DNA of 64,000 nucleotides, from the NCBI GenBank assembly GCA_965218795.1, contig OZ244653.1, positions 928,001 through 992,000 of the forward strand, in the 5' to 3' direction. This document shows positions 1 to 64,000 of the stretch, piece after piece (the first letter of the stretch is position 1; each line of letters opens with the position of its first letter). The notes under the pieces were generated by a model. It saw nothing but the letters and a program-made list of their open reading frames with translations. It did not search any database and was not told the DNA's origin. The stretch comes from a bacterium (GTDB lineage Bacteria > UBA8248 > JACPRG01 > G963555815). Made by a program: the position numbers and the translations under genes.

Positions 1-285
1 GCATTTGCGCCCAAGGTGGACCGCATCCAGTACGGCCGCAAGAATATCGGCTTCTTCCTTCTCAGCTCCACGTTGAATTGCATGGCCCACGTCGCCTACT
101 ACAGCGCGCTGCAACGCGCGCCGATTTCCAGCGTCGCGCCCATTGCCTACACGACGCCGCTCTGGGCCCTGATCCTCTCCTGGCTGCTTTTCAGGGACCT
201 GGAGCGCTTGAGCGGGCGGCTGGTCCTGGGGGCCATCCTGGTTGTCCTCGGGGCAGCGTTCGTGACGCTCTCACGGCCCGGATAA
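1..285 (+). CDS. EamA/DMT family transporter, C-terminal part (5' end outside window)
   Basis: Hydrophobic helices with EamA-like 'ALQRAPISSVAPIAYTTPLWALILSWLLFRD..ERL' motif; stop at 283-285. Confidence 0.8.
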   Translation, partial: AFAPKVDRIQYGRKNIGFFLLSSTLNCMAHVAYYSALQRAPISSVAPIAYTTPLWALILSWLLFRDLERLSGRLVLGAILVVLGAAFVTLSRPG

Positions 286-400
286 TCGGATACGGATGGC
301 GTGCCGGCCCGCTTGCCTGCTTCTCCATCGATCTCTATATTAGGCAGGTTTTGAGTCGAAACCGAGATTCCAATTTTCCAGGAAACATTCGAGACTCCCG

Positions 401-2506
401 TTGAGTGGATCGGCGAAAAACGGCTATCGCTACCGCCTCGGAGTGGACATCGGCGGGACTTTCACGGACGTGGTCCTGCTCGATCTGGAAGAGCGCGCCA
501 ATTACGTCGGGAAGGTCCTGACCACCCCCGAATCACCGGCGGATGCGGTCATCGAAGGGCTCAAGAAGATACTCTCCGAGCATGGCGTCTCCCCTTCCGC
601 CATCGATAGCCCCATTCACGGCACGACCCTCGTGACCAATGCCATCATCGAGCGCAAGGGCGCCAAGACTGCGCTCATTACAACCAAAGGCTTCCGCGAT
701 TCGGTTGAAATCGGTACGGAGAGGCGATACGACCTGTTCGATATCTTCATGGAAAAACCCGCGCCGCTCGCGCCTCGGGCCCTTCGCCTGGAGGTCGCCG
801 AGCGGCTGGATCCCGAAGGCAACGTTCTGACGCCGCTCGACGAAAATGAGGCGCGCCAGGCCCTCGAGAAACTGGCCGACATGGGAGTCGAGGCGGTCGC
901 CGTTACCCTCTTGCATTCCTTCCTGAACCCGGTCCACGAGAGGCGGATGGAAGCGCTGCTCCGCGAGCAGGCGCCCGACATCGTAACGTCCATCTCCTCC
1001 GAGGTGACGCCGGAGATCCGGGAATTCCACCGGAGCTCAACGACCTTGGCGAACGCCTACGTACGGCCGATCATGCGGACGTATCTCGACCTGCTCTCCC
1101 GGCGCATTCTGGAAGAGGGCGTCGAACGGGATATGTACATCATGCTTTCCAACGGCGGAATCGCCACCGTGGATACGGCCAAGTCCTTCCCCATCCGCCT
1201 CATAGAATCGGGACCGGCGGCGGGCGCCATGGCGGCAGCCTATTACGGGCGGCAACTCGACATCCGGAACCTGATTTCTTTTGACATGGGCGGCACGACG
1301 GCCAAGACCTGTTTTGTCGAGGACGCGCGGCCCGCCACGGTGACGGAATTCGAAGTGGCCCGCGTCTATCAATTCAGAAAAGGCAGCGGGTTGCCGGTCA
1401 AGGTACCGGTGATCGACATGATTGAAATCGGCGCGGGAGGCGGAAGTATCGCCAGGGTCGACGAGATCGGCTTGTTGAAAGTCGGACCGGAAAGCTCGGG
1501 GGCCGACCCCGGCCCCGCCTGCTATGGCCGGGGCGGCAAGCAGCCCACGGTCACCGACGCCGACCTCCTCCTGGGTTATCTCAATCCGGAATTTTTCCTG
1601 GGCGGGGAGATGGATCTGGATCTGGACGCCGCCAATGTCTCGGTGGACCGCCTCGCCAAGACGCTGAACCTGGAACGAATCCAGACGGCCTGGGGGATCC
1701 ACGAGGTGGTCAATGAAAACATGGCCAACGCCGCCCGGATTCACGGTATCGAGAAGGGAAAAGACGTTCAGCGGTACGCGCTGATGGCCTTCGGGGGCGC
1801 GGGACCCATCCACGCGGCCCACGTCGCGGAAAAGCTTCGCATCGAGACGCTCATCGCCCCTGCCGGCGCGGGTACGTTATCGGCGTTCGGGATGCTGACG
1901 GCCCCTATCTCCTTTGATTTCGTCCGCACGAAGATCATGAAGCTCGACGACCTCGACCCCGACGTCCTGAATGCAATTTATGACGAACTGGAGGCCGAGG
2001 GCCGGGCCGTGCTGGACCGCTCGGGGGTGCCTGAGGATCGAATGACGTTCCGCCGGACGGCCGATATGCGCTACGAGGGGCAGGGGCATGAAATCATGGT
2101 CCCCTTGCGGTCCGGTGAAATGTCCGCCGAGACCGAGGAGGAGATCCGAAAAAGTTTTGAGGACGCCTACCGGGCGATTTACCAACGACTTGGGCCGAAC
2201 GTGCCCGTGGAGGCTCTGAACTGGCGACTCGTGGCTTCCGGGGAAACACCCGACCTGGACCTCCGGCCGACGGAGGCCGCCTCTCTCGCCGTTGAAGAGG
2301 CGAAGAAACCCTCCCGGTTGGTATACTTCCCGAGCTGGAAAGAGATGCGGGTGTGCGACATCTACGATCGCGCGCGTCTGACACCCGGCGCGGCCATTAC
2401 AGGCCCGGCCGTGGTCGAGGAATCCGAATCCACTGTGGTGGTCCCGCCCGGTTGGGACGCGCACGTGGATGAGTTCTGCAACTTGGCCCTTCAGAGGAAA
2501 GCATGA
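401..2506 (+). CDS. Hydantoinase/oxoprolinase family, subunit A (ATP-dependent, N-methylhydantoinase A-like)
   Basis: GVDIGGTFTD, HGTT, SGPAAG, DMGGTT and GAGGGSIA motifs. Confidence 0.93.
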   Translation: MSGSAKNGYRYRLGVDIGGTFTDVVLLDLEERANYVGKVLTTPESPADAVIEGLKKILSEHGVSPSAIDSPIHGTTLVTNAIIERKGAKTALITTKGFRDSVEIGTERRYDLFDIFMEKPAPLAPRALRLEVAERLDPEGNVLTPLDENEARQALEKLADMGVEAVAVTLLHSFLNPVHERRMEALLREQAPDIVTSISSEVTPEIREFHRSSTTLANAYVRPIMRTYLDLLSRRILEEGVERDMYIMLSNGGIATVDTAKSFPIRLIESGPAAGAMAAAYYGRQLDIRNLISFDMGGTTAKTCFVEDARPATVTEFEVARVYQFRKGSGLPVKVPVIDMIEIGAGGGSIARVDEIGLLKVGPESSGADPGPACYGRGGKQPTVTDADLLLGYLNPEFFLGGEMDLDLDAANVSVDRLAKTLNLERIQTAWGIHEVVNENMANAARIHGIEKGKDVQRYALMAFGGAGPIHAAHVAEKLRIETLIAPAGAGTLSAFGMLTAPISFDFVRTKIMKLDDLDPDVLNAIYDELEAEGRAVLDRSGVPEDRMTFRRTADMRYEGQGHEIMVPLRSGEMSAETEEEIRKSFEDAYRAIYQRLGPNVPVEALNWRLVASGETPDLDLRPTEAASLAVEEAKKPSRLVYFPSWKEMRVCDIYDRARLTPGAAITGPAVVEESESTVVVPPGWDAHVDEFCNLALQRKA

Positions 2507-4206
2507 GCGGAGTCACGGCCGAGACCGATCCTATTCGCTTGGAGGTCATCTGGAATCGGCTCATATCGATTGTGGATGAGCAGGCGGTCACGCTGATGAA
2601 CGCCTCTTTCACGACGGTGGTCCGGGAGGCGGGCGATCTGTCGGCCGGACTGTTCGACACCAAGGGCCGGATGCTGGCCCAGGCCGCTACGGGAACGCCC
2701 GGGCACATCAATTCCATGGCCACTGCGGCCAAGCACTTCCTGAAGCACTTTCCCCTGGAGAGCTATCAGCCCGGAGACCACGTCATCACGAACGACGCCT
2801 GGATGGTCTCCGGCCACGTGAACGACGTTACGATTTTTACGCCGGTGTTCTTCAAGAACATACCGGTCGCCTTCTTCGCCTCCACGTGCCACACCTGCGA
2901 CTTCGGCGGCCGCCCGCTGGGGGCCGAAGCCCGCGACGTCTACGAAGAAGGGCTCGCCATCCCCATCATGAAGTACATCGAGGCGGGAGAGCCCAACCAT
3001 ATCCTGGAGACCATGATCCGCGCGAACGTCCGCATGCCCGACGAGGTGATCGGCGACATCTACGCGCAGATCTCGGCCAATGAGGTCGGCGGCCTGAAGT
3101 TGACGCAGTTCATGGACGAGGCGAGCATCGACTCCATCGACGAAATCGGCGAAATCATCCTGGAGCGTTCCGAGACCGCAATGCGCAATGCCATCCGAGA
3201 GATCCCGGACGGGGAATACACGGGCGTGGCCAACGCCGACGGATTCGACGATCCCATACGAATGCCCATCAAGCTCATCGTCAAGGACGGCGGCGTTCAT
3301 TGCGACTTCGCGGGGACATCCCCCCAGAGCCCCTGGGGGATCAACGTCGTCGAGAACTACACGTATGCCTATTGCGCCTATACAGTGAAGTGCGCCGTGG
3401 GAGCGTCAATCCCGAATAATGAGGGGAGCTTTCAGCCCATCACGATGGACGTCCCCGAGGGGTGCATCCTCAACCCGAAGCATCCGGCCCCCGTGGGCGC
3501 CCGCCATATTCTGGGTCACTTCGTGGCCGCGGCGGTCTTTGACGCCCTGGCCAAGGCGATTCCGGCCAAGGTGCTGGCCGAGGGTTCGACGGGGCTGTGG
3601 CTCACCCAACTCGCCGGAACGGATCGGAAGGGCAAGACCTTCAGCTATATCTTTTTCTCATCGGGAGGCATGGGCGCCCGGCCCACGTCGGACGGCCTCT
3701 CGGCCACGGCGTTTCCCAGCGGCGTGCAGGGAACACCCGTGGAAATCATGGAGAACGTCCTGCCCATCCTGATCACCAGAAAAGAGCTGAGGAACGACAC
3801 GGGCGGCCCGGGGAAATTCCGGGGCGGATTGGGACAGGCCATCGGGCTCAAGCCGATGACCGCCAAGCCGATCCACCACTCGCCCATGTACGATCGGTTC
3901 CACCACCAGGCCAAGGGAGCGGCCGGCGGAATGGACGGCGCGCTGGGCGGTCTCGTCCTCTCGACGGGCGACCATCTGCACTCGAAAAAGAAGTACGAAT
4001 TGTATCCCGAGCAGGAGGCCACGCTGAACCTGCCGGGCGGCGGCGGATTCTATCCCCCGGCCGAGCGTGACCCGGAATTGGTGCGCGAGGACGTTCTCAA
4101 CGATTACGTGACCCGCGAATCCGCGGAGCGATATTACGGCGTGGTATTGAACGACGATCTATCGATCAATCAGGAAGCCACGCAGAAAAAACGCGGTGAG
4201 AAATAG
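2503..4206 (+). CDS. Hydantoinase B/oxoprolinase family subunit
   Basis: 4-bp ATGA overlap with subunit A; NDAW..SGH.ND, H..D.GG, EEGL.IP and GGPGKFRGG motifs. Confidence 0.93.
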   Translation: MSGVTAETDPIRLEVIWNRLISIVDEQAVTLMNASFTTVVREAGDLSAGLFDTKGRMLAQAATGTPGHINSMATAAKHFLKHFPLESYQPGDHVITNDAWMVSGHVNDVTIFTPVFFKNIPVAFFASTCHTCDFGGRPLGAEARDVYEEGLAIPIMKYIEAGEPNHILETMIRANVRMPDEVIGDIYAQISANEVGGLKLTQFMDEASIDSIDEIGEIILERSETAMRNAIREIPDGEYTGVANADGFDDPIRMPIKLIVKDGGVHCDFAGTSPQSPWGINVVENYTYAYCAYTVKCAVGASIPNNEGSFQPITMDVPEGCILNPKHPAPVGARHILGHFVAAAVFDALAKAIPAKVLAEGSTGLWLTQLAGTDRKGKTFSYIFFSSGGMGARPTSDGLSATAFPSGVQGTPVEIMENVLPILITRKELRNDTGGPGKFRGGLGQAIGLKPMTAKPIHHSPMYDRFHHQAKGAAGGMDGALGGLVLSTGDHLHSKKKYELYPEQEATLNLPGGGGFYPPAERDPELVREDVLNDYVTRESAERYYGVVLNDDLSINQEATQKKRGEK

Positions 4207-4447
4207 CCGTCTCCATCCCCCCTTCCCTCTTCGCTTTCCTCATACCTTCATCTGCGCCTGCCATTCAGAACGGGGGCCGCAAGAAGTTGACGGACATGTG
4301 GGGCAAGGCGCTGCGGTCGCTGTACCGTGGGGCGCGGGATTCAGGATCGATCACGGAACGAAACACCACTCAGGCGGTTCTCATCGCGAAGGTTCACCTT
4401 CTCGCCGATCAGACCCTTCCCACTCCCAAGACATTCACCACGGCCTC

Positions 4448-5827
4448 TTAACACCAGTCCGGGAGGAACTTGCTCAAGTCGATCCCTTCCTCTCCCGGGA
4501 CGCGTACTTCGTCCGGATAGCCTTCCTTCCGCGTGGCGTCGATGCCCGTCTTGGTGACAAGGTGAGAGCCCGCGGCGGGGTCGTAAGAGGTCGTGTCCAA
4601 CGGTGATCCTTTCGCATAGGTTGCCATGAAGATGTCCCGGTCCGCCCTCACGCGCGTGGCGATGGCGTGCATGACGTCGCTGTCGTCGGTGATGTCCACG
4701 TCGTCGTCCACGACAACCACGAACTTCAGGAACGGGTCTGCAATGAATGCGGCCATGGCCGCATTCTTGGCCTCCCCTTCGATCATCTTCTCGATCGCCA
4801 CGTAGCAGACGAATCGGCACCTTCCGGACGGCGGCATATGGACGGTCCGGGCGGTCGGGCAAGCGGTCTTTACGGTCTTCAGAATGAACGTCGAGCGCGT
4901 CACGCCCGCCATGAGCAGGTGGTCCGGGTGGGCGGGGAACGCGTCCTCGTAGAGCGGATCCTTCCGCATCGTCATGCATTTCACCTTCACGACCGGACTC
5001 ATGCGCTCCGGCCCATACGTTCCCGGGAACTCTCCGAACGGGGCCTCCCGCTCCCGGATATGGGGCAGGATCTCCCCCTCCAGGATGATCTCCGACCTTG
5101 CCGGAACGTCCAGCGGGAGAGTCTCGCACGGAACCAGCTCCAACGGCTCCCGAAGGATGCCGCCGGCCACGTGAAACTCGTCCGTGTCGTGCGGCGTGAA
5201 GCTCATGCATCCGAGGAACATCCCCGGATGGTGACCGATGACGACGGCGATGGGAGCCGGCAGTCCCCGATCTTCGTAGTACCGGCAGATGGGAAAGGCA
5301 TGGGAGGTCTGTGAGACGAGGATGCCGAGGCGGTCTCTCCCCTGCTTCATGAGCCGGTAGATCCCGACATTGTTGATCCCGGATTCGGGGTCTCGCGTGA
5401 CGCCAAGACCGGCCGTGATGTAAGGTCCGGCATCCTGTTCGTGGTACGTGGGGATGGGCAGCAACCCCAGGTCCACGTCTTCGTCGCGGAGGATGACCTC
5501 CTTGACCGGACCGGTCTTCACCTTCTTCGGCTCGATGGGTTCGCTTTCCCTCTCCCCGTAGACCCTCAACAGTTCGCTCAGATCGCCTTCCTTCACGCCC
5601 AGTGCGAGTTTCAGCCGGGTCAGATTCCCGTGGATATTGGCGGCGAGGGGGATCCCGGACCCTTTGATGCTTTCGAAGATCACCGCGGCATCCCGCCCCG
5701 CTTTTTCCAATCGCCCCCGGATCCCGGCCAGCTCGAATACCGGGTCGACAGGCTCTCGGATGCGGAGGACTTCCTGCGGGTATCGCTCTTCCAGAAACTT
5801 GATGAATTCGCGGAGGTCCTTGGGCAT
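4448..5827 (-). CDS. UbiD family prFMN-dependent decarboxylase (HmfF/2,5-furandicarboxylate decarboxylase-like)
   Basis: HEQDAGPYIT, NVGIYR, EAPFGEF, VVVVDDDVD and GIDAT motifs; divergent from an hmfDEABC-like cluster. Confidence 0.9.
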   Translation of the reverse strand: MPKDLREFIKFLEERYPQEVLRIREPVDPVFELAGIRGRLEKAGRDAAVIFESIKGSGIPLAANIHGNLTRLKLALGVKEGDLSELLRVYGERESEPIEPKKVKTGPVKEVILRDEDVDLGLLPIPTYHEQDAGPYITAGLGVTRDPESGINNVGIYRLMKQGRDRLGILVSQTSHAFPICRYYEDRGLPAPIAVVIGHHPGMFLGCMSFTPHDTDEFHVAGGILREPLELVPCETLPLDVPARSEIILEGEILPHIREREAPFGEFPGTYGPERMSPVVKVKCMTMRKDPLYEDAFPAHPDHLLMAGVTRSTFILKTVKTACPTARTVHMPPSGRCRFVCYVAIEKMIEGEAKNAAMAAFIADPFLKFVVVVDDDVDITDDSDVMHAIATRVRADRDIFMATYAKGSPLDTTSYDPAAGSHLVTKTGIDATRKEGYPDEVRVPGEEGIDLSKFLPDWC

Positions 5828-5848
5828 CTTTCGGTTACTCTTTCGGGA

Positions 5849-6706
5849 CTATCGCGCCGGTTTTTCGGTGATATCGAGGATCCGCGAGGCGTTGCCGCCG
5901 AGAATCTTTCGGACTGTCTCGTCCTTCAACCCCAAATTTCGGATGGTCTCGATGTTCTGGGCCATGGTCTTCGGAATGGCCGGCCAATCCGAGCCGAAGA
6001 TGAACTTGTCCGGAAGGCGCTCCAGTTCGGGGAACAGCTTGAGGAGATTCTTCAGGGCGATTCCGCAGATGTCGATGTGCATATTCTCGTGCAGCCGGCA
6101 AAGCGTGAACGCCCGGTCGTACCAGAAAGTCCGGCCGCCGTGGCACTGGAGGATCGTCAGGTCGGGGAAATCCACCGCCAGGTCGTCCAGGTGGAGCGGG
6201 TCGCCGTATTTCAGCCGGGGCCCTGCGAGGATGGAGGTGCCGGTATGAAACATGACGGGAATGCCCAGACCTTCCGCCACGGAATAGACGGGATAGAGCA
6301 TCCGGTCGTTCGGATAGAAATACTGGTAATTGGGATACAGCTTGAGGCCTCTGAGACCCCCCTTCTCCGCCAGGTCGCGGACAATCCTGGCGGGACGGTG
6401 GTCCAGATAAGGGTTGACCGAGCCGAATGGAATGAGCCGGTCCGAGGCGGAGCAATACTCGATGATCCGCTCGTTGGTCGCCATGCCCGCCGAGATGGGC
6501 GAGGTTTCCGCAAGCACCACGGCATAATCGACGCCATTCTCATCCAGGACACCGAGAAAACCTTCGGGAGAACCGTATCGCTCGAGTAACCGCTCATAGG
6601 GCATGTTGGTCATCTGAACCATGAGGTCCTGATAGACTTGGTTTATATCCGAATACTTGATGATGTGGACGTGGAAATCGATGATCAGCTCGTTTGTATC
6701 GGACAT
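5849..6706 (-). CDS. Amidohydrolase_2 family metal-dependent hydrolase
   Basis: IDFHVH, GLKLYP, FHTG, HGG and FGSDWP motifs. Confidence 0.88.
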   Translation of the reverse strand: MSDTNELIIDFHVHIIKYSDINQVYQDLMVQMTNMPYERLLERYGSPEGFLGVLDENGVDYAVVLAETSPISAGMATNERIIEYCSASDRLIPFGSVNPYLDHRPARIVRDLAEKGGLRGLKLYPNYQYFYPNDRMLYPVYSVAEGLGIPVMFHTGTSILAGPRLKYGDPLHLDDLAVDFPDLTILQCHGGRTFWYDRAFTLCRLHENMHIDICGIALKNLLKLFPELERLPDKFIFGSDWPAIPKTMAQNIETIRNLGLKDETVRKILGGNASRILDITEKPAR

Positions 6707-6930
6707 GAACGTGAAGGCCCCAAAAACGTTGTACGCGGCGAATCAATATTCGAACCAGACAGGCGGACCCTAGCAACTCCAGCCAGCAGGTGTCAACGGA
6801 CCGCAATCCTGTCCGGGCTACTCGACACGGGTTTGGTCCAGGTCGTCGGCTTTGATAACATCCCCATCGAGCTTTGTCCGGCCCAGCCCCCAGAGACTTC
6901 AAATCATGATCCATCCTTTGTGATCCGACC

Positions 6931-8478
6931 ATGGACCTGATCCAAAGACTCGAGCTTTCGGTTCTGCGGCACCCGGACAACGAATTTCTGGTGGACGGGC
7001 GGATCCACCTGACATTCGCAGAATGGGAGAAACGCGTCAACCGCGCGGCCCGGGCTTATCGCTCCCTCGGCGTCGGGCGCGGAGACCACGTCGTCCTGGC
7101 CCTGCGAAACCGCGAGGAGCTCATCACGTCCTGGTACGGCCTGATGAAGCTCGGCGCCATCGCCACCCCCGTCAACCACCGGTTCAGCCCGGGAGAGATC
7201 GCCTACGTCGCCGGCGATGCCGGCGCCAAGGTCTTCGTGTATGAGCATGCCTCCCGGCAATCGGTCGGGAGCGCATCGGGAGATCTCCCCAAAGGTTGCC
7301 GGAAGGTCTACTGCGACGAGGACATTCCAGGAGGATGCGATCCTTTTTCGGGCCTCATGGAGTCCCAGGAAGAGGGCTGGATCGGAGAAACGCCGGCCGA
7401 AGACCTGCCCTGCCTGATGTTGTACACCTCCGGGACGACCGGCCGCCCGAAAGGGGTCCCCCGCCTCCAGCGGGCGCAGGATGCGAGCGCCTTGGCCCAT
7501 GCCATCCAATGCGGCTATCCCCCCGGCGACCGGACCTTGGGCGTGATGCCGCTCTATCACGTCATGGGCGTCGTTTCGCTGATGACCACGGTCATGCTCA
7601 ACGGCGCCTTCATCGTCATGCCCGCGTTTGAGGCCGAAGCGGCAGTTGAGCTGATGGAAAGAGAACGGCTTACGTCCCTGTATCTCATTCCCACTCTCTT
7701 TCACGAACTCCTGAGGGCCGGAAACATCGACGATCTCGACCTTTCCAGCGTCCGCCGCCTGGCCTTTGCGGGAGCGCCGATGACCCGGTCCCTGGTCGAA
7801 GACCTGGTCGAGCGCTTCAACCCTGAAATCTTCACGAATCACTACGGAAGCACCGAGATCTATACCTTCTCGATCAACCAAAACCTCAGGGGAAAGCCAT
7901 CCTCCGCGGGAAGGCCCGGAATCGGCTCGGAACTGCGGCTTGTGCGCGCGGACCCGGAGGAGCGCGTCTCACCGGATGAAGTTGTTCCCCGTGGCAAGGT
8001 CGGCGAGATCATTGCCGCCCTCAGGAGCGAGGAAGCCTTCGGAGGATATTGGCGGCGGCCCGACGCGGACGAGAAGGCGCTCCGGGAAGGATGGTACTTC
8101 ACAGGCGACATGGGCTATGAGGACCCGGACGGAGACATTTTCGTTACGGGGCGCGTCGATGACATGATTATCTCCGGCGGGGAGAATATCTACCCGACCG
8201 AGGTGGAAGACGTGCTCGCCCGGCACCCGGATGTCGTGGAATCAGCGGTGATCGGCGTCGAGGATCCAAAATGGGGACAGGTGGTGACGGCCTTCGTCGT
8301 TCCGGCAGGGGGCGGCCTCACGACCCGAGACATCGACGAGCACTGCAAGGCCCAATCCGATTTTTCCGATTTTAAGCGGCCGAGGGAGATCGTATTCATC
8401 AAGAAGGTTCCCCGGACGGCCTCCGGGAAAATCCTTCGCCGAATCCTGCGGGCCGGCGAGTATGAGGAGTACTCGTAA
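6931..8478 (+). CDS. AMP-binding acyl-CoA ligase, 2-furoate-CoA ligase (HmfD)-like
   Basis: YTSGTTGRPKGVPR, RTLGVMPLYH, NHYGSTEIYTF and GRVDDMIISGGEN; recalled similarity to HmfD. Confidence 0.88.
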   Translation: MDLIQRLELSVLRHPDNEFLVDGRIHLTFAEWEKRVNRAARAYRSLGVGRGDHVVLALRNREELITSWYGLMKLGAIATPVNHRFSPGEIAYVAGDAGAKVFVYEHASRQSVGSASGDLPKGCRKVYCDEDIPGGCDPFSGLMESQEEGWIGETPAEDLPCLMLYTSGTTGRPKGVPRLQRAQDASALAHAIQCGYPPGDRTLGVMPLYHVMGVVSLMTTVMLNGAFIVMPAFEAEAAVELMERERLTSLYLIPTLFHELLRAGNIDDLDLSSVRRLAFAGAPMTRSLVEDLVERFNPEIFTNHYGSTEIYTFSINQNLRGKPSSAGRPGIGSELRLVRADPEERVSPDEVVPRGKVGEIIAALRSEEAFGGYWRRPDADEKALREGWYFTGDMGYEDPDGDIFVTGRVDDMIISGGENIYPTEVEDVLARHPDVVESAVIGVEDPKWGQVVTAFVVPAGGGLTTRDIDEHCKAQSDFSDFKRPREIVFIKKVPRTASGKILRRILRAGEYEEYS

Positions 8479-8631
8479 GATCGACCGGCAGAAAGCGCCG
8501 GGCTGGCGATATGGCGCTCACTGAGGAATCCGTTCAGGCCGTTCCGCCGCCGAGATGGCACGAGTCGGTTCCTCACGGTGTTCGAGAGGACAGAATCATA
8601 GAAGTTGCCGGAAACCGGACGGAGACGTTGA

Positions 8632-9405
8632 ATGGGACAAATCAGAGTGGAGCGCACCCACGAAGGAAAGGCCGCCACGGTCATCATCGATCGCGTGGAC
8701 AAGATGAACGCCCTGTCTGTCGCCATGCGCGCCGCCTATGGCGTCGCCATCCACGAGTTGGGGGAGGATCAGGAGGTCCGCGTGATCGTCGTTCAAGGCG
8801 CGGGCGAGAAGGCCTTCTCCGCGGGCGGCGACGTTGCCCAGTTTCTCGACCTGGAGCCCCACGAATTGGTGGATTGGGGGAAGGAGATGGAGAACGCGGA
8901 GGCCTGTCCGAAGCCGGTGGTCGCTGCGATTGACGGGTTTTGCCTCGGAGCCGGATTCGAACTCGCCCTGGCCTGCGATATCCGAATTGCGACGGTGCAG
9001 TCCCAGTTCGGGCTCCCGGAAGTCCGCCTGGGCATGATGCCCGGGAGCGGAGGAAGCCAGCGGCTGATGCGTCTCATCGGAATCGGCCGGACCAAGCATT
9101 GGCTGCTCACCGGAAGGCGGATGAGCGCTTCGGAAGCCGAGCGGTTCGGTGTGGTCACACAGGTCGTTCCTGACAAGGAAGGGTTGGAGAGTGCGATCGA
9201 AGAGCTCAAGCAGGAGTTCCTCAAACTGTCCCCCCTGTCGCTTCGCGTCCTCAAGCGGACCCTCCATGAGGGCGCGAACGTTCCATTGGAAACCGCCCTG
9301 GAGCTGGAACGAAAGGCTTACGCCTATCTGCGCTCAACACGTGACTATGAGGAGGGCGTCAAATCCTTCATCGAAAAGCGGCCGCCCAAATACGAGGGTC
9401 GGTGA
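8632..9405 (+). CDS. Enoyl-CoA hydratase/crotonase family, 2-oxoglutaroyl-CoA hydrolase (HmfE)-like
   Basis: FSAGGD, GAGFELALACD and PEVRLGMMPGSGGSQRL; gene context. Confidence 0.85.
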   Translation: MGQIRVERTHEGKAATVIIDRVDKMNALSVAMRAAYGVAIHELGEDQEVRVIVVQGAGEKAFSAGGDVAQFLDLEPHELVDWGKEMENAEACPKPVVAAIDGFCLGAGFELALACDIRIATVQSQFGLPEVRLGMMPGSGGSQRLMRLIGIGRTKHWLLTGRRMSASEAERFGVVTQVVPDKEGLESAIEELKQEFLKLSPLSLRVLKRTLHEGANVPLETALELERKAYAYLRSTRDYEEGVKSFIEKRPPKYEGR

Positions 9406-9653
9406 ACCCTTGTGGTTCGTCTAAGCGGCCATTTTCTCATTGAAAACGGGACATGCAGTGTCACCCCGCTTCCCGGCGAGACTTTCATCGTAGGAATGAT
9501 TCCGATCAGGGTCTGGAAATTGGTTTCTCCTGGAATATCTGTTAACGTAATGCGCTAATCGAAGATGACTGAACCCTTTGGATGAAGGGCCCCGGCCTTT
9601 CCCTTTTCGCTTGCCCGAAAACGCCCACGCCCAGGGACGTCCAGGAGGCCGGC

Positions 9654-12119
9654 ATGGCTGACCCGGCTGCGGCTTCGTCTGAACCCCAACGATGGATCGG
9701 GCGAAGCATTCGCCGAAACGAAGACAAGAGACTGATACAGGGCCGGGGTCAATTCACCGACGACATCAAGCTCCCCGGTATGCATCACGCCGCCGTCTTG
9801 CGGAGCCCCTATCCTCACGCGATCATCAAGTCCATCGAAGTCTCCCGCGCCCTTGAGATGCCGGGCGTGCGCGGCGTCCTCACCTGCGAGGACGTGGGCG
9901 CGATGTCCAACCCGTTCCCCCAGGCGGTGGATAAGCCTTTCAAGTACTACTGCATCGCCGTGGACCGTGTCCGCTATGTGGGCGAAGGGGTGGCGGTCGT
10001 CGTTGCGGAGAACCGGTACCTGGCCGAAGACGCCATGGGCGAAATCCGCGTCGAGTACGAAATCCTGCCCGCCGTTGTGGACATCGAGAAAGCCGCGGCG
10101 GACGACGCCCCTCTCCTGCATCCCGAGGTCGGAAGCAACATCATCAATCAGCGCGAGCTCCGTTACGGAGAGCCGGACAAGGCCTTTGCGGAAGCGGACG
10201 TCACGGTTTCCGAGCGCTTCCACTTCCCCAAGTACTCCTCCGTCCCCATGGAGACCTTCGTCGCCATCGGGGTCTACGAGCCCATTGAGGACGTCATCAC
10301 GATCTATTCCAACTTCCAGGGGCCGTTCACCATGCACCCGGTCTCCGCAGCCGCGCTCCGTATCCCGGAAAACCAGCTGCGATTCATCGTGCCGCCCGAC
10401 ATCGGCGGCGGATTCGGCATCAAATCGAGCATGTTCCCCCAGATGGTGATGGCGGCCCTGGCCGCCAAAAAGACGGGGGTTCCGGTCAAGTACGTCGAAG
10501 ACCGCATGGAGCATCTGATGTCCAGCTCCAGCGGGACCGACCGGGTGACGTACATCGAGGCTGCGGCGAAGAAGGACGGAACCATTCTCGCCATTCGCAA
10601 GAAGACCATGGACAACGTGGGGGGATACCTTCGGAGTCCCGAGCCGGCCTGCACGTACCGAACGACGGGCAACCAGCTTGGCGCCTACGACATCGAGAAC
10701 CTGGCCTGGGATACCTTCGTCGTCCATACCAACAAGAGCCCGACCGGCCCCAACCGCGGCTACGGATGCCAGCAGCTCTATTTCGAGATGGAGAGGGTCG
10801 TCGACCTTCTGGCAGATGAAATCGGGATGGACCCCGCCGAGATTCGCCGAAAGAACCTCGTGCAGAAGGACCAGTTCCCGTACCACACGGCTACCGGCGG
10901 GATCTACGATGCGGGGGATTACGTGGGATGCCTCGACATGGCCCTTGAGATGGGGGACTACGCACAACTCCGCAAGGACCAGGAAGAGGCGCGGAAAAAC
11001 GGGAAGCTTTTCGGCGTCGGGGTGTCGACCGTCGTCGATCCTTCGGTGACGAACATCGCCTACATCACCGTGGCCGACACGCCCGAATTCCGGGGGCGTG
11101 AGGAATACAACGCGAAATCCGGCTCCGGCGAAACGGCCGTCGTCAAGATGGACCCCCTGGGTCATGTCAGCGTAATCATCAACACCGTTCCCGAGGGGCA
11201 GGGCCACGAGACCGTCGTTTCCCAGATCGTCGCCGACGAGTTGACCATCTCGCCCGACGCCGTGCGGGTGGTATCGGGCATGGACACCTTCCAGCGGTTC
11301 TGGAGCATCACCACCGGGACCTATTCCAGCCGCTTCGCGTCCGTCGGGGCCAGCGCGGTCGCCATGGCCTCGCGCAGGGTCAAAGAAAAGCTGATGGCCA
11401 TCGCCTCCCATGAACTCGAGGTCGACGTGAAGGACCTGGAACTGTCGGGAGGCGCCGTCCGGACCCGAAGCGCGCCCGAGCGCAAGGTCTCCATCCGGCG
11501 TCTCGCCGGGACGGCTCACTGGAACCAGGGCGCCCTGCCGGAGGGCATGGAACCCGGCATCCAGGGGACTTACACGTACAACTTCCCCACCTCCAAGGCC
11601 CCCGACGACAAGGACCGGGTGGACTCTTCCGCCACGTACGGATTCATCGCCGACCTGGCGGCCGTTGAAATCGACCCGGCCACCGGGCAGACCGAGATCA
11701 AGAAGTACGTCACGGTCCATGATTGCGGAAAGGTGATCCATCCGAAAATCGTCGAAGGGCAGGTACACGGAAGCTTCCTGCACGGTCTGGGCGGCGCCTT
11801 TTTCGAGGACATGGCCTATGACGAGAGCGGGCAGTACCTGGCCGGGTCGTTCATCGATTACATGTGCCCGACGGCCGCCGAAATGCCCGACCTCGATGTG
11901 GGACACATGGAGATTCCCTCGCCGGTGACGGTCCTTGGCTCCAAGGGCTGCGGGGAGTCGTGCACGATGAGCGTTCCCGCCTGCCTGGCAAACGCCGTGG
12001 CCGACGCGCTGAACCCCCTGGGGGCGACCGTCACACGCCTCCCCCTCAAACCCGGCGATATCTGGCAGCTCATCCAGGATGCCAACGGAGCCGCGGGCAG
12101 AGACGGAGGCGGCGAATGA
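9654..12119 (+). CDS. Xanthine dehydrogenase-family molybdopterin large subunit, 2-furoyl-CoA dehydrogenase (HmfA)-like
   Basis: AGGAGG RBS before ATG 9654; NFQGPF, GGGFGIK, YLRSPEPA, NRGYG, QGHET and WSITTGTYSSRFA motifs. Confidence 0.88.
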   Translation: MADPAAASSEPQRWIGRSIRRNEDKRLIQGRGQFTDDIKLPGMHHAAVLRSPYPHAIIKSIEVSRALEMPGVRGVLTCEDVGAMSNPFPQAVDKPFKYYCIAVDRVRYVGEGVAVVVAENRYLAEDAMGEIRVEYEILPAVVDIEKAAADDAPLLHPEVGSNIINQRELRYGEPDKAFAEADVTVSERFHFPKYSSVPMETFVAIGVYEPIEDVITIYSNFQGPFTMHPVSAAALRIPENQLRFIVPPDIGGGFGIKSSMFPQMVMAALAAKKTGVPVKYVEDRMEHLMSSSSGTDRVTYIEAAAKKDGTILAIRKKTMDNVGGYLRSPEPACTYRTTGNQLGAYDIENLAWDTFVVHTNKSPTGPNRGYGCQQLYFEMERVVDLLADEIGMDPAEIRRKNLVQKDQFPYHTATGGIYDAGDYVGCLDMALEMGDYAQLRKDQEEARKNGKLFGVGVSTVVDPSVTNIAYITVADTPEFRGREEYNAKSGSGETAVVKMDPLGHVSVIINTVPEGQGHETVVSQIVADELTISPDAVRVVSGMDTFQRFWSITTGTYSSRFASVGASAVAMASRRVKEKLMAIASHELEVDVKDLELSGGAVRTRSAPERKVSIRRLAGTAHWNQGALPEGMEPGIQGTYTYNFPTSKAPDDKDRVDSSATYGFIADLAAVEIDPATGQTEIKKYVTVHDCGKVIHPKIVEGQVHGSFLHGLGGAFFEDMAYDESGQYLAGSFIDYMCPTAAEMPDLDVGHMEIPSPVTVLGSKGCGESCTMSVPACLANAVADALNPLGATVTRLPLKPGDIWQLIQDANGAAGRDGGGE

Positions 12120-12991
12120 AGCCTCCGGTATTCGAATACATCAAGGCCGACAGCGTCGAAGCCATCCTGGCAGCACTCGGCGAGCACGGGGACGACGCAA
12201 AGATTCTAGCGGGCGGTCAAAGCCTCGTGCCCATGATGAACTTCCGAATCGCCGAACCCGCGGTGCTGGTGGACATCAATCCCGTGACGGCTCTTGATTA
12301 CATCCGGGTCGAAAACGGCGCCCTCTGCATCGGTGCCCGAACGCGCCAGCGGGCTCTCGAGCGTTCGCCGGAGGTCAAGGAGAGGTGTCCAATCCTCGCC
12401 GAGGCGACGAAGTGGATCGGCCATACGCAGATTCGCAACCGGGGGACGGTCGGAGGCAGTCTGGTTCATGGCGACCCCACGGCCGAGCTGGCCCTGATCG
12501 CGACGCTTCTGGACGCGGAGTTGATCGTCCGGGGACGAGAGAGCACCCGGACCGCATCGCCAGCCGATTTCTTCGAAAGCTTCATGACGACGGACATCGC
12601 CCCGGACGAACTCCTCACCGAGGTCAGGGTTCCGGCGAGTCCCGTGAACTCTGGCTTCAGCTTCCAGGAGCTTTGCATCCGGCACGGCGATTTCGCCGTC
12701 GTGGCCGCGGCGGCTCTGATCACGACAGACGGGAAAGGGAACTGCGCGGAGGCACGCGTTGCGGTCGCGGGCGCCGGCCCCTCCCCGCTCCGCCTTTCAG
12801 GTGCTGAAATGGTGCTGACGGGCGGCGACGGCAAAGCGGAGAACCTTGACGCCGCGGCGGAAACGGTTCCCGGAGAAGTGGATCCCATTCCCGACCTCAA
12901 GGGAAACGAAGCGTATCGGCGGGCCATGGCGAAGGTCTTTGTCCGCCGGGCCCTGGAAGACGCCTGGGGCATGGCGAGGGAGAACGGCTGA
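12116..12991 (+). CDS. Mo-hydroxylase FAD-binding medium subunit (CoxM/HmfB-like)
   Basis: MKPPVFEY start overlapping the large-subunit stop; AGGQSL and IRNRGTVGGS motifs. Confidence 0.9.
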   Translation: MKPPVFEYIKADSVEAILAALGEHGDDAKILAGGQSLVPMMNFRIAEPAVLVDINPVTALDYIRVENGALCIGARTRQRALERSPEVKERCPILAEATKWIGHTQIRNRGTVGGSLVHGDPTAELALIATLLDAELIVRGRESTRTASPADFFESFMTTDIAPDELLTEVRVPASPVNSGFSFQELCIRHGDFAVVAAAALITTDGKGNCAEARVAVAGAGPSPLRLSGAEMVLTGGDGKAENLDAAAETVPGEVDPIPDLKGNEAYRRAMAKVFVRRALEDAWGMARENG

Positions 12992-12992
12992 G

Positions 12993-13478
12993 ATGGCCGA
13001 GACGGTTCCCATCAAGATCCGGGTCAACGGCGTCGAGCATGATCGGCGGGTCGAGCCCCGTCTCCTGCTTTCCGATTTCCTGCGCGAGGACCTGGGCCTG
13101 ACCGGTACCCACGTCGGGTGCGAGCACGGCATCTGCGGCTGCTGCACGGTCATGGTCCAGGGGGAGACGATGCGCTCCTGCCTGATGTTCGCCGTGCAGG
13201 CTGACGGCCTCGAGATGACAACTGTCGAAGGGCTGGCCAAAAACGGCGACCTTCATCCGATCCAGGAGGCGTTTTGGGAGCATCACGGCCTTCAGTGCGG
13301 CTTCTGCACGCCCGGTATGATGTTTTGCGCGATCGAGCTGTTGAACGAGACGAAGGACCCGACCGACCGGGACATCCGGGAGGGGATCTCCGGGACCATC
13401 TGCAGGTGCACCGGGTATCTTCACATTATCGAAGCAGTAAAGTCGGCCGCCGCGAAGATGTCGGGTCACAACAAGTAG
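12993..13478 (+). CDS. Mo-hydroxylase 2Fe-2S small subunit (CoxS/HmfC-like)
   Basis: GCEHGICGCC, QCGFCTPG and CRCTGY motifs. Confidence 0.92.
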   Translation: MAETVPIKIRVNGVEHDRRVEPRLLLSDFLREDLGLTGTHVGCEHGICGCCTVMVQGETMRSCLMFAVQADGLEMTTVEGLAKNGDLHPIQEAFWEHHGLQCGFCTPGMMFCAIELLNETKDPTDRDIREGISGTICRCTGYLHIIEAVKSAAAKMSGHNK

Positions 13479-13481
13479 GGA

Positions 13482-14834
13482 GTGGGTATCGTGAGTCAGG
13501 TGAAATTCGAAGACCTTTACCTCGATCCGGATATCGAAACCGCCTCCCGCGGGACCATGCGGGGGATCCAGAGAAAAAAGTTCCTGGAGCAGGTCCGCCA
13601 CGCCTACGACAACTCGCCCTTTTACCGGAAGAAGTTCGACCAGGCCGGCGTAACACCGGACGATATCCGGTCGCTGGACGATATCCGCAAGCTCCCCTTT
13701 ACGACCAAGGATGAGCTCAAGGCCGATCAGGCTGAGAATCCGCCCTGGGGGACCCTTCTCGCCGTTCCGTTCGAGGAGTGCCACCGCATCCATTCGACCT
13801 CGGCCACCACCGGCCGCCCCGTCATGTACCTGGACACCGTCGAGGACTGGTACGGTTTTTACCGGAGCTACGCCAGGGGCCTGTACGGGATGGGCATCCG
13901 AAAATCCGACATGGTAATGTGCGCGTTCAGCTACGGGCCGTGGATCGGTTTTTGGTCGGGGTTTTACGCGGCGCAGGAGCTGGGGTGCCTTCTGTTCCCC
14001 GCGGGCGGCTTCACGACCGAGCAGCGCATCGACGCCCTGTTGACCTACCCCATTACCGTCCTTGGGTGCACGCCTTCCTATGCCCTGTACGTGGCCGAGT
14101 CGGCCAAGAAGCGCGGGATTGATCTCGCCAAGGAATCACAGATTCGTATCACTTGGCATACCGGAGAACCCGGGGCGAGCATCCCGGCGACCAAGGAGAA
14201 AATCGAGGATGCCTTCGGGGCCGATGTCTTCGACCTGCCCGGCCTGACGGAGCTTGCCGCGTGGGGGTTCTCCTGCACCGAGCATTCGGGAATCTCCCAC
14301 GTCCATGAGGATTATTGCTACCCGGAAGTGCTGGATCTCGAAACCGGAGAGCCCGTGGGACCCGGCGGCGAAGGCGAGCTGGTCTTCACGAGCCTGTACC
14401 GCAAGGCCATGCCGCTGATCCGCTACCGCACGCGGGACCTCATCAAGATCGTTGACCGGCAGTGCCCCTGCGGCCGCACGCTCTTCTCGGTGGAAGGCGG
14501 GGTCCTGGGGCGGCTCGACGACATGAAAAAGATCCGCGGCGTGATCGTCTACCCCAAGCGCATCGAGGAAATCGTCCGGACCTTCCCGGAGATGGACGAG
14601 TTCATGGTCTATCTCCGCCGCAAGGAGGGCCTGGATGAGATCAGCGTCGAAGTGGACCCATCGCCCGACATCCCGAAGGAAGGCTATCCCGGCCTGCAAG
14701 AGAAAATAGCGTCGGAATTGCGGCTGGGCCTGGGCATCCGCGTGAGCGTGGAGATCGTCGACTCCGGCTCCCTCCCCCGCTGGGATCACAAGGCCCGGCG
14801 CGTGAAGGACGAGCGGGAGGAAGTGCCGTTCTGA
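13482..14834 (+). CDS. Phenylacetate-CoA ligase (PaaK) family protein
   Basis: LPFTTKDEL, STSATTGRP, TPSYALY, PLIRYRTRD, CPCGRT and GRLDDM motifs; start may be GTG 13491. Confidence 0.87.
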   Translation: MGIVSQVKFEDLYLDPDIETASRGTMRGIQRKKFLEQVRHAYDNSPFYRKKFDQAGVTPDDIRSLDDIRKLPFTTKDELKADQAENPPWGTLLAVPFEECHRIHSTSATTGRPVMYLDTVEDWYGFYRSYARGLYGMGIRKSDMVMCAFSYGPWIGFWSGFYAAQELGCLLFPAGGFTTEQRIDALLTYPITVLGCTPSYALYVAESAKKRGIDLAKESQIRITWHTGEPGASIPATKEKIEDAFGADVFDLPGLTELAAWGFSCTEHSGISHVHEDYCYPEVLDLETGEPVGPGGEGELVFTSLYRKAMPLIRYRTRDLIKIVDRQCPCGRTLFSVEGGVLGRLDDMKKIRGVIVYPKRIEEIVRTFPEMDEFMVYLRRKEGLDEISVEVDPSPDIPKEGYPGLQEKIASELRLGLGIRVSVEIVDSGSLPRWDHKARRVKDEREEVPF

Positions 14835-15326
14835 GAACGGGCATTTCATGATCACGGCGGGTCGGATGCCCGTCTGTCTGAGTTCTCCTCAGTGTAAGCG
14901 GACGATAAAAAATGATGGAGCTCCTTTCCAGAAGCAAAGTGCCTTCGCCTTTTCGCGACGCCTGTTCGGCGCTGCAGCCGGGCTGGCCGATGGGAGTGAA
15001 GCGGGAGCATTCCGCAGGAATGCGCGAATCAGGACAAAAAAGCCCTCGTTCCGTGCTGACTGACCGGCGCTCAGCGGGCTCACCCGCACCGTGACAGGCC
15101 GGGCAAGAGCCCGGCCGTCAAAGGTTTCCAAGGGGGGTCTGAAAGGACAGTTTTTACAATGTCCTCCAGATTGAATCCCCAAAAACAAGGGATCACTGAG
15201 CCGCCCGTGTCTTGACAATCAGAGAGAGCCTTTTCATGCGATGATCTCACAGACCTACTGGGAGGGCACAACGCCCTCCTCGATATTTTTTTGAGGATTG
15301 ATTCGATCCAATCGGGAGTGTTCCCA

Positions 15327-16355
15327 ATGAAAGCCGCCATCTTTCACGAGCACGGGGGGCCTGAGAAGCTCCTTTACGAGGACTACGATCCCCCCGCGAC
15401 TGGACCGGGCGACGTCATCGTCCAGGTCAAGGCCTGCGGGATGAACCACGTCGACCTGCTCCTCCTCGACGGCCGATACCCGCCGCCGGGCGGCCTGCCG
15501 CACATCAACGGCTGCGAGGTGGTGGGGCTGATCTCCGAGGCGGGTGACGGCGTTACAAACGTCAAAGCAGGAGACCGGGTGATCGTCTTTCCCGGCTTTT
15601 CGTGCGGGAAGTGCGAGTACTGCCTGAAGGGCGAGCGCACGGTCTGCCTGAAATACGGTTACCTGGGCGCGGCGCGCCACGGCGGGTACGCGGAGCTCGT
15701 CAAGGTTCCGGCCGAGAACTGCGTCCCCCTGACCGAAAAAATATCGGACGCGGACGGCGCGGCCATCCCCCTCGCCTTCCTGACTTCCTGGCACGCCCTC
15801 TTCGCCCAGGCCGGGCTCGCGCCCGGGGAATGGGTTCTGGCCCAGGCGGGCGGCAGCGGCGTGGGCAGCTCGGCCATCCAGATCGCCAAGCTGGTCGGGG
15901 CCCGCGTGATCACTACCGTCGGGTCGGACGAGAAGGCCGAGTTCGCCCGCTCCATCGGCGCGGACCACGTCATCAACTACAAGACGCAGGATTTCGTGAA
16001 AGAGACCCGGCGGATCACAGGCAAGCGCGGCGTGGACGTCCTCATCGAGCACATCGGGGACGAAACGTTCGAGAAGAGCATCTACTGCCTGAACCGGATG
16101 GGCCGGCTGGTGAGCGTGGGTTCGCACGGCAATCACTGGGCCCGGATGGACCTGCGGCATGTCTACATGAAGAACCTTCGGATCTTCGGGACCAACCTGG
16201 GGAGCATCCTCGAGCTCAGGACGATTCTGGAATACCTGGAATCCGGTCAGCTCAAAGCCGTCGTGGACACCCGCATCCCCCTTTCAGACGCCCGGGACGC
16301 TGTCCAGTACCTGATCGAGCGCAAGAACAAAGGGAAGGTGATTCTGGTTCCGTAA
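15327..16355 (+). CDS. Zinc-binding medium-chain dehydrogenase/reductase (quinone oxidoreductase-like)
   Basis: MKAAIFHEHGGPE, structural Zn motif CGKCEYC...C, GGSGVG nucleotide-binding motif. Confidence 0.88.
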   Translation: MKAAIFHEHGGPEKLLYEDYDPPATGPGDVIVQVKACGMNHVDLLLLDGRYPPPGGLPHINGCEVVGLISEAGDGVTNVKAGDRVIVFPGFSCGKCEYCLKGERTVCLKYGYLGAARHGGYAELVKVPAENCVPLTEKISDADGAAIPLAFLTSWHALFAQAGLAPGEWVLAQAGGSGVGSSAIQIAKLVGARVITTVGSDEKAEFARSIGADHVINYKTQDFVKETRRITGKRGVDVLIEHIGDETFEKSIYCLNRMGRLVSVGSHGNHWARMDLRHVYMKNLRIFGTNLGSILELRTILEYLESGQLKAVVDTRIPLSDARDAVQYLIERKNKGKVILVP

Positions 16356-16736
16356 CCCCGACTCGACCCGGCAACTCAGATATACAACCCGTTTTCCCGC
16401 TCGGGTACTCACGCTTCAGATAGGGAAGACTATCCCATGACAATCACCTGGAGGTAGACTTTCTCGTCCCCGCCGCCGGTTGTCCCAATCCGTCGGGCCG
16501 TACCGCCGTTCGCACATCCAAGCACCCGAAGTGCTTTTGAGAAAACTCAGATGGCCTTGCTTCGCAGGAGAGAAACATCTTGCTTTACAATCTGTTATGT
16601 GACTCGCACCCTAACCGCTTCGTCTCCTTCCAAACCTCGAACCCGTTGCGCTTTCAGGACACCGCCTCAGCCCAAATGGTCCCCGATCAGCAAACGTTCC
16701 ACAAGGCGGTCGATTGTTCAAACGGCGATTATACCC

Positions 16737-16798
16737 TTGACGCACCCGGCCACTAGATGTAGGATTTCAGCCCACGAAGGCCAGATCACAAGATGTAG
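16737..16798 (+). promoter_or_regulatory. Sigma70-like promoter TTGACG-N17-TAGGAT overlapping two NrdR-box-like motifs (left inverted repeat)
   Basis: TTGACG 16737-16742, TAGGAT 16760-16765; CACTAGATGTAG at 16751 and CACAAGATGTAG at 16787. Confidence 0.5.
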
Positions 16799-16856
16799 CG
16801 ATTGACAAGCCAGCCTCCCCTGCCTGAAACTGAAGCCTCCTTTTCACATTCTTTGA

Positions 16857-16932
16857 TGGAGCCCCGGAGGGGATTCGAACCGAGACCTCGTACCTTGCAG
16901 GGGACGCGGTCTTGCCGTTTGACCACGGGGGC
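16857..16932 (-). tRNA. Degenerate tRNA-like gene, anticodon GCA (Cys), probable pseudo-tRNA
   Basis: Minus strand: GCCCCCG acceptor (6/7 pairs), T8-G9, GTC/GAC D-stem, CTGCAA loop, GGTTCGAATCC T-loop, T73 plus encoded CCA; anticodon and T stems are mispaired. Confidence 0.55.
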
Positions 16933-16936
16933 TCCG

Positions 16937-17248
16937 TCAAGTAACTTCGAAGTAAAAATTACATTTAGAAGTGATTTTCTCCATTCTCGGTTTCCCTTTG
17001 ACAGGTTCGAATTCACTTTCAATCCCGTCAATTTCGATAGAGATCCATGGTGACTTCTCAATGGCTGCGTCTAGGTCCGCCTTTTTCCATTCACGAAGCA
17101 TCTCTTTCAGCATTAGCTTGACTTCATCCTTCCCTGCAACCGATATTTTGCACGTAGTACAATACAAACGAATTATCTTACCCTCCGGTTTATCCACATT
17201 CACTTTGAAGCGGCAATGTCCACAAAATATCCGATCAATCAGGCTCAT
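16937..17248 (-). CDS. Small hypothetical protein with CxxC...CxxC zinc ribbon
   Basis: AGGAG RBS upstream of ATG; CGHC and CTTC; AT-rich codon usage unlike flanking genes. Confidence 0.7.
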   Translation of the reverse strand: MSLIDRIFCGHCRFKVNVDKPEGKIIRLYCTTCKISVAGKDEVKLMLKEMLREWKKADLDAAIEKSPWISIEIDGIESEFEPVKGKPRMEKITSKCNFYFEVT

Positions 17249-17419
17249 TTTGCGCTCCTAGGACGCACCTATCCTGTTGACATGGGTGGTGGGATTTGCT
17301 AAAAGGAGGGTGCCAACCCGTTCCTCACAGCAACCCCCCAAGGTTCCCTTGGGGTTCCAGCCCTACGAGATTCAACCTACACCCAATGACGGGAAGTGGT
17401 CAAGCGTTTGGTGGCTGAT

Positions 17420-17479
17420 CTACATCTTGTGGTCAGCCGATATGAGGGCGGGATCTACATATGGGGGCTGGTGCGTCAA
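17420..17479 (-). promoter_or_regulatory. Right inverted repeat: TTGACG -35-like box plus two NrdR-box-like motifs
   Basis: Minus strand TTGACG, CCCCATATGTAG (17455-17466) and CACAAGATGTAG (17420-17431). Confidence 0.45.
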
Positions 17480-17583
17480 GTGTATAACTCCGATTTGTTT
17501 CCCCCTCCCCGTATGCTACAACTGAGCAGTCTCGATTTACGCTTTTTATCATTGTACGAACCAGTCGTGGGGGGAGTGCGGCC

Positions 17584-18897
17584 ATGGAGCTGTCGAAGGA
17601 CGAATCACGCCTGCTGAAGTGGATCGACGACCACAAGGATGAGGCCACCCAGCTGCTCAAAGACCTGATCCGAATCCCCAGCCCGACCGGCGAGGAAGGA
17701 CCCGGCCAGGAGTTCGTCACGAAGTATCTCTCCGACATGGGGCTGGAGATCGAAACCCTCGTCGGCGACATGGACGCCCTCAAAGACCACCCCGAGTTCA
17801 TCCCCGTGGACCCGGAGATCAACGTCGGCAACTACGAAGAGCGTCCCAACGTCATCGGCACGTACAAGGGCGGGGACGGCGGAAAATCCCTGCTCCTGTT
17901 CGCCCACATCGACACCGTCCCGCCCGGCGACGGCTGGGATTACGACCCCTACGGCGCCCAGATCGACGACGGACGGATGTACGGCCGGGGCACGGCCGAT
18001 ATGAAAAGCGGCATGGCCGCCGCGTTCTTCTCCCTCAGAGCCTGCCTCGAAGCCGGACTGCGTCCCAAGGGCGACGTGGTCTGCATGAGCAACATCGAAG
18101 AAGAAATCGGCGGAAGCGGCGGCATTCTCGCCTGCATCGAGGGGGGCTACCGCGCGGACGCCTGCATCTATCCCCACCCGGGCGAGGGAAAGCCCCCGCT
18201 GGTGATGATCGCCTCATCCGGCGTGCTTTCCTTTCGCGTGAAGGTGCAGGGGCAGACCGTCCACGGCTTCCAGGCCCACGTGGGCGTCAACGCCATCGAA
18301 AAGGCCTTCCTCATCGCCGAGTCCCTGTGGGAGCTCGACCGCCGTATCGGCGTGACCTCGCGCGAGGAGTTGACCGAGGCGGCGTATTACACCAGCGGGC
18401 GTCCGGTGCGGGCGGCGAACCTCTACATGAGCGCCCTCCACGGGGGCGGATGGCTTTACCAGGTCCCCCCGTCGTGCGAGATGGACTGGGTCTACACCTT
18501 CCCCAACAACGAGACCCTGGAAGAGAACCGCGCGCGAATCGAGGAAACCGTCAAGGCCGCGGCCGCGGCCGACCCCTGGCTGCGGGAACACCCGCCCGAG
18601 TTGCAATGGCTGCCCGTGAAGTTCAGCCCGTCCCGGGACGATCCCGGGCATCCTTTCATCCAGCTGTCTCAGGAATGCGTAAGCTTCGCCAGCGGAACCG
18701 AGGCCCCGATGGTCGCGAATCCGGTGGGGAGCGACACGCGGGTCCCCGTCCTCTACGGGAAGATCCCCACGGCCAACATCGGACCTCTGGGCGAGAACGG
18801 ACACGCGCCCAATGAGTGGATGGATCTTGATTCTTACTTTGTATCCATTAAAATGTTCTCTCTTATCCTCGCACGCTGGTGTGGTATCGCAACTTGA
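17584..18897 (+). CDS. M20 family metallo-amidohydrolase (ArgE/DapE-like)
   Basis: AHIDTV, YGRGTADMKSG, EEE.GG.G and GHAPNEW motifs. Confidence 0.9.
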   Translation: MELSKDESRLLKWIDDHKDEATQLLKDLIRIPSPTGEEGPGQEFVTKYLSDMGLEIETLVGDMDALKDHPEFIPVDPEINVGNYEERPNVIGTYKGGDGGKSLLLFAHIDTVPPGDGWDYDPYGAQIDDGRMYGRGTADMKSGMAAAFFSLRACLEAGLRPKGDVVCMSNIEEEIGGSGGILACIEGGYRADACIYPHPGEGKPPLVMIASSGVLSFRVKVQGQTVHGFQAHVGVNAIEKAFLIAESLWELDRRIGVTSREELTEAAYYTSGRPVRAANLYMSALHGGGWLYQVPPSCEMDWVYTFPNNETLEENRARIEETVKAAAAADPWLREHPPELQWLPVKFSPSRDDPGHPFIQLSQECVSFASGTEAPMVANPVGSDTRVPVLYGKIPTANIGPLGENGHAPNEWMDLDSYFVSIKMFSLILARWCGIAT

Positions 18898-19030
18898 TCA
18901 TGACCTGAGGACATCGGCGTGTAGGCCCGTTCCAAGCCCCTCAGAGTGTCCGTAATTTCAGAGGACCGGCCCCGCGGGGGTCGACGGCTGACCGGCCGAC
19001 CCGGCGGGCAAGCAGGACAGGGGGAGAGTT

Positions 19031-19624
19031 GTGGCGAACACCGCCTCGAAAATTATGTCCCAGGTGATTCGGTTGATCCGAGGAATCCTCGGGACCTTGA
19101 TGCTCATCGGGGTGTTCCTGAACCTCGCCAACGTCATCGGCCGCTACGTATTCCTCAAACCTATCATCTGGGCGGAGGAAATCCTGACCTACGGGCTCGT
19201 CTGGGTGGTCATGCTGGGCGCCGCGCTGGTCACTTGGCGGGCAAACCACCTGAAAATGGACGCAATTTATGACCTGATGCCCCGTAATATGAAGCGGGTG
19301 ATCAATGCTCTGGTCAACCTGTCCATTATCGCCTGTGGGGTTTTCGTCGTCTCTCAGTCCTACATATTCGTCAGCTTCCTGAACCGGGTAGGCCAGAAGA
19401 GCGTTGCCGCGGAGATCCCCATGACCTTCGCCCATGGGGCGGTCCTGGTGGGATTCATCCTGGTCATCCTGGTGGTTTTGATCAGGTTCCGTGACCTCGT
19501 GATGGAAGAACAAAGCATCATTGCCCAGGTCGAGGCGGAGATCGGCTCGGGGGAGGCTTCCCCTTTCCAACCGTCCAGTCTCCAGGAAGGGCCCGAGGTC
19601 TCAACTACGCAACAAGGCGCCTGA
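19031..19624 (+). CDS. TRAP transporter small permease (DctQ)
   Basis: NVIGRY...WAEE...WVVMLGA....H motif; four TM helices. Confidence 0.88.
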   Translation: MANTASKIMSQVIRLIRGILGTLMLIGVFLNLANVIGRYVFLKPIIWAEEILTYGLVWVVMLGAALVTWRANHLKMDAIYDLMPRNMKRVINALVNLSIIACGVFVVSQSYIFVSFLNRVGQKSVAAEIPMTFAHGAVLVGFILVILVVLIRFRDLVMEEQSIIAQVEAEIGSGEASPFQPSSLQEGPEVSTTQQGA

Positions 19625-19651
19625 ACATGGGCCTGACAAAGGGAAATTGAC

Positions 19652-20926
19652 ATGGGCTGGATCATGCTCATTACCCCGGTGGTTCTCCTCATTCTGGGGT
19701 ACCCCGTTTTCCTCTGCTTCCTGTCGACCTCCGCGATTCTGCTTCTGTGGTTCATGGATGTCCCGCTGACCGCCCTCCCCCAGGTCATGTTCGGCGGCGT
19801 GGACAAGTACACCCTGTTGGCCGTTCCCTTCTTCATCTTCGCCGGCGAGATCATGGGGCACGGCGGGATCTCCAGGCGGATCATCAAATGGGTGCTGAGC
19901 ATGTTCGGCAGCTTCCGCGGGAGTCTCGGCCTCACGACCGTCGGCACGTGCGAGTTTTTCGGGGCCATATCGGGATCGAGTCCGGCGACGGTGGCGGCCG
20001 TCGGACGCCTGATGTACCCGGCACTGCGCGAGAACGGTTACGAAGAGCGGTTCTCTCTGGGCCTGGTCACGGCATCGGGGGCCATCGCGGGCATTATTCC
20101 GCCCAGCATCGTCATGATCCTCTACGGGGCCTCGGCCGAGCAGTCCGTCGCGCACCTTTTCATCGCGGGCTTTTTCCCCGGCATCCTCGTGGGATTATTC
20201 ATGGCGGCCTACATCTACTGGTACGCGAAAAGCCGCGATATTCCGATCACGGAGAAGTTCAATGGGAAAGTCTTTCTCCGCGCCACGCTCAACGGAGCTT
20301 TTGCATTGGGAACGCCGATGGTGATTTTGGGAGGCATTTACACGGGGGTGTTTACGCCCACGGAAGCGGCGGGCATCGCCGGAGGCTACGGCCTGCTGGT
20401 CACGAAGTTCATCTACCGGGACATCTCCTGGAAGGGCATCTGGGACGTCGCCGTCAATTCGACCTACCTGACGAGCCAGATCATGATCATCGTCGCCTGT
20501 TCGGGGGTGTTCTCCTGGATCCTGACGATTGCCGGGATACCCGAAACGATGGTGAACTTCATCGGAAGCTTCAACCTGCCCCCCTGGGGCACGCTGGTCA
20601 TCATCAATATCTTCTTGATCATCGTGGGCGCGCTGATCGATCCCACGTCCGCCATTCTCGTATTGACGCCGCTCCTCCTCCCAATCGTCAAAGCCATCGG
20701 AGTGGACCTCATTCATTTCGGCATTATCATGGCCGTCAACTTGGCGCTGGGGATGTTCACGCCTCCTTTCGGGCTGAATATCTTTGTCAGCCAGTCCCTG
20801 TTCCGCGTTCCGGCCGTGCGAATCGTCCCCGGGGTGATTCCCTTCGTGGGACTGCAAATCATCGCCCTGGCCTTGATCACGTATATTCCGCAAATATCGC
20901 TCTATTTGACGCAGTTCATTCGTTAG
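19652..20926 (+). CDS. TRAP transporter large permease (DctM)
   Basis: LLAVPFFIFAG, SGSSPA, IIPPSI, FTPTEA and TPPFG motifs. Confidence 0.93.
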   Translation: MGWIMLITPVVLLILGYPVFLCFLSTSAILLLWFMDVPLTALPQVMFGGVDKYTLLAVPFFIFAGEIMGHGGISRRIIKWVLSMFGSFRGSLGLTTVGTCEFFGAISGSSPATVAAVGRLMYPALRENGYEERFSLGLVTASGAIAGIIPPSIVMILYGASAEQSVAHLFIAGFFPGILVGLFMAAYIYWYAKSRDIPITEKFNGKVFLRATLNGAFALGTPMVILGGIYTGVFTPTEAAGIAGGYGLLVTKFIYRDISWKGIWDVAVNSTYLTSQIMIIVACSGVFSWILTIAGIPETMVNFIGSFNLPPWGTLVIINIFLIIVGALIDPTSAILVLTPLLLPIVKAIGVDLIHFGIIMAVNLALGMFTPPFGLNIFVSQSLFRVPAVRIVPGVIPFVGLQIIALALITYIPQISLYLTQFIR

Positions 20927-20970
20927 GGAGTCAACTCAAGCGGGGACATCACAAACCAAGGAGGGAGACC

Positions 20971-21993
20971 ATGAAGCGAATCGGTTTTACAGTCTGCGCC
21001 GCGGCCATCGCAGTGCTTTTCCTCACGGTGGGCCTTCTGGCCTCGCCGGCATTCGCCGCGAAAAAGTTCAACATGAAGTGCGGTCTGGCCACGCTGAAGG
21101 ACGTTCAGGTGGAATGGGGCAAGCGGTTCTCCGATCGGGTCGTCAAGCGATCCGGGGGCCGGATCACCGCCAAGGTTTACCCCGGGGGACAGCTTGGAAA
21201 CGTCATGCGCCTGATTGAATCGGTCCAGCTGGGTACGCTGGAATGCTGGATGGCTCCCCCTGCGTTCATCGTCGGGGTGGACCCGCGCTTCCAAGTCCTC
21301 GCGGCGCCGGGACTCTTCAAGGACTACGATCACGCGGTTCGGACCGTCAGCGACCCGAAGTTCCGGGAGGTGTTTCTCGGTCTCGGAGAGGCCAAGGGAA
21401 TGAAGGGCGTAAGCCTTGTCGTCTTCGCCCCCACGGTCTATGCGACCCGCAAGCCAGTCAAGAAATTCGGAGACTTCAAGGGGATGAAGATCCGTGTCTT
21501 CGCGTCCCCCATGCAGACCATCCCCATCAAAATGCTGGGCGCGGCGCCCGCGCCGATGCCGTTGATGGAGGTCCTGCCCGCGCTACAGCGGGGCGCGATC
21601 GACGCCGTCCGGTCCGGCGTGTCCATCTTCACCACCTTCAAATACTACGACATCATCAAGGACATTACGGTGACCAACGACGGGATGATCACGAGCATCG
21701 GCATGGTCAGCAAGCTCTGGTATGACAAGCTGCCCCCGGACCTCCAGAAGATCATCATGGAGGAAGGGAAGGCCGTCCAGCCTGAGCTTTTCAAATGGGG
21801 CAAGGATTTCATCGACAAGAACTTCAAGATCTGGACGGATAACGGAGGCAAATTCCACATGTTGCCCGCGGCCGACCAGAAGAAGATGATGGGCATGTTC
21901 TCCACCGTCGGAGGCACGGTACTCAAAGACAATCCGTCGGTCAGAAAGGTCTACGACCTTCTGGTGGCAACGGCCAAGAAGAACGCCCGATAG
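20971..21993 (+). CDS. TRAP transporter substrate-binding protein (DctP)
   Basis: True start MKRIGF at 20971 after GGAGGGAG RBS; signal peptide; YPGGQLG, GMKIRV and EVLPALQRGAIDA motifs. Confidence 0.9.
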   Translation: MKRIGFTVCAAAIAVLFLTVGLLASPAFAAKKFNMKCGLATLKDVQVEWGKRFSDRVVKRSGGRITAKVYPGGQLGNVMRLIESVQLGTLECWMAPPAFIVGVDPRFQVLAAPGLFKDYDHAVRTVSDPKFREVFLGLGEAKGMKGVSLVVFAPTVYATRKPVKKFGDFKGMKIRVFASPMQTIPIKMLGAAPAPMPLMEVLPALQRGAIDAVRSGVSIFTTFKYYDIIKDITVTNDGMITSIGMVSKLWYDKLPPDLQKIIMEEGKAVQPELFKWGKDFIDKNFKIWTDNGGKFHMLPAADQKKMMGMFSTVGGTVLKDNPSVRKVYDLLVATAKKNAR

Positions 21994-22050
21994 CAGGGCG
22001 GCCATCCTGGCCGCACCTGCTTGTGCGTGCGGCGGGCAGGCAAGTCGGAA

Positions 22051-22073
22051 GGCGGGCTCAAAGCCCGCCCTAC
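22051..22073. repeat. REP-like palindrome (GGCGGG-N-CCCGCCCTAC family)
   Basis: GGCGGGCTCAAAGCCCGCCCTAC hairpin downstream of dctP; related to 55153-55199. Confidence 0.45.
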
Positions 22074-22254
22074 CGGGCTTTGAGCGTTTAGCGCGGCAGG
22101 ACCATATCACACCCCTTGCTTCGGTAAGGGGAGCGGATTGAAACGCTTCCGGGAAGGCTCTCGGGTCGAATCCTGCCCTGATGCGCGCGGGGGCAGGCTC
22201 CATCCCGTCACCCCGGCAGGCCGGGGGCGGCGGGCGGGGGAAAGGGATTTCGCA

Positions 22255-23046
22255 ATGCCGAGTATCAAGGCCGGCGAAGTCAACCTGTATTACGAAAGCT
22301 ACGGCGAGGGCGCTCCGGTCCTCCTCGTGCCCGGTCTGGGCGGCGAGGGAGGCTACTGGCAGCCCCAGATCGAATCGTTCTCAAGGAACTACCGGGTCAT
22401 CATCCACGACCACCGCGGGACCGGCCAAAGCGACCGCCCGGTCATGGAATACTCCGTCGAGCAGATGACGGCGGACGTGCTCGGGCTTATGGACGCGCTC
22501 GATATCGAGAGCGCGCACCTGGTGGGCCATTCCACGGGCGGCGCCATCGGCCAGATCATGGCCATCGAGCGCCCGGAGCGGCTTCGAAGCCTGGTCATCG
22601 CGAGCAGCTGGACCAAAGCCGACCCCTTCTTCATCCGGTGCTTCGCCGTCCGGAGCGAGCTCTTGCGCGAAAGCGGCGCGGCCGCCTACCAGCACGCGGC
22701 GCCCCTGTTCCTCTTTCCAAGCTGGTGGATCCGGGACAATGCGGACAAGATTGCGGAGGCCGAAGAAGCCAGCGTCCCCCGGCTTCCTGTGGCCGAAATC
22801 GGCCTGAGCCGGATCGAAGCCATCGTGGCCTTCGACCGGCGGAACGAGTTGTCGCAAATCCGAACCCCGACACTCGTGATCTGCGCGAGGGACGATCACC
22901 TGACCCCCGCGTACTATTCGGAGGAGTTGGCGGAGGCCATCCCGGACGCCGAGTTGGTCATTCTGGAACGCGGCGCACATGCGTGCACCATCACCGTCCC
23001 TGATGAGTTCAATGCGCCGGTGCTGGAGTTCCTGGCAAAGCACTGA
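22255..23046 (+). CDS. rutD: Alpha/beta hydrolase, RutD-like (aminoacrylate/carbamate hydrolase)
   Basis: GLGG.G.YW.PQ, D.RGTG, RCF.VR..LL...G, PLFL.P and ICA.DD...P...S.EL resemble E. coli RutD; adjacent to rutC. Confidence 0.7.
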   Translation: MPSIKAGEVNLYYESYGEGAPVLLVPGLGGEGGYWQPQIESFSRNYRVIIHDHRGTGQSDRPVMEYSVEQMTADVLGLMDALDIESAHLVGHSTGGAIGQIMAIERPERLRSLVIASSWTKADPFFIRCFAVRSELLRESGAAAYQHAAPLFLFPSWWIRDNADKIAEAEEASVPRLPVAEIGLSRIEAIVAFDRRNELSQIRTPTLVICARDDHLTPAYYSEELAEAIPDAELVILERGAHACTITVPDEFNAPVLEFLAKH

Positions 23047-23125
23047 GTAGAAGCGTGGGCGCCTGGAAAGACGGATGATCGTTCCGGATCTCCAATCAAT
23101 TTCAAAAAATATATCATAGAATCAA

Positions 23126-23146
23126 TTATAATTCAATTGATTATAA
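23126..23146. promoter_or_regulatory. Inverted repeat TTATAAT-N7-ATTATAA in an AT-rich spacer; candidate operator/promoter for rutC
   Basis: Seen directly in an extremely AT-rich ~80-bp intergenic tract. Confidence 0.4.
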
Positions 23147-23193
23147 AATTAGTCTAATGTATCACATTAACTTACTTCAAGGAGGACGAGACA

Positions 23194-23580
23194 ATGGCAG
23201 GCACTCCGATAGTCCCGAAGGGCAGTCCACCCCCGTTGGCCCCCTATTCTCCCGGCACCAAGGCGGGCAACACGATTTACGTGGCCGGTACTTTGGCCAT
23301 TGACTCCGATGGCAATACGGTCGGCCCGGGCGACGTCAAAGCTCAAACCGAACAGGTCATCCAGAACATCAAGGCCGTCTTGGAGGCCGCGGGCGCGGGA
23401 CTTCAGGATGTGGTGATGAACCATATCTTCGTCACGGACTTTGCGAATTATGCGGCCGTGAACGAGGTCTACGGGACGTATTTCGGCGAATCGAAGCCCG
23501 CGCGGTATTGCGTGAAGGCCGACCTCGTAAAACCGGAGTTCCTCGTCGAGATTGCCTCCGTCGCCGTTATCGGGGGATGA
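23194..23580 (+). CDS. rutC: Rid family protein, RutC-like
   Basis: PLAPYSPGT, YV.GTL, NYAA.NEVY and KPARYC...LVKP..LVEIA match the RutC subfamily; AAGGAGG RBS. Confidence 0.8.
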   Translation: MAGTPIVPKGSPPPLAPYSPGTKAGNTIYVAGTLAIDSDGNTVGPGDVKAQTEQVIQNIKAVLEAAGAGLQDVVMNHIFVTDFANYAAVNEVYGTYFGESKPARYCVKADLVKPEFLVEIASVAVIGG

Positions 23581-23727
23581 GGGCCTAGAAATTTCCCGGG
23601 TTTCTCGAAATTGCCTTTCAACCTGATCGTACGGCGAAATCCCGTTGCCGACCCATTCGTATCCGGCAGGCCTCCTCGGCAAGCATGATCCCGTGCCGGG
23701 CGCCACTTTCCGGCAGGAGCATATCGC

Positions 23728-24981
23728 ATGGCGACCCCATCCGGACGGGGCAAACCCTTCTATGGGTGGACGATTGTGCTTCTCGGCTTCGGCGCCATGG
23801 CCTTTGCCGGGGGCATCTGGTCGGGATTCGGCATCTTCTTCAAGCCCCTCCTGGAGGAATTCGGCGGGAGCCGGGCCGGGTTGTCCCTGGTCATCACGGT
23901 CGGTATGGTTTTTTGGGCTGTCGGGGCGTTCATGGCCGGGATCCTGGTCAACCGATTCGGCCCCCGAAAGCTGATCGTTTTCGGCGTCGGCCTGATGGGC
24001 CTGGGCTGCCTCCTCTCCTCCTTCACGGTCTCGACCGTGACGTTGTTCGCCACCTACAGCCTGTTCGTGGCCATCGGGACCGGTCTTTCAACCATGAACA
24101 CCAATTCCGTCCTGGTCTCCCGGTGGTTCGTCCGAAAACGGGGGACCGCGCTCGGAGTCTCCACGGCGGGGTACAATGCCGGCCAACTCTTGCTGATTCC
24201 TTTCACCGCATTGCTCATCGGCGCCTATGGCTGGCGGTGGGCTTTCATCGTCTGGGCCGGAATGTTCTGGTTCCTGCTCGGGCCGGTTCTGCTTCAGTAT
24301 CTGAAAGACTCTCCGGAAGAGATAGACCTGGCCCCTGACGGCGACCCGCCGGAAGAACCCGCTCCCGCGGAACCGTTGGAAACGCGCGTCGATTGGATCC
24401 CGCAAGGGGACGTTCGGGACGCCATGCGAACCCGGTCCTTCTGGCTGTTGTTCTCGAGTTATGTGGGGTGCGGCTTCACTGATTTTGTCATGTACGTGCA
24501 TTTCCCGATTTTTGCGACCGGCATCGGAGTGAGCGAGCAGACGGCCGCGAACGCGTTCGGTCTGATCGGGGGGCTGGCCATCATCGGCGTGATCGGGATG
24601 GGCGCATGGGCGGACCGGGTCGGGTTCAAGATTCCGCTCGTCCTCATCTACGCGGTTCGCTGCGTCGGGGTCCTGCTTCTGGCCATGACGGGAAGCGCGG
24701 CCATGCTGTTCGTCGCCGTCGTCGTCTACGGTCTCGTCCATCAGGCCACCACGCCCCTGACGCCCGGCATGACGGCCCATTTGTACGGACGGGACTCCCT
24801 GGGAACACTGTACAGCTATCTCCTGATCGGACATTCCCTCGGCGCTTTGACGGGGCCGTTCATCGCCGGCGCGACGTTTGACGTGACCGGAAGCTATCGC
24901 CCGGTTTTTATCCTGACGGCCGCCATTCTGGCGGGAGCCTCAGCCTGCTGCTCGGGGATGAAATCGAAGCCCGACCGCTAG
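23728..24981 (+). CDS. MFS transporter (OFA/MCT-like)
   Basis: FYGW, NRFGPRK, WF.RKRG.ALG and ADRVG motifs; about 12 TM helices. Confidence 0.88.
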   Translation: MATPSGRGKPFYGWTIVLLGFGAMAFAGGIWSGFGIFFKPLLEEFGGSRAGLSLVITVGMVFWAVGAFMAGILVNRFGPRKLIVFGVGLMGLGCLLSSFTVSTVTLFATYSLFVAIGTGLSTMNTNSVLVSRWFVRKRGTALGVSTAGYNAGQLLLIPFTALLIGAYGWRWAFIVWAGMFWFLLGPVLLQYLKDSPEEIDLAPDGDPPEEPAPAEPLETRVDWIPQGDVRDAMRTRSFWLLFSSYVGCGFTDFVMYVHFPIFATGIGVSEQTAANAFGLIGGLAIIGVIGMGAWADRVGFKIPLVLIYAVRCVGVLLLAMTGSAAMLFVAVVVYGLVHQATTPLTPGMTAHLYGRDSLGTLYSYLLIGHSLGALTGPFIAGATFDVTGSYRPVFILTAAILAGASACCSGMKSKPDR

Positions 24982-25068
24982 CGGAAAGTCAGGTTTCAGG
25001 GTCATTTTCTTCCTGATCGAATACAATAAGACCGGATCACCGAAGGAACCGCGCGGAGGGATCGGCAC

Positions 25069-26457
25069 ATGGCAGCCGCGCAGAGGCTTGACTGCGTCAT
25101 TCTGAACGGGACGGTCGTATCGCCTCACGGCCGATTCAAGGCCAACGTCGGGATACGGGAGGGGCGCATTACGGTCCTCACCCGGTCTCCCCTGAACGGG
25201 GAGGAAGAAATCAACGCGTCCGGGAAGCTCCTTCTCCCCGGACTGGTCGATCCCCACGGCCACATGGCGCACGCCTGGACGAACGGCGACGCCTTCCGCA
25301 ATGAAACCCGGCGGATGATTCTCGGCGGTGTGACCAGCTACCTGGATTATCCGGCTGGGGTCGGGGGACCGCTTGGTTCGATCGGCGGGTGGATCTCCCA
25401 CATCGAGTCCCATTCCTACGTGGACATCGGGATCCAGCCCATCATCAACGGCGCTGAGATCCTTTCCGAACTCGAACAGCTATTCAAGAAATATGGGGTT
25501 TCTTCGTTCAAGTTTTTCTTCGGCGGGCAGGAGCGTGAACTCTATCCTCACATCTTCGCCCTGAACGACGGGGTCCTGCTTCGGGGCTTCGAGATCGTCT
25601 CCGCCCTCGGGCCCCCGGCCCGCGCGTGCGTCCACGCGGAAAACTGGGAAATCGGGTGGTTCCTGGAAAAGGAGTTACGCGAAAGCGGGCGCACGGACGG
25701 GCCGGTCTGGACGGACGCTCACCCCCACATCTGCGAAGAGGAATCCATCGAGCGGGCCCTCCTCTATGCCGCCCAGGCAACATGCCCCCTTTACATTGTC
25801 CACATCGCCCTCGGAAAGGGACCGAAACTCCTCGAAAGGGCGAAAAGGCGGGGGGTCGATGTCGTCGGTGAGACCTGCCCCCATTACCTTTCGATGCATC
25901 GTGGCCACCGCCTGATCGGGCCGGCCAAATACAACCCGGCGGTCAAATTGAAAAAGGATCAGGATGAAATCTGGGAAGCGGTGGTCGGCCGGGGGCTTGA
26001 CTGCATCGGCTCGGACCATATCGCTTCGACCGGGCAGGAGGAGGGGTTTGTCGACAAGGACAAGGATATATGGAATGCGTGGGCCGGGCTTCCCGGTTCA
26101 GGCACGATCCTGTCCACCCTCCTGCAAGGGGTCCGGAAAAAGGGACTCAGCTTTGAAAGGCTCGCGGAGGTCTCGAGCTACAATCCGGCCCGGACCTTCG
26201 GGCTTTACCCCCGCAAGGGGCACATCGGCCCGGGGGCCGACGCTGACATCGTGATCCTGGACCCGGACAAGGGTTTCACATTCCGGAACGAGGATTTCCT
26301 CCTGAAGGTCTCCCTCCTGGACGGCGTGCGGATCAAGGGCAAAGTCGACAGGGTCATTCTTCGCGGAAGAACAGTCGCCGAGAACGGCCGGGTGGTTCCC
26401 CAGGAGCCTACCGGCCAATATCTGGAGCGCAGAGGAACCAATGGGGCACGGGTGTAA
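25069..26457 (+). CDS. Cyclic amidohydrolase (dihydropyrimidinase/allantoinase/dihydroorotase family)
   Basis: PGLVDPHGH, SFK, HAE, ETCPHYL, GSDH, NPAR.FGLYPRKG and GADADIVI motifs. Confidence 0.88.
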   Translation: MAAAQRLDCVILNGTVVSPHGRFKANVGIREGRITVLTRSPLNGEEEINASGKLLLPGLVDPHGHMAHAWTNGDAFRNETRRMILGGVTSYLDYPAGVGGPLGSIGGWISHIESHSYVDIGIQPIINGAEILSELEQLFKKYGVSSFKFFFGGQERELYPHIFALNDGVLLRGFEIVSALGPPARACVHAENWEIGWFLEKELRESGRTDGPVWTDAHPHICEEESIERALLYAAQATCPLYIVHIALGKGPKLLERAKRRGVDVVGETCPHYLSMHRGHRLIGPAKYNPAVKLKKDQDEIWEAVVGRGLDCIGSDHIASTGQEEGFVDKDKDIWNAWAGLPGSGTILSTLLQGVRKKGLSFERLAEVSSYNPARTFGLYPRKGHIGPGADADIVILDPDKGFTFRNEDFLLKVSLLDGVRIKGKVDRVILRGRTVAENGRVVPQEPTGQYLERRGTNGARV

Positions 26458-26610
26458 GGGTTGCCGTTGCGGCCATTCAATCATTCACAGAGCTCCCTGT
26501 GTATCCGCAAACGAGCCGGAAGGGTCCCGGAGTTTCTCCGGCCGAAGCCGCATTCCGCGGCCAGGTAGAAAACCTTGACGTAACGATCGGCCGCGGCGAA
26601 CCGTTCCGGT

Positions 26611-27285
26611 TCAGTCCCAAACAAGCCGCGGGATATAGCCCTCATCTTCCGGGTATGAGGTCACGGGCTTCAGCCCCTCCGCCCGCTTGTGCATCTGAAT
26701 GGTCTTCAGGTGGACGTAGGCTTCCCACAGGCAGTGCCGGAAGGCGGCCTCGAGGTTCTGGTGGAAAAGGTCGGGATCGCTCTCGTCCTTCCAAAATCCG
26801 ACCGGGTGCGCCGGCACGACAAGGCTCTCCAGATACTCCTTCACGCTCTCCCCTGTTTCCCATTTCATGTCGGGCGGCGTTCTCCTCTCCAGGACTTTGT
26901 CCCTCAACGAGCCCAGCGTCTCGTTCCCGAGAATATCCCGGGCAAGCGTACAGCTGTCCTCGAATGCTGCATGGATCTCGTCCATGGTCCGGAACTTTTT
27001 CGGGTCAAGCATGCGGTCCGCCCCGCCCGCGTGAACCAGCTCGATATCGCGCGGCAGATCTCCCCCGAACAGCGTCTTCCCCCAGAAGAGGAGGAAATGC
27101 AGGTAGGGGATCCAGGCCACGTGGCCGACTTGTTCGCGGACCGACCACTGCCCCCAGCCCTTGTCCATTCGCCGGCGGTCGAGTTGTTCATCCGCCATGC
27201 CGCGGACTTCATCTCTGAAAATATCGGGCAACGTGGCGTATTCGGGAAAGATTACGATCGCGGGGATGTTGAGATCCTCGGACAT
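26611..27285 (-). CDS. DinB-like family protein
   Basis: WSVREQVGHV N-terminal motif and C-terminal H...E..H..I motif. Confidence 0.6.
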   Translation of the reverse strand: MSEDLNIPAIVIFPEYATLPDIFRDEVRGMADEQLDRRRMDKGWGQWSVREQVGHVAWIPYLHFLLFWGKTLFGGDLPRDIELVHAGGADRMLDPKKFRTMDEIHAAFEDSCTLARDILGNETLGSLRDKVLERRTPPDMKWETGESVKEYLESLVVPAHPVGFWKDESDPDLFHQNLEAAFRHCLWEAYVHLKTIQMHKRAEGLKPVTSYPEDEGYIPRLVWD

Positions 27286-27435
27286 TGGACGGCTCCGGAT
27301 TCAGCAGGAAAAATCACGAATCGGGGTTTGCTCTATCAGGCCCCGGCTCTCGATGTCATTCCGAGCGGATGCCGTTTGGCTTTCGCGGGTAATCTGCTCC
27401 AGCCGATACCGCTTGCTTCCGCCTGGTTCGGCAAT

Positions 27436-28821
27436 CTACTTTTCGAATAACGGCGCCTTTCCCAGATACCCGCTCCACGCGAACCAGTAGGCAATGTGTC
27501 CGGGCAGACGCGATAGTGTCCGCCCGCCGGTCCCGATCAACGCCGCTTCGGTGACCTTCCAGACCTCCTCCCCGGCGGACAGGCGGGCGGGACCCGGACC
27601 CTTCTTGAACTGCCGGCCGCCCGATCGGTACGCCCGGACTGTACGGTTTGCGGCGTCGCCGACGAGCACGATATCCACCACCCCCACCCTGTCGTTGATC
27701 ACTCGCCCGCCTTTGAAGGCCGTCAGCGGCCACGCCTTTTCCGCACCGGTGATCCGCAGTCCAAAGACGTAATCCTTCGGCCGGAGACGCCCGTCCGAGA
27801 CGGCCGCGGGAAACATCAGGGCCGTACTCGAAAAATATTTCCCATACGGTTTTCCTGGCGTGTAATCCCGCTGATGCCCGGTCTTCAACGAGAGCGCTTT
27901 GGTCTCGGGGTGCCCCTTCAGCCATTCCGCCCAGGATGTGATCACCAGGGGCAGCACGTTCAGCCGGATGCCGGAGCCTGTCAGTTTTCCCGCCACGGGC
28001 CGGCCGGTGAACTGGTTCCAGAGGGAATGGGTCTGGTGGTCATACATCAGCTTGTTTGAGCGAAAGAGGAAACCGGACGACCCGAACACAAAGGGCTTCC
28101 TTCTGCCCTCGGTCCTTGTGTCGAACAGAATGCCCGACCCGCACAGGGTGCAATAGGCGAGAGAAACCGGTACACCCCCTACCACGTCGTTCAGCATTTC
28201 GTGCCAGTCCATGATTCGAAGGGGGTAGGCGCGCGCGTCCCCGGCGATTTCCACGCCGAAGACCAAATCCTCGCCCGTCAGATAGTCCGCCTCCTTCGCG
28301 GCGACCAGTTTCGGATTCGTCAGCGCCGGAATCCCGTCCTTCTTGACGCCGCCCCAGACGATCTCCTCCAACCGAATCTCGTGCTTCATCCCCGGCAGCA
28401 GAAAGAGACGGAAGTTTTCGTCGATGAAGGAGAAGAGATCGGCCTGAAATCGATCGTACCCGTCAAAAGGCTTGACTTCGGGGTGGGCCTGCTGCCAGAG
28501 CATCCAGTCGAACCATCTCCCTCCGTTGTCCGCGCCCGTTACGTGCCGCAACACGGACAGGATTTTGGTCTTGTGACCGGGGACGAACCGAAGGACCTTG
28601 ATCAGCGGGGCGGCCATGTCCGGCTTTCCCCGTTGGACAATCCGCATCAACGCCGCATCCCGAATCTCGGAAGCGGGCGCGAATAACGCAATCGCCATCT
28701 CATGGGGCTCATCGATCTGCTCGAAGACGGCTTCGAACTGTTGTGCGATCGCCTTTGCTGGGAAACAACACAGAACCAGCGCCAGCGACGTCGGGATCAG
28801 GCGTTTCTTGAATCCAGCCAT
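27436..28821 (-). CDS. DUF3179 domain exported protein
   Basis: Signal peptide; WGGV.KDGIPAL..P, RAYP..I..WHE..ND, YCTLCGS, SN.LMYD..T.SLW.Q and YWFAW motifs. Confidence 0.88.
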   Translation of the reverse strand: MAGFKKRLIPTSLALVLCCFPAKAIAQQFEAVFEQIDEPHEMAIALFAPASEIRDAALMRIVQRGKPDMAAPLIKVLRFVPGHKTKILSVLRHVTGADNGGRWFDWMLWQQAHPEVKPFDGYDRFQADLFSFIDENFRLFLLPGMKHEIRLEEIVWGGVKKDGIPALTNPKLVAAKEADYLTGEDLVFGVEIAGDARAYPLRIMDWHEMLNDVVGGVPVSLAYCTLCGSGILFDTRTEGRRKPFVFGSSGFLFRSNKLMYDHQTHSLWNQFTGRPVAGKLTGSGIRLNVLPLVITSWAEWLKGHPETKALSLKTGHQRDYTPGKPYGKYFSSTALMFPAAVSDGRLRPKDYVFGLRITGAEKAWPLTAFKGGRVINDRVGVVDIVLVGDAANRTVRAYRSGGRQFKKGPGPARLSAGEEVWKVTEAALIGTGGRTLSRLPGHIAYWFAWSGYLGKAPLFEK

Positions 28822-28994
28822 GGACCCTGTCCTCGGGGGACCCGGATGATAGAGGAAGCGGCCTGGGCGGCGGCTATATTTGTCCTCTTCAGCTTCAGTC
28901 GATCGTATACTAAAAAGTGGAAGGCAACCCTTAAAGATTCAAATTGCGGAGCCGCGCGTGAAATTTCAATTCACCATCGGAAAGGGGAAAAACC

Positions 28995-29630
28995 ATGAAC
29001 GCCTTATCGTCACTGGTGCCGGAAGAAACCGCTCTCGTGGTGGTCGACATGCAGAACGGGTACGTGGATCCCGAGGGAGGGCTTGCGCAGGCCGGCATGT
29101 CGATCCCGGATGCGGACACGATTGTGGACAATACGGCAAAACTCGTCCGCGCCTGCCACGATGCCGACATCCCCGTTTTGTTCTCACGCCAGGAGCATTG
29201 GCCGGACGATCACACCCGGGCCAAGCACCGTCTCCCGATGCATCTGTCAAAGAACAAGCTCCGCGTCGCCGAGCGCGGAACCTGGGACTCCGATATCGTT
29301 CCAGCGCTTCAGGAGGAAATCCGGTCCGAGGACCATGTCTTCGTGAAACACCGGATGTCGTGCTTTTTCGACACCAACCTGGACACGAAGCTCCGGATGC
29401 TGGACGCCTCCTTGCTGATCGTTTGCGGACTGGTGACGAACGTCTGCGTGGAATCGACCATCCGGGACGCCTACTTCCGGGATTACGACATCATGGCGGT
29501 CGGTGATGGCATGGGTTCCTGGATACAGGACCTTCACGACGCCACGCTGAAAAACGTCCGGCTCCTGTTTGGGGAGGTTCACTCCACGGAAGAGATGCTT
29601 TCGCTCCTGGGGGTCAAGGCGGCGGTCTGA
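28995..29630 (+). CDS. Isochorismatase-family cysteine hydrolase (RutB-like)
   Basis: VVDMQNGY (Asp), K.R.S.F (Lys) and TNVCVESTIRDA (Cys) triad. Confidence 0.85.
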   Translation: MNALSSLVPEETALVVVDMQNGYVDPEGGLAQAGMSIPDADTIVDNTAKLVRACHDADIPVLFSRQEHWPDDHTRAKHRLPMHLSKNKLRVAERGTWDSDIVPALQEEIRSEDHVFVKHRMSCFFDTNLDTKLRMLDASLLIVCGLVTNVCVESTIRDAYFRDYDIMAVGDGMGSWIQDLHDATLKNVRLLFGEVHSTEEMLSLLGVKAAV

Positions 29631-29642
29631 TCCCTCCGGGAA

Positions 29643-30650
29643 TCAGTCCCTTTCCCTGAAGGGGGCCATCACGTCCTTGGCGAACCATTCCATCTGCTCG
29701 CGCATTTCCGTAACGGTGTGGGAGGGGAACTGTATCGCCGTGATCTGATCCACTCCGACTCCGTCCAGAAACTCCAGTTGTTCCTGGATGCTGGCGGGGC
29801 TTCCGATCAGGTTGTGGGTCGCGGCGAGGGCGGGATCGCGCCCGGAATGCGCCAGAGATTTCCGGTGGGCGACCATGCCCGTCTTGCCGTATCCGGCCTG
29901 GGCCTCCTCCAGCGTCTTTCCCACGAACAGGGTCAGCTGGACCGCCGCCTCCACCTCGGAAGGGTCCCGTCCCGCCTCCTCGGTGAATTGCCGCAGGAGC
30001 GCCACCCGCTCCTTGAGTTGATCGAAAGGCCGCCAGCCGGGGAGCCACCCCTGCCCGAACCTGGCCGCGCGCTTGATCACCTCGGTGTTGTGCCCGCCCA
30101 CGTAAATCGGGAACGGGTCCTGGACGGGCTTGGGCCGCATGGCGATGTCCTTGAAAGCGATATGCTTTCCTTCGTACGATGCGTCACGCTCAGTGAAGAG
30201 AACCCTCAGCGCCTCCAGGCTTTCGTCGAGCAGATCGCCCCGGCGGGCCTTGCGCATCCGCGGACAGTTGGCCAGGAATTCCTCCCGGTAGGCCCCGATG
30301 CCGACGGCCAGCGTCACCCGCCCGTTTGAGAACCGGTCCAGCGTGCTCACCTGCTTGGCCACGAGGACGGGGTCCCGCACCGGGACCATCAGCACGGCGG
30401 TTCCCAGGCGTATGCGGCTTGTCTGCGCGCCGACCGTCGCCAGGGTCATGAGGACCTCGTAAAAGTTCGGCGGCTCGGAGAATTTCTCCCGGACGTAAGG
30501 CGCAGGCGTGATGTGATCGTTGCCGAACACCCCGTCGTATCCCAAACGTTCGGCGTCCTTCGCCAGCGTGATGAACTCTTCCGGTTTCACGAACTCAACG
30601 GGGTTGACCAGCCCTTCGGTGCAGGTTGGCAACTGAATGCTGAATCTCAT
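29643..30650 (-). CDS. LLM-class flavin (possibly F420)-dependent oxidoreductase
   Basis: NDH, RLGTAV, RDP..VAK..STLD.FS.GR and PKPVQ.P.PIYVGG motifs. Confidence 0.87.
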   Translation of the reverse strand: MRFSIQLPTCTEGLVNPVEFVKPEEFITLAKDAERLGYDGVFGNDHITPAPYVREKFSEPPNFYEVLMTLATVGAQTSRIRLGTAVLMVPVRDPVLVAKQVSTLDRFSNGRVTLAVGIGAYREEFLANCPRMRKARRGDLLDESLEALRVLFTERDASYEGKHIAFKDIAMRPKPVQDPFPIYVGGHNTEVIKRAARFGQGWLPGWRPFDQLKERVALLRQFTEEAGRDPSEVEAAVQLTLFVGKTLEEAQAGYGKTGMVAHRKSLAHSGRDPALAATHNLIGSPASIQEQLEFLDGVGVDQITAIQFPSHTVTEMREQMEWFAKDVMAPFRERD

Positions 30651-30692
30651 CTTTTCCCTCAGATCACATGTCCGGCCGGCTTCAGGGTTTCC

Positions 30693-31955
30693 TCATCTCG
30701 AATAGCCATATTTCTCACCCAAGGCATGGAGCAGCGCTTCCAGGTCGCCGGGGACCACGGGGATCTCTTCAAGCCGGCTTTCCGTCGCCGCGGGGTCTTT
30801 CAGGCCGGTGGCCGTCAGGACCGCGACGACAACGTCTGATTCCCTCATTTCCCCCGACTCCCGCAGGTTTCGAACCGCGGACAGGGCGGCAAGCGACGAG
30901 GGCTCGGCATAGATGCCCTCCCGCGCGGCCAACTCCGACTGAAGCTCGATGAGGGATTCGTTCGGGGCGGTCGAGGCGAGGCCGTTCGACGCCCGGAGCG
31001 CGTGCAGGGCCTGATACGTACTCTGGGCCACGTTGATGGACCCGGCGACGGAAGGGGAAGGCGTGGACCGGAGGGGGATCGCGTCCAACCCCTCCCGCAA
31101 GGCGGCCTCCAGCGATCCGGCCGTCTCGGCCGCGACCATCCGAGGACTCGATTCAATCCAGCCCATCTCCGCCCACTCGTCGAATCCCTTCCAGATACCG
31201 TACATCGCGTCGCCGTACGCCACGGGGAACACGCAGAAGTCGGGCGCGCGCCAATCGCGCTGCTCGCAAATCTCGTACGCGATGGTCTTGTAGCCGTCCA
31301 CCCCGTAGCAGTTGCTTCCGATGGGAGGACCGAAAAAGGGCGAGGTTGGATACCAGCCCAATTCTCGAATCGCGGCCTGGAGAAGCGTCCAGCGGTCTTC
31401 CTTTTTCTCCGTCGCGACGGTCATGGCCCCGTAGGAGCGGATCTGCGTCACCATGGCCGAGGCCGCCCCGCCCACGGTCAGGACGACGCACGGGAGCCCT
31501 TGTTTTGCTGAATACGCCGCTGCCGCCGCTCCGGCGTTTCCGGTCGAGCTGACGCCGACCGTCTCCGCGCCGAACCGGGCGGCCATGGCGAGGGCCACCA
31601 CGGCAAGCCGGTCCTTGAACGAGCCGGTCGGATTACGGGATTCATCCTTGAGGTAGAGATTCGGGACTCCGAGGCGAGCGCCCAAGGCGGAGCAGTGGAC
31701 AAGGGGCGTCCCCCCCTCTTCCAGGGAAGCCACATCCTCCATGTCCGGCGGAAGGCACTCGCGGTAGCGCCACATATTGAAAGGACGGCCGGCCAGGATC
31801 TCTTTTTGGAGGGCGGACCGGATCCCTGCGTCATCGTACGTCGGCGTAAGGTTGGACGGCGCTTCGGCCGCGCATTTCGGGCAGCCGTCGAACCTCGGCT
31901 CGATGGGATACTCCGCGCCGCAGCGGATGCATTCGAGCCCGCTCAGAAAACTCAT
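30693..31955 (-). CDS. Threonine synthase-like PLP-dependent enzyme (fold type II)
   Basis: N-terminal CxxC..CxxC, EGGTPL, NPTGSFKDR, STGN, GYKTIAYE and TATGLK motifs. Confidence 0.85.
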   Translation of the reverse strand: MSFLSGLECIRCGAEYPIEPRFDGCPKCAAEAPSNLTPTYDDAGIRSALQKEILAGRPFNMWRYRECLPPDMEDVASLEEGGTPLVHCSALGARLGVPNLYLKDESRNPTGSFKDRLAVVALAMAARFGAETVGVSSTGNAGAAAAAYSAKQGLPCVVLTVGGAASAMVTQIRSYGAMTVATEKKEDRWTLLQAAIRELGWYPTSPFFGPPIGSNCYGVDGYKTIAYEICEQRDWRAPDFCVFPVAYGDAMYGIWKGFDEWAEMGWIESSPRMVAAETAGSLEAALREGLDAIPLRSTPSPSVAGSINVAQSTYQALHALRASNGLASTAPNESLIELQSELAAREGIYAEPSSLAALSAVRNLRESGEMRESDVVVAVLTATGLKDPAATESRLEEIPVVPGDLEALLHALGEKYGYSR

Positions 31956-33157
31956 CGTCCAGGCTCCGTATTCTGATCGCCCACGATCTCAAGCCCCCGG
32001 CTCATTCTCGTGAGACACCTGCATCCTTCGTCCGTCAAGAGCACGGTGTCCTCCACCTGAAAACCCCCCAGACCCAACTCGTAATAGGGCGCCTCGACGG
32101 CAAGGACCATATTCGGCTCGAGAGGGGTATGGTCGCCCGGAGCGAGGCGCGGCGCGTCGTATCCGCCCAGGGCGAGACCCATTCCGTGGCCGATATGCTG
32201 GCGGTTGTAATGTGGGATACCCCGCCTTCTGACCTCCTCCACCGCAGCATGGAATATCTCATCGCCCGTAGCCCCCGGCCTGACGAGACCGATCGCCAGT
32301 TCCTGGCCGGCCAGGAGGGCGTCGTAATAGGCCCGGGACTTGACCGATGGAGAACCGAACGAGAACGTCCGGGCCGTGTCGGAGAGATATCCCTCGTACA
32401 TACAACCCACGTCGAAGCGTATCAGATCCCCGCGTTGAAGCCTGTCATCGGGAAAGTTGTACATACCCAACGCCCCGCTGCGTCCGAAGCCGACGTGATT
32501 CATGTTGGGCCGCGCGCCGCGCTTGACCTGTCCCATATCGAACGCCAGGGCCATCTCCCCCTCCGGAATGCCCTCCCGCGCGAGCGCGACGGCTTCTCCG
32601 ATCGCTTCTTCCGTGATGGTCACGGCCGCCAGAAGCCGCTCGATCTCGATTTCAGTCTTGACCTTCCGAACCTCGCGGAAGACGGCCAACGCCGGGCGGA
32701 ACTCCAGGCCGGGCAGCTTTTCGGTGATTTTTGAAACCAGGGCCGGGTCCAGTCCACGCTCGTCGTATCCCACAACCCCCCGTCCGAGGCCCGCGGATGA
32801 CAAGATGGACACAATACCCTCCAAGAACGAGCCCACGGGCTCCAGGTCAATCCCCACGGCCTTGATCCGCCCCTCGCGCTCCGTGAGAGAAACCGACGGA
32901 TCATGCTCCCGATAGAACGTTCCATAGGTGACGACACCGGCTGGTGAAACGGGCGAGCCTTCCAGATAATCCACCTCGCTGCGGGGAATGGCCAGCCATG
33001 GAGAATCCGGCCGGTCTGCGTGGACGGCCGCGGCGAGGTCGCCCTGCCGCCATACGCCGGAGAGATAGAAGACGTTGGGGATGTTCGTCGCCGCCAGAAG
33101 CCCGTCCAGGCCCCATTCTCCGAGGACCCTTCGCGCCCTTGGAACATTGATGATCAC
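31952..33157 (-). CDS. M24 family (Xaa-Pro peptidase/creatinase-like) metallopeptidase
   Basis: FDVG..EGYLSD.ART, GHG.G, VE.P and VEDT metal ligands; GTG start after GGGGAG. Confidence 0.88.
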   Translation of the reverse strand: MIINVPRARRVLGEWGLDGLLAATNIPNVFYLSGVWRQGDLAAAVHADRPDSPWLAIPRSEVDYLEGSPVSPAGVVTYGTFYREHDPSVSLTEREGRIKAVGIDLEPVGSFLEGIVSILSSAGLGRGVVGYDERGLDPALVSKITEKLPGLEFRPALAVFREVRKVKTEIEIERLLAAVTITEEAIGEAVALAREGIPEGEMALAFDMGQVKRGARPNMNHVGFGRSGALGMYNFPDDRLQRGDLIRFDVGCMYEGYLSDTARTFSFGSPSVKSRAYYDALLAGQELAIGLVRPGATGDEIFHAAVEEVRRRGIPHYNRQHIGHGMGLALGGYDAPRLAPGDHTPLEPNMVLAVEAPYYELGLGGFQVEDTVLLTDEGCRCLTRMSRGLEIVGDQNTEPGR

Positions 33158-33452
33158 GCAGACTTCTCCCCTTGAATCAAGCACCGGATCCGTTCGTTCG
33201 CGGGGATTATAGTGGATTTGGAGGAGCGCGAAATTTCGTCTGCCATCCGGGACCGGCAGATTCAGGAACCCGCCCGGTCAATCCTTCACATCATCCGGGG
33301 AGAGTGCCCGTCCGTTCCACTTCATGTCAAGGGGTTGAGGCGGCTTGTATTCTTGACATAGAAGGCCCGCACATCGAGCTGGGGCGCGTCGGAAAGAAAT
33401 CCGCGAAGTGAAGCCACGCTCGAAGAAATTCATCGGGATTGCGCTGTTGCAG

Positions 33453-33505
33453 TGGATTCCCGCCGCAGCCTGTCCCCGAAGGCTTTAGTCGGGGGCGGGA
33501 ATCCA
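33453..33505. repeat. REP-like composite palindrome TGGATTCCCGC...GCGGGAATCCA
   Basis: Inverted arms enclosing CCTGTCCCCGAA-N-TCGGGG; near reverse-complement copy at 40741-40793. Confidence 0.7.
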
Positions 33506-33664
33506 GGGGGTGAGGGACAAGGGGAGGACCGGATCGCTCAGTCCGGCGATATCGTGCGCGTCCGCCTTCATGTATGATGCTTGTCCTTGGGATTTCAGGC
33601 TGGGGGCCGGGTTTTCCCGGAAGCTTTTCGCATCCGCGGACTGTAGCGCAAGATGGGGTAGAAA

Positions 33665-34459
33665 ATGATGTTACTTGTCAGGCCGTTCTTCATGGGGTTC
33701 TGCCTGTGGCTCGCCGCGTGGATGAGCGCAGCCCCGGCGTTGGCGGCGGGGGTTTCATGCGAGGACTTGAACACGGAGGTGTTCTTCCAGCGCGCCGGCG
33801 TGGCGGACATCTCCCGCTGCCTGAAGGCCGGGGCCGATGTGAACGCGCGGGATGAAGACGGATGGACACCCCTGCACCGGGCGGCGATGTACAGCAAAAT
33901 CCCTGGGGTCGTGACGGCCCTGCTGAAGGCCGGGGCCGATGTGAACGCGCGGGATGAAAACGGACAGACACCCCTGCACCGGGCGGCGATGTACAGCAAA
34001 ATCCCTGGGGTCGTGACGGCCCTGGTGAAGGCCGGGACCGATGTGAACGCGCGGAATGAACACGGAATGACACCCCTGCACCGGGCGGCGCTCAGCAAAA
34101 CCCCGGCAATCGTGACGGCCCTGGTGAAGGCCGGGGCCGATGTGAACGCGCGGAATGAAAACGGAGGATGGACACCCCTGCACGTGGCGGCGGGAAACAG
34201 CACAACCCCGGCGGCCGTGACGGTCCTGGTGAAGGCCGGGGCCGAAGTGAACGCGCGGGATGAAAACGGAGCGACACCCCTGCACTTGGCGGCGGGGAAC
34301 AGCACAACCCCGGCAATCGTGACGGCCCTGGTGAAGGCCGGGGCCGACCCGGCGGCAAGAGACAAACGGGGCAAAACACCGTGGGACTATATCAAAGCGG
34401 ATTCCCCGCTCAAGGGGACGGATGTCTACTGGCGGCTGAACGATGGGCGGTTCAGATAG
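33665..34459 (+). CDS. Secreted ankyrin-repeat protein
   Basis: Signal peptide; about five GADVNAR...G.TPLH.AA repeats. Confidence 0.92.
   Translation: MMLLVRPFFMGFCLWLAAWMSAAPALAAGVSCEDLNTEVFFQRAGVADISRCLKAGADVNARDEDGWTPLHRAAMYSKIPGVVTALLKAGADVNARDENGQTPLHRAAMYSKIPGVVTALVKAGTDVNARNEHGMTPLHRAALSKTPAIVTALVKAGADVNARNENGGWTPLHVAAGNSTTPAAVTVLVKAGAEVNARDENGATPLHLAAGNSTTPAIVTALVKAGADPAARDKRGKTPWDYIKADSPLKGTDVYWRLNDGRFR
33821..34345 (+). repeat. Near-identical intragenic tandem repeats of 99-105 bp (ankyrin units)
   Basis: Units begin at 33821, 33923, 34025, 34124, 34229 and 34331. Confidence 0.85.
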
Positions 34460-34940
34460 CCCCCCGACGAAGACATTCGGGGGCAGGCCCCTGCATCCTG
34501 GATTCCCGCTTCCGCGGGAATGACAAGTGGCAGGCAGGCCCGATTTCCTCCCAAAACGCACCCTGAAAGCGCCTGGAAATTACGGTTTCCGGGCCGTTTC
34601 CCCTGTTTTCCCGAAAACTTCACAATGATTTCTTTTTCGGCTCGGACGCCCGAATGCCTCCTGACCTCTTGATTCTACGTATCCCGCCCCGCCCGGTCCC
34701 GCCTGATCCCATTCACGATTATTTTTGTCTCTCCACAGACATTCGGGGGCAGGCCCCCTGCTCCTGGATTCCCGCCGTAGCCTGTCCCCGAAGACTTCAG
34801 TCGGGGGGGATGACGGGCTGGGGAGTTGTGTGACTCTGTTTGGTCATTCCTGCCCATGCCTGTCCTCGAGTGCTTTTTTCGGGGCAGGAACCCATTCGGC
34901 AGACTCTTTGTCTGTCATTCCTGCGAAAGCAGGAATCCAG
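34460..34940. repeat. Cluster of REP-like palindromes (GTCATTCCYGCGnAnGCRGGAATCCA family)
   Basis: Copies at about 34499-34524, 34765-34814, 34843-34894 and 34914-34940. Confidence 0.75.
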
Positions 34941-35219
34941 AGCGTTCGAGTAGAGGGGCTGCGAGGGAAGGACGAAGCAAAAGGGCGGCGGGGACCCTCT
35001 GAAAAGTTGGCTGAGCCGGAGGGGGCGCGATGGAGACGCGTTTTCAGCGCCAATCCGATGGCCTCGATCTGCCCCTCATCTGTGAGTTCCATATCCCTCG
35101 CGGACGGACCGAACCTCTATCCTCCCATCTTCTTGCGGTAAGATGAGAGACAGGATTGGAAACGCCCGGCCCATACACAACCGGGGTGTCAACGCCCCAT
35201 TGAATCAACAGGCGATGAT

Positions 35220-37520
35220 ATGAGTTCCGGTTTTCTCCTGAATCCAAGGTTTTTCGGTGCGAGCGTCCCCCGTGTGGAAGACGATCGTCTTCTGAGGGGC
35301 GCCGGCAACTTTGTCGATGACATCGCCGCGCCGGACGCGCTTCACACCGCATTCCTCCGCTCCCCCTACGCCCATGCCCGGATTGAGTCCATCGACGTTT
35401 TGGGCGCTCTGGAGTGCGGAGCCGTCGCCGCCTGGTCGGCGGGGGATTTGGGCCCCTTCTGGAAGGAATACCCCTCCCCGTCCCGCCCGATCCATTTCTT
35501 CGGCCCCGCAACACCGTGCCGCTGGCCAAGGAAAGGACTCGATACGTCGGAGAGCCGGTGGCCGTGGCTTTGGCCGAGAGCCGGGCCGCGGCGGAAGACG
35601 CGCTGGAAGGGGCGCCGCTCGTCCATGAGGATCTCGGGGACAACCTGGCGGCGCGGCTGGAAATCAACGTGGGAGACGCCGAGGCGGAATTGGATCGCGC
35701 CCCGCGCCGGGAGCGGATGCGGCTCGTTGTCCAGCGGGCGGGCGGCGGCGCGATGGAAGGCCGCGCCCTGTTGGCTCAATACGACCCCCGTCTCCGGCGC
35801 CTGACGGTCCACGCCTCCACCCAGACGCCCCACCTCCTGCGCCGCGACCTCGCGCTGATCCTCGATCTTCCCGAAAGCTCGGTGGACGTAATCGCCCCGG
35901 ACGTAGGCGGCGGGTTCGGCCCGAAAGCCTATACCTATCCCGAGGACGGGGTGGTGGCCTGGGCTTCCGTGCAGACGGGCAGACCCGGTGAAATGGATCG
36001 AGGATCGGCTCGAATACATCCAGGCCGACGTTCAAGAACGCGAGCAGGTCCACGATATCGAGTTCGGCTTTGACGACCAGGGCCGCGTCCTCGTGTTGAA
36101 GGACCGTTTTCTCAGCGACACCGGCGCGTTCGTCCCGTGGACGGTGATCGTCGCCATCCTGACGATCACGGGCATCCAGGGACCCTACCGAATCCGCCAC
36201 TTCAAGGGGGTCATGGAAGTCGCGCCTATACCCATCGCGTGCCCATCGCGCCGGTGCGCGGCGCGGGCCGCCCCCAGGTGCCCTTCGTGATGGAGCGCGT
36301 GATGGACCCCGTGTGGCCGCGGCACTGAATCTGGACCCGGCCGAGGTGCGCCGGCGAAACCTCATCCAGCCCGAGGAGTTCCCCTACGACGTGGGCCTTG
36401 TCAGCCAGGATGGAAATTCTTTGACGTATGACAGCGGCGATTACCCCGCCCTTCTCGGCAAGGCCCTGGAGGCAATAGGTTACCAGGAGTACCGGAAGAC
36501 CTCGGAAGCCGATCCGAAGGACAACCTGGAGAGACGCTATGTGGGCATCGGGGTCAGTTTCAACAACGAGCCCACGGGCCTGGGTCCTTTCGAAGGGGCC
36601 GTGGTCCGCCTGGAACCCGGCGGCGGGATTATCGTCCTGACCGGAACATCCCCCAACGGCCAGGGCCACGAGACCGTACTGGCCCAGTCATCGCCGATAT
36701 TCTCCGGGTCGCACCGGAGCGGGTGAAGGTGGAAACGGGTGACACCCGCAACATCCCCTACGGTATCGGCACCTTTGCCAGCCGCACGGCCGTGACCGCG
36801 GCCAACTCGGTCATGCTGGCGGGCGAAGCCCTTCGTGAAAAGGTCCTGAGCTTCGCGTCAACCTGTCTGGAAACCTCGGTCGAGGATCTGGAGATGGAGA
36901 ACGGGCAGGTCTTCGCCCGGGGGACGCCGGACCGATTCCTCTCCCTGGGGGAACTCGCAACGAGATCCATCGGGATGCCGGGCGTCACCCTGCGCGACCG
37001 GAAACCCGGCCTTGAAGCGTCGGAATACTACACGCCCGCCGACCCCGCGACCGCGGCCGCGTGCCAAGCCTGCGTCGTCGAGGTGGACGCACGGACGGGC
37101 CAGGTCAGGATTCTCCGCCACGTGATCGCCCACGATTGCGGGCGGATCATGAACCCGCAGACCGTGGAGGGGCAGACTCACGGCAGCCTGGTCCACGGAA
37201 TCGGCAATGCGTTGATTGAGGAAGTGGTCTTCGACGAGAACGGGACGCCGCTGGCCTCCACCTTTCTCGACTATCTCCTGCCGCTGGCAACGGACGTGCC
37301 CGACATCGAGATCATCCACCAGGAAAGCCCCTCGCCTTTTAATCCTCTCGGTGTCAAGGGAGCCGGCGAGGGCGGGATGATCGGCTCGTGCGCGGTCGTG
37401 GCTTCCGCCGTGGAGGATGCCCTTCGGCCTTTGGGTGCAGAAATCAGGGAAATCCCCCTCACGCCCTATCGTCTCTGGCACCTCATTCACCAGGGCAAGA
37501 TCTCGGTTCGATATCTCTAA
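35220..37520 (+). pseudogene. Fragmented CoxL/xanthine dehydrogenase-family Mo large subunit
   Basis: Homology continues across six ORF pieces (RVEDDRLLRG; VGGGFGPK; KWIEDR; PVRGAGRP; QGHET; GVKGAGEGG); about five frameshifts plus an apparent internal deletion near 35605. Confidence 0.8.
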
Positions 37521-37918
37521 AAACCTGCCTTATTTTCCTGGTGGAGACCCCAGCGTTGGAAGATAAGGGTCTCTTGATCCTGGAGACCGCCTGATGGAAC
37601 CTTCCGTTGCGGGGCGGCCTCCGGCGCCTGAGTACATCACGGGGGTCATTCACAACATCAGCGGCACGAGCGTCCGCTTCTGCACCGTCTGTCGGATGGA
37701 GTCCGGGACTCCGATCGGGTTCCGTCTTCCGCCGGAAGAGCGCGCCCCCCCGATGGTCAGGGGGATGGCGGAAGTCATTCGGAGCCAGCTTTACGTCGTC
37801 GGGTCCGTCAAGCGGCTTGTCCATTCGACCAACGTCACCCCCTCCAACCGCGCGACCGCATCGTTTCCTGCGTCCTGCAGAAACAGCGGTCCTCGATGGG
37901 TCCGAGGCGATCCAAAAT

Positions 37919-38827
37919 CTAAAACCCGTGAATCCGGTCGACCATCTCCTGCGGGAGGGGTTCGCTGGAAGCGGCGTTCTGCGTGGACTGCCCGGGCGTG
38001 CGGATGCCCGGGATGACCGTGGAGACGTTGGGATTCGATACGCAGAACCGGATCGCCACCTCGGCCGCGGGCCGGCCCAGCTCGGTCGCCACTTCCTGCA
38101 GCCTGGCCAGCCTGGCCTGAAACTTCGCCACGTTCTCGGGGCTCAGAATCCGGCTCCGCCGATCGCCTTCGGCGAACTCGTGGCCCGCCTCGAAGCGACC
38201 GGACAGAAATCCCCGCTTGAGCGGCACACGCGAAATCACACCCACGCCCGCGGCCTTCGCCTGGGCGAACGCTTCCTCCGGCTCCTGTTGAAGGACATTG
38301 TACTCCATCTGCATGACGGAGGGACGGCCGCATGAAACCGCCTGCTCGCACTCCTCCACGGTGTTCACCGATACGCCCCAGTTCTTGAGCTTGCCCTGGG
38401 TCTTGAAGTCGTCCAGCAAATCGAAGCTTGCCCCGGCGTTCATGTCGTCCGCCGTCGGGTTGTGAAGAAGGTAGAGGTCGATGGCCTCGAGCCCCAGCCG
38501 CTTCAGGCTCCCCTCGACGCAGCCCTGAATGTACTCGGGCGTGAAGTTGTACTGTCCCGTCATCATGTTGTTCCCGCCCTTGGAGCCGATGATGATCCCG
38601 TCCCGGTCCGGCCGCTCTTTCAGGAATTTGCCGATGACTTCCTCGCTGTGGCCCGTGCCGTAGGCGTCAGAGGTGTCGATGAAGTTCATCCCGGCGTCAA
38701 TGGCCGCGTGCAGGGCCTTGTTGCTGACATCGTCGTCCACGGGGCCGAAAATCCCCCCAATCGTCATGGCGCCGAAACCGATGACCGTCACTTCCAGTCC
38801 GGTTTTTCCGAAAGCGCGTTTCTCCAT
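37919..38827 (-). CDS. Aldo/keto reductase
   Basis: Start MEKRAFGKTG; IGFGA, IDTSDAYG.G.SE, SLKRL....IDLYLLH and VIPG motifs. Confidence 0.9.
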   Translation of the reverse strand: MEKRAFGKTGLEVTVIGFGAMTIGGIFGPVDDDVSNKALHAAIDAGMNFIDTSDAYGTGHSEEVIGKFLKERPDRDGIIIGSKGGNNMMTGQYNFTPEYIQGCVEGSLKRLGLEAIDLYLLHNPTADDMNAGASFDLLDDFKTQGKLKNWGVSVNTVEECEQAVSCGRPSVMQMEYNVLQQEPEEAFAQAKAAGVGVISRVPLKRGFLSGRFEAGHEFAEGDRRSRILSPENVAKFQARLARLQEVATELGRPAAEVAIRFCVSNPNVSTVIPGIRTPGQSTQNAASSEPLPQEMVDRIHGF

Positions 38828-38925
38828 TTTCGTCAAATCTCCAATGGTTCTGAATTGATACATGGAGGAGAAATCCGGGAAGCCGTCCTTCGTCGGGCTC
38901 CCCAAGCTTCATCCCATTCGAATCC

Positions 38926-40377
38926 TCACACCGCAATCGGGGGCCGGCGGTCCTTCCACGGCCTGGCCGCTTCAAGCTGCGCGGCGAGGCGGAACAGCAT
39001 GGCTTCCTCTCCGAACCGGGCGGCAAAGTGGACGCCGACCGGCAGATTCTCGCCATTCCAAAATAGCGGCACGGACATCGAGGGCTGTCCCGTGCCGTTG
39101 GAAATGTAGGTGAACGGCGAGAATGCCGCCGTCTTTTTGCGGACTTCCAGGGCCTCTTCGGGCTTGGCTCCATCCCGAATGGAAAACATCCCCAGCGGGA
39201 CAGGAGGCTGGCCCAGCGTCGGCGTCAGCCAGAGATCGTAATCCTCGAAGAACCGCGCGATGTTTCTCGATTCCCGCTGAACGTCCTGAACAGCGAGCAT
39301 ATACTCCGGCGCGGAGATATCCCTGCCACGCGCGCTGAAGGCCCAGACGAAGGGCTCGAAGGATTCCGAGGAGAGAGAGCGCCCGGTTCTTCGGGACCAG
39401 TCCTCCAGTCCCCAAGCCGTCCCCACCGCAAAGATGGACGTCATCGCCTGCCAGAACCCCTCCGCATCGTAGGACGGCTTCGCCTCCGTGACCTCGTGGC
39501 CCAATTCCTCACAGAGCTTGGCCGCATCTTCCACGGCGGCGACGCAATCGGAATGCAGCTCCGTGCCCAGCGGGGTTTGAGCCGCGTACGCGATACGCAA
39601 ACGGCCGGGGTCCGATCCGGCCTCTGCAAGAAACGGCCGGGCCGGAGGCGGCGGGCCATACGGATCGCCCGGGTCGGGGCCGGATACGGCGTCGAGAAAC
39701 GCCGCGCTGTCCCGGACGGACCGGGTCAGGACATGCTCGGCCACGACGCCGCTGAACAGGTCTCCGTAGTGCGGGCCCAGCGGATTTCGCCCGCGTGTGG
39801 GCTTCAGGCCGAACAGACCGCAGCAGGAGGCCGGAATGCGAATCGACCCTCCAGCGTCGTTGCCGTGCGCGATGGCGACCATCCCCGAAGTGATTGCCGC
39901 CGCGGAACCTCCGCTCGATCCGCCCGCGGTCCGTTCCGGGTTCCAGGGGTTTCGCGTGGGTCCGAACAGACGCGGCTCCGTTGACGCGCCGATGGCGAAT
40001 TCCGGAAGGTTCGTCTTTCCGATGACGATACAACCCGCGCGCTTCAGCCGCCTGACAAACTCGCTGTCCTCATCGGGCACATAATCCTTCAGGAAGGCCG
40101 ACCCTTCCGTGAAGCGAACGCCCGCGTATTCCGCGATGAAATCCTTGAGCAGGAAAGGAACGCCCCTGAAAGGGCCGGACGGGATTTCCCCCTTTGCCGC
40201 CGCGCGAGCCAGATCGTACATCGGGGTGATGACCGCGTTGAGCTGGGGGTTCAGGCGTTCCACGCGATCAATGGCCGCATCCACGAGGTCGCCGGGTTTG
40301 ATCTCTTGATTGCGAACCAACTCGGCCTGCGCCGTCGCATCCAGAAAGGCGAGCTCATTCATCGGAGTGTCCGTCAT
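38926..40377 (-). CDS. Amidase signature family protein
   Basis: [24 protein letters not shown] and [19 protein letters not shown]; AGGAG RBS before ATG 40377. Confidence 0.92.
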
Positions 40378-40639
40378 ATCAACTCCTGTACGGGAATGTT
40401 CGTCGAATTGGAAACCGGGCCAATTATAACCCCCGATTTCGGAACGTGTACGCGAAACAGGGTCAACCAGGGCTGCAAGCGATGGGAAGCGCACTGCGTC
40501 GAGCCAGCTTGCCGAGCATCGACTGAGCGTTCTGGAGTTGGCGCGGGAACCGGACAACGTATCGGAGGCCTGCCCCTGCACGTATCCGGCGGGGAGCCTG
40601 CCCTCGGCTTCCTGTTACAACCTGCCGGCTTCCCCCCCC

Positions 40640-40793
40640 TGGATTCCTGCCTGCGCAGGAATGACGGCCAGGGGCCTGTCCTCGAATGTTTTAGTCGAGA
40701 GCAGAAATGATAGAACAGGACCATGCGGTCCCCCCGTCTTGTCACTCCCGTCTCCGACTAAAGCCTTCGGGGACAGACTGCGGCGGGAATCCA
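40640..40793. repeat. REP-like palindromes (same family as 33453 and 34499)
   Basis: TGGATTCCTGCCTGCGCAGGAATGAC at 40640-40665; composite copy at 40741-40793. Confidence 0.72.
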
Positions 40794-41302
40794 CACCGAA
40801 CGACCCAATTCGGGGTATCGAAACCAGGGCCGAAGGCCCATCGAAACCATCAACCTGATCGTTAACCAAGATGCTTAAGAGGAAACCTTCAAGAGTGAAT
40901 CGCGTCCAAATTCTAATAATCTACATCATCTATATGAATATAACTCATTGTAATTAAATAACTTATAATGTAACAATTTAGGGTAATCTTGTCGGTATGG
41001 AACCAGGAATTTCGAGAGATCGAATGTGATTTCTCAAGGAATTCCCTTCTCCTCATCCATCACGTGCAATCGACCTTTGCGTAGAGACCGTTCGAAGGAA
41101 TCCCGATTTCATTGACTCATCAAGGCAAATCGGGGCATGATTCTGAAGACTTTTCCGGATTTGCCCAAGAACAATGTCTCCAGTTTTGATTCCGTATGTT
41201 TATATCCGCAATAAAGCCAGCCCATATTTTCGCGATTGGGTCGAAATTCAGGGGCGAAGAAATCGACCGCCGCGGACGCCTCTCCTTCAACAGGGGTGTC
41301 AA

Positions 41303-42256
41303 ATGATCCCTTCATACGGATCCCTCCGTAAGGCCATCGAGAAAAAAGACCGCGGGCTGCGGGAAAAGGTCTGCACCCTCACGGAGGCCGTCCGGCTCAT
41401 CCCCGACGGCGCCCACGTTGCCGTCGGCGGTTGCCACTACTCGCGGACTCCCATGGCCCTGCTTTGGGAGATCATTCGGCAAAAACGCAAGAACCTGACG
41501 GTTTCCCGAAGCATTACCAGCACCGAAGGGGACCTCCTCCTTGCAGGGGACGTCACCCGGCACATCCTCACCAGCTGGTTCAGCGCGGGCGTCACATGGG
41601 GCGTGTCCCGCGTCATGCGCGAATACGTCCAGTCCGGGAAGGCCCGATATGAAGAATGGAGTCACCTCAGCATCGGCCTCGGCTACCGGGCGGGCGGCAT
41701 GGGGGTTCCGTTCCTCCCCTCCCGTTCTGTCATGGGAAGCGGCATCGCGGATCGGCTCCCGGGCCTCAAGACGATGAATTGCCCTTATACCGGCGAGCCG
41801 CTGGCCCTCATCCCCGCCCTGAACCCCGATGTCGCCATTATCCACGTTCACCGCGCCGATCCTTACGGCAACGCGCAGATTGACGGGCTTCCCTTCATGG
41901 ACGCCGACATCGCGCTCGCCGCCGAGAGGGTCATCCTTTCCGCGGAACGCATCGTCTCCACCGAACAGATCCGCCGGGAGGCCGACCGGACCCTGATCTC
42001 CTTCTTGTGCGTGGAGGCCGTCGTCGAAACGCCTTACGGAAGCATGCCGCACGAATGCTACGGCCTCTATGAGCCCGCATTCGGTCACATTGACCAGTAC
42101 TGCAAGAGCATCGCCGCCGATGGAACCGCGGCCGCGAAGAAATACATCAGAGAGTGCGCCTACCAGCCCGGCTGTTGGGACGAATTTCTGCAAAGGCTGG
42201 GAACACAGACCCTGGTGGCCGCCTCCAGGGCGGGTGCGGAGGTTCACGGTGCCTGA
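41303..42256 (+). CDS. CoA-transferase subunit A (glutaconate CoA-transferase GctA-like)
   Basis: IPDGAHVAVGG, GVPFLP, CPYTGE, PALNPDVAIIH..RAD.YGN motifs. Confidence 0.87.
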   Translation: MIPSYGSLRKAIEKKDRGLREKVCTLTEAVRLIPDGAHVAVGGCHYSRTPMALLWEIIRQKRKNLTVSRSITSTEGDLLLAGDVTRHILTSWFSAGVTWGVSRVMREYVQSGKARYEEWSHLSIGLGYRAGGMGVPFLPSRSVMGSGIADRLPGLKTMNCPYTGEPLALIPALNPDVAIIHVHRADPYGNAQIDGLPFMDADIALAAERVILSAERIVSTEQIRREADRTLISFLCVEAVVETPYGSMPHECYGLYEPAFGHIDQYCKSIAADGTAAAKKYIRECAYQPGCWDEFLQRLGTQTLVAASRAGAEVHGA

Positions 42257-43025
42257 GCCGAGCGGTTATAACCCTCAGGAAATGATCTGCGTGATGAGCG
42301 CCCGGGCGCTCCGGAACGGCAACGTCGTATTCGGCGGCGCCGGGCTCCCTCTCGTCTCGGCCATCCTGGCCCAGAACACCCATGCGCCCCATCTCACCAT
42401 TCTCTTCGAAGGCGGCGTTATCGGCCCAAGGGTGATACCGGGCAGGCTCCCGCCCTCGACCAATGAAGCCCGCTGCGCCTGGGGGGCCAGCAAGGTGCTC
42501 TCCATCACGGACGTTCTTCTTCTGATGCAGCGGGGCTACGTGGATTACGGGTTCCTCGGAGGGGCGCAGATCGATCAATTCGGAAATCTGAACAGCTCCT
42601 TCATCGGGGATCCCGATGAGCCGAAGGTCCGCCTGCCGGGGACCGGCGGGGCCAATGACATCGCCAGCATGACCAAGGTGATCGTCGCCATGCGGCACGA
42701 GAAACGCCGGTTTGTGGAACGGGTGGATTTCATCACCAGCCCGGGTTTTTTGTCCGGCGGTCGGTCCCGAAAGCAGGCGGGACTTATCTCCGGGGGAGCG
42801 CACCTGGTCGTCACGGACCTGGGGGTGATGGATTTCGATTTGAAGGACGGAAGGATGAGGCTGAAATCGTTGCACCCCGGCGTAGCCGTCAAGACGGTCC
42901 GGGAGAGCACGGGATTCGAGTTGAAGATCCCGGACAGGATCCGCCGCACCAAGCCTCCCACGGCCAAAGAACTGTCCAGGCTTCGCGCATTGGACCCGGA
43001 CGGACGATATACCCGAAGGAATTGA
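42249..43025 (+). CDS. CoA-transferase subunit B (GctB-like)
   Basis: GTG start overlapping subunit A; FEGG catalytic Glu, GAQID.FGNLNS, RLPG.GGAND and VDFITSPG motifs. Confidence 0.87.
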   Translation: MPEPSGYNPQEMICVMSARALRNGNVVFGGAGLPLVSAILAQNTHAPHLTILFEGGVIGPRVIPGRLPPSTNEARCAWGASKVLSITDVLLLMQRGYVDYGFLGGAQIDQFGNLNSSFIGDPDEPKVRLPGTGGANDIASMTKVIVAMRHEKRRFVERVDFITSPGFLSGGRSRKQAGLISGGAHLVVTDLGVMDFDLKDGRMRLKSLHPGVAVKTVRESTGFELKIPDRIRRTKPPTAKELSRLRALDPDGRYTRRN

Positions 43026-43538
43026 TCCAAACCCCGCCTATCTCGGCCATTTCTCCTGCCGCCCCACCCGTTCAAGGCAGATCGCAGGGCCTTAAGCTGA
43101 ACAAGATCAACTCCATGCCCGGCAAACCCTCCTTCGCCGAATTTGTCCTTTCGACCGGATCTTTACTTCATTCCGTCCCAAGCTACCGATACGGAGTAAG
43201 AGCCCAGCGGAGTCGGGAGAGCGGGTTTGAAATTGGAAACAATTGCAGGTGAGTGGGCGTCCCGTTCGAATGTTCGGCCCTTAGCGAAGGGCGGGACGTC
43301 GTCCCGTTATTTTCGGATGGAACGGGCATGCCGACCCGGATTCCTGAATTACGGTCATACGTCTCGGATGAGTCACCTTCCGGGGAGCCGAACCAATGAA
43401 AAACGGTCCCGACCCCTCGCGCGGCTTCCGAACGTCATTATAGGAAACGCGGGGAACAACGCAATGCCGCGGGGTTACCGGTCACCCCCGCAGGCAACAG
43501 GCGGGGAGCCTGCCCCCGCGGTATTAGGCGGAGGCCTA

Positions 43539-43606
43539 TGGATTCCCGCTTCCGCGGGAATGACGGGCCACGTCGGAACCTGTCCCCGAATGATCCTGTC
43601 GGGGGC
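43539..43606. repeat. REP-like palindrome plus CCTGTCCCCGAA-N-TCGGGG module
   Basis: TGGATTCCCGCTTCCGCGGGAATGAC identical to the 34499 copy. Confidence 0.72.
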
Positions 43607-43916
43607 AGAAATGGCAAGCCAAGGGGGGCCAAAGGAAAGGCGGCCGGCGACGCATCGCACACAACGCGCAGCGCTGGACCGCCGGCAGCGACGGTTCGTT
43701 CATCCGTTACCCGTCCACATTCGCATGTCGTTCACTTGCTACCTGCCCGCATCGAAGGATATTCTCCTATGTGGAACGGTTTCTGATCCGTCGTGCGGCT
43801 CCCGGACGTCTGCAAGAAGCATATAGAACAACGCAACGGCGCGGGGGCAGACGGCCGGCAACGAACCGCACACGACGCAGGTAATAGCGCGGCCAAAACG
43901 GGCCGGCTAGTAGCGA

Positions 43917-44282
43917 TCAAGTCTTTCTATACACGCCACGCTCATCATATTTGGCGTCTCCGAGAAGCTCGAAGATACCACCGATGGTAGTGAAGTTGCA
44001 GCTGTCCTCGTTGTCGCAGTCAGCCATGGCCGTTTGGAACCACGAGCGGCTAAACTCACCTGTCTTCGTGAGCTGGTCGAACGCCTTCATCCACTCCGAT
44101 TCATTTATGCCTTTCCCATAGGGACGCACCGGATCACGATGGTTTGGTATCGTGTAGATAAGGGCGTGCGCTCCTCGCCGTCTCCCCCACCCCTTCACCA
44201 TGAAGTCCCCGCGTGCTGCCGGCTTGGGAATTACCGTCCCCGGCGTGGTCTTCTCTTCGATTCTGTCGAGGATATTCTGCAT
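43917..44282 (-). CDS. Hypothetical protein (islet cargo)
   Basis: GGAGG RBS before MQNILDRIEE; 121 aa with globular-looking composition; no recognised family. Confidence 0.55.
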   Translation of the reverse strand: MQNILDRIEEKTTPGTVIPKPAARGDFMVKGWGRRRGAHALIYTIPNHRDPVRPYGKGINESEWMKAFDQLTKTGEFSRSWFQTAMADCDNEDSCNFTTIGGIFELLGDAKYDERGVYRKT

Positions 44283-44615
44283 CCGAAACCTCCAGGTTGT
44301 ATAGGAACGGGCCCTGCCGTGGCCGTTTACGATGGCCATTCATCTAATGGTATCCAATCGTGCTGAGGGCCGATGTGAGACGCCGGTACAGGTGGCCAAT
44401 GCCCGCGCGGGCCTTTCCGTCCGGTCTCGGTCGACTGGCGCGTTCGTCACACGGAATATCCAATGGATCGAGAATGTCTCGGCGCGACACCCGGACCAAA
44501 GGTGTTCCGCATCGACATGCTTGCTGAACAGGGCGTGAACCGCGGAAATTGTAGCGACCCGGGAGCTGCCGACAATAGCGCCGCCAGCGGCTCCTTGCTC
44601 CCGGCCTTGTCCCGA

Positions 44616-45340
44616 TCAAGCGTTCGCCTTGTAGTACTTGCACTCTTTGCGGAGGGGACAGTCGTACAATCCGGATTCGTTGGCCTGCAGGTGGATTTGC
44701 CCAAGAGATACAGGGGCGCGTCAATCATCCATGATTTACCGGGAATCATTATATTCGCGATGCGATGCGCATCATCCGCAGAGATCTCGCCGCCAGCGAA
44801 GACGCGGCCCAGCACTCTCCGGACATGGATGTCCGCTTTGAGTTCGCCGACTCCGGATATCTGTTTCGTGTCATACGGTGCGCCGACGATCATCCGGGAG
44901 ATCTGCGGGCCGACCCGCATCCCAATCAGGCGGTTCATGATCTCGTCCGGGGCCTGGTTCTCCCAGATATTGCGGGCGTCGCCTTGGTAGTGCTCGACGA
45001 TCTCCTTGCCGATTCGCCGGACGCGTTTGTGCCCCGCAGGGAAGCGGTGCAGACTGTAACGGCGCCAGGCGGCATCGGAATCCCACCTGCGAATGGCGAT
45101 GATGTCACCTCAGAGATTGATAGGGTCACCACGTTCGTCTTCCGCGAACCGCTCGGCGTTATCCCACGCCTGCTCCGCCTTCATCTGGAAATCGAGGATG
45201 CAGCCGAGCATGAATTTGTTGGCGGACTTCTTGTCTGCTCGCTTGACATTAAGGTCGGACAGCCACGGCCAGGAGAGGTCTCCCGGTCGCCGGTGGTCAA
45301 GAAGCAATTTGCGAACGCGTTGATGTTTATTGCGGCTCAT
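44616..45340 (-). pseudogene. HhH-GPD/endonuclease III-like protein with [4Fe-4S] loop, disrupted
   Basis: In-frame TGA at 45110-45112; HhH-like VGPQISRM and D.HVRRV motifs; frameshift near 44662 splits C-X6-C-X2-C-X5-C. Confidence 0.7.
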
Positions 45341-45600
45341 GGGCGTACTCCTCGGTGGCCTGAGCAGGATTCATCGCCTTCACAATGATACTCCCGATCT
45401 TTTCGGCGGCCTCGACGAGGTGGCCGTCGGAGACGTGCGCGTAGCGGACGGTGGTCCGATGCCGCCGATGCCCGAGCAGGCGGTCGACCAGGGGCAGGTT
45501 CTCGCCCGACATGACGGCATGGCTGGCATAGGTTAGGTGTGGCGAAGATCGTGAATCCGCAACGCGCCGGAGTCCGGCATCCTCTCACACAGCGCACCAG
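45327..45600 (-). pseudogene. Tyrosine recombinase/phage integrase C-terminal remnant
   Basis: RIHDLRHT (frameshifted), ASHAVMSGENL, LLGH and TT.RYAH catalytic boxes; N-terminal part absent. Confidence 0.75.
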
Positions 45601-45653
45601 TACGTCGTGAGGGTGTATGCGCGCCATTGCGAGCATACCTTGGGCCGAAGCCC

Positions 45654-46681
<1,028 letters not shown>

Positions 46682-46682
46682 C

Positions 46683-47801
46683 TCAATCCGTCTCCAATGA
46701 TGCGGCGATTCGCTCGCTGATCGCCCGTGTCCCGAGAACTTCCTGACCCTCCGAGGCAATATCGACCGTCCGGACGCCGGATTCCAGCACGGCCGCCACG
46801 GCCGATTCAACGGCGCGGCCCGCGGCCTTCTCGCCCAGACCATACTCCAACATCATGCCCGCGGAAAGGATCATCGCAATCGGGTTGGCCATATCCTGAC
46901 CCGCGATCTCCGGAGCCGTGCCGTGCACCGGCTCGAACAGGCCCAGCGGACCTCTTCCAGCGGGTCCGCCTTTCGACGGATCCCCCAGGCTGGCTGAAGG
47001 GAGCATTCCGATGGAACCCGTCAGCATGGCCGCTTCGTCGCTCAGAATATCCCCGAACAGGTTCCCCGTCACAATCACGTCAAACTGCTTGGGCCAGCGC
47101 ACAAGCTGCATCGCGCAGTTGTCCACCAGCATGTGCTCCAATTCGACATCGGGGTAGTCCGGGGCGACCTGATCGACGACCTCCCGCCAGAGGCGGCTGA
47201 CTGCAAGCACGTTGAACTTGTCCACGGAGGTCAGCTTTTTTCTCCGGCTGCGGGCCAAATCGAACCCCAGCCGCGTGATCCGCTCAATCTCAGGGGTGGA
47301 GTAGATCATCGTATTCGTGCCGACCTTCATATTTCCGTCTTCGGAAACTCCCTGCGGCCGGCCGAAATAGATACCGCCTGTCAGCTCCCGCAACACGAGA
47401 AGATCCAGATCGGCTACAACTTCCCGCCGGAGCGTGGACGCCTCCGCCAGCGCGCCATGGAGGCGGGCCGGCCGCAGATTGGCGAACAGCTCCAGCTCCT
47501 TCCTCAGCGGGAGAAGCGCCCCTCTTTCCGGACGCTGTTCCGGGGGGAGCGAATCCCACTTCGGTCCTCCCACGGCTCCAAGCAATATGGCGTCCGATTT
47601 CTTGCATAATTCCAAAGTTTCGGACGGCAGGGGGTGACCGGTCGCGTCGATGGCGCATCCGCCGAGAAGAGATTCATCGAGCGCAAGGGTCAGGCCGAAT
47701 CTTTTTTCAACCGCTTCCAGAACGATACGGGCCCCCGCCATGACCTCAGGGCCGATCCCGTCTCCGGGAAGCAGAGCGACCTTCAAGGTTTCAGTCATCA
47801 A
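46683..47801 (-). CDS. leuB: 3-isopropylmalate dehydrogenase
   Basis: [40 protein letters not shown] and EPVHG.AP motifs. Confidence 0.95.
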
Positions 47802-47926
47802 TTTCCGCTTCCATTCGGGAAAAAGTAAAATGAGCGGACCATCTCCTGCTCATTCCGCCGCCTGCGCAAAAACCGCAATATAGGCAAGAATCGGCCGGCT
47901 TTCAAGGCGAAGAAAATCCGCTCGAC

Positions 47927-49690
47927 TCATGGGCCGGCCGCCCCTTTCCCATCCTCCTCCGGTCCAACCCGGTAGAGGACGGTTCCCCCCGTCGATTCGG
48001 GAAGCCGCTCAAAGAGCCGATCGAGCAGCCCTTCCACTGCTCTCAATTTTTTCTTTCCTCTGACGCTATCGGGCTTGACCCAGAACAGGGCGTTCCGGTG
48101 GAGGATGACGTACCTGATTCCCGCCTGGGAAACGCCCTGCGTCTCCGGATCCGGCGCATCGACAATTCGCTCGGGCCGGGTCAGCAGGCGCATGAAGGGG
48201 TCGTTTCGAATGAATCGAAGGGCGGCGCGATTGAGATGCGACACGGTTCCCGAGGTGATGGGACGGCCGTGAAAGGTTTGAGCGAACATGTAGGAGTTCC
48301 CCGCCAAGTATCCCCGCACCGGCACTTCGAGAACCCCGAACCTTCCCTCATCCTGAGCGATGGTCTTGTACGGAGGCGCGGCGTGCGACTCCCACACGGA
48401 CACCACGGGCAGCGGTGCCGACCAGTATTCGAACAGGATCAGGCAACCGGCGAGGGCCGCCGCCCCCCATCGGGCCGCCCCGTTTCGATGTTTAAGCAAA
48501 ACGGACAGGCCGAATCCTGCGAGAACGCCGAGACAAACCGTCGCGACGGACACGAATCGCCCCGGATTCCGGGCCGCATTCAAGAGTGGGAATTTCTGCA
48601 CAAACCAATTGTAAGGGAGGCGGGTGAACCCCAACCACTCTTCTCCCCCGACCTGCAGATCCGGGCCCAGCGCCAATAGGCAAAAGGCCATGAAAGCGGC
48701 CGCCCAAAACATCGCACCCCCGCTCCGCGCACGGACGGCTCCGATCACCGCCAAGAGCAGGGCGACATAGCCGAGGAAAACGGTCCCTTCCTCCCGGCTG
48801 GCGGAGAAGGCGGCGTAGACGGATTGGAGAGAGCTCCAGCCCCGCGTCCATGGATGAAAGGGAGAAGGCAGAAAGAAAGCCAGCAGGTCCGCGGACGTCC
48901 CCCGGGCTCCGTCGCTCAGCCTTTCGAACTCTCCGCCGATGAAGCCTTGGATCATAGGAACGACAACAGGCGACAGCAGGATGGCAGCGGTGACCCCCGC
49001 GATGATCAGGGATCGGATCTGCGGCGATTTCCTCGTCTGACGATTCTTATCGAAGAAAAACCAGATCCAGAAGAACAGGGTGAAATAGAAGGCGAACAAC
49101 CCGTAGTGGTAGGAGCAGAGGAAAAGCAGACTGAAGATCACCCCGGTCGAGATCCCCCTCGCGGCGCCGGGCCGGTCCCGCAAGGCAACCAGCGAGAGGA
49201 TGTAGAGGGGCATGAATTGCAGGGAGATGAGATTCAGGTGCTGCACATGGGCGAAATGATAAGGCGAGAAGGCGGTAATCAGGCCTCCAACGAAGCTTGA
49301 AACGGGATCATTCGTAACCCGTAAAATCAGCCGGAAGGTCCAATAGCCGGTCAGGGCGAATGCGGAAAGAAAGGCAAGGTTGAAGGTTCCCGTTATTCCC
49401 ATCCACCATTGAAACGGGATTCCCAGGATTAATGTGTTGTACAGCGATAGGGTGTGGAATACGAGGCTCGCCCCTTCCGGGTGAAAAAGCATTTTTGTAA
49501 ATAACGGATGGGTCCCTTCTTCGAAGATCGCTCGTTGGACCCACCAGAAGTTCCAATAGAACTGAAAATCGTCCTGCCCGTACCCCGGAATGGTCGAGAA
49601 AAAGCCCCAGGCCGCCGGGTACGTCGCAACAACAGTGATTGCACCGTAGCCCAGAAGAACGGCGAAACCACGGGCCGGACTCTTTTTCAA
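47927..49690 (-). CDS. Polytopic membrane protein, YfhO/GT-C glycosyltransferase-like (start uncertain)
   Basis: D..Q.YWN.WW, FHP.G.SL..HT, FSPYHF.H, SADLL.F, R.P.RF and Q..HGRPI..G motifs. Confidence 0.65.
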   Translation of the reverse strand: MKKSPARGFAVLLGYGAITVVATYPAAWGFFSTIPGYGQDDFQFYWNFWWVQRAIFEEGTHPLFTKMLFHPEGASLVFHTLSLYNTLILGIPFQWWMGITGTFNLAFLSAFALTGYWTFRLILRVTNDPVSSFVGGLITAFSPYHFAHVQHLNLISLQFMPLYILSLVALRDRPGAARGISTGVIFSLLFLCSYHYGLFAFYFTLFFWIWFFFDKNRQTRKSPQIRSLIIAGVTAAILLSPVVVPMIQGFIGGEFERLSDGARGTSADLLAFFLPSPFHPWTRGWSSLQSVYAAFSASREEGTVFLGYVALLLAVIGAVRARSGGAMFWAAAFMAFCLLALGPDLQVGGEEWLGFTRLPYNWFVQKFPLLNAARNPGRFVSVATVCLGVLAGFGLSVLLKHRNGAARWGAAALAGCLILFEYWSAPLPVVSVWESHAAPPYKTIAQDEGRFGVLEVPVRGYLAGNSYMFAQTFHGRPITSGTVSHLNRAALRFIRNDPFMRLLTRPERIVDAPDPETQGVSQAGIRYVILHRNALFWVKPDSVRGKKKLRAVEGLLDRLFERLPESTGGTVLYRVGPEEDGKGAAGP

Positions 49691-49948
49691 ACCCCAATGT
49701 CCTTCGCCTGAATGGATCGTTTTGCCGGGATGAGGGGCGCCATGTCGGGGAATGGCCGGACACAAAAAGCCCGAGCGTCCGGGATTTCTGCAAGTTCGCC
49801 CGGGTCCATCGATCCGTCTCAGGGCCGCCGCATCAAAGCCCGGCAGCCCGCCATCACTTTTCGTCATTCCGGTTTGTGACTGTTCAGTCTGTGACTGTTC
49901 GGTTTGCGGCCCTTTGGGCAGAGGACATGATCTTCCCGGTCTTCTCCC

Positions 49949-51379
49949 TCACTCCTCGCGGCCTCCGGCTTTGACCTCGGCGGGCGTCAGGTAATCGTCG
50001 ATATCGATTTCCTCGGCTCCCGGTACAATGAGCCGGTCGGGATATTCGTAGGGCAGGCCCATCGGGATCGTCGCGTCGATCCCCATTTTGGTCACCATGC
50101 CGTCCCGGGCCAGCCGCGTAATCGTGTAAGTTGTCGGATCCAGACGATTGCCGCGCGCGCCCGGGACCATCACAATATCCCGGTCGGCCACGACCCTGGT
50201 CGCAATGGCCCAGTTCACGTCGCTCTCGTTCTGGATATCGATATCCGGATCGACTACAACGACAAACTTCAAATAAGGACTCATGGACAGGGCGGCCAGG
50301 ATAACGTTCTTGGCATCCCCCTCGTTCACCTTTTCCAGAGCGACGTACGCCACGTACCGGACACCGGAATTCGGCAACGACACTCCGCGCACGGTCGGCA
50401 CAACCTTTTTCAATTCGGAGAGCAGGAACCCCTCGCTGAGCGGCGTCTGGATGTACAGGTGCTCGATGACGATCCCCACGTTCTGGTACAAGGCGTCACG
50501 CCGACGGGTGATGGCCGTGACCTTGATTTCCGGCGCATCCACGATCTGCCCGTAATACTGATGGAACTCCCCGAAGGGGCCTTCGGTCTGTCTGACCTTT
50601 GGAAGGAGCTCGCCTTCGATTACGATCTCCGCATCCGCAGGCACTTCCAGGGGAACGGTCTTGCAAGGAACCAGCTCCAGCGGCTCTCCCAGCAAGCCCC
50701 CGACGATTGCGTATTCATCTTCGCCCATCGTGTCCGTGAGGGGGCTGACGGCGCCGATGTGCAGGGATGGGTGGGCTCCCAGGACAATCGCAACCGGCAA
50801 GGCCTGGCCTTTGTCTTCGCAATGCTTATGGGCGTATTGAAGGTGTTTCCCCCAGCTGTAATAGATGCCGAGGCGATCCGGCCCCAGGAACTTGTGGCGA
50901 AAGATCCCCAGGTCGCGGTGGCCCGTCTCCGGATCAACGGATACGGTTACGCCAATGGTGATATAGGGCGCGTCATCCTGTTCGCTGTGCGTGATGATGG
51001 GCAGTTTCGTGAGATCGACTTCATCTCCAGTCCACACGATCTCCTGGACCGGGGCCGCCTCGGCTTTCTTTCCTTCGAGAACGACAGGCGGAATCTTTTC
51101 GCCCATGCGTTCCGCGATGGCCTCAGAGAGTCCCGGCTCCGGCAGGTTCAGGGCGAGGGCATACTTCCTTCGATCGGCCAGAACGTTGGTGACCACCGGC
51201 ATCTCGAACCCGCGGACGTTCTCGAACAGGACCGCGTTATATCGCCCGAGCAGGTCCAGTTTTCGCACGAAGGCCGAAATTTCGTAGACGGGTGATACTT
51301 CCCGCTCGATTCGCAACAAATCGCCGGGACAGCATGCTTCCAACTCGGCCAGAAACGATCTGAGATTCTGCGCCATCAT
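49949..51379 (-). CDS. UbiD family decarboxylase (third paralogue, catalytic motifs intact)
   Basis: DDAPYIT, GIFRH, KH, EGPFGEF and GIDAT motifs. Confidence 0.9.
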   Translation of the reverse strand: MMAQNLRSFLAELEACCPGDLLRIEREVSPVYEISAFVRKLDLLGRYNAVLFENVRGFEMPVVTNVLADRRKYALALNLPEPGLSEAIAERMGEKIPPVVLEGKKAEAAPVQEIVWTGDEVDLTKLPIITHSEQDDAPYITIGVTVSVDPETGHRDLGIFRHKFLGPDRLGIYYSWGKHLQYAHKHCEDKGQALPVAIVLGAHPSLHIGAVSPLTDTMGEDEYAIVGGLLGEPLELVPCKTVPLEVPADAEIVIEGELLPKVRQTEGPFGEFHQYYGQIVDAPEIKVTAITRRRDALYQNVGIVIEHLYIQTPLSEGFLLSELKKVVPTVRGVSLPNSGVRYVAYVALEKVNEGDAKNVILAALSMSPYLKFVVVVDPDIDIQNESDVNWAIATRVVADRDIVMVPGARGNRLDPTTYTITRLARDGMVTKMGIDATIPMGLPYEYPDRLIVPGAEEIDIDDYLTPAEVKAGGREE

Positions 51380-51430
51380 TCAATCCTTTCTCACTGTCCG
51401 GCCTTCCTTTGCTCTTGGAGGACGGAGCCG

Positions 51431-52828
51431 TCAATCGAGGCTGTCCGTCCACTCTTCCAGGTATTCGTCCAACTTGACGTTTTCAGTTCCCGGGATCTTC
51501 GTCGGTTCGGGGATTGGATACGGCAATCCAATGGGTGTCGTGGCGTCGATGCCCAGACGGGTCACCATCCCTCCTCGCCCGCGCCGGGTGATCTCATACG
51601 AGGTTGGGTCCTCCGGGTCGCCGATCACGCCGGGAACCATGAAGAGGTCTCGATCCGCCACCACCCGCGTGGCCATCACCCACATGACCTCCCGGTCGAC
51701 TTCCAACGCGATGTCCCGGTCCACAGCGAAGACCGTCTTCACCTCCGGGATGCCGCCGAGCGCGGCAAGAATGGCCTTCTTCCCCTCCCCCATCTTTTTC
51801 TGGTCCACCTGGACGTAGGCATGATACCCGTTGGTGATCGCCGGGATCCGGACGTCGATGACCGCGGGGACGGCCGCCTTCACCGCCCTCAAGGCCTCCG
51901 CCTCGCGAATCGGCGTCGGGAGAAACCTTCGCTCGCCGAAAATCCCGGCCGCCTGGAAGATCGCGTCCTTCCGGCGCGTGAGGGCCGTCACCTCCAGCAC
52001 CGGGACCGTCCTCTCCGAACCCTCATATCCGATGGGGGAAGCCGGGGCGGTCAATGTCCGCGTCCTTTCCGGAGATACCGCGCCTTCGATGACGATTTCA
52101 GCGTGAGCCGGGACGGGGAGGTCGCCCGTGACCGTTCGGGTGACGGGACAGGACTCTCCCATCAGCGATCCGATGCGTCCCAAGGATTCGGACCCGTCCG
52201 CCCCCGAGGCGGCGCACAGATAGAATGACGGGTGCATGCCGATCACAAGGGCCACTTCCAGAACCTCTCCTTGATCGCCCGCGGCTTGGAGGCAAGCGGC
52301 CAATGAAGAATCTTCGGCGGCGAGGATCCCCACATGCCGGCCGTCAAGCCGGACGATCCGGGGGAGACTCACCGTCACCGCGCCCGATTGCGGATTTCGG
52401 GCGACAGCAGCGCCCATGAGAAGACTCGGCGCGGAGTCTGATTCGGCATGGGTCAGGATTGGCAGGTCTGCAAGATCGACCTCATCCCCCGTGCGCTTCA
52501 CTTCATGAACGGGTCCGGTCTGCACCTGAACGGGGGGAAGGATCCGGTCCAGCCTGTCCCTCAGGATCTTCCCGTAATCCCTGGATTCCGAAGTGAGGCC
52601 CAATGCGAGACATACCCTGTCGCGATTCGTTATGACGTTTCCGACGACGGGAATGGAGCTTCCCTCGACGAACGGGAAGTGAACGGCTGCGCCCTTCTTC
52701 TCCCTTCTCGTCTTCTCGAGGATCGCGGAAATCCCGTGCTTTGGAGAGACCGCCTTGTCGACCTGAAGGAAGGCCTCGGGCAACTCCGCCTGGAGCGTGC
52801 TCAGATAGGTTCTAAGAGATTGGGGCAT
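51431..52828 (-). CDS. UbiD-like protein lacking the EGPFGE catalytic motif (second paralogue)
   Basis: UbiD fold motifs AEIVIEG, ATRVVADRD and GIDAT present; EGPFGE replaced by LTAPASP. Confidence 0.82.
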   Translation of the reverse strand: MPQSLRTYLSTLQAELPEAFLQVDKAVSPKHGISAILEKTRREKKGAAVHFPFVEGSSIPVVGNVITNRDRVCLALGLTSESRDYGKILRDRLDRILPPVQVQTGPVHEVKRTGDEVDLADLPILTHAESDSAPSLLMGAAVARNPQSGAVTVSLPRIVRLDGRHVGILAAEDSSLAACLQAAGDQGEVLEVALVIGMHPSFYLCAASGADGSESLGRIGSLMGESCPVTRTVTGDLPVPAHAEIVIEGAVSPERTRTLTAPASPIGYEGSERTVPVLEVTALTRRKDAIFQAAGIFGERRFLPTPIREAEALRAVKAAVPAVIDVRIPAITNGYHAYVQVDQKKMGEGKKAILAALGGIPEVKTVFAVDRDIALEVDREVMWVMATRVVADRDLFMVPGVIGDPEDPTSYEITRRGRGGMVTRLGIDATTPIGLPYPIPEPTKIPGTENVKLDEYLEEWTDSLD

Positions 52829-52851
52829 CGGGACATACCGTTCACACGGAT

Positions 52852-54258
52852 TCAGGAACGCCCGCCGAACCCCTCGGCGGGACGCGTGAAACTCTCCAAT
52901 TCCAGATCCTCGACACCGGGGATCCGCGCCCTTCCGGGAAAGGAATCCTCATATCCCACGGGAACCGTCGCATCGATGCCGATCTTCGTCACCATGCCGT
53001 CCCGTTGGAGGCGCGTGATGGTGTAGGTCATCGGGTCCAGACGATTCCCCCGGGCGCCGGGGATGATCATGATGTCCCGATCCGGCACCACACGGGTCGA
53101 GAGCGCCCAGAGCACTTCGTCCTCGTCGAAAATATCCACGTCGTTGTCGAAGACGAACGCGCCCTTGATGTAGGGCGTGCGGGTCAGTGCGGCCATCAGA
53201 ACGTTCTTGGCATCCCCCTCGTTCAGCTTTTCCATCTGGATGTACGCATGGTAGAGGACGCCCGACAGGGGGGCGTGAACCGCCCGGACGCTCGGCATGA
53301 TCCTGCGAAGCTCGCGCAGCAGGTGTCCCTCGTTCGGAACGAGTGTGGCCGTCACATGCTCGATGTACTGACCGACGTCGTGATAGATGGCGTCCTTCCG
53401 ATGGGTGATGGCCGTGACTTCGATCTCCGGGGCTTCGACGATCTGCCCGTAGTACCGGTGATACTCGCCGAACGGCCCTTCGGTCTGGCGCACGTGCGGC
53501 AGGATCTTTCCTTCGATCACGATCTCGGCGTAGGCCGGGACTTCCAGGTCCACCGTCTCGCACTTGACCAGCTCCAGGGGCTCGCCCAGCAGTCCCCCGG
53601 CCACCTCATACTCATCGGTCCCGCTCTTCCGGGCGACCTGGGTCTGCGAGGCCACGTAAAACGCCGGGTGCATCCCCAGGACGATGGCGCAATCCAGCGG
53701 CTCGTCCCTGGCCTCGGCCTTCCGGTGAATGTACTGGAGCCGTTTTCCCCAGCTGTAATACACGCCCAGCTTGTTGCGGCCGGCCTTCTTGTGGCGATAG
53801 ATCCCCAGATTGGACGATTTCGTATCCGGGTCCTTGGTGACCATAACGCCCATCGTGATGTACGGAGCGTCGTTGTGCTCGTGATGGACCAGGATGGGCA
53901 GGTGATTCAGATCGACCTCGTCTCCCCGGTAGATCACGTCCTTGACGGGCCCCGTCTCAACGAGCCTGGGCGGGACTTGGCGGAGCTCCCGCTCGCCGAT
54001 GACCTCGGCGATCCTGTCCTCGGTCGTATCCAGGGCGATGGCGAACTTCTTGCGGTTGGAGACCACATTGGCGATGACGGGGAACTCGAAGCCTTTGACG
54101 CGGTCGAACAGGACGGCCGGATACATCCCCTCACGATCCATCTTCGTGATGACGGCAATGGGCTCCCACTCGTGCGAGACCTCTCGGCTGACCCGGCGAA
54201 TCTGCTCGGGCGCCACGCGGAAAAGCTCTTTCAAGTAGCTGCGAAGGTCTTTCGGCAT
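52852..54258 (-). CDS. UbiD family decarboxylase (first paralogue)
   Basis: HNDAPYIT, NLGIYRH, EGPFGEY and GIDAT motifs. Confidence 0.9.
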   Translation of the reverse strand: MPKDLRSYLKELFRVAPEQIRRVSREVSHEWEPIAVITKMDREGMYPAVLFDRVKGFEFPVIANVVSNRKKFAIALDTTEDRIAEVIGERELRQVPPRLVETGPVKDVIYRGDEVDLNHLPILVHHEHNDAPYITMGVMVTKDPDTKSSNLGIYRHKKAGRNKLGVYYSWGKRLQYIHRKAEARDEPLDCAIVLGMHPAFYVASQTQVARKSGTDEYEVAGGLLGEPLELVKCETVDLEVPAYAEIVIEGKILPHVRQTEGPFGEYHRYYGQIVEAPEIEVTAITHRKDAIYHDVGQYIEHVTATLVPNEGHLLRELRRIMPSVRAVHAPLSGVLYHAYIQMEKLNEGDAKNVLMAALTRTPYIKGAFVFDNDVDIFDEDEVLWALSTRVVPDRDIMIIPGARGNRLDPMTYTITRLQRDGMVTKIGIDATVPVGYEDSFPGRARIPGVEDLELESFTRPAEGFGGRS

Positions 54259-54612
54259 GACCGAAGACTGCTCCCCTGGTTTCGTCGATCATCCGGTGAA
54301 TGCCGTCCGGAGGCATTATCCGTCATTCGAACATTTGCCGCAATGCGGAAGCCCGCGATCACGGTGTTGGGCGTCCGGCGTGAACTTTCCGCCGGGTTGA
54401 TGAGTTGTATCGAGTTGGAAGGACGGGGGATACCGTCTTCCGGTGGAATCGTCAATGCGGCGGATTTCGACATTGCGGCGATTCACTCCCTCGGGCTAAA
54501 GTAATCGGGAGGAGACTGACCTGAGTTCGACACGCGGTTAGACGGAATGGCGGCTTTTTCGGCGCCTTTTTTCCGCTGGGGAGTTCCGGAGAGGCCGATG
54601 GGAGAAGCCAGG

Positions 54613-54975
54613 GTGAGAACGATCACGGGGATCCTGTTCAGCGCGATGATTCTCTCGGCTTCCTTGTTCGGGGAGAGCGCGTTTGCCGCGGGGAACGCCA
54701 AGGCCGGCAGGGTCAAATACCGGCAACTGTGCTCCGTCTGCCACGGCCAATCCGGCAAGGGTGACGGCGCCGCCGCCAAGGGATTTCCCGTCAAGCCGGC
54801 GGATCATACGAAGAAGTCGCAGATGAGCAGGCTGACGAACAAATACCTCGAAACCATCATCACCAAAGGTGGCCGAAGCGTAGGCAAGAGCCCCCTCATG
54901 CCGCCCTTCGGCAACCTGCTCAAACCGGCCGACGTGCGGAACTTGATCGCGTATATCCGGTCACTGGCGAGGTAG
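54613..54975 (+). CDS. Monoheme class I cytochrome c
   Basis: Signal peptide, CSVCH heme motif, distal Met in LMPPFG. Confidence 0.88.
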   Translation: MRTITGILFSAMILSASLFGESAFAAGNAKAGRVKYRQLCSVCHGQSGKGDGAAAKGFPVKPADHTKKSQMSRLTNKYLETIITKGGRSVGKSPLMPPFGNLLKPADVRNLIAYIRSLAR

Positions 54976-55152
54976 GTTATTCCCGGGAGCGCTATGGGAT
55001 AGCTCACAAAGATGATTGGGAAAGTCGGACCAGAGCAAGCAAACGCCTGGTTGTGAACCTGCCGGACGAATCCACGGGGTTTTTTCTGGAGCCGGACACC
55101 CTAACCTCTATGATTCGATTGACGGGCGGGGATGGATAGTCTCCGACTGAAA

Positions 55153-55199
55153 ACCCGCCCCTACAGCCGGACCATAGTCTTTCAAGTGTAGGGGCGGGT
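55153..55199. repeat. REP-like inverted pair ACCCGCCCCTACA / TGTAGGGGCGGGT
   Basis: Perfect 13-bp inverted repeat between convergent genes; GTAG-type REP signature. Confidence 0.55.
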
Positions 55200-55289
55200 C
55201 TCCGTTTCCGCCACTGGAAAGAACAGGGGCCAAGATTATAGAGGGCTCCATCGAATCGGAACCCTTCTGGAAAACAAAAAGCTTTTTGC

Positions 55290-56183
55290 TCAATCGTTTC
55301 GGCTTCCTCGAGAGCTATGTGAGATTTCCAGGCTAACGCAGCGTTTGTCTTCAATAGGCCTCACGGAATTCAGGCAAAGCCGTTTCCCGTCCTGCCTCTT
55401 GTGGGAATTTTCGCGCAACACCCTGTCCTGCAGGGCCGGGAATTCACTGCGGACTTCGGCGACGCGCGTCAGGTCCACGTCGGCTGTAAGGACCCCCTCC
55501 CGGTCATCCAGCGAGGCCACGGTCTCGCCCCACGGATCGACCGCCATGCTGTGGCCGCAATAACGTACGTCATCCTGCTCGCCGCAACTGTTGCACGAAA
55601 TCAAGAAACAGAGATTCTCAACCGCACGGGCGCGGTTAAACAGCTTCCAGTGCTCGAGCCTCGGATACGGCCATCCGGACGTGATCAGGAAGCATTCGGC
55701 CCCCATATCCAAAAGGACGCGGAAAAGCTCGGGGAACCGCAAATCGTAGCAGGTGGCCAGACCGAACTTCCCCACGGGGGTCTCGACGACGACCGGACCG
55801 TCACCCGCCGTCATCATCTCCTGCTCCTTGGATTGATAACCGAACAGATGGATTTTCCGATACGTGGCGAGGAGCTCCCCGGTCGGCGAGAGAAACACGG
55901 CCGTGTTGTGCAGACCCTGCTCCGAGCGCTCCACCCAGCTTCCCGCGAACAGGTGACATCCACGCTCCCGCGCGACCTCTTTCATCGCGGCCAGCGTGGA
56001 ACCCTGTTCCAGGTCTTCCGCATCCGGCTCCATCCTCCCGTAGGCGAATGCGCCCATTGTCCATAGCTCGGGCAGAAGGATCAGGTCCGCATCCCCTGTT
56101 CCACTGATCAACCCCTGGGCACGCCCGATCTGCTCTTCCTTCGACCGGTTCCCGGCGGCCAGCTGCACAGAAGCGATTTTCAT
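55290..56183 (-). CDS. Carbon-nitrogen hydrolase (nitrilase superfamily, omega-amidase/YafV-like)
   Basis: LPELW (Glu), YRKIHLF (Lys) and CYDLRFPE (Cys) triad; RAVEN motif. Confidence 0.9.
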   Translation of the reverse strand: MKIASVQLAAGNRSKEEQIGRAQGLISGTGDADLILLPELWTMGAFAYGRMEPDAEDLEQGSTLAAMKEVARERGCHLFAGSWVERSEQGLHNTAVFLSPTGELLATYRKIHLFGYQSKEQEMMTAGDGPVVVETPVGKFGLATCYDLRFPELFRVLLDMGAECFLITSGWPYPRLEHWKLFNRARAVENLCFLISCNSCGEQDDVRYCGHSMAVDPWGETVASLDDREGVLTADVDLTRVAEVRSEFPALQDRVLRENSHKRQDGKRLCLNSVRPIEDKRCVSLEISHSSRGSRND

Positions 56184-56287
56184 GAAATGGGTTCCCGTCC
56201 ACCGGCTCTTGCAGACACCTGAGATTCACTTTTTCAGCCATCATATATCTAATGTATTTATTCAATAAATATTACAGAATTATTTGA

Positions 56288-57130
56288 TTAGTTTGTACTT
56301 GATTCTTCCAAAAATTCCTCCATCTCGTAAGCCTCCTTATCCGGATAAAGCAGGAGGAAGCGGTCCCTGAATTTCTTGGATTGGCTGACCAGGATGTCCG
56401 CATGGGCCAGACAGCAGAGATGGAGCATCTCGTCATCGTCGCTCCGTTTGCGGTCTTCATATCTTATTTTGAACAGATATTGCTTCAAAAGAGGGATCCT
56501 CGCGAAGGTTCCGACCGCCGGACAGCGGACGATCTTGGTGTCCACCCTGCGGGCGATCTCTCCGGGCTTTTCCGCTCTGACGACGTCCCCCACCAACCTG
56601 CGGATGTAATCCCGCCGGTTTCCCTTCTCATAACGAACCAGAAAGGCGGAAAAGTCATCGATCCCCTCGGTATCGAAGGCCGATTCCTTGAACAGATGGT
56701 GCAGGACACGTCCAAACGCCTCCTGGCGGCTCATCCGCTCCCGGATATCCAACTCGCAGGAAACCTCGTACTTCCCTTCGGACAGGTCGGAAACCACCCT
56801 GCGCATCCGGTCCGCGTCCTCGTCCTCATAGTGCCACCAGAACCGGGGGATCATCTCCATCAGGGCCTGAATCTCATCCCGGATGATCCAGCCGAAGTGT
56901 TTCAGGATCCTGTCGGAGATGATCTTTCGGACGAGCTTGAACAGCTCGGCGCCCTCTCCCAAGTCACCGAACCGAAAAGCGCTGGTCAGGTCGATCAGCG
57001 CCGTGTCGTCGAAGGTCACTTCAATGTCGTCGTGCTCTTTGCTGGTCTTGTCTATCGACGTTCCGGCGGGTTCGATGTTTTCTTCCCGCAGATGTCTGTA
57101 TGCGCTGGCATCCAGATAAACAATTGGCAT
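56288..57130 (-). CDS. Hypothetical protein, possibly PIN-like fold
   Basis: N-terminal IVYLDASAY and C-terminal DDDE..H....HADILVS resemble PIN-domain ends; 15 bp downstream of the SAM hydrolase. Confidence 0.55.
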   Translation of the reverse strand: MPIVYLDASAYRHLREENIEPAGTSIDKTSKEHDDIEVTFDDTALIDLTSAFRFGDLGEGAELFKLVRKIISDRILKHFGWIIRDEIQALMEMIPRFWWHYEDEDADRMRRVVSDLSEGKYEVSCELDIRERMSRQEAFGRVLHHLFKESAFDTEGIDDFSAFLVRYEKGNRRDYIRRLVGDVVRAEKPGEIARRVDTKIVRCPAVGTFARIPLLKQYLFKIRYEDRKRSDDDEMLHLCCLAHADILVSQSKKFRDRFLLLYPDKEAYEMEEFLEESSTN

Positions 57131-57145
57131 ATTCGGCCCTTTCGC

Positions 57146-57967
57146 TCAGCTTCCAATCTCGATGGTGACATGTTCGTCCACTTTTGCATTCAAGGCATGA
57201 GCGGCATTTCCCGAAGGGACAAAGATCTCCAACAATCCCCATGCATTGAACAAAGCGCCCGGAGAGAAACCGCCGGCTTCCTCATAATACTCCGCCAGAT
57301 CGGCCACCTTGCGGTTCTTCAGGATCACGTGCGTCGATTGGACCTCACGGTTCTCCGAGGCCTTTTCGAAGGAATCCCGATCGACGTTCGTGACCAGATT
57401 TCCGAATCGGTCGACATACAGGATGATTCCATGTATTCGGGCGCGCCTTTCTTGCTCATCGATTTCCAAAAGAGGGACCGGCACGGAATGGGTTACGGCA
57501 TCCATGATTTCCGATCCCGCCTCGGACGGATTCCCGCCGGAGGCCAATCGGGCCGCCACGGGGGCGAAAACGTCCCGCCCGTGAAACGTGGCCGAGGGAT
57601 CATCCAGGCACCACCGGCGGTTTTCCACTTCGAAGACCCGGACATCTTCCTGCTCCAGAACGAACGTGAGGAGACCGTTATCCGGCCCGACGAAAAGGTT
57701 CTTTTCTCCGTCCTCAACGATCATCCACCGCCGGTCTCCACCCACTCCGGGATCGACAACGGCCAAGTGGACCGTCCCCTTTGGAAAATATGGATAGGCC
57801 GCCTTGAGAACCAATCCCCCGGTCCGGACATCTTGGGGCGGGATGTCGTGAGAGATGTCTACCACGCGGGCGTCGGCGCATATCCCGAGGATGACGCCCC
57901 TCATCGTCCCCACAAACCCGTCTGCCAGACCAAAATCCGTGGTGAGGGTGATAATCGGAGGGCTCAT
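57146..57967 (-). CDS. SAM hydroxide adenosyltransferase (DUF62, fluorinase/chlorinase family)
   Basis: ITLTTDFG, VVDPGVG..R, GPDNG, TFHGRD.FAP and D.FGNL.TN motifs. Confidence 0.9.
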   Translation of the reverse strand: MSPPIITLTTDFGLADGFVGTMRGVILGICADARVVDISHDIPPQDVRTGGLVLKAAYPYFPKGTVHLAVVDPGVGGDRRWMIVEDGEKNLFVGPDNGLLTFVLEQEDVRVFEVENRRWCLDDPSATFHGRDVFAPVAARLASGGNPSEAGSEIMDAVTHSVPVPLLEIDEQERRARIHGIILYVDRFGNLVTNVDRDSFEKASENREVQSTHVILKNRKVADLAEYYEEAGGFSPGALFNAWGLLEIFVPSGNAAHALNAKVDEHVTIEIGS

Positions 57968-59322
57968 ACCGCCACGGGAAGACGCAAGGGCGTACCGACA
58001 ACGTGATCGGACCGGAGCCGGTCCACGCGCACCGGTATCAGCTCATTCATCCAGGAATCCGGCCCGGAAGTCAGGACGCGGATGTAATTTCCGGTCAACC
58101 CTTGAAGGAGTCCGTCTTTCTTGTCCCTGTGATGTTCAATGAGTACTTCAACCTCCCGCCCCAGGTGCGATTCGAAGAATTCTCTCCGCTTCCTGTGGCC
58201 CAGCTCGCGGAGGATCCTCGCGCGATGCTTCCGGACCTCCGGTGAGACGCTCGAGGGCATCGACGTCGCCCGGGTATTCCTTCGGAGCGAATAGGGAAAA
58301 ACGTGGAGGTAGGTGATTGGAAGCCCCTCGATCAGCTCACAGGTGCGGCGAAAGGCCTCATCGGTTTCGGTCGGGAAGCCGGCGATGACGTCGGCGCCGA
58401 TTCCGGCCGAGGGAAAGGCCCGTTTCAGTGCCCGGATCCGCTCGGCGTAATAAACCGCATTGTAGGGCCGCCTCATTTCTTTCAGAACCGCGTCATCACC
58501 ACTTTGCAGCGGAATATGGAAGTGGGGACTGACGCAGCGGGTATCGAAGAGGGCCTCGACGAGCTCGTCCGGAATTTCCCAGGGATTGAGCGAGCTGATA
58601 CGAAGCCGTTCCAAGCCGCCAATCACTCCGAGCCTCCGAACGAGCTCGGCCAGATCGGTCGGAGATTCGTGGTCCCAACCATAACTCCCTAAATCGACGC
58701 CGGTCAGGACCACTTCCCGAAACCCGTTCGCGACCAAGTCCTCGACTTGGCGAACTGCGCCGTCAAGAGAAAGGCTCCGGCTGGGACCACGGGCCAGCGT
58801 AATGGCGCAGAAAGAGCAGCGGAAGCCGCACCCGTCCTGCACCTTGATGAAGGCGCGGGTATGTCTCGGAAAATTTTGAATCGGGACTTCGTCGAACCCC
58901 TCGACGTGGTCCATCTCATCGATCTCGACGACCGGATTTCCCAAAGGCCGCTTATTGAGCCCGTGAGAATCAAGGAAAGCGCCGATCCGTTCTGTGAGCC
59001 GAAGCTTTTCCCGGTTTCCCAGAACCAGATCCACGCCACGCAGGCCAACCGCCTCATCCGGGCTGGCCTGCGGATAACAGCCCGCAAGGACGACGAGCGC
59101 ATCACGGTTGGCCCGGACCGCTCTTCGGGCCAACTGACGGGAGCGATAATCGCTCTTGCCGGTCACCGTGCACGTATTGATCACGTAGATGTCCGCCGGA
59201 TTCTCGAAGGGGACCACCTCATAGCCTCCCTTCTCCAGGCCCTCGACCATTGACGCCGTCTCGGACTGGTTCATCCGGCAGCCCAGTGTGTCCAGACCCA
59301 CCCGAAGCGCTTCACGACTCAT
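57964..59322 (-). CDS. mtaB: tRNA t6A37 methylthiotransferase MtaB
   Basis: TLGC.MNQ.E, NTCTVT, KVQDGC...CSFC radical SAM motif, HVFPYS.R and C-terminal TRAM domain. Confidence 0.9.
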   Translation of the reverse strand: MSREALRVGLDTLGCRMNQSETASMVEGLEKGGYEVVPFENPADIYVINTCTVTGKSDYRSRQLARRAVRANRDALVVLAGCYPQASPDEAVGLRGVDLVLGNREKLRLTERIGAFLDSHGLNKRPLGNPVVEIDEMDHVEGFDEVPIQNFPRHTRAFIKVQDGCGFRCSFCAITLARGPSRSLSLDGAVRQVEDLVANGFREVVLTGVDLGSYGWDHESPTDLAELVRRLGVIGGLERLRISSLNPWEIPDELVEALFDTRCVSPHFHIPLQSGDDAVLKEMRRPYNAVYYAERIRALKRAFPSAGIGADVIAGFPTETDEAFRRTCELIEGLPITYLHVFPYSLRRNTRATSMPSSVSPEVRKHRARILRELGHRKRREFFESHLGREVEVLIEHHRDKKDGLLQGLTGNYIRVLTSGPDSWMNELIPVRVDRLRSDHVVGTPLRLPVAV

Positions 59323-59643
59323 TGACGGCCTACCTTATTCCATATCAAAGCCCGGGTCATCCGACTCGCGGGGCTCAATATGACAGAATCCCGCGCGTTC
59401 ACCTAAATTAATGCGAATGAACCGGAGGGACAAGCCCCATTCGCCGGAGGAAGGCCGGGGCGAATCCCGCGGACCTTTGAACTTGACTTCTCACCGCCCC
59501 ATTTGCTACTTTTACTCACTGGATTCACCCGAGGAAAGAGACCTTCGCTCTCCCCTCCTGTTTCGCGCAATCTGCCTTTGTTTGCAGTTGCCACTTTCCA
59601 ATCGGAATGCTCCGTACGCCGGATGGAGGTTACGGATTTGGTG

Positions 59644-60507
59644 ATGAGGCCATTTGAGTACACGTCCCCTGGGAGTTTGGAAGAGGCGCTTTCGGTGTTG
59701 TCGGTGGCGGATTCGGATTGGCACGTTTTGTCTGGTGGAACGAACCTGGTGGTGGAGTTGCGGGACCGTAAGAAGAGTCCTTCGGTGGTGGTGGACATCT
59801 GTTTTTTGGAGGACCTTCGGTACATTCGGGAGGAAGGAGAGAGGATACTCATTGGTGCCCGTGCGAGCGTGGAGGACCTGCTTCGCTCAGAGTTGATCCG
59901 GGAGCGGGCGGGTATTCTTCGGGAGTGCGCGCTGAACTTTGCGGGTCCTCCGATTCGGAACCGGGCGACGGTGGCGGGCAACGTCGTGGACGCCTCTCCG
60001 GCAGCGGACTGCGTGCCTCCTCTTCAGGCGCTGGACGCGGTGGCGGTTTTGCGGAGCGCGGGCGGGGAGCGTCGCGTGGGGCTTCAGGAGTTTGTGACGG
60101 GTGTTCGCGAGACGGTTCGTCGTCCGGACGAGTTGTTGGTGGAGCTTTCGTTTTCGGGTCTGGACGGTGAATCGGGCTACGGGTATTACAAGCTGGGCCG
60201 TCGCAAGGCGATGGCGATTTCCGTGGTGAGCGCGGCGGTGGTACTTCGGATGTCCGGGGGTCGTTGCCGTAGTGCGGGGATATCGCTGGGCGCGGCGTCT
60301 CCGGTCCCGATACGAGTGGGTGCGGCGGAGTCTTTGCTGAGTCAGGGTGGTTTTGTGTCAGATGCGTTGATCGAGGAGTGCGGTCGGTTGGCGGGTTCGG
60401 CCTCTTGTCCGATCGATGACATACGGGCCTCGGGGGAGTATCGCCGTTTGATGTGCGAGGTGCTGACGAAGCGTTTGCTTCGTCGAGCGCTGGGCCGGGA
60501 GGGTTGA
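59644..60507 (+). CDS. Mo-hydroxylase FAD-binding medium subunit (CoxM/XdhB-like)
   Basis: F.Y..P.SLEEAL, GGT.L, IRNRATVAGN..DASPAAD, KLGRRKA and PIDDIRAS.EYR motifs. Confidence 0.9.
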   Translation: MRPFEYTSPGSLEEALSVLSVADSDWHVLSGGTNLVVELRDRKKSPSVVVDICFLEDLRYIREEGERILIGARASVEDLLRSELIRERAGILRECALNFAGPPIRNRATVAGNVVDASPAADCVPPLQALDAVAVLRSAGGERRVGLQEFVTGVRETVRRPDELLVELSFSGLDGESGYGYYKLGRRKAMAISVVSAAVVLRMSGGRCRSAGISLGAASPVPIRVGAAESLLSQGGFVSDALIEECGRLAGSASCPIDDIRASGEYRRLMCEVLTKRLLRRALGREG

Positions 60508-60511
60508 GGGT

Positions 60512-60985
60512 ATGGATCGAGAGCGGACGGTCCGGTTTGAGTTGAACGGTGAGTTGGTGGAGCGGCGTTTTCGGGTGAACGAGTCGCTGTTGAACGCGCT
60601 TCGTTACGAGTTGGGCGCAACGGAGGTGAAGAACGGTTGCGAGAAGGGTGACTGCGGGGCCTGCGTGGTTCTGGTGGACGGTCGCGCGGAGAACACGTGC
60701 TGCATGCTGGCGGTGCAGGCGGCGGGCAAGGTGGTGGAGACGGTGAAGGGGATGGGGAGCGTGGAGTCGCTTCATCCTCTTCAGGAGTCGTTCATCGAGT
60801 TGGGTGCGATCCAGTGCGGTTTTTGTACGCCGGGGATGCTGTGCGCGGCGAAGGGACTGTTGTCGGAGTACCCGGCGGCGAGTCGGGACGAGATCAAGGT
60901 GGGGATATCGGGCAATCTGTGCCGCTGCACGGGGTATGTGAAGATCATCGACGCCATCGAGGCCGTCGTCCAGGGAAAGTATTGA
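60512..60985 (+). CDS. Mo-hydroxylase 2Fe-2S small subunit (CoxS/XdhC-like)
   Basis: GCEKGDCGAC, QCGFCTPG and NLCRCTGY motifs. Confidence 0.92.
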   Translation: MDRERTVRFELNGELVERRFRVNESLLNALRYELGATEVKNGCEKGDCGACVVLVDGRAENTCCMLAVQAAGKVVETVKGMGSVESLHPLQESFIELGAIQCGFCTPGMLCAAKGLLSEYPAASRDEIKVGISGNLCRCTGYVKIIDAIEAVVQGKY

Positions 60986-61204
60986 CGATGCCACAACGGA
61001 GGGATAATTAAACGAGTGGAATGAAGCTTGAGCGAACGCCCGCGCGCACAGGCGCGCCGGGCGTTTGTTATGAGTTCAACGTCTCGCGGGTCTTTTTCTC
61101 CGGAACCACGCGAAATCCTTCGATTCCGAATCCCAATGGTCCGGCGGACGGGCCTCCGATGGGGCGAATCGCCGACCTATAACTACCAACGAGAGTGCCT
61201 TCGG

Positions 61205-62092
61205 ATGTTCAAGACGATAGAAGACCTTCAGGAGCAGTTGCGAACAAAGAATTATATCGCGGACCGGCAACTCGCCACGACCATGTTCCTTTCCACGGAA
61301 ATGAGGAAGCCCATTTTCCTGGAAGGGGAAGCGGGTGTCGGAAAAACCGACGTGGCGAATGTGCTGGCCGATATCACGGGTTCCCAGCTCATTCGTCTCC
61401 AGTGCTATGAAGGTCTGGACGCCAACACGGCACTGTATGAATGGAACTACGCGAAACAGCTCCTTCGCATCAAGATGGAGGAAGCGACGGGGGGTTCGAG
61501 GCAGGTGCTGGAGGAGACCATCTTCAGCCCGGAATTTCTGGTTTCACGTCCCCTGCTCCAGGCCATCCAGGACAGCAACGACCAATCTCCCGTGCTCCTC
61601 ATTGACGAGGTGGACCGGAGCGACGAGGAGTTCGAGGCGTTCCTCCTGGAGATACTCGCGGATTTCCAGATCTCCATTCCGGAGATTGGCACCATTCGGG
61701 CGAAGCATAAACCTTACGTGATCCTCACATCCAACCGGACCCGCGACGTTCACGACGCCCTGAAGCGCCGTTGCCTGTACCTGTGGATCGATTATCCGAC
61801 GTTCGACAAAGAGCTGGAAATCGTTCAGGTCAAGATGCCCGGCATCGGCGAGTCGCTGGCGCGCCAAATCTGCAACTTCATGCAGGGGTTTCGCGAAGCC
61901 GACTTTTACAAGAAACCCGGAATCGCCGAAACGCTCGATTGGGCTACCGCCTTGGTGACCCTCCACAAAAACGATCTGGACACCGCTGCGGTCAACGACA
62001 CGCTGGGGGCGATCTTCAAGTATCAGGAAGACGTGATTCGCGCGAAGGAAGAAGCCGTCCCCATGCTGATGAGCCGTTACGCGGGGGAGTAA
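61205..62092 (+). CDS. MoxR-family AAA+ ATPase (CoxD-like)
   Basis: Walker A GEAGVGKT, RLQCYEGLD, Walker B LLIDEVD and ALKRRC motifs. Confidence 0.9.
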   Translation: MFKTIEDLQEQLRTKNYIADRQLATTMFLSTEMRKPIFLEGEAGVGKTDVANVLADITGSQLIRLQCYEGLDANTALYEWNYAKQLLRIKMEEATGGSRQVLEETIFSPEFLVSRPLLQAIQDSNDQSPVLLIDEVDRSDEEFEAFLLEILADFQISIPEIGTIRAKHKPYVILTSNRTRDVHDALKRRCLYLWIDYPTFDKELEIVQVKMPGIGESLARQICNFMQGFREADFYKKPGIAETLDWATALVTLHKNDLDTAAVNDTLGAIFKYQEDVIRAKEEAVPMLMSRYAGE

Positions 62093-62096
62093 GCCG

Positions 62097-63389
62097 TTGC
62101 TCGAAGGTCAAGCCGCACCGGTCGCCGACGGAAAACGCAAGGTCCCCGTTCCGCGTGGAGCCCAGCACAGGGACTTCACACGGGACATGCTGGGCTTCTG
62201 CCGTGTCCTCCGAGAGAGGCAGGTGAAGGTCACGACAGGCCGGGTGCTGGATCTGTACAAGAGCCTTCAGCTCATCGACATGGCCCAGAAGGATGACTTC
62301 CGGTCGGCCTCCCGGGCCAACCTCGTTTCCAGCTACGACGAGCTGAAGGTATTCGACGAGGTGTTCAATGAGTATTGGGGCATCGAGCACGATGAGGAGT
62401 TCCCCGAAGGATTGGAAGGATGCGGCCCGGAGAGCGAGCCCCCGCCCATGGATATGGACGGATGCGGACCGGAGGGCGAAGACCAGGGTCAGGAAGGCGA
62501 TCAGGAAGGTACCGAGGAAGAAGGAGAAGGCCAGGGCGAAGAGGAAGAGCTTTTCATGCTGGACGACGAGGAGGGCGCGGAAGGGGAAGAGGGCGATGAA
62601 TCCGGAGAAGAGGACAACCTTCCCAGCTACAGCCCCTTTGAAGTGCTTTCCGTCAAGGATTTCGGGAACATCAAGGATGAAGAAGTCGTCGAAATTCGCA
62701 AGCTCATCGCCGAGCTGGCTCCGAAGCTCGCAACGCGGCTCAGCCGGAGAAAAACCGCAACGCCTCAAAAGAAGCTGGTCGATATGCGGCGGACCATTCG
62801 GAAAAATCTCCGGTTCGGCGGCGAAATCGTCAACCTGTTTCACCGCAAGCAGAAGATCAAAAAGAACGACCTGGTCCTGTTATGCGACGTGAGCGGTTCG
62901 ATGGACGCGTACAGCCAGTTCCTGGTCCAGTTCATCTACGGCCTGCAGAGCGAGATCAAGAACATCCAGACGGCGGTCTTCAGCACGCGCCTGACCATCG
63001 CCACCCCGCACCTGAAAGAACGGGATCTCTACAAGGCGCTCGCCCGTCTGGCCGAAAAGGTGCACGACTGGTCGGGCGGCACCAACATCGGCGGATGCCT
63101 GAAGACATTCAACGAGCGCTGGGGGACCATGATGGTCTCCAAGCGGACGATTGTCATCATCATCAGCGACGGGTGGGACCGGGGCGAGATCGATGTCCTG
63201 GAACGCGAGATGCGGCGCCTGAAGAGCCGGGCCCGTCGGGTGATCTGGCTCAACCCCCTGCTGGGCAGTCCCGGGTACAAACCCATTGATCGGGGGATGC
63301 GCACCGCCCTTCCGTATCTGGACCAGTTCCTTCCCGCGCATAATCTGAAGTCCCTGACCGTCCTGGCGGAATCTCTGAGCCTCGAATAA
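62097..63389 (+). CDS. VWA-domain protein (CoxE-like) with acidic linker
   Basis: MIDAS DVSGSM, FSTRL, WSGGT.IG, SDGWD and WLNPL motifs; Glu/Gly-rich stretch. Confidence 0.9.
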   Translation: MLEGQAAPVADGKRKVPVPRGAQHRDFTRDMLGFCRVLRERQVKVTTGRVLDLYKSLQLIDMAQKDDFRSASRANLVSSYDELKVFDEVFNEYWGIEHDEEFPEGLEGCGPESEPPPMDMDGCGPEGEDQGQEGDQEGTEEEGEGQGEEEELFMLDDEEGAEGEEGDESGEEDNLPSYSPFEVLSVKDFGNIKDEEVVEIRKLIAELAPKLATRLSRRKTATPQKKLVDMRRTIRKNLRFGGEIVNLFHRKQKIKKNDLVLLCDVSGSMDAYSQFLVQFIYGLQSEIKNIQTAVFSTRLTIATPHLKERDLYKALARLAEKVHDWSGGTNIGGCLKTFNERWGTMMVSKRTIVIIISDGWDRGEIDVLEREMRRLKSRARRVIWLNPLLGSPGYKPIDRGMRTALPYLDQFLPAHNLKSLTVLAESLSLE

Positions 63390-63643
63390 CCCTCCCGCCG
63401 CTTTCAGGCGATTGGGTAGAAGCGAACTTGACGGCAACTACATTTTCCTCTACCGCTGCGTAGGCGCTGATACAGTATGAATAGAAGGCAACGATAGAGG
63501 ACTCACAACAAGGGGATAGAATAAAGGGTTGTTAGTGGGCGGTGCATGTGTGTACACTGCATCGCCTTTTGGCGATACCTGGAAATCCCTAACTCCAAGA
63601 GTGAGACCATGGTGCAGCATGTGACACGCAAGCAGAAATCAAG

Positions 63644-63820
63644 ATGAAGGTCTTCGGCATGTCCATTTCCCCATTTCGCCTCGTGACGAAATATCTGGAA
63701 GGCGCCTTTCACATCGAGGAAAGCCGCCTCTATGTCAGCCGCGGGCTTGGCACAACGGGAATTCCCGTCCGGATCGGATCGCGCCCCGAACTCACCGCCA
63801 TCCGCCTCATTCGCGCTTGA
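63644..63820 (+). pseudogene. 3' remnant of a YkuE-like metallophosphoesterase
   Basis: Own translation gives KYLEGAFHIEESRLYVSRGLGTTGIPVRIGSRPE; upstream catalytic motifs absent. Confidence 0.6.
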
Positions 63821-63886
63821 ATCGAGAAAAGCCGCCACTCCGACTCGAAGCGACGGTCTCTCTGACCGGTTGCGCTGATTGACGGT

Positions 63887-64000
63887 TCAGACCGGCCAGC
63901 TCTCCAGCCTGTTGGACATATCCCAAAAGAGATACTCATAGCGGCTGCTCGTCAGGAATATCTCGGTCAGCGACTGTTTCCGGTCGTTCGGCAGGTCGCC
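63887..64000 (-). CDS. tenA: TenA/thiaminase II family, C-terminal end (gene starts beyond window)
   Basis: Own translation gives ...IFLTSSRYEYLFWDMSNRLESWPV*, typical of the TenA C-terminus. Confidence 0.72.
   Translation of the reverse strand, partial: GDLPNDRKQSLTEIFLTSSRYEYLFWDMSNRLESWPV

Follow-up and report, generated by a model that had tools for sequence, protein, structure and literature searches.

A low-GC cassette without a transposase lies between two catabolic genes

The window, by which we mean the whole 64-kb stretch of DNA that was analysed, carries a zinc-dependent alcohol dehydrogenase gene at 15291–16355 and an M20 peptidase gene at 17584–18897, and a 769-bp cassette lies between them. 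The GC content is 0.435–0.47 across 16900–17299 compared with 0.61–0.70 in the neighbouring genes, which argues for a foreign origin of the cassette. Its borders were defined by comparison with a second copy in the same genome (G000 3051294–3053402), as identity between the two copies begins at GGCGATTATAC and stops at GTATAACTCCG. The features of the locus are as follows.

16724..17492, no strand: whole cassette, 769 bp
16724..16806, plus strand: left end, transposase-distal type, with the terminal repeat and 12-mers at 16751–16762 and 16787–16798
16800..16851, plus strand: conserved subterminal block, from TTGACA (16802–16807) to GAAACTGAAGCCTCC
16857..16932, minus strand: decayed tRNA-like sequence, 76 nt, with a CCA end; the stem is extended by flanks to 16852–16941
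16937..17248, minus strand: 103-aa zinc-ribbon ORF, with C9xxC12 and C30xxC33
17374..17403, minus strand: candidate ORF promoter found by eye, TTGACC (17403–17398), 18 nt, TAGGTT (17379–17374)
17410..17492, minus strand: right end, transposase-proximal type, with the terminal repeat and 12-mers at 17420–17431 and 17455–17466 (in the repeat search, 17417–17432 and 17452–17467)

The 103-aa protein is encoded by the only ORF of the cassette with a ribosome-binding site (AGGAG at 17255–17259 on the minus strand, 6 nt upstream of the ATG), and it matched neither PF12762 nor PF12760. Because a DDE transposase of its own with an N-terminal zinc ribbon is absent, the element is a cassette rather than an insertion sequence (IS). 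The first base of the tRNA-like sequence lies 4 nt past the TGA stop of the ORF.

At each end, an inverted repeat of about 28 bp (GGnnATTATACnCTTGACG) forms the terminus and two 12-bp CACnAGATGTAG sites lie behind it, 35–36 bp apart, and the two CACnAGATGTAG-type 12-mers of each end are direct copies. Inverted pairing was found between outer arms at 16729–16751 and 17465–17487 (23 nt, 87% complementary) and between inner arms at 16784–16798 and 17420–17434 (15 nt, 93% complementary). The left terminus, GGCGATTAT, presumably fits the ISNwi1-group end consensus 'ggnnatTAT' of ISfinder, and the CGGAGTTATAC terminus of the right end matches the end that adjoins the transposase gene in a 4.1-kb element of a related genome, G004. 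The subterminal block is also kept at the transposase-distal end of that element and in a sister cassette of the host genome, c3. An 80-nt profile of the ends recovered 11 ends at E < 1e-4 in the host genome and many in a related genome, indicating that the inverted ends exceed chance; a loose fuzzy search returned 1901 matches, mostly chance.

A promoter scan detected a sigma-70-like match inside the left end (TTGACG at 16737–16742, a 17-nt spacer and TAGGAT at 16760–16765). By eye, a similar pair was seen in the right end (TTGACG at 17479–17474, 16 nt, TAGATC at 17457–17452), and the TTGACC/TAGGTT pair at 17374–17403 is a possible promoter of the ORF; the scan did not list the latter pair, and the subterminal block did not pass it. 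The flanks of the cassette, GTTCAAAC on the left and ATTTGTTT on the right, differ and hold no target duplication. The original prediction, which was made from the sequence alone, had described an AT-rich insert between two catabolic genes, bounded by imperfect inverted repeats without a target duplication, and carrying a CxxC/CxxC ORF with a good ribosome-binding site and a degenerate tRNA 4 nt after its stop; all of these features were borne out.

The same ends bound a second copy, cassettes with other cargo and an IS1595 transposase element

The second copy of the cassette is 99–100% identical to 16724–17492 and is flanked by a perfect 8-bp target duplication, GTTTCTTC. It is interrupted by 1334 bp encoding HTH_Tnp_1 and rve proteins, an IS3-family element whose insertion has broken the ORF of this copy. 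The cassette has thus transposed at least once within the host genome, in keeping with the overall explanation given below. With the end profile, two more bounded cassettes and three solo ends were found in the host genome. Both sister cassettes have the end architecture of 16724–17492 and different cargo: c3 (384261–385104) includes a tRNA called by both ARAGORN and Rfam, and c5 (1745473–1747310) encodes a type II restriction-modification pair made up of a DNA methylase (E = 3e-39) and a nuclease resembling SfiI (E = 3.7e-48). Among the four bounded cassettes of this genome, only one has a target duplication, which is lacking at 16724–17492, c3 and c5.

The related genome G004 contains a 908-bp sister cassette in 11 copies with identical ends, six of which are flanked by perfect 8-bp duplications. 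Two of the five duplication-free copies (L054 and L061) have exactly swapped flanks, which is a signature of recombination between copies. The same genome carries a 4131-bp element (L068 1257–5387) with cassette-type ends on both sides (56.8 and 42.0 bits with the end profile) and with transposase and passenger genes inside. Its 339-aa protein matches DDE_Tnp_IS1595 (PF12762, E = 1.2e-39) and Zn_ribbon_IS1595 (PF12760, E = 2.8e-9). The search for transposase-bearing relatives suggested with the original prediction was therefore answered in G004, where an element with an IS1595 transposase gene has these ends. In contigs representing one genome per species, a 34-nt end motif was found in 32 stretches, 20 from the G004 record and 12 from other taxa. 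An IS1595-type transposase gene begins no more than about 100 nt from the motif in three of the 12 non-G004 stretches (L071, L085 and L096), and in a fourth (L075) such a gene lies 1.8 kb from it. Terminal repeats of IS1595 type, as expected of a non-autonomous derivative, were thus identified through the G004 element and these three stretches. IS1595-family elements generate target-site duplications of 8 bp (ISfinder value), which is the length seen at the second copy and at six of the 11 G004 sister copies, and not at 16724–17492.

The host genome itself has 13 matches to PF12762 and three IS1595 transposases of full length, and its closest transposases are only 34–38% identical to that of G004. 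The host element with the most similar ends is a transposase-bearing one at 4625867–4628208, whose outer 36 nt are about 72% like those of the cassette as counted by eye, whose second 12-mer is missing, and whose transposase has 34% identity to that of G004. Both 12-mers together were found in no transposase-bearing element of the host genome.

The intergenic segment varies between strains

A contig from run X6 matches the window at 17492–17699 and is unlike it before 17492. Alternative contigs of runs X5 and X6 leave the window already at 16383, so 16384–16723 is also variable. Contigs of run X5 are longer by 120 and 46 letters precisely at the two borders of the cassette, and this extra sequence may account for the absent duplication. 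A sister cassette in run X6 retains the 3' part of the tRNA-like sequence with 0 differences, and its interior is otherwise replaced. The empty site by which the original prediction might have been confirmed did not turn up: neither the relatives nor runs X5 and X6 showed a clean one, and in G004 and G006 the two flanking genes are on separate contigs.

The zinc-ribbon ORF is nearly an orphan

A word-index protein search with the ORF returned two proteins among two candidates, and an exhaustive profile search returned five proteins at E ≤ 0.001. One of these, P0002, is the ORF fragment from the IS3-broken second copy, and P0003 (652 aa, with 11 repeated stretches) was set aside as spurious. 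The ORF therefore has three real homologues (P0001, P0004 and P0005) among 1.8 billion representative proteins; P0001 is 72% identical to it, and the four cysteines are kept in all three. Of the 51 genomes that were scored for the phylum, none except the host yielded a homologue. A metagenome locus scan yielded one locus, antisense of another gene; a scan of viral contigs yielded no relative among 21 pattern matches, and tblastn detected no match in plasmids or phages.

The ORF and its three homologues matched no family in PADLOC, PHROGs or NCBIfam and hence no known toxin, antitoxin or anti-phage defence family, and the only Pfam match of the ORF was a sub-threshold zinc ribbon (E = 0.078). 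The structural comparison put forward with the original prediction did not place the protein: the AlphaFold model has a mean pLDDT of 56.8, and Foldseek found nothing in the PDB at E ≤ 0.001, the best match being a small zinc-finger protein at E = 0.23. A search of the ESM Atlas gave a best score of 0.89, with no family in common among the matches.

The tRNA-like sequence is decayed and a sister cassette carries an intact tRNA

ARAGORN called no tRNA anywhere in the 64-kb window, and Rfam gave no RF00005 match at 16857–16932 even at E ≤ 10; the label 'degenerate' is therefore appropriate. The sequence shows 76% identity with the tRNA-Thr(GGU) of the host, and its cloverleaf is predicted at −26.3 kcal/mol compared with −36.4 kcal/mol for the best fold. 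With a broken T stem, an irregular anticodon arm and a disfavoured cloverleaf, it is predicted to be unable to decode. A covariance model built from this sequence and the c3 tRNA scored it at 85.9 bits, a value that is high by construction. BLAST of the stretch in 51 genomes returned only the two identical copies. Searches of 50 related genomes with the covariance model added no member, all other matches there being at or below 59 bits, the level of ordinary tRNAs, and 24 loci with other cassettes likewise had none. Other odd ARAGORN calls of the host genome lie in unrelated sequence.

In c3 the tRNA (G000 384652–384730) is intact and of class I, with the anticodon GCU; it scores 49 bits with RF00005, for which the cut-off is 29 bits, and its best fold is the cloverleaf (z = −5.0). 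Its alignment to the tRNA model has the usual 7/5 geometry, and the variable loop is 5 nt long; the longer stem is a leader-trailer pairing of the kind that the host tRNA-Thr also shows. The discriminator is U73, and the G1–C72 and C2–G71 pairs give an acceptor end like that of tRNA-Gly or tRNA-Cys. Seryl-tRNA synthetase needs a long variable arm, which this tRNA lacks despite its serine anticodon. We consider it rather improbable that IS1595-type cassettes of this lineage spread a tRNA-based module, in which the c3 tRNA may misread serine codons or act as a decoy or regulator, and the fold in 16724–17492 would be kept behind the zinc-ribbon gene as a working RNA, for example as an RNase P-cut 3' end or a protein partner. 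In the literature searched, we found no report of a tRNA gene as cargo of an IS cassette, and it is an unusual cargo for one.

The cassette is best explained as a non-autonomous IS1595-family element

The second copy, the 8-bp duplications, the sister cassettes and the G004 transposase element together argue for a non-autonomous mobile insertion cassette (MIC) of the IS1595 family. The locus has what defines an MIC, namely IS ends, a passenger gene, no transposase and more than one copy at unrelated sites. The transposase-free IS1595-type cassette of the original prediction is upheld by the second copy with its 8-bp duplication, by sisters with other cargo and by the G004 transposase element. 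We judge it likely that 16724–17492 is, as a whole, such an MIC of foreign origin, moved in trans and carrying an orphan zinc-ribbon ORF and a tRNA relic. An IS1595-type DDE transposase would move the cassette in trans and make the 8-bp target duplication. The zinc-ribbon gene occupies the place and orientation of the transposase gene in autonomous relatives, and is probably transcribed from the transposase-proximal end. The tRNA-like part is most likely the relic of a passenger tRNA gene, and may at most supply a structured 3' end to the ORF transcript.

Other explanations differ in what they make of the cargo and of the borders. An unlikely one is that the ORF and the tRNA-like part form a working protein+RNA module that the cassette only spreads, being a regulator with an RNA partner, a decoy for a tRNA nuclease, or an RNase P cut that sets the 3' end and stability of the mRNA. 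The ORF stop codon does lie within a conserved TTGAC...TCAA clamp, 4 nt before the tRNA-like part, and this cassette and c3 agree in every letter of the clamp and the acceptor end, although their bodies match at only 51 of 79 positions (65%). Two acceptor-stem pairs differ on both sides between the two; covariation from two sequences is, however, weak, and the observed score was reached in 111 of 500 shuffles. The unchanged 3' part in the run X6 sister cassette, and the four cysteines and C-terminal NFYFEVT kept between 72%-identical ORF members, also fit a module, as does the context of allo-tRNAs (Mukai et al.), for which a section of PMC5389517 places tRNA genes that are irregular or inactive in the vicinity of toxin-antitoxin genes and genes related to transposons. 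Against it, the RNA escapes ARAGORN and Rfam and its cloverleaf is 10 kcal/mol worse than the best fold; c3 carries a tRNA and no ORF homologue, so the ORF+tRNA pair is not conserved; the IS3 element disrupts the ORF in the second copy; and no defence, toxin or antitoxin family was matched. The toxin/antitoxin, anti-defence decoy or regulatory pair of the original prediction is thus unsupported, as the ORF matches no defence, phage, NCBIfam or Pfam family, and its protein+RNA pairing fares no better, with a tRNA-like part predicted not to fold as a tRNA and an interrupted second ORF.

We regard as quite improbable that the cassette is an internally deleted IS and the ORF a remnant or derivative of the N-terminal zinc ribbon of a transposase, a small protein that would bind the ends and damp transposition in the manner of InsA, the zinc-finger repressor that binds the ends of IS1. 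The position of the ORF next to the CGGAG-type end, in the same place and orientation as the transposase gene, and the CxxC-17-CxxC ribbon at its start favour this origin, since a zinc ribbon also opens IS1595 transposases (PF12760 matches). Yet BLASTP of the ORF against the G004 transposase gave E = 21, PF12760 is missing from the Pfam matches of the ORF even at E ≤ 0.1, the zinc-finger passenger of the host IS1595 element is unmatched (probability 1.4%), and the interior GC of 0.435–0.47 is unlike that of the ends. It is hardly credible that the segment is not transposable at all and arose by segmental duplication or as a recombination patch, its inverted repeats being coincidental, as the missing target duplication at 16724–17492 and the strain-variable 340 bp to its left might suggest. 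The identical, precise borders of two copies amid unrelated flanks speak against this, and it is contradicted by the 8-bp duplication at the second copy, by the 11-copy sister cassette with six duplications and by the IS1595 transposase gene bounded by the same ends. An integron- or integrase-type cassette with a tRNA attachment site was ruled out by the absence of an integrase, the 8-bp length of the duplications and the ends, which are those of a DDE transposase element.

Relation to known mobile cassettes

The cassette is a further example of a known element type. MIC231 is reportedly an MIC of the IS231 group in Bacillus cereus, and IS231 belongs to the IS4 family. A section of PMC3129680 describes MICs as IS ends around one or more passenger genes without a transposase, and in these respects, and in the movement in trans by a cognate transposase that is supposed for both, the present cassette resembles them (PMC3129680, same section). 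It differs from MIC231 in its IS1595 rather than IS4/IS231 affiliation and in its cargo of an orphan zinc-ribbon gene and a pseudo-tRNA, and its mobilisation in trans is deduced. Passenger-carrying 'transporter IS' of the IS1595 family were reportedly described by Siguier, Gagnevin and Chandler in 2009 (Res Microbiol). Transporter ISs are also mentioned in part of PMC3129680, which cites these authors. The ends of 16724–17492 are related to those of passenger-carrying IS1595 transposase elements, namely the G004 4.1-kb element with its GmrSD/HNH-like gene and the host element at G000 4625867–4628208 with its DksA/TraR-type zinc-finger gene, and the 8-bp target duplications of the cassettes are a further likeness to the family; the difference is that 16724–17492 has no transposase. 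Like MITEs, the cassette is short and non-autonomous, with IS-type inverted repeats at its borders and several copies per genome. MITEs are gene-free, whereas 16724–17492 contains a tRNA-derived sequence and a conserved ORF preceded by a ribosome-binding site, which makes MIC the better label. Non-canonical or decayed tRNA genes within or beside mobile DNA are a likeness to the allo-tRNAs as treated in part of PMC5389517; those have an 8/4 or 9/3 acceptor/T-stem geometry, and the c3 tRNA, which aligns as 7/5, is therefore not one of them.

Transposase-less cassettes are seldom annotated, yet they are a route for small genes within and between genomes. The passengers of such cassettes and elements here are genes for a GmrSD-like nuclease and for small membrane proteins, a restriction-modification pair, a tRNA and the orphan zinc-ribbon ORF. 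The end type is now defined by a terminal repeat with two 12-mers, 8-bp duplications, occurrence in several phyla and an identifiable transposase; with these properties, such cassettes can readily be located and annotated. It explains the strain-to-strain variation between the two catabolic genes, as well as the flank swaps in G004, which mark rearrangements.

Structure and setting of the cassette

The cassette (c1, window 16724-17492) is located between an alcohol dehydrogenase gene and an M20 peptidase gene, and a GC scan of the window gave 0.435-0.47 between these two genes versus 0.61-0.70 in the genes themselves. The window itself corresponds to C1:928001-992000 of the host genome, G000.

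Features of the cassette and its neighbours (window positions)
15291-16355, zinc-type alcohol dehydrogenase gene, cassette neighbour
16729-16751 / 17465-17487, outer inverted-repeat arms, 23 nt, 87% complementary
16784-16798 / 17420-17434, inner inverted-repeat arms, 15 nt, 93% complementary
16932 down to 16857, minus strand, tRNA-like sequence of 76 nt, 3' CCA, starting 4 nt past the TGA stop of the ORF
16937-17248, minus strand, 103-aa ORF with C9xxC12 and C30xxC33, AGGAG 6 nt upstream of the ATG
17584-18897, M20 peptidase gene, cassette neighbour on the other side

In each cassette end a CACnAGATGTAG-type 12-mer occurred twice in direct orientation, spaced by 35-36 bp, and alignment of the flanks of the window copy with those of a second copy placed the borders at GGCGATTATAC... 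and ...GTATAACTCCG. The terminus GGCGATTAT presumably fits the ISNwi1-group end consensus. The 103-aa ORF was the sole cassette ORF with a ribosome-binding site. The inverted repeats described in the original prediction are present, as two arm pairs, and its description of a low-GC insert with a CxxC/CxxC ORF followed by a tRNA-like sequence was confirmed.

A second copy with a target duplication

A search of the host genome (G000) with a cassette segment identified a second copy at 3051294-3053402 (minus strand), with 100% identity over window 16723-17143 and 99% over 17138-17499. It was split in two by 1334 bp inserted within the ORF; the interruption is an IS3-family element, whose two encoded proteins matched HTH_Tnp_1 (E=1e-11) and rve (E=4.6e-25). 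The second copy was flanked by a perfect 8-bp direct repeat, GTTTCTTC, and a target duplication of 8 bp is typical of the IS1595 family. These data indicate that the cassette has been mobile, at least in the past.

Comparison of the flanks with those of the second copy revealed no target duplication at the window copy, as had been noted in the original prediction, and the second copy was the only one of the four bounded cassettes in the host genome with a perfect duplication. A 908-bp sister cassette present in 11 copies with 100% identical ends (L028, L029, L054-L062) in G004, a related genome of the same family, offers an ordinary reason. Perfect 8-bp duplications, every one A/T-rich, were found at 6 of these copies. 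Among the five without, L054 and L061 had exactly exchanged flanks, and L028, L059 and L060 had flanks common to them in a chain. Such swaps point to homologous recombination between copies and to genome rearrangements, which could explain the missing duplication in copies such as that of the window. The 908-bp cassette carries a 160-aa, membrane-protein-like ORF.

Contigs from two public sequencing runs, X5 and X6, were compared with the locus. An X6 contig matched window 17492-17699 (one other letter and one gap) and had 134 unlike letters before 17492, a breakpoint within one base of the right cassette border. The clean empty site sought in the original prediction was not found in the X5 and X6 contigs, which leave the window already at 16383, so that 16384-16723 is variable too. 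This 340-bp stretch left of the cassette had partial repeats at 2773649-2773786 (76%) and 2579900-2579977 (82%) of the host genome and no Rfam match, and may be another small repeat. X6 also contained a sister cassette. It was identical to c1 over window 16818-16881, which takes in the 3' portion of the tRNA-like sequence, and differed at 14 positions and by 6 gaps over 17329-17488; the 447 nt of the c1 interior in between were swapped for 582 other nt. In X5 contigs, insertions of 120 and 46 letters fell exactly at the left (16723) and right (17492/17493) borders, respectively; these might include the target duplication that the window copy lacks, or further copies of the ends.

Sister cassettes and a transposase-bearing relative

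An end profile, built from seven ends over their outermost 85 nt, recovered 11 ends with E<1e-4 in the host genome, belonging to the two c1 copies, the sister cassettes c3 and c5, and three solo ends.

Related elements (host genome positions unless stated)
384261-385104 (L010 1762-2605), c3, tRNA gene and 66-aa ORF
1745473-1747310 (L101), c5, same end type as c1
1316146, 1566595 and 1660379, solo ends
324100/324270, 4427683/4428006 and 4884324/4884742, inverted GGnAATGATACGCTTGA terminus pairs, 170-420 bp apart
4625867-4628208 (L102 168-2509), IS1595-family element, 30-nt inverted repeats, 87%
G004 C6:352756-356886 (L068 1257-5387), IS1595-type element, 4131 bp

The 66-aa ORF of c3, judged by eye, looks like a two-helix membrane protein, and the cargo of c5 is a complete type II restriction-modification pair (N6_N4_Mtase, E=3e-39; SfiI-like nuclease, E=3.7e-48). 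The GGnAATGATACGCTTGA pairs resemble miniature elements that carry no gene and have ends of a related type; GGnAATTATACGCTTGAC-type ends at 3432750, 4001228 and 4233231 formed a further subtype.

Both ends of the G004 element were of the c1 type (end profile, 42.0 and 56.8 bits). Its products are a protein of 339 aa with matches to DDE_Tnp_IS1595 (E=1.2e-39) and to Zn_ribbon_IS1595 (E=2.8e-9) and, as passengers, a GmrSD_N/HNH-like protein (539 aa) and two small proteins of 106 and 167 aa that matched no known family. The end adjoining the transposase begins CGGAGTTATA, as does the window right end, and the far end contains the block TTGACA...GAAACTGAAGC, as in the window left end; by this polarity, the 103-aa ORF of c1 takes the place and direction of the transposase gene in the autonomous form. 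The 106/167-aa pair also forms a 1.2-kb cassette elsewhere in G004 (L064) and, by eye, is similar to two ORFs of 82 and 157 aa that follow the solo end at 1660379.

The host genome itself had 13 DDE_Tnp_IS1595 matches, the closest being 34-38% identical to the G004 transposase. Its element at 4625867-4628208 codes for an IS1595 transposase of 294 aa together with two passengers, among them a 144-aa DksA/TraR-type C4 zinc-finger protein; it has a single 12-mer-like site per end, and its ends resembled those of the cassette at ~72% over the outer ~36 nt, counted by eye.

The second copy with its 8-bp duplication and the G004 element with like ends thus support and sharpen the transposon reading of the original prediction, and support c1 as a non-autonomous mobile insertion cassette of the IS1595 family. 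Passenger genes between IS ends without a transposase are called mobile insertion cassettes in one account, which also describes IS copies with passengers, or transporter ISs, for the IS1595 family (PMC3129680).

Distribution and promoter-like character of the ends

A 34-nt end motif scanned against one genome per species gave 32 stretches, 20 in the record of G004 and 12 in records of Bacteroidia, Alphaproteobacteria, Verrucomicrobia, Brocadiaceae and Desulfobacterales. An IS1595-type transposase gene begins within ~100 nt of the motif in 3 of these 12 (L071, L085, L096) and lies 1.8 kb from it in L075. The stretch L087 531-665, from a Desulfobacterales MAG contig, was rejected as an IS end: it is a chance match to a tRNA-Met promoter, with TTGACA and TAGAAC 17 nt apart and the tRNA starting 25 nt further on. 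The match indicates that the end motif is promoter-like (TTGAC, ~17 nt, TAGnnn), and a promoter scan listed TTGACG-17-TAGGAT at the window left end. We infer an inward-directed promoter at the ends, one that transposase bound to the 12-mer could mask.

The 103-aa ORF

By sequence comparison, the 103-aa ORF is close to an orphan. A word-index search returned a 98-aa protein at 72% identity and the broken piece from the second copy, and an exhaustive profile search of 1.84 billion representatives gave 5 proteins with E<=0.001, of which P0001, P0004 (102 aa) and P0005 (86 aa) were counted as real homologues; P0003 was dropped as a repeat artefact. The four cysteines, H11, G23-K24 and R52-E53 were invariant in a four-sequence alignment. 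No family matched: the best Pfam hit (E=0.078) fell short of the cut-off, and NCBIfam, PHROGs and PADLOC gave none. The original suggestions of a toxin/antitoxin, anti-defence decoy or regulatory pair are unsupported. Searches of plasmids, phages and viral contigs detected no relatives, and of the 51 genomes scored for the phylum none besides the host genome had one. The structure model was poor (pLDDT 56.8) and gave no significant fold match, and the ORF resembled neither the G004 IS1595 transposase (E=21) nor the zinc-finger passenger of the host element.

The tRNA-like sequence

ARAGORN called no tRNA in the whole window, and Rfam gave no tRNA match at the tRNA-like sequence even at E<=10. 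By standard criteria the c3 version is an intact class-I tRNA: a 79-nt tRNA-Ser(GCU) by ARAGORN, with 49 bits against a 29-bit cut-off in Rfam and a cloverleaf as best fold (z=-5.0). It is unusual in combining a serine anticodon with a variable loop of only 5 nt, and in having U as discriminator base. The c1 and c3 versions are flanked by a common clamp, TTGAC-GGA in front and TCAAA behind, and have the same letters at the acceptor end, with two acceptor pairs changed on both sides and only 51 of 79 positions alike in the bodies; a covariation test with two sequences means little (111 of 500 shuffles equalled the observed value). A model of both versions was run on 50 related genomes and on 24 loci that contain other cassettes, and it found no further members.

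The c1 version was closest to the host tRNA-Thr(GGU), at 76% versus 66-68% for the next seven tRNAs listed, with the anticodon stem and variable loop in common. Relative to this tRNA, the 3' strand of its T-stem is altered, which leaves two pairs, and its anticodon arm shows either an additional U or a loop of six bases. A forced cloverleaf (-26.3) cost 10 kcal/mol relative to the best fold (-36.4), and the overall fold had z=-2.4. We interpret it as a passenger tRNA gene that has decayed, and the "degenerate tRNA" of the original prediction is borne out by the missing calls and the costlier cloverleaf.

Irregular or inactive tRNA genes have been reported in one study beside transposon-related and toxin-antitoxin genes (PMC5389517). 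Unlike allo-tRNAs, the tRNA here has the ordinary 7/5 geometry and is therefore not one of them. In a limited literature search, no IS1595-type cassette was reported to carry a tRNA gene. The c3 cassette sits 200 bp from genuine tRNA-Gly(GCC) and tRNA-Cys(GCA) genes.
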